The notes under the pieces are model-generated. The model did no database searches, was not told where the DNA came from, and worked only from the letters and a program-made list of their open reading frames with translations. From positions 1 through 32,000 of the forward strand of contig DBFJJM010000046.1 in the NCBI GenBank assembly GCA_048393175.1: DNA of 32,000 nt, given 5' to 3'. The first letter of the stretch is position 1, and each line of letters starts with the position of its first letter. Shown here piece after piece: positions 1-32,000 of this stretch. Source of the DNA: Candidatus Merdicola sp. (lineage in GTDB: Bacteria > Bacillota > Clostridia > TANB77 > CAG-508). The position numbers and the translations under genes were made by a program.

Positions 1-10102: not shown

Positions 10103-10119
10103 TAAAAAGTAAATAAAAA

Positions 10120-10150
10120 AAGACGTATGGTTTTCTTAAACATACGTCTT
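10120..10150 (-). terminator. rho-independent terminator ending the NRPS-HK-RR-DUF975 block (the hairpin also lies just 3' of tex)
   Basis: 10-bp stem AAGACGTATG / CATACGTCTT with an 11-nt loop. The A run on the + strand gives a U run for the minus-strand transcript. Confidence 0.7.
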
Positions 10151-10163
10151 AAAAATAAATAGG

Positions 10164-11063
10164 TTATTCTTCGTTATTTTCTCCATTATCATTCTGTTGT
10201 TTTTCTTCATCCTTTTCTTCTATAACAGATGGTTGAGAAGTCGTTTCGTCTTCATGTATTTCTTCTTGTGGGTCAGAAATTACTTCTGGTGAAGTTGTTT
10301 CACCAGTTTCTTGCTTGTTTTCTGAAGAAATTTTTCCTGCTCTATCATCATAGAAAAATAGGAAGGAAATTAGCATATATGGTAATAACCATAACATACC
10401 AATACCAAAGGTGAAACAAGTTAAAATGGCCCATCCAATAAAGGATAAAGATAAGAAGAAAAAGCTCCATCTATGTCCTATCATTAAACGTTCACTTTCT
10501 TCTACTACTTCTCTTGTTGTCATTTCCGGATGGTCATAAGAAAGATAAAAAGAAAGTACATATAAATAGCTCTTTGGGATAAGCCAAATAAGACAGGCAA
10601 GATAACCAATTGCACCAATAATTGCGAAAAATCCTCCTGCAAGCCCAACTGTCGTAGAACCTAAAAGAGCAGAAGTAGCACCAAAAGTAATACTAAATCC
10701 AACTAGCATGATAAATACTATGCATAACACAAGAGGAAGAAGTAATTTTAATAAAATATTTCCTACTACTGCCCAAGCACGACCAAAATTGGAAAAACCA
10801 ATTGTTAGAAAGTCTGTATATTGTACTTCTTCTGCTTGCTTTAGTTTCATGAAAGAAACAAATAATCCATAAGTAAGTGGAATTTCAATAACATATAGAC
10901 CAATGTTTGCGATGAATCCTAATAATGGAATAATAGATAAAATACCAGCAATAAAACCAATTCCGAACATAATTAAAGCATAAACTAATGTCATTAATGC
11001 TGCTTTACCCCATTTTCCTGTTAAATTATTACGAGCACTTTGCCTAATTTCGGCAGCAACCAT
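10164..11063 (-). CDS. DUF975-family integral membrane protein with an acidic C-terminal tail
   Basis: The N-terminus IRQSARNNLTGKWGKAALMTLVYALI is typical of DUF975, followed by multiple TM segments. The last ~50 aa are E/D/Q/T-rich low complexity. RBS AAAGGGGG. Confidence 0.75.
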   Translation of the reverse strand: MVAAEIRQSARNNLTGKWGKAALMTLVYALIMFGIGFIAGILSIIPLLGFIANIGLYVIEIPLTYGLFVSFMKLKQAEEVQYTDFLTIGFSNFGRAWAVVGNILLKLLLPLVLCIVFIMLVGFSITFGATSALLGSTTVGLAGGFFAIIGAIGYLACLIWLIPKSYLYVLSFYLSYDHPEMTTREVVEESERLMIGHRWSFFFLSLSFIGWAILTCFTFGIGMLWLLPYMLISFLFFYDDRAGKISSENKQETGETTSPEVISDPQEEIHEDETTSQPSVIEEKDEEKQQNDNGENNEE

Positions 11064-11105
11064 AAAAAAACCCCCTTTAATAATATATATTAAAATACAA
11101 TAAGA

Positions 11106-12155
11106 TTAATACTTATTTTGTATTTCTAATATCTTTTCATATTCATTGTTTAAAATATCTAAAAATAGCATAGCAATTTCTGGGTCAAACTGAGTCCCCA
11201 TATTTTTGGTGATTTCATCTTTTACTGTTTCGATTGGTAATGCATCACGATAAGTTCTTTTTGATGTCATAGCATCAAAACTATCTGCTACAGCCGTAAT
11301 TCTTGCTAAATAAGGAATACCTGTGCCACTTAATTTAGAAGGATACCCCTTTCCATCATATCTTTCATGATGATGTTTTACAATTGGCAAAATATCTGCA
11401 AAAATGCTGGCATTAGAAAGAATATGAACACCAATGGTAGGATGATTTTTAATTTGAGAATATTCATCATCAGAAAGTTTTGCTTCTTTTAGTAAAATAC
11501 TGTCTGGTACGCCAATTTTTCCAATATCATGAAATAAACCGCCAATTCGTAACGTATGAATTTCTTCTTTTGTTAACCCTAACTTTTCACCAATTAGAAC
11601 CGCAAAAGCGGAAACACGGTCAGAATGACCTTTCGTATAAGGGTCTTTGGCCTCTACCGTATAACGTAGTGTTTCGATACTTTCCATATAGGCTTTTTCT
11701 AACTTTTCGTATGTATCCGATAATTCGGTATTAATATTTTTTATTGTGTTCATTTGCTCGATTGATTTAATTCCTGACTCAATTAATAATAATAATTGGT
11801 CAAATTTATCACTTTTCTCGCAATATCCTTGAATATCTAATCTACGAATAGTTTCTAATGGTGGAGCTAAATCTTTATGTCCAGTTAGCAACAAAATATA
11901 TAAATCTTTATTAAATTTTCGAATTTCTTCTACTACTTGGTCACCATGAATAGGATACATGATAAAGTCTAACACCATAAGGTCAAAATGCTCTGTTTTT
12001 ACTTTTTCGATTGCATCTAAAGGATTTGTTACACCGGTAAAGTTATAACCAGAACGTTTTAAAAAAATAGATAAAGAATCTACAATTCCCATCTCATCAT
12101 CGACAGCAATTATTTTATAACCAGAAGATTCTTTTGTTTGCATATTTTTTCTCAT
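11106..12155 (-). CDS. response regulator with REC domain fused to an HD-GYP domain (c-di-GMP phosphodiesterase type)
   Basis: REC region IIAVDDEMGIVD...DLMVLDFIMP-like...LLTGH. HD-GYP motifs HSDRV, GGLFHDIGK and HHERYDGKGYP. No DNA-binding domain. RBS GAGGTGA. Confidence 0.9.
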   Translation of the reverse strand: MRKNMQTKESSGYKIIAVDDEMGIVDSLSIFLKRSGYNFTGVTNPLDAIEKVKTEHFDLMVLDFIMYPIHGDQVVEEIRKFNKDLYILLLTGHKDLAPPLETIRRLDIQGYCEKSDKFDQLLLLIESGIKSIEQMNTIKNINTELSDTYEKLEKAYMESIETLRYTVEAKDPYTKGHSDRVSAFAVLIGEKLGLTKEEIHTLRIGGLFHDIGKIGVPDSILLKEAKLSDDEYSQIKNHPTIGVHILSNASIFADILPIVKHHHERYDGKGYPSKLSGTGIPYLARITAVADSFDAMTSKRTYRDALPIETVKDEITKNMGTQFDPEIAMLFLDILNNEYEKILEIQNKY

Positions 12156-12182
12156 GATATCACCTCTATTTTAGATACCTAT

Positions 12183-12211
12183 ATTATATATAACTAAGTA
12201 TGGAAAAGCAA
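12183..12211 (-). promoter_or_regulatory. sigma-A type promoter for the response-regulator gene
   Basis: On the minus strand: TTGCTT (12211-12206), 17-nt spacer, consensus TATAAT (12188-12183), about 28 nt upstream of the RR start. Confidence 0.4.
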
Positions 12212-12241
12212 GAAAAAAGAAAGATTTTGTAGAGAAAAGAA

Positions 12242-12278
12242 GATATTTACGGGTAGATTGAATCTATCCGTAAATATC
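12242..12278 (-). terminator. strong hairpin (terminator/attenuator-like) between the HK and RR genes
   Basis: 17-bp inverted repeat GATATTTACGGGTAGAT / ATCTATCCGTAAATATC with a 3-nt loop. It has one G-T/C-A imperfection. It starts 12 nt after the HK stop and is followed on the minus strand by CTTCTTTTCTCT. Confidence 0.45.
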
Positions 12279-12289
12279 CGTGAAAAATA

Positions 12290-14101
12290 TTAATCTAAAG
12301 GTAAAGTAATATTAAAACATGTACCTTTTCCTACTTCAGAGGTAAAATCAATGTTACCTCCAAAATGTGCTTTAATGGTAGAATAAGACATAAATAGACC
12401 AAGACCAGTTCCGTTTTTACCTTTTGTTGTAATCATTTCCTTAAACAATTTATGTTTTACTTCTTCTGTCATTCCTATACCGTAATCACGAATAGAGATA
12501 ATGATACTATTTGGAGTAGAAGAAATAACACTTAAATCAATATCTTGATTTGATTTACCATTATAGGATTGAATGGAGTTAGAAATCATATTATTGACTA
12601 CTTGTACTAAGCTGTTAACATCTCCTTTTATAGTGGTATTAGAATTGATTTCGATATGGATATTTAAGTTAATAAGGGCATTTTTCAGTTCATGTTTCAT
12701 CAAAATATCAATACGTTTCATTAATTCATCAATGGTAAATTCCATATTTTCATCAGAAGAAAGAGTAACCGCTTGTCCCTTAACAGCAGTAATAACATCT
12801 GACATGTATTCAGTATAGTCTTTTATTTTAACTACCCAAGAAGACATATCTTTGGCAATATCATGATGGTCTTTTTTCGTTACTTCAGGGTCATCGATAG
12901 AAATATCATATTCTTTTATTAAATCATTTAATCCCTCTGCAGCACCAGAAATGGACATAATTGGTGTTTTTAAGTTATGTGCGATTCCCCCTATTAATTG
13001 TCCTAAAGAAGCCAAACGTTCTTTTTCCATTAACATATCTTGATTATTCTTAATTGTTTGAATATCTAGCATATGTTGGGTGGTATCTTTAAATAAAATC
13101 AAAGTACCAATAAATTCATTGTCTGCGGTTAAATTATTAATCTCAATAATAAAATATTTACTAATATTTTGAACTTTTTGATTATATTGAAATGTTTTTG
13201 TAGAGTTTTTTACTTTTGTTAAAATATCTTGAAGAGTTTTTGTATCGACTTCAAACAAACTATTTTCTTGTAAAACTTTTGATAATTCTAAATTACGAAT
13301 CTTAGAGCCGGATAAATGAAACGTATTTAGAAAAGTTTGATTAAAATCAATAATCACATTTTCGTCATTTAATACAATATAGCCATCTGAAATACGGTCT
13401 ACAATTTTTTGCAAAGCAATAGGAGTAATAGTTAAAAATTTAAATTTAAAAATAGCAAGGACAAAAAAAAGCAAAGTAAAGGTAAAAGAAATTGGCATTA
13501 AATATACCACCATAGGAATACCGAATAAACCAAGAATGTTTACCAAAATGGGTAGTAACATTCCAATGACAATAAGCAAAGATTGCTTAGAAAAAAATCC
13601 GGAATTTTTAATAGAGTAACGTAATAAGTAAAAAAATCCCAATGCTATAATGACATAGGTATAAATAGAATGAATTGGAAAATATGGTCCAAAAATAGTA
13701 TCTGTAATGTGAATAGAATACTGTTCATAAAATAGATGATGGTAATCATTGGTAAAAAGTAGGATAATATCTAAAATAGGAATGATAAAAAATAATAGAT
13801 GATACCAATGAAAGGATACTTTTGTTTTATCGAAAATGTATCCAATAGCACAAAAGGCAAGAGGAGCAAAACAGGCACCAAAGGCGGCATAATATTCAAA
13901 ACGAATGGGAAGAATATTGCTGTTTTGGAAAGTAATTTGCAAAATTAAGCAAAACGTCCAGATAAACATAAAAGAAAGTAATGCAATAAACGCTTTTTGA
14001 ATTTGTCCTTTATGTTTTTTTGAATATAAAATAACAAGTAATAGAACAATAGTAATAATTTCAGAAAAAATCATAGCAATTAAGTAAGATAAATTTTCCA
14101 T
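12290..14101 (-). CDS. sensor histidine kinase with N-terminal 7-TM receptor module, PAS-like domain, HisKA and HATPase_c
   Basis: About 7 predicted TM helices in aa 1-230. H-box GGIAHNLKTPI. ATPase motifs NNMISNSIQS (N box), RDYGIGM (G1) and GTGLGL (G2). RBS AAGGAGGG. The start lies only 14 nt after the NRPS stop. Confidence 0.9.
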   Translation of the reverse strand: MENLSYLIAMIFSEIITIVLLLVILYSKKHKGQIQKAFIALLSFMFIWTFCLILQITFQNSNILPIRFEYYAAFGACFAPLAFCAIGYIFDKTKVSFHWYHLLFFIIPILDIILLFTNDYHHLFYEQYSIHITDTIFGPYFPIHSIYTYVIIALGFFYLLRYSIKNSGFFSKQSLLIVIGMLLPILVNILGLFGIPMVVYLMPISFTFTLLFFVLAIFKFKFLTITPIALQKIVDRISDGYIVLNDENVIIDFNQTFLNTFHLSGSKIRNLELSKVLQENSLFEVDTKTLQDILTKVKNSTKTFQYNQKVQNISKYFIIEINNLTADNEFIGTLILFKDTTQHMLDIQTIKNNQDMLMEKERLASLGQLIGGIAHNLKTPIMSISGAAEGLNDLIKEYDISIDDPEVTKKDHHDIAKDMSSWVVKIKDYTEYMSDVITAVKGQAVTLSSDENMEFTIDELMKRIDILMKHELKNALINLNIHIEINSNTTIKGDVNSLVQVVNNMISNSIQSYNGKSNQDIDLSVISSTPNSIIISIRDYGIGMTEEVKHKLFKEMITTKGKNGTGLGLFMSYSTIKAHFGGNIDFTSEVGKGTCFNITLPLD

Positions 14102-14115
14102 AAAAATGCCCTCCT

Positions 14116-17100
14116 TTAAATTAAGTTAATTTTTCTTAAATAGTCTACATAATGCTTAATATAGTTTTTATCAATTTGTGGCCAATGAAAACCAAAATGG
14201 TGTAATACAGCACGGCTAAATTCGGATACAATTGAAATATTGGAGCTATAGTCTACCTTCTGCTGTTTATCGAAGTCGTTAATAATGCCGGAAAGCAGTA
14301 TCTTTTTCTCTGGTAAAGAAGAAATTTGCTGTATTTTATGTGAAAAAGATTCATGACTTAAAGGCTGGATGGAAAAGCCCTCTTCGTCCAATTGATGTAT
14401 CAAATTTTTAATCATTACATGATTATTATCATAAAGATGAAAAACAGAGAAATCTTTATAATCATTTTGCATAATAGTAACAATAGCTTGTGCACAAGCA
14501 TCAACAGGTGTAAATTCCACATAAGAAGAGAGTAAATAGTCTGGTATAGAGCCAATTTGAATAAAGGCAAGTAAACGATTAACAAACGCATTTTCTGTTG
14601 CATTTAATTGAAAGACGCCATCATAATAACGACTGGTAATATTACCTAGACGTAAGATTTGAGCATCTAGATTGTTTTTTACTTGGTTTTCTAAAATTAA
14701 TTTTTCAGCATCAAATTTACTTTTTATATACACGTTTTCTAATACTTGACCAATATATAAATTCTTTTCACAAAAATTCATTTTCTTTAAAATAGCATTC
14801 TGTCTTGTTTTAGCATCTCCATCTAAAGACATATTTCCTGAAATGCTAAGAGAAGATAAGTGAAGAAGGCGTTTTTTATTTTGCAAACAAAAATGAATCA
14901 TATTTTTGGTGGCATCTACATTAATTGCTGTAAATTTATCAATATCCCCATAATGTTTTACCATGGCGGCAGCATTTATTACAACCGAAATTTGTTCTTT
15001 TAATTGAGATAAGACTAAATGAGATAAATCAAAATTTTCTTTGGTCACTTCTCCTTCTAAAATTTTAATACGTTTTCCCACTTCTGAATCAAAATGAGTC
15101 CCAAAATAGAAATGTAATACCCTCATAAAACGGTCATATGCAGAAATCCCATTTTTAGAACGAACAACACAAAAGATAGTTCCCCTATCGTGTATTAAAA
15201 GACTAGCTAGAATATGAACTCCTACAAAACCATTAGCACCTAGTAATAAGACATGATTATTGGTATTTGTTAATAAGTTAGATTTTTGGAAAAATGAAAT
15301 ATCATTTTTTTCTAATTGTTTGTTAATTTTACAATAATCATAAGTATCAATTAGGTTTGTTTTTTCTTTTTCTTTATTCTCTTCGTAATAAGAAGAAAGT
15401 TCTTTTATCGTTTTATATCGGAAAAAGTCAGCATAATCGATGTTAATATTGTGAGAAAGTAATTCTATTTTGTATTTAATAATCAGCAAAGAATCTACTC
15501 CTAAATCAAAGATATTGTCTTGGATTCCTACTTTAGTATGAAGTAATTTTTCCCAACAATCACAAAGTATTTTTTCAATAGCTGTAGTAGGTGCTATGTA
15601 GTCAGAAGAATTCTTCTGGATAGAATAGGTTGCTAAAATTTTTGTATCAATTTTTCCATTTAACGTAATAGGGAAATTATCTAGCTGTGTAAAATAATTA
15701 GGTATCATATATTCTGGAAGAGTAGTTAATAAAGAAGTACGTATCTGACTCGGCGTAATTGCTTTACGTATAGTGTAAAAAGCAGATAAATAGCTGTTAT
15801 TTTCTATTTTCTGATAAAGAACGACTGCTTTATCAATTTCGGGAAGATTCATTAATTGTTTTTCAATTTCAGACAGTTCAATACGAAGTCCGTGAATTTT
15901 AATTTGATTATCTTTTCTTCCTAAATAAGCAATTTCTGCACAAGGTAAATATTTTCCCCTATCACCAGTTCGATACATCGTACCTGTTCCGAAGGGATTG
16001 GGAACAAAAGCTTTTTTAGTAGCTTCTATATTTTTCAAATAACCTTTTGAAACGCCATCTCCTACAACACAGATTTCGCCTGGTATACCAATAGGGCATA
16101 AATTAAGGTCAGAGTTGCAAATCAATAATTCTGTGTTATAAATTGGTTTTCCAATGGTAATTTGGTCTTTTTTCATTACTTTTTTATTAGAACAACAAGC
16201 CGTGATTTCAGAAGGTCCATAGCCATTAAAAATAGTTGCTTTAGTAAAATGTTCTAATTTTTCATATAGAGAAGAGGTAAAGATTTCTCCTCCTAATTGA
16301 ATTATTTTTAAGTCAGATAGACTTTTTCGTGAAATTTCATTTAAAAGCATTAATTCAATTCTAGAAGGGGTTGTTAGTATAAAATCAATTTTTTGTTCTA
16401 ACAATAATTTTGCAATTTCAGTTGGTATTTTTTGCTGTTCCTGATTTGTTAGTACAAGTGTTTTTCCCGAAAGAAGCGGAACAAAAGTTTCAACAATAAA
16501 CATATCAAAAGAAACAGCACTAATACTAATAAACTTTTCGCAACAATCAGTATGAAGTTGCTTTTGATAACTAAGAATCATATTTAGAATACCTAAGTTT
16601 TTAAGCATAATTCCTTTTGGTTTTCCAGTTGAGCCAGAAGTGTAAATGACACAAAAAGTGTTGTCATTAGAAGGTAAAATAGATAAATCAAGACAAGAGT
16701 ATTTATCAAGAGGAATATCTTCTATAAAACTAATTTTCCAATCTATTTTCTTCATATGTTTATCTTGAATTAATAAAGCGGCATCGCTATCTTGTAACAT
16801 ATAAGTAATACGCTCTGGTGGTAAGTTTGGGTCAATTAATAAATAAGAAGCTCCTGTTTTTAAAATTCCTAGTATCGTGTAATAGATAGCAGGAGTACGA
16901 GATAGCATTACTGCAATGGTATCATTTTTACTAATAGAAAAGTTGTTTAATAAATAATTAGCAAATTGATTGGAGGTATTATTTAAATTTTCATAAGTAA
17001 TCGTTTGTCCTTCAAAGATAATAGCAGGTTTTGTTTTATTTTCCTTTGCCTTTTCATAAAAAGTACGAATCAGTGCTTTTTCTTTGTTATATTTTCTAAC

Positions 17101-20100
17101 TGTATTGTTATATTCATATAAAATAAAATCTTTTTCTGTTTCCGAAACAAGAGGAATATCTGCTATTCTAATTTGTATGTTTTCTAAAACTTGATGCAAA
17201 ATCTCACAAAAATGGTCTGCTAAACGAGTTATATCATTTTCATCAAATAACGAAGTAGCGTATTCAAATTGAATAGTAAGATGGTCTGTATATGGTTTTA
17301 CTTCTACTGTAAGGTCAAATTTAGAAATAGAAGATTCAGGTTCATAAAATAGGTCTGAGGGCATATTATTTTGATAAACAAACATCGTATCAAACAAGGC
17401 ATTTCTAGAAGCGGATGGTTTAATTTGTAAATCTTTTAAAAGTAAATCAAAAGGATAATCTTGATGGTCAAAAGCTTCTATATAATGAGCCGTGACTTGT
17501 TTTACGAAAGATAAAAAAGAATCATCACTAGAAAGTTGAGTTCGTAATACTAAAGTATTAACAAACATACCTATGGTTTTTTCTAGTTCTGGATGAGTAC
17601 GACCAGATGTTGGCGTGCCAACAAGGAAATCTTTTTGGTCTGTATAATGGTAAAGTAAAATATAATAAATGCATAGCAAAAAGGAAAAAGGAGTAGTATG
17701 ATACTGTTTACAAAAAGAAAGAATGTTATTTTTTTCTGCTTCTGAGATAATACGACTAATGTGTGCTCCTTTATAATCTTTTTTTTCTGGTCTAGAAAAA
17801 GTAGTTGGTAGGGTAAGCAAAGGAAGTTCACCAGCCAACAGTTCTAACCAATACTCTTTGTCTTGCTGTACCTTAGTAGAGTGTAGCTGTTTTTCTTCCC
17901 ATATAGCAAAATCTTTATATTGTAAAGAATAAGAGGAAAGAGTTTTTCCGTTATACAATTCAAACAGTTCTTCTACAAGAATAGACACAGAGACCCCATC
18001 GCAAATAATATGGTGTAAATCAAGTAGTAAAATAGCCTTTTTATTTTCTATCCTAACTAATAAAGCTCTAAAAAGCGGAGCTTTACTTAAATTAAAAGGT
18101 TTAACAAAAGACTTAAATGTAGAATCTATCTGCTTTTCTTCAATACAAACTGTTTCTAATTTGTAATCAAAAGAAGGGGAAATCTTTTGAACCACTTCTT
18201 CTTTTTGAAAAATAAAAGAAGTACGAAGAGAATCGTGGCGTTTTATTAACTTGTTTAATGCTTGTTCTAATCTTACTTTATCAGGAATGGTTTCGAACAA
18301 AATCCCGCCAGGTATGTTATAAACAGTAGAAGCCGGATTCGTCATACAAGTTAAAAAAATTCGTTTTTGAGCGTGAGACAAAGGATAAGAATCGAATATA
18401 GGAGCAGGGGTAATGACTGTTTTTTCACTTTCTTGTTTGTCTGGTTTTATCTCTTGAATATATTGAGCTAGTGATTTTATGGTTGTATATTCAAAGATTT
18501 CTTTTACTTGTAATTTCACATCAAAGTGACTATAAATAGCAGTAATTAATTTAATCGCACAAAGAGAATCCCCACCTAATTCAAAGAAATCACTATTTCT
18601 TCCTATTTCACCAAAGTTTAAAATATTTTTCCAGATAGAAACAAGTTGTTTTTCGGTTTCTGTTTGTGGTTTTTCTTTTTGATAAGTAATGATGACTTCA
18701 GGCAATTTGGATTTGTCAACTTTTCCATTTGCATTAAGAGGTAGAGTTTCCATTTTAACAAAATGAGAAGGAACCATGTAATAAGGTAATTTTTTTCGTA
18801 ATTCTCTTTTTATATCTTCTATCTTTAAATTTGGGTCACATGTTAGATAAGCACAAATACTATCAATTTGATTTACTGACTTAATGATAACAGATGCATT
18901 ACCAATAGAGGAAAGATTTTTCAAGACAGATTCGATTTCCTCTAATTCGATACGAAGACCTCTTAATTTAACTTGGTAATCATGGCGTCCAACAAATTCA
19001 ATTTCTCCCTTTTTATCAAAGCGAGCTAAATCGCCAGACAAATATAACTCTCCTTTACCAAAAGGATTTGGAATAAAGGATGTTTGCGTTGCTTTTTCGT
19101 TATAAAGATATCCGTCTGAAACGCCTTCTCCTGCAATACACAATTGTCCTGTTACGCCAACAGGACATAAATTCATATCTTGATTACAGATATAAATTTG
19201 TACATTAGGATACGGTTTTCCAATAGAAATATGTTCAGAAGAAACAATTTCCTTTGTAGAACAGCAAGCTGTTGTTTCAGAGGGACCATATCCATTAAAA
19301 ATGTGGGCATTAGTATAGGTTTTTACTTTTTCAAAAAAAGAACATGTTAAACTTTCTCCTCCTAATTGCATTGCTTTTAAATAAGTTAAACATGTGTTAG
19401 TGGTAGAAGAAGAAAGTAAAGCCTCTAGTTTAGAAGGAGTAATTAGCATGAATTCTGGCTTTTGTCTTCTAATTAATTGACTAAGGTCAATTGGATTTTT
19501 TTGTTCTTCTTCATTTGCTAGTACTAACTTTTTTCCAGATAAAAGGCAAATCCAAATCTCAGCTGCAAACATATCAAAAGAAACGGCACAAATACTAAGA
19601 AATGTTTTATATTTTTTTATATTCATCATAGATTGATAGCCATTTACTAGATTTAACATACTAGAGCGTTTTAATAAAATTCCTTTTGGTTTTCCGGTTG
19701 AACCAGAAGTATAGACAACAGACAAATTTCTTTGATTTGAAATAAAACTAGTAATTGGCTTGGATGATAAAGAGGATATTTCTAATTTATTTAAAGATAC
19801 TTGAGGGATAGAAAAAGTCAAATGAGAAAAACAAGTGTTAGTAAGCAGCAAATTAGTATGGCTATTTTCTATCATATATTGGAGTCTTTCTTCTGGTAAA
19901 GAAGCATCCATTATCATATAACTACAACCTGCTTTTAAGATTGCTATCATAGAAAACACAATCTCAGGAGAACGTTTTAATAAAATACCAACCACCTGAT
20001 TTGGCCTGGTAAAAGTAGTAATATGGTTTGCAAGACAATTTGTATAATAATCAATTTCTTCATAACTATAATTTCTGTTTTCAAAAACAAGAGCTGCTTT

Positions 20101-32000: not shown

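What the first reader, a model, noticed from the sequence alone, without database searches (positions are those of the whole stretch)
10164..14130. NRPS is followed on the same strand by a 7TM-PAS histidine kinase, an HD-GYP response regulator and a DUF975 membrane protein: possible metabolite-to-c-di-GMP signalling module
Seen: the HK start (14101, own RBS AAGGAGGG) lies 14 nt after the NRPS stop (14116), with no room for a terminator or promoter. The RR (REC plus HD-GYP, no DNA-binding output) and the DUF975 gene follow on the same strand. A terminator occurs only at 10120-10150. Established: HD-GYP domains hydrolyse c-di-GMP, and pyrazinone-type small molecules act as signals in other bacteria (for example Vibrio DPO). 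Inference: the NRPS product, or an envelope effect of it, may be sensed by the co-transcribed 7TM kinase and converted into a c-di-GMP change, giving an autoinducer-like loop. Tight linkage of an NRPS to a two-component system with enzymatic rather than transcriptional output is not a standard BGC layout that I know of.
Basis: inference. Interest (0 to 1): 0.78.

Follow-up and report, generated by a model that had tools for sequence, protein, structure and literature searches.

The report
NRPS–sensor kinase signalling cassette, gut Clostridia
In a large group of uncultured gut Clostridia, a peptide-making enzyme and the sensing half of the kinase gene fused behind it vary and move between species as one unit while the rest of the signalling pathway stays constant, which is the pattern seen in bacterial "private language" quorum-sensing systems.

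Summary
The genes and the 14-nt NRPS–kinase junction are as described. In 149 of 150 related loci with enough sequence upstream, an NRPS (C-A-T-C-A-T-R) ends just before this 7TM-PAS kinase. The gap is 23 nt or less, or an overlap, in 119 of 148 loci.

The four-gene operon is not supported. A strong hairpin with a U-tract follows the kinase. The REC–HD-GYP regulator is never tightly joined to the kinase and is sometimes inverted, displaced by mobile genes, or absent. DUF975 follows the regulator in only 13% of loci.

New result: the NRPS plus kinase residues 1 to about 330 form one hypervariable, co-inherited cassette. There are 51 A-domain code combinations in 74 loci. Sensor divergence is 0.53, against 0.31 for the kinase core and about 0.23 for the regulator. 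Three species carry alternative alleles between flanks that are 96–100% identical, and the cassette has moved between species.

This matches agr and comQXPA pherotype loci and supports product sensing by the kinase (confidence about 0.5). c-di-GMP as the output is inferred only. Rpf/DSF and Dickeya Vfm are precedents, so this is a new variant of a known kind.

The parts
14116..21507 (-). NRPS, 2463 aa, C-A-T-C-A-T-R. Approximate domains: C1 20188-21507, A1 18688-20142, T1 18457-18648, C2 17122-18393, A2 15628-17058, T2 about 15373-15585, R 14119-15252. This is the variable synthase part of the cassette.
   Evidence: Pfam. Catalytic motifs are present: HHIISD and HHIICD, GGDS and GVDS, GANGFVG, YIKSK. 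The best NCBIfam hit is AusA at 1437 bits, below the 2500 cutoff. An NRPS is present upstream of the HK in 149 of 150 evaluable related loci.
14102..14115 (-). 14-nt NRPS-HK junction (AGGAGGGCATTTTT). The RBS overlaps the NRPS stop codon. Probable translational coupling.
   Evidence: The gap is 23 nt or less, or an overlap, in 119 of 148 related loci. The median is about 10-12 nt.
12290..14101 (-). Sensor histidine kinase, 603 aa. 7TM sensor 13436-14101 (residues 1-222), PAS 13082-13414 (residues 230-340), DHp plus catalytic core 12293-13066 (residues 346-603, phospho-acceptor His375 in IAHNLKTP).
   Evidence: Pfam, AlphaFold model, Foldseek PAS matches, motifs. Residues 1 to about 330 are hypervariable and track the NRPS. 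Residues above 360 track the species.
13673..13732 (-). Predicted extracellular loop between TM4 and TM5 (residues 124-143), just after the conserved TNDYHH motif. Candidate determinant of ligand specificity.
   Evidence: In two species the loop type follows the A1-module allele although about 4.3 kb between them is 94-100% identical. Across the whole data set the association is weak.
12231..12279 (-). Hairpin (12242-12279) plus U-rich tract just after the HK stop codon. Probable intrinsic terminator, possibly leaky, ending the NRPS-HK unit.
   Evidence: Perfect stems of 10 bp or more with a T-tail occur after the HK in 46 of 138 distinct loci, against 2-4 in shuffled sequence.
12156..12230 (-). 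Region upstream of the RR, with TATAAT at 12183-12188 and TTGCTT 17 nt upstream. Possible separate promoter for the RR; weak evidence.
   Evidence: The promoter scan did not list it. Indirect support: the RR is inverted, or separated from the HK by unrelated genes, in 36 of 144 loci.
11106..12155 (-). Response regulator, REC (11784-12113, Asp63) plus HD-GYP (11175-11663). Conserved output component.
   Evidence: Pfam. HDIGK and HHERYDGKGYP motifs. PDB relatives are V-cGAP3 5z7c and PmGH 4mcw, with metal ligands aligned. 70-84% identical across the clade.
10164..11063 (-). DUF975 membrane protein. Probably co-transcribed with the RR in this genome (42-nt gap, no hairpin), but not a conserved member of the module.
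10120..10150 (-). Terminator hairpin plus U-tract between the convergent DUF975 and Tex genes.
21645..23393 (+). Divergently transcribed FadD-like acyl-CoA/AMP ligase. Possible supplier of the N-acyl starter unit. Adjacent to the NRPS in only a subset of relatives.
   Evidence: Its sequence tracks the species rather than the cassette.

Best explanation
The NRPS and the sensor half of the kinase (7TM plus PAS, residues 1 to about 330) form one translationally coupled cassette. This cassette plugs into a conserved transmitter: the kinase core plus a neighbouring REC-HD-GYP regulator.

Proposed mechanism, all steps inferred:
1. The NRPS makes a species- or strain-specific dipeptide aldehyde, probably N-acylated.
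2. That molecule, in or at the membrane, is recognised by the matching 7TM-PAS sensor.
3. The kinase changes phosphorylation of the HD-GYP regulator.
4. The regulator changes hydrolysis of a cyclic dinucleotide, either c-di-GMP or 3'3'-cGAMP.

Diversification of synthase and sensor together would give private, pherotype-like channels among the many related species sharing a gut.

Shown here: gene coupling, its conservation, co-inheritance of NRPS and sensor, within-species alleles, and transfer of the cassette between species.

Inferred: ligand identity, direct binding, whether the signal acts between cells or only on the producer, HK-to-RR phosphotransfer, and the nucleotide substrate.
For: 1. 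NRPS-HK adjacency in 149 of 150 evaluable loci from about 100 or more species-level lineages in human, mouse, rabbit and goat gut. The junction is 23 nt or less, or an overlap, in 119 of 148.
2. Predicted A-domain specificity codes are extremely diverse: 51 combinations in 74 non-redundant loci.
3. The mean pairwise distance of the HK 7TM region is 0.53 and of PAS 0.54. This compares with 0.31 for the kinase core, 0.24 for the RR, 0.21 for Tex and 0.14 for ABCF.
4. The 7TM distance correlates with NRPS R (0.72), A2 (0.60) and the codes (0.57), but only 0.28 with its own kinase core. The partial Mantel test of 7TM against codes given kinase core gives r=0.55, with no permutation of 2000 reaching it. 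Flanking genes track the kinase core (r 0.69-0.89).
5. At equal kinase-core divergence, pairs with the same codes have far more similar sensors than pairs with different codes: 0.07 vs 0.37, 0.24 vs 0.51, 0.33 vs 0.54. At the same background dS of about 0.6, sensor dN is 0.067 when codes are unchanged and 0.40 when a module is swapped.
6. Three species carry alternative alleles between flanks that are 96-100% identical in DNA. The divergent block runs from the NRPS start to about 800 nt into the HK.
7. Two species whose kinase cores are 66% identical share the NRPS and HK residues 1-120 at 86-100%. The cassette has therefore been exchanged, with one breakpoint inside the HK.
8. In both of those species the TM4-TM5 loop type follows the A1 allele across 4.3 kb of near-identical DNA.
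9. The RR has an intact REC domain and intact HD-GYP catalytic motifs.
10. The same architecture of a variable synthase and sensor with a conserved kinase and regulator defines agr (PMC3673130) and comQXPA (PMC4008528).
Against: 1. All of the evidence is comparative. There are no expression, chemistry or binding data.
2. The co-variation decays roughly with distance from the NRPS 3' end. Physical linkage within a recombining island can explain much of it.
3. 18 of 63 same-code pairs have sensors 41-56% different. Sensor similarity therefore follows cassette ancestry more than predicted specificity.
4. PAS patch types do not follow the A1 allele in species X. The global association between the TM4-TM5 loop and A1 is weak.
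5. dN/dS is not above 1, because dS is saturated.
6. The RR is separately transcribed, is sometimes missing within 10 kb, and has no DNA-binding output. A classical autoinduction loop is therefore not evident.
7. No c-di-GMP riboswitch was found in the window. No GGDEF motif was found in 1.55 Mb of the first 82 loci plus the window.
8. A-domain code positions were placed from remembered GrsA numbering, so individual codes may be imperfect. Whole-domain distances give the same picture.
Confidence: 0.5

Rival explanations
1. Linked but not ligand-coupled. The NRPS sits in a recombination-prone variable island, diversified for reasons of its own (for example different protease targets). The 5' half of the downstream kinase gene is carried along. 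The kinase senses an unrelated membrane or host cue, and co-transcription only sets expression.
For: Correlation with NRPS domains is highest for the HK residues nearest the NRPS and falls with distance. Same-code pairs can have very different sensors. PAS patches shuffle independently of the A1 allele. Membrane sensor domains generally evolve faster than catalytic cores (general knowledge).
Against: The sensor is under purifying selection when the NRPS is unchanged (dN 0.067 against dS about 0.6-0.9). The variable block ends reproducibly at the sensor/transmitter junction in independent events. Genes flanking the 5' side of the NRPS are not drawn into it. In two species a non-adjacent loop co-varies with the A1 module across 4.3 kb of conserved DNA. 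The stop/start coupling is kept in about 80% of 148 loci.
Confidence: 0.25
2. Indirect self-monitoring. The peptide aldehyde inhibits a cell-envelope protease of the producer or of neighbours. The 7TM-PAS kinase senses the resulting envelope or proteostasis state rather than the molecule itself, and adjusts second-messenger levels as a feedback or self-protection circuit.
For: Terminal-reductase NRPSs of this type release peptide aldehydes that inhibit proteases (review PMC12327764, citing Schneider et al. and the Fischbach laboratory). An HtrA-like trypsin-PDZ protease gene lies just upstream on the other strand in many loci. The output is enzymatic rather than transcriptional.
Against: An indirect cue gives no reason for the sensor to diversify in step with the NRPS. 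The HtrA-like gene follows the species tree, not the cassette.
Confidence: 0.15
3. Structural or export role. The 7TM domain docks the NRPS at the membrane or helps release or export its product. Co-variation would then reflect protein-protein or substrate-channel fit, chiefly with the R domain, with kinase signalling secondary.
For: The strongest correlation of the 7TM region is with the terminal R domain (r 0.72). No dedicated exporter gene is conserved next to the NRPS. The 7TM domain has no solved structural relative.
Against: No transporter-like family or fold was detected. The R domain is also the physically nearest segment, so linkage explains the correlation. A complete, conserved PAS-DHp-CA transmitter argues for signalling.
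Confidence: 0.07

Closest known systems
agr (Staphylococcus) and comQXPA (Bacillus) pherotype quorum-sensing loci
   Same: The signal-producing gene or genes and a multi-pass membrane histidine kinase are adjacent on one strand. A hypervariable segment covers the synthase or signal and the N-terminal sensor of the kinase. The kinase core and response regulator are conserved, and alternative alleles exist within species (PMC3673130, PMC4008528; here).
   Different: Here the signal would be a non-ribosomal dipeptide (aldehyde), not a ribosomal peptide. The sensor is a HisKA_7TM-PAS module. The regulator is an HD-GYP enzyme with no DNA-binding domain, so direct transcriptional autoinduction is not apparent. 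Signal-receptor specificity is untested here.
Rpf/DSF system of Xanthomonas (RpfF, RpfB, RpfC, RpfG)
   Same: A small-molecule signal synthase and a FadD-type acyl ligase are clustered with a sensor kinase and a REC-HD-GYP regulator that degrades c-di-GMP (PMC6337780).
   Different: The synthase there is an enoyl-CoA hydratase making a fatty-acid signal. RpfC is a hybrid kinase with a short N-terminal sensor. No pherotype-like hypervariability is described in the source read. The host is Gram-negative.
Vfm quorum sensing of Dickeya
   Same: The signal is made by NRPS-type adenylating enzymes. Strain polymorphism in A-domain specificity codes defines communication groups, and a membrane protein co-varies with them. 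The signal is sensed through a two-component system (PMC9306890).
   Different: Vfm is a 26-gene cluster. The co-varying membrane protein is an ABC permease (VfmG), not the kinase sensor. The output is transcriptional. The host is proteobacterial.
Dipeptide-aldehyde NRPSs: AusA/aureusimine, the gut Clostridia pyrazinone/peptide-aldehyde family, and Ruminococcus bromii ruminopeptin
   Same: Bimodular NRPS with a terminal reductase. AusA is the best NCBIfam hit. Origin in gut Firmicutes. A product released as an aldehyde is expected (PMC12327764).
   Different: Scores below the AusA equivalog cutoff (1437 against 2500). Carries an extra N-terminal C domain. Those systems are described as protease inhibitors or pyrazinone sources. 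I found no report of a fused, co-diversifying sensor kinase, but the primary papers could not be read here.

Membership tests
Bimodular reductase-terminated NRPS (dipeptide aldehyde type) | Two A-T modules joined by a C domain, ending in a thioester reductase with a Rossmann GxxGxxG motif and a YxxxK motif | tested here: met
   Pfam domains. Motifs GANGFVG and YIKSK, T-domain serines, HHxxxD in both C domains.
AusA (aureusimine synthetase) equivalog | Score above the NCBIfam NF047350 cutoff, and A-T-C-A-T-R architecture without a starter C domain | tested here: not met
   1437 bits against a cutoff of 2500. The match covers residues 993-2459 only. An extra N-terminal C domain is present.
Lipo-initiating (starter-C) NRPS | The N-terminal C domain belongs to the starter subtype that acylates the first residue | tested here: inconclusive
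   The C1 domain's best PDB hits are ordinary elongation C domains (TycC, Txo). Starter C domains (7c1h, 8f7f, 4jn3) score lower. Its position at the N-terminus and the adjacent FadD-like ligase are only suggestive.
HisKA-type sensor histidine kinase | H-box histidine plus N, G1 and G2 boxes of the ATPase domain | tested here: met
   IAHNLKTP, NNMISNS, DYGIGM, GTGLGL. Pfam HATPase_c, with HisKA just below its cutoff. PDB kinase hits.
HisKA_7TM (PF16927) sensor | Pfam score above the gathering threshold, and seven transmembrane helices | tested here: met
   121.3 bits against a cutoff of 28.6. Seven helices in the AlphaFold model, pLDDT 85.5.
PAS domain | PAS fold between the membrane domain and the DHp | tested here: met
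   The sequence hit is below the cutoff (20.0 against 21.8). The model for residues 240-340 matches many solved PAS domains (TM-score normalised to the target 0.6-0.74). Homologues carry precomputed PAS families.
RpfG-type REC-HD-GYP response regulator | Receiver domain with acceptor Asp, plus HD and HHExxDGxGYP motifs with metal ligands | tested here: met
RpfG-type REC-HD-GYP response regulator | Hydrolyses c-di-GMP | not testable with these tools
   The closest solved relatives include both a cGAMP-specific enzyme (5z7c) and a c-di-GMP enzyme (4mcw). The NCBIfam NosR-family score of 199 is below the 400 cutoff.
Pherotype-type quorum-sensing cassette (agr/comQXPA-like) | The signal-synthesis gene and the receptor kinase are adjacent and co-expressed | tested here: met
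   Adjacency and stop/start coupling are conserved. Co-expression itself is inferred.
Pherotype-type quorum-sensing cassette (agr/comQXPA-like) | A hypervariable block covers the synthase and the receptor sensor, with a conserved kinase core and regulator and alternative alleles within species | tested here: met
Pherotype-type quorum-sensing cassette (agr/comQXPA-like) | Each receptor allele responds specifically to its cognate extracellular signal, in a density-dependent manner | not testable with these tools
   Needs chemistry and reporter or phosphorylation assays.
Pherotype-type quorum-sensing cassette (agr/comQXPA-like) | The regulator feeds back on transcription of the signal operon (autoinduction) | tested here: not met
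   The RR has no DNA-binding domain. No riboswitch or other Rfam element is present in the window. Indirect feedback cannot be excluded.
Rpf/DSF cluster | RpfF enoyl-CoA hydratase synthase and a hybrid kinase RpfC | tested here: not met
   The synthase here is an NRPS. The HK has no receiver or HPt domain.

The most novel reading that the evidence does not exclude
Gut Clostridia dipeptide aldehydes, so far viewed as host-protease inhibitors, are primarily strain- and species-specific autoinducers. A widespread family of uncultured mammalian-gut Clostridia would then run an NRPS-based pherotype system. In it, exchangeable synthase-plus-sensor cassettes define private communication channels that are read out through cyclic-dinucleotide hydrolysis.
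Probability: 0.4. Interest if true: 0.9.

Novelty: new variant of a known kind. Interest (0 to 1): 0.8.

Why it matters
If the kinase reads the NRPS product, this would be a non-ribosomal counterpart of agr and com pherotypes, found in roughly 100 or more uncultured gut species.

- It would assign a physiological role to a prominent class of gut NRPS clusters.
- It would predict which strains can communicate with each other.
- It offers natural allele sets for mapping ligand specificity in the uncharacterised HisKA_7TM sensor: three alleles in one species, and a loop swap seen in two species.
- It would link small-molecule signalling to cyclic-dinucleotide control in Gram-positive anaerobes.

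Even if sensing is not direct, the cassette is a clear case of modular exchange with a breakpoint at a domain boundary inside a gene.

Tried and rejected
- Rfam at gathering and at E<=1 thresholds found nothing in the window, so there is no c-di-GMP riboswitch.
- The consensus promoter/terminator scan was uninformative in this 30% GC DNA and missed both real hairpins.
- My first terminator scan (stem >=6) was no better than shuffled sequence, 80 against 67 of 122, and was replaced by stem >=10.
- dN/dS could not show positive selection because dS is saturated at 0.6-1.8 even between the closest species pairs.
- A simple rule that the TM4-TM5 loop follows A1 holds in species X and Y but is weak globally.
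- The idea that the PAS patch follows the A1 allele was rejected. L075 and L125 share a PAS type but differ in A1.
- Same-code pairs with dissimilar sensors exist, so predicted specificity alone does not determine the sensor.
- Starter-C subtype assignment by PDB similarity was inconclusive.
- A GG[DE]EF motif scan of the first 82 loci plus the window (1.55 Mb) found none, but these are only local neighbourhoods.
- The primary paper on gut dipeptide aldehydes (Guo et al. 2017) is not held.
- Literature searches for NRPS plus HD-GYP, TANB77 plus NRPS, peptide aldehyde plus quorum sensing, and HisKA_7TM found no description of this cassette.
- Whether this NRPS family occurs without the kinase outside this clade could not be tested.
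- The Foldseek PDB search gave no structural relative for the 7TM part.

Full report
**Anatomy of the window**

The window is 30% GC. It matches a human-gut metagenome contig recovered in two assemblies.

Four ORFs lie on the minus strand:
- A 2463-aa NRPS at 21507..14116, with architecture C-A-T-C-A-T-R.
- A 603-aa kinase at 14101..12290. It has HisKA_7TM, a weak PAS hit, HisKA and HATPase_c.
- A 349-aa REC plus HD-GYP regulator at 12155..11106.
- A DUF975 membrane protein at 11063..10164.

All catalytic motifs are intact. These are HHxxxD in both C domains, both carrier serines, GANGFVG and YIKSK in the reductase, the H, N, G1 and G2 boxes in the kinase, and HDIGK and HHERYDGKGYP in the regulator.

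An AlphaFold model of kinase residues 1-345 (pLDDT 85.5) shows seven membrane helices, a short structured loop between helices 4 and 5, and a PAS fold. The PAS part matches many solved PAS domains. The 7TM part has no solved relative.

The terminator hairpin at 10120-10150 is real, but it is not the only one. The 134-nt kinase-regulator gap holds a stronger hairpin at 12242-12279, followed by a U-rich tract and then a TATAAT.

In relatives the kinase-regulator gap is never tight:
- The minimum gap is about 40 nt, and 120-300 nt is typical.
- Of 144 evaluable loci, 99 have the regulator on the same strand within 700 nt.
- 24 have unrelated genes inserted between the two.
- 12 have the regulator inverted.
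- 9 have no regulator within at least 3 kb.

The inserted genes are mostly on the opposite strand. They include TraG/VirD4 coupling proteins, a YhgA-type transposase, ABC exporters, a HAD hydrolase and an LRR surface protein.

Perfect hairpins of 10 bp or more with a T-tail follow the kinase in 46 of 138 distinct loci, against 2-4 in shuffled sequence.

DUF975 directly follows the regulator in 16 of 121 loci, lies elsewhere in 29, and is absent in 76.

The conserved transcription unit is therefore NRPS-kinase. The regulator is a usual neighbour, and DUF975 is incidental.

**Conservation of the NRPS-kinase pair**

I anchored on the kinase and fetched 80 loci from 80 GTDB species representatives. 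The record titles name uncultured Clostridia and Clostridium sp. CAG:273, CAG:389 and CAG:780, from human, mouse, rabbit and goat gut. I fetched a further 80 metagenome contigs.

- An NRPS ends immediately upstream of the kinase in 76 of 76 and in 73 of 74 loci with enough upstream sequence.
- The gap is 23 nt or less, or the genes overlap, in 119 of 148 loci.
- The longer gaps often contain hairpins.
- This holds although the NRPSs are only 33-47% identical to the window's.

The wider neighbourhood is also syntenic: the HtrA-like protease, Tex, ABCF and CorA. Gene order alone is therefore weaker evidence than the preserved stop/start coupling.

**The new finding: a hypervariable cassette ending inside the kinase gene**

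I extracted A-domain pocket residues from an alignment, placing the positions from GrsA numbering that I recalled from memory. They give 51 A1/A2 combinations in 74 non-redundant loci. Several match classical Pro-, Val-, Gly- and Thr-type codes, and the same code can appear in either module.

Mean pairwise protein distances:

| Region | Distance |
|---|---|
| NRPS domains | 0.55-0.60 |
| Kinase 7TM | 0.53 |
| Kinase PAS | 0.54 |
| Kinase core | 0.31 |
| Regulator | 0.24 |
| Tex | 0.21 |
| ABCF | 0.14 |

The 7TM distance correlates with the NRPS reductase (0.72), A2 (0.60) and the codes (0.57), but only 0.28 with its own kinase core. The partial Mantel test of 7TM against codes, controlling for the kinase core, gives r=0.55, and none of 2000 permutations reached it. 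Genes on both flanks follow the kinase core (r 0.69-0.89).

A scan along the kinase shows the following:
- Residues 1-90 co-vary with A2 and R.
- Residues 121-150 co-vary modestly with A1.
- The PAS region co-varies with C1.
- Nothing beyond residue 360 co-varies with any NRPS part.

At matched kinase-core divergence, pairs with the same codes have much more similar sensors than pairs with different codes: 0.07 vs 0.37, 0.24 vs 0.51, 0.33 vs 0.54 and 0.38 vs 0.54.

**Natural experiments**

*Species Z* (L093, L094, L097, L101). Flanks are 96-100% identical in DNA. There are three alleles, with A1 codes of Gly, Pro and Thr type. The divergent block is 50-79% identical. It starts at the NRPS start and ends about 800 nt into the kinase.

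*Species Y* (L153, L155, L158, L159, L161 and L162). Flanks are 99-100% identical. In L155 only two patches differ. One is the A1-T1 module (35-45% protein identity). The other is kinase residues 121-330. The 4.3 kb between them stays 94-100% identical.

*Species X* (including Clostridium sp. CAG:780). It carries the same two A1 alleles.

*X compared with Y.* Their kinase cores are 66% identical, but they share the NRPS and kinase residues 1-120 at 86-100%. The cassette has therefore moved between species, with one breakpoint at the NRPS start and the other inside the kinase.

In both X and Y, the loop after the conserved TNDYHH motif reads YSININEGVPG with one A1 allele and YSLYLSDC(E/K)VGPYM with the other.

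**Limits of that evidence**

- Synonymous sites are saturated even between the closest species, so positive selection cannot be shown.
- Much of the co-variation decays with distance from the NRPS, as linkage would predict.
- PAS patch types shuffle independently of the A1 allele in species X.
- 18 of 63 same-code pairs have sensors 41-56% different, so sensor similarity tracks cassette ancestry more than predicted specificity.
- The loop-A1 rule is weak across the whole set.
- Metagenome loci are not independent samples of species.

Against pure hitch-hiking:
- The sensor is strongly constrained when the NRPS is unchanged (dN 0.067 at dS about 0.6-0.9), but dN is 0.40 at the same background when a module is swapped.
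- The 3' boundary falls repeatedly at the sensor/transmitter junction.
- The upstream flank is not drawn into the variable block.

**Interpretation**

The pattern of a variable synthase plus receptor sensor with a conserved kinase core and regulator, and with alleles within species, is the signature of agr (PMC3673130) and comQXPA (PMC4008528).

My best explanation, at about 0.5 confidence, is that the 7TM-PAS sensor recognises the product of its own NRPS and passes the signal to the HD-GYP regulator. The product is probably an N-acylated dipeptide aldehyde, given the N-terminal C domain, the terminal reductase and, in a subset of loci, a divergent FadD-like ligase.

Whether this serves cell-to-cell communication or private self-sensing cannot be decided from sequence.

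The output nucleotide is open. All HD-GYP metal ligands align, but the closest solved relatives are a cGAMP-specific enzyme (5z7c) and a c-di-GMP enzyme (4mcw). No c-di-GMP riboswitch or GGDEF gene was seen in the sequence available.

**Comparison with known systems and novelty**

- Rpf/DSF already joins a signal synthase and a FadD-type ligase to a kinase and a REC-HD-GYP regulator (PMC6337780).
- Dickeya Vfm already shows quorum-sensing groups defined by NRPS-type specificity-code polymorphism, with a co-varying membrane protein (PMC9306890).
- The NRPS resembles the AusA and gut dipeptide-aldehyde enzymes but fails the AusA equivalog cutoff and has an extra C domain (PMC12327764).

I found no description of an NRPS fused to a co-diversifying sensor kinase in gut Clostridia. 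The key primary papers could not be read.

I rate this as a new variant of a known kind. Interest is high because it is widespread, testable with natural allele sets, and would reassign the role of a prominent class of gut natural-product genes.

Noticed in passing
window 7951-10102 (+): The Tex gene is split into two overlapping ORFs (7951-9225 and 9161-10102) by what looks like a single extra base near 9170 (gctCggtgct). All relatives have one ORF of about 727 aa. The split is present in both independent assemblies of this contig.
   Followed up: partly
window 23414-24590 (+) and 29457-30273 (+): Two more genes look frameshifted. One is the HtrA-like protease: the trypsin domain ORF 23414-24298 and the PDZ ORF 24228-24590 overlap, whereas relatives have one ORF of about 376-381 aa. 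The other is an ABC permease (29457-29957 and 29872-30273). Together with a 1-nt homopolymer difference between L001 and L002 at the NRPS-HK junction, this suggests indel sequencing errors rather than pseudogenes.
   Followed up: partly
HK-RR intergenic region in L011, L025, L026, L031, L041, L056, L068, L073, L076, L078, L082: The gap between kinase and regulator is an insertion hot spot. It carries TraG/VirD4 coupling proteins (apparently remnants of conjugative elements), a YhgA-type transposase, ABC exporters, a HAD hydrolase, an aminotransferase and a BspA-type LRR protein.
   Followed up: partly
L075, L125, L129, L131, L134 compared with L153, L155, L158, L159, L161, L162: Two species with about 73-77% DNA identity in the RR and Tex genes, and unalignable upstream flanks, share the NRPS and the first 500-800 nt of the kinase at 81-100% DNA identity. 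Identity reaches 99-100% around the R domain and kinase start. This indicates recent transfer of the cassette between species.
   Followed up: yes
window 13736-13753 and 13583-13606 (HK residues 117-122 and 166-173): Two short motifs stay nearly invariant inside the otherwise hypervariable sensor. TNDYHH lies at the start of the predicted extracellular TM4-TM5 loop, and NSGFFSKQ lies in the predicted cytoplasmic TM5-TM6 loop. A pair of histidines facing outward next to the variable loop could matter for binding an aldehyde or a metal. This is unexplained.
   Followed up: no
NRPS-HK junctions of L005, L023, L046, L062, L064, L070, L073, L076: In the minority of loci with long NRPS-kinase gaps (54-372 nt), the gap usually contains a long inverted repeat. 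These are possible attenuators or partial terminators that would uncouple expression of the kinase from the NRPS.
   Followed up: no
window 21645-23393 (+) and related loci: A FadD-like acyl ligase is divergently adjacent to the NRPS in only a subset of relatives (tblastn match in about 25 of the first 80 loci). In the others the HtrA-like protease is the immediate neighbour. The source of the presumed N-acyl group may therefore differ between lineages.
   Followed up: partly
NRPS alignment of L003-L162: The same A-domain code, for example DVWYLGGICK, DAFWLGGTFK or DIFQTAGVFK, appears as module 1 in some species and as module 2 in others. Close species pairs differ by clean replacement of a single A-T(-C) unit. 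This is a natural example of NRPS module swapping.
   Followed up: partly

What the first reader, a model, noticed from the sequence alone, without database searches (positions are those of the whole stretch)
14116..21507. C-A-T-C-A-T-R NRPS: predicted (N-acyl) dipeptide aldehyde / pyrazinone synthetase
Seen: there are two complete modules, a terminal SDR-type reductase (GANGFVG, YxxxK) instead of a thioesterase, and an extra N-terminal C domain. There are no epimerase or methyltransferase domains, and no MbtH or PPTase gene in the window. Established: reductive release gives peptide aldehydes, and free-amine dipeptide aldehydes cyclise to dihydropyrazinones/pyrazinones. Examples are AusA/aureusimine-phevalin and the human-gut Clostridia NRPS family reported by Guo et al., Cell 2017, whose products inhibit cathepsin-type proteases. 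Inference: this locus belongs to that class. Its product and role are unknown. The GC content and codon usage of the NRPS match the flanks, which argues against recent acquisition.
Basis: partly seen in the sequence, partly recalled or inferred. Interest (0 to 1): 0.75.

Follow-up and report, generated by a model that had tools for sequence, protein, structure and literature searches.

The report
Peptide-aldehyde synthetase paired with sensor kinase
This is an intact two-module peptide-making enzyme that most likely releases a fatty-acylated dipeptide aldehyde; in hundreds of gut and other metagenome contigs it is followed directly by the same membrane sensor kinase and cyclic-di-GMP regulator, which hints that the peptide is tied to a signalling circuit.

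Summary
Window 14116-21507 (-) is one 2463-aa ORF with C-A-T-C-A-T-R architecture. All core motifs are intact and every domain is under purifying selection.

Membership of the AusA equivalog family fails, and membership of the Guo et al. gut family could not be tested.

The N-terminal C domain belongs to a clade made up only of N-terminal C domains. It is conserved and selected, and a divergent acyl-CoA-ligase-like gene sits next to it. I therefore favour an N-acyl dipeptide aldehyde over a pyrazinone.

The NRPS stop codon lies 14 bp from the start of a 7TM histidine kinase, followed by a REC-HD-GYP response regulator. This NRPS-kinase(-regulator) order recurs:
- in 14 loci fetched through the NRPS or, in one case, the kinase, in four genomic contexts with 25-58% GC;
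- in 66 of 67 kinase-anchored metagenome loci.

Predicted amino-acid specificities vary widely across the family, and the kinase's sensor domain diverges together with the NRPS. That covariation is fully explained by co-inheritance with the intervening R domain, so it is not independent proof of ligand-receptor pairing.

Verdict: a new variant of a known kind, of moderate to high interest.

The parts
14116..21507 (-). NRPS gene, 2463 aa, C-A-T-C-A-T-R
   Evidence: ORF; Pfam and NCBIfam. dN/dS is 0.18 against the 96%-identical strain L092.
20182..21507 (-). C1: N-terminal, starter-type condensation domain (aa 1-442), HHIISDA at aa 132-138
   Evidence: It is 26% identical to C2. Its best hits outside its own family are N-terminal C domains only. 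dN/dS is 0.15. H132, H133 and D137 are invariant in 16 family members.
18688..20142 (-). A1 adenylation domain (about aa 456-940), pocket code DMALQGGACK
   Evidence: Pfam and NCBIfam; motifs. The code was read by alignment to GrsA-PheA, whose numbering was verified against 1AMU.
18457..18648 (-). T1 carrier domain (aa 954-1017), Ser981 in LGGDSL
17116..18414 (-). C2: canonical LCL-type condensation domain (aa 1032-1464), HHIICDG
   Evidence: Matches the TycC PCP-C structure 2JGP at E 3e-86. Hits internal C domains of many phyla at 250-316 bits.
15622..17058 (-). A2 adenylation domain (about aa 1484-1962), pocket code DMVLQGGACK
15382..15576 (-). T2 carrier domain (approximately aa 1978-2042), Ser2006 in LGVDSL
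   Evidence: second PP-binding stretch; motif position. The boundaries are approximate.
14116..15252 (-). R: terminal SDR-type thioester reductase (aa 2086-2463); GANGFVG, Ser2219, Tyr2260, Lys2264
   Evidence: NAD_binding_4, E 1e-40. PDB 6VTJ E 7e-58 and AusA-R 4F6C E 3e-34. dN/dS is 0.13.
14102..14115 (-). 14-bp NRPS-kinase junction carrying AGGAGG; no terminator
   Evidence: Sequence read. No terminator-like site lies in the NRPS-kinase junction (14102-14115); a weak 5-bp hairpin sits inside the NRPS gene at 14486-14499.
12290..14101 (-). Sensor histidine kinase, 603 aa: HisKA_7TM sensor (aa 14-227), PAS-like linker, HisKA, HATPase_c
   Evidence: Pfam. Directly follows the NRPS in 14 loci fetched through the NRPS or, in one case, the kinase, and in 66 of 67 kinase-anchored metagenome loci. 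dN/dS is 0.12.
11106..12155 (-). Response regulator, 349 aa: REC plus HD-GYP (HD at aa 209, HHE at 262, GYP at 270); predicted c-di-GMP phosphodiesterase
   Evidence: Pfam and NCBIfam; motifs. Found downstream of the kinase in 55 of 57 metagenome loci that have at least 3 kb downstream.
21651..23393 (+). Divergently transcribed ANL-family acyl-CoA-ligase-like enzyme, 580 aa, with no carrier domain
   Evidence: Pfam AMP-binding plus AMP-binding_C_3. Nearest solved structures are malonyl-CoA synthetase, MenE and FadD13, about E 1e-35. Present next to the NRPS in 7 of 11 syntenic species-level loci. dN/dS is 0.16.
21508..21650 (.). 143-bp divergent intergenic region between the NRPS and the ligase (putative promoters)
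   Evidence: Sequence read; promoter-like hexamers. These are consensus matches only.

Best explanation
The gene encodes a functional two-module NRPS.

Proposed mechanism:
- The starter-type C1 domain acylates the first carrier-bound amino acid with an acyl thioester. The donor is probably an acyl-CoA made by the divergently encoded ligase (inferred).
- C2, an LCL-type domain, joins the two L-amino acids. Their binding pockets are almost identical: DMALQGGACK and DMVLQGGACK. These codes match no canonical code that I know (comparison from memory; no predictor was run). From memory of known codes, the small residues at positions 301, 322 and 330 and the 'CK' ending suggest a large hydrophobic or aromatic side chain, but this is low confidence.
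- The terminal SDR-type R domain releases the N-acyl dipeptidyl thioester with NAD(P)H as an aldehyde.

The gene is co-transcribed with a 7TM sensor histidine kinase and followed by a REC-HD-GYP response regulator. The three genes form one conserved unit. The peptide aldehyde is therefore functionally coupled to a two-component, c-di-GMP-degrading pathway; it is not just a stand-alone secreted protease inhibitor.

Shown: architecture, motif integrity, purifying selection, homology of the R domain, the operon-like junction, and the conserved gene order.

Inferred: the acyl donor, the amino-acid identities, the 2-electron release, and the nature of the coupling to the kinase.
For: - Architecture and motifs.
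- R domain homologous to aldehyde-forming AusA-R and to Mru_0351-R.
- C2 is a canonical LCL domain.
- C1 is a distinct N-terminal-only clade with a conserved HHxxxD motif.
- dN/dS is 0.12-0.24 for six of the seven NRPS domains (0.55 for the short T2 domain, from 13 substitutions) and for the kinase and ligase.
- The ligase is adjacent and divergent.
- The NRPS-kinase junction is 14 bp with AGGAGG and no terminator.
- The NRPS-kinase(-regulator) order is kept in the syntenic clade. It is also kept in three unrelated genomic contexts with 26%, 51% and 58% GC (L003, L081, L055).
- Starting from the kinase in an independent metagenome collection, 66 of 67 loci have an R domain ending less than 400 bp upstream. 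All 54 loci with at least 8 kb upstream have the whole NRPS.
- The HD-GYP motifs are intact.
Against: - No product chemistry is available.
- Sequence cannot distinguish 2-electron from 4-electron reduction (PMC8024701).
- C1's nearest solved structure is an LCL domain (TycC, 108 bits), not a characterised lipoinitiation domain (RzmA 60 bits, CDA-C1 46 bits).
- The ligase is absent from 4 of 11 syntenic relatives and from the three non-syntenic loci. Its substrate is unknown.
- No PPTase is present in the window.
- The covariation of the kinase sensor domain with the A-domain codes disappears once R-domain identity is controlled for. It therefore does not independently prove that the kinase senses the product.
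Confidence: 0.65

Rival explanations
1. The enzyme behaves like AusA. C1 is skipped or inactive, a free-amine dipeptide aldehyde is released, and it cyclises spontaneously to a dihydropyrazinone or pyrazinone.
For: - The R domain is homologous to AusA-R.
- Published summaries say the gut dipeptide aldehydes were isolated as pyrazinones (PMC12327764; PMC8210680).
- The ligase is missing in several relatives.
- Pyrazinones are known bacterial signals (my own knowledge), which would fit the adjacent kinase.
Against: - C1 keeps its catalytic HHxxxD in all 16 aligned members.
- C1 is under purifying selection, dN/dS 0.15.
- An N-terminal C domain of this clade is present in all 18 fetched family loci where the NRPS 5' end could be scored.
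- An N-acylated amine cannot form a pyrazinone (established chemistry).
Confidence: 0.22
2. The R domain carries out a four-electron reduction and releases an (N-acyl) dipeptide alcohol, as in the myxochelin and myxalamid-type reductases.
For: The R domain also matches MxaA-R (4U7W, E 8e-16) and the MxcG model. The extent of reduction cannot be read from sequence (PMC8024701).
Against: The match to aldehyde-forming AusA-R is much stronger (E 3e-34 against 8e-16).
Confidence: 0.1
3. The adjacency of the kinase and regulator is only inherited gene order with no functional link. The NRPS product is a secreted protease inhibitor aimed at host or competitor proteases, as proposed for the gut family.
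For: - Most loci belong to one syntenic clade, htrA-NRPS-kinase-regulator-tex.
- Covariation of the sensor domain with the A-domain codes is explained by co-inheritance with the R domain.
- Published work assigns cathepsin inhibition to related aldehydes (PMC12282076; PMC10794557).
Against: - The same NRPS-kinase order, with gaps of 4-16 bp, is kept in three loci with unrelated flanks and 26-58% GC. Two of the three also have the HD-GYP regulator.
- It is kept in 66 of 67 kinase-anchored loci.
- Other neighbours come and go: DUF975, the ligase, an inserted guanylate kinase, an inverted regulator.
- A protease-inhibitor role and a signalling role are not mutually exclusive.
Confidence: 0.3
4. 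C1 receives an aminoacyl or peptidyl chain from a separate NRPS module encoded elsewhere, so the product is longer than a dipeptide.
For: C1's best solved-structure match is an elongation-type C domain. Trimodular relatives exist at the same locus.
Against: - There is no other NRPS gene, carrier protein or docking region in the window or in any of the syntenic loci.
- C1 begins at residue 1.
- C1 groups only with N-terminal C domains.
Confidence: 0.05
5. The gene is a decaying or silent relic.
For: Two neighbouring genes, tex and htrA, are split into two ORFs. No PPTase is present in the window.
Against: - The 7.4-kb reading frame is uninterrupted.
- All motifs are intact.
- dN/dS is 0.18 over 262 substitutions against a second strain.
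- The exact protein is found on three contigs.
Confidence: 0.03

Closest known systems
AusA/PznA aureusimine (phevalin, tyrvalin) synthetase of Staphylococcus aureus
   Same: Both are dimodular NRPSs ending in an SDR-type R domain that releases a dipeptide aldehyde. The R domains are homologous (4F6C, E 3e-34). The AusA model is the best NCBIfam hit.
   Different: - AusA is A-T-C-A-T-R with no N-terminal C domain.
- The equivalog cut-off is not reached (1437 against 2500 bits).
- There is no ausB-like PPTase next to the gene.
- The A-domain codes differ.
- AusA is not paired with a 7TM kinase and HD-GYP regulator (that last point is my own knowledge).
Human-gut Clostridia dipeptide-aldehyde NRPS family (Donia 2014; Guo et al., Cell 2017) and the R. 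bromii ruminopeptin (rup) NRPS (Schneider and Balskus 2018)
   Same: The predicted chemistry is the same: reductive release of an (N-acyl) dipeptide. The hosts are Clostridia. Relatives of this locus occur on contigs named 'human gut metagenome'. Reviews describe N-acyl tails that stabilise the aldehyde (PMC8210680).
   Different: - Sequence relatedness could not be tested, because neither the papers nor the sequences are held.
- The Blautia-type loci I could fetch are A-T-C-A-T-C-A-T-R with a MATE transporter, have no kinase, and are at most 28% identical.
- None of the close relatives inspected carried an organism name; the only named ones are uncultured 'Clostridia bacterium' MAGs.
- None of the text I could read reports a conserved kinase and HD-GYP partner.
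Mru_0351 NRPS of Methanobrevibacter ruminantium M1 (PCP-R structures 6VTJ and 6VTZ)
   Same: This is the closest solved structure to the T2-R end (E 7e-58, aligned over 406 residues). It is also from a gut or rumen anaerobe, and its product is likewise unknown (PMC8024701).
   Different: The host is an archaeon. Only the PCP-R didomain was compared. No link to a kinase is known.
Lipoinitiation by starter C domains (surfactin SrfA-A, CDA, rhizomide RzmA)
   Same: An N-terminal C domain with no upstream carrier domain, a catalytic HHxxxD motif, and an acyl-activating enzyme encoded nearby.
   Different: C1 is only distantly related to the solved starter domains (RzmA 60 bits, SrfA starter 55 bits, CDA-C1 46 bits). 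No acyl carrier protein is present. The ligase looks like a generic acyl-CoA synthetase, not a FAAL.
Signal-synthase and sensor-kinase cassettes (agr-type, and pyrazinone or AI-3-type signalling)
   Same: The synthase gene is directly coupled to a membrane sensor kinase. Synthase specificity varies widely between species, and the sensor domain evolves faster (47% identity) than the kinase core (67%).
   Different: - The signal would be a non-ribosomal peptide aldehyde.
- The output is an HD-GYP phosphodiesterase, not a transcription factor.
- No experimental link exists.
- The covariation is explained by physical linkage.

Membership tests
AusA aureusimine synthetase (NCBIfam NF047350, equivalog) | Whole-protein score at or above the curated cut-off of 2500 bits | tested here: not met
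   1437.2 bits, aligned only over aa 993-2459.
AusA aureusimine synthetase (NCBIfam NF047350, equivalog) | A-T-C-A-T-R architecture without an N-terminal C domain | tested here: not met
   An extra C domain lies at aa 1-442.
AusA aureusimine synthetase (NCBIfam NF047350, equivalog) | Terminal thioester reductase homologous to AusA-R | tested here: met
   4F6C, E 3.2e-34 over aa 2084-2460.
AusA aureusimine synthetase (NCBIfam NF047350, equivalog) | Adjacent PPTase gene (ausB) | tested here: not met
   No Sfp-type motif or PPTase Pfam hit in the window.
Reductase-terminated NRPS releasing a peptide aldehyde (functional class) | Complete modules with intact A-domain core motifs, carrier serines and C-domain HHxxxD | tested here: met
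   These residues are invariant across 16 family members.
Reductase-terminated NRPS releasing a peptide aldehyde (functional class) | R domain with a GxxGxxG Rossmann motif and a Ser/Thr-Tyr-Lys triad | tested here: met
   GANGFVG at 2090-2096, S2219 (Thr in relatives), Y2260, K2264.
Reductase-terminated NRPS releasing a peptide aldehyde (functional class) | Two-electron (aldehyde) and not four-electron (alcohol) release | not testable with these tools
   PMC8024701 states that sequence and structure do not yet distinguish the two.
Reductase-terminated NRPS releasing a peptide aldehyde (functional class) | The gene is maintained by selection | tested here: met
   dN/dS is 0.18 overall, 0.15 for C1 and 0.13 for R, against strain L092.
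Human-gut Clostridia dipeptide-aldehyde NRPS family (Guo et al. 2017) | Sequence or gene-cluster similarity to the published 47 clusters or the MIBiG entries | not tested
   The papers and sequences are not held. The Blautia loci L056 and L050 differ in architecture and are at most 28% identical.
Human-gut Clostridia dipeptide-aldehyde NRPS family (Guo et al. 2017) | The host is a gut Clostridium-class bacterium | tested here: inconclusive
   Syntenic relatives are titled 'Clostridia bacterium' MAGs. Relatives lie on contigs named 'human-gut-metagenome'. The habitat of the window's own samples is not known.
Lipoinitiation starter C domain | An N-terminal C domain with no upstream carrier domain and a catalytic HHxxxD | tested here: met
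   C1 is placed at aa 1-442 with HHIISDA.
Lipoinitiation starter C domain | Groups with starter and not elongation C domains | tested here: inconclusive
   Among 331 C domains, C1's best hits are N-terminal domains only: the family itself plus a Paenibacillus NRPS at 193 bits, against at most 145 bits for internal domains. Against solved structures, however, an LCL domain scores higher (108 bits) than the known starter domains (46-60 bits).
Lipoinitiation starter C domain | A dedicated acyl-activating enzyme in the cluster | tested here: inconclusive
   A ligase is present in the window and in 6 further syntenic loci. It is absent in 4 syntenic and 3 non-syntenic loci. Its substrate is unknown.
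Signal synthase and cognate sensor kinase pair | Synthase-kinase adjacency is conserved across lineages and genomic contexts | tested here: met
   Kept in 14 loci fetched through the NRPS or, in one case, the kinase, in 4 contexts with 25-58% GC, and in 66 of 67 kinase-anchored loci.
Signal synthase and cognate sensor kinase pair | The sensor domain co-varies with synthase specificity beyond what shared descent or linkage explains | tested here: not met
   The Mantel correlation is r = 0.57 (p <= 0.0002), and 0.55 after controlling for the kinase core. It falls to -0.08 for the A2 code and 0.11 for both codes once R-domain identity is controlled for.
Signal synthase and cognate sensor kinase pair | The kinase binds or responds to the product | not testable with these tools
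   This needs biochemistry.

The most novel reading that the evidence does not exclude
The NRPS, the 7TM histidine kinase and the REC-HD-GYP regulator form a non-ribosomal autoinducer circuit in uncultured gut Clostridia. The (N-acyl) dipeptide aldehyde, or a pyrazinone derived from it, is the self-made signal. The co-transcribed 7TM kinase is its receptor, and the output is c-di-GMP hydrolysis. The many different A-domain code combinations and the fast-evolving sensor domain would then represent species-specific signal 'dialects'. This would give gut peptide aldehydes a native role other than host-protease inhibition.
Probability: 0.27. Interest if true: 0.85.

Novelty: new variant of a known kind. 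Interest (0 to 1): 0.6.

Why it matters
Reductase-terminated dipeptide NRPSs of gut Clostridia are known for products that inhibit host cathepsins. Why the bacteria make them is still an open question.

This locus shows that one large lineage of such synthetases is almost invariably fused into an operon-like unit with a membrane sensor kinase and a c-di-GMP phosphodiesterase. Apart from a few uncultured MAGs, its members are known only from metagenome contigs. The amino-acid specificities of the synthetase are shuffled from species to species.

That provides a concrete, testable hypothesis for the native function, namely signalling through c-di-GMP. It also provides a defined receptor candidate, and a panel of naturally varied synthetase-kinase pairs with which to test specificity.

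Tried and rejected
- **Primary papers.** I tried to read Guo et al. 2017 (by DOI and PMC5302092) and the Milshteyn review (PMC7232905); none is held. The Schneider and Balskus paper has no PMC id in the reference list. Details of the gut family therefore rest on secondary summaries and on memory.
- **Genome-contig scan with the NRPS alignment.** The generic TSGSTGxPKG pattern saturated it. It returned mostly unrelated NRPSs, with a best hit of 37%. It was still useful for L003, L055, L081 and as a C-domain reference set.
- **Organism name.** Cluster look-ups and an ABC-F search returned no organism names for the close relatives. A search for the accession strings in the literature found nothing.
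- **Rfam.** No RNA family is found in the window.
- **Promoter and terminator scans.** The counts are no higher than in shuffled sequence. I used them only to show there is no terminator at the NRPS-kinase junction.
- **Strain comparison.** The divergence peak at the R-kinase junction is one of several mosaic dips between the two strains, so I did not interpret it as special.
- **Sensor-specificity covariation.** It looked strong but vanished after controlling for R-domain identity. I rejected it as independent evidence for receptor-ligand co-evolution.
- **Substrate prediction.** The codes DMALQGGACK and DMVLQGGACK match no canonical code that I know, so only a low-confidence guess is given.
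- **Ligase typing.** The nearest structures are generic acyl-CoA synthetases, and FAAL identity is not supported.
Full report
**Observation**

The window carries a single uninterrupted ORF at 14116-21507 on the minus strand, 2463 aa. Pfam finds two Condensation domains, two AMP-binding domains, two PP-binding domains and a C-terminal NAD_binding_4 / SDR domain. This is C-A-T-C-A-T-R, with no epimerisation or methyltransferase domain.

- HHIISDA in C1 and HHIICDG in C2.
- Motifs A3, A5, A6, A7, A8, A9 and A10 in both modules.
- Carrier serines S981 and S2006.
- In the R domain, GANGFVG and Y2260xxxK2264.

The third triad residue is Ser2219, where most relatives have Thr. That is a conservative change for an SDR.

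A six-frame motif scan and Pfam scans of the neighbours find no MbtH, PPTase, thioesterase or free carrier protein. GC content matches the flanks.

**Is the gene functional?**

The exact protein is encoded on three metagenome contigs. A second strain, L092, carries a 96%-identical copy. Against that strain the gene has 152 synonymous and 110 non-synonymous differences, giving dN/dS 0.18. The extra C1 domain has 0.15 and the R domain 0.13. The gene is under purifying selection along its length.

**The domains**

- The R domain matches the PCP-R didomain of Mru_0351 from Methanobrevibacter ruminantium (6VTJ, E 7e-58). It matches the aldehyde-forming AusA R domain (4F6C, E 3e-34) much better than the alcohol-forming MxaA R domain (E 8e-16) (the identity of 6VTJ was confirmed in PMC8024701). 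The same paper states that the extent of reduction cannot yet be predicted, so 'aldehyde' remains an inference.
- C2 is a textbook LCL domain (TycC 2JGP, E 3e-86).
- C1 is only 26% identical to C2 and scores just 108 bits against any solved C domain. I compared it with 331 C domains extracted from all fetched loci. Its best hits outside its own family were exclusively N-terminal C domains: the family members and an N-terminal C domain of a Paenibacillus NRPS. No internal C domain exceeded 145 bits. C1 starts at residue 1, keeps H132, H133 and D137 in all aligned relatives, and has no upstream carrier.
- I read C1 as a starter-type domain that N-acylates the first residue. It is not close to the characterised lipoinitiation domains, so this stays an inference.
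- A 580-aa ANL-family ligase without a carrier domain is transcribed divergently, 143 bp away. Its nearest structures are generic acyl-CoA synthetases. It is the obvious candidate supplier of the acyl-CoA, but it is absent from some relatives.

**Substrates**

I verified the GrsA-PheA numbering against 1AMU and extracted the ten pocket residues. A1 is DMALQGGACK and A2 is DMVLQGGACK. The two domains are only 41% identical overall yet share 9 of 10 pocket residues, so the two residues of the dipeptide are probably the same or very similar. The code matches no canonical specificity that I know (comparison from memory; no predictor was run). The small residues at positions 301, 322 and 330 and the 'CK' ending suggest a large hydrophobic or aromatic side chain. 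This is a low-confidence guess from memory of known codes.

**Context: the main new finding**

The NRPS stop codon is followed after 14 bp, which contain AGGAGG, by the start of a 603-aa histidine kinase. The kinase has a HisKA_7TM membrane sensor, a PAS-like linker and a kinase core. No terminator-like site lies in the junction itself; a weak 5-bp hairpin sits inside the NRPS gene at 14486-14499.

Next comes a REC-HD-GYP response regulator with intact HD, HHE and GYP motifs. This is a predicted c-di-GMP phosphodiesterase, not a transcription factor.

I then looked up the contigs of relatives whose NRPSs are 35-64% identical:
- Every one has the order htrA-[ligase]-NRPS-kinase-regulator-...-tex. 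This includes two trimodular (C-A-T)x3-R versions of about 3520 aa.
- The order is not merely inherited synteny. In three loci with unrelated flanks and very different base composition, a C-A-T-C-A-T-R NRPS with the same C1 type is followed after 4-16 bp by a HisKA_7TM kinase. These are L003 (26% GC), L081 (51% GC) and L055 (58% GC). In two of them a REC-HD-GYP regulator follows as well.

The reciprocal test starts from the kinase:
- One kinase homologue chosen blind led back to a ligase-NRPS-kinase-regulator locus.
- A kinase-anchored scan of the metagenome collection returned 80 loci, several on contigs named 'human gut metagenome'.
- In 66 of the 67 loci with at least 1.5 kb upstream, an R domain ends less than 400 bp upstream on the same strand.
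- All 54 loci with at least 8 kb upstream carry a whole NRPS (53 dimodular, 1 trimodular).
- The regulator is present in 55 of the 57 loci with at least 3 kb downstream.

By contrast, reductase-terminated NRPSs of another type (Blautia L056 and L050: A-T-C-A-T-C-A-T-R next to a MATE gene) have no such kinase.

**Diversity and covariation**

Across 46 dereplicated loci the A-domain codes are shuffled extensively. Gly-, Thr-, Pro- and Val-like codes occur, along with several unassigned codes such as DIYTVGIILK, DIFQTAGVFK, DVWYLGGICK and DMVLQGGACK.

The kinase's 7TM sensor is much more divergent (mean 47% identity) than its kinase core (67%). Sensor identity correlates with code similarity:
- Mantel r = 0.57, p <= 0.0002.
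- r = 0.55 after controlling for the kinase core.
- The kinase core does not correlate once the sensor is controlled for.

I tested whether this is more than physical linkage by controlling for identity of the R domain, which lies between A2 and the sensor. The A2-sensor correlation vanished (r = -0.08), and only a weak A1 signal remained (r = 0.21).

The honest conclusion is that the NRPS and the sensor half of the kinase are inherited and diversify as one block, decoupled from the kinase core and, in the first ten loci, from tex. This does not by itself prove ligand-receptor co-evolution.

**Mechanism I commit to**

- The ligase, or general metabolism, supplies an acyl-CoA.
- C1 N-acylates residue 1 on T1.
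- C2 couples it to residue 2 on T2.
- R releases an N-acyl dipeptide aldehyde.
- The gene is expressed together with a 7TM kinase that phosphorylates an HD-GYP regulator, so production of the aldehyde is coupled to c-di-GMP turnover.

Confidence is about 0.65 for the enzymology plus the functional unit. It is about 0.27 that the product, or its pyrazinone, is the kinase's own ligand.

The rivals are release as a free-amine aldehyde that cyclises to a pyrazinone, four-electron release to an alcohol, a purely historical adjacency, a trans-acting upstream module, and a silent relic. They are weighed in the rival list.

**Comparison with what is known**

- The enzyme works like AusA and the gut dipeptide-aldehyde synthetases. 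These are summarised in PMC8210680, PMC12327764, PMC12282076, PMC10794557 and PMC10039858.
- It is not an AusA equivalog. Membership of the published gut family could not be tested.
- None of the close relatives inspected in the protein searches carried an organism name; the only named ones are uncultured 'Clostridia bacterium' MAGs.
- I found no mention of a conserved HisKA_7TM and HD-GYP partner in the text I could search. HisKA_7TM is a sensor domain for which the text I could read names no ligand (PMC5847659).

**Verdict**

This is a real, intact, selected NRPS of a known chemical class. It belongs to a large, uncharacterised lineage defined by a conserved partnership with a sensor kinase and a c-di-GMP phosphodiesterase. 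I rate it a new variant of a known kind, with interest 0.6.

Noticed in passing
window 7951-9225 and 9161-10102 (+): The Tex (YqgF/S1) gene is split into two overlapping ORFs in different frames. The same split is present in the 96%-identical strain L092, and a different split occurs in L088. Most relatives have one 717-730-aa gene. There is no obvious homopolymer at the junction. This is either a conserved frameshift or pseudogene, or recoding.
   Followed up: partly
window 23414-24298 and 24228-24590 (+): The HtrA-like serine protease is split into a protease ORF and a PDZ ORF. The same split occurs in L092, and L083 has a different split. Other relatives have one 370-396-aa gene. htrA is the constant divergent neighbour of the NRPS or ligase in the syntenic clade, but not in L003, L055 or L081. 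It is curious to find a serine protease next to a predicted protease-inhibitor synthetase.
   Followed up: partly
window 11106-14400 compared with L092: Divergence between the two strains is mosaic. The response regulator is 100% identical at the nucleotide level. The kinase is 93% identical. The stretch covering the 3' end of the R domain and the kinase 7TM region (13500-14400) is only about 88-90% identical. Similar dips occur elsewhere, for example at 27000-28200. This suggests recombination.
   Followed up: partly
loci L093 and L094; L171: The same chromosomal slot holds trimodular (C-A-T)x3-R synthetases of about 3520-3570 aa in some species, so module number varies within the family.
   Followed up: partly
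L087 3157-9534 and 9557-10684: In the closest other species (64% identity) the R domain is a separate 375-aa ORF, 22 bp after a C-A-T-C-A-T protein. This is either a real split or a frameshift.
   Followed up: no
L056 7932-16931; L050 3540-12500: MAGs of Blautia and of another Clostridia bacterium carry a different reductase-terminated NRPS type: A-T-C-A-T-C-A-T-R of about 3000 aa, next to a MATE transporter and without a kinase. This may be closer to the published Blautia or Ruminococcus dipeptide-aldehyde clusters.
   Followed up: partly
window 470-3019 (+): An iron-type alcohol dehydrogenase and an aldehyde dehydrogenase (LuxC-like hit) lie 11 kb from the NRPS. An Aldedh gene is also in the flanks of L095 and L089. 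No functional link to the aldehyde product has been shown.
   Followed up: no
R domain, aa 2056-2461 (window 14122-15342): The closest solved structure is from a rumen methanogen NRPS (Mru_0351, 6VTJ) and not from a bacterium. This hints at gene transfer between gut Clostridia and Methanobrevibacter.
   Followed up: no
window 26407-26760 (+) and the adjacent small HTH ORF: A DUF2975 membrane protein paired with an HTH_26 regulator, together with DUF4153, recurs beside htrA in several syntenic loci.
   Followed up: no
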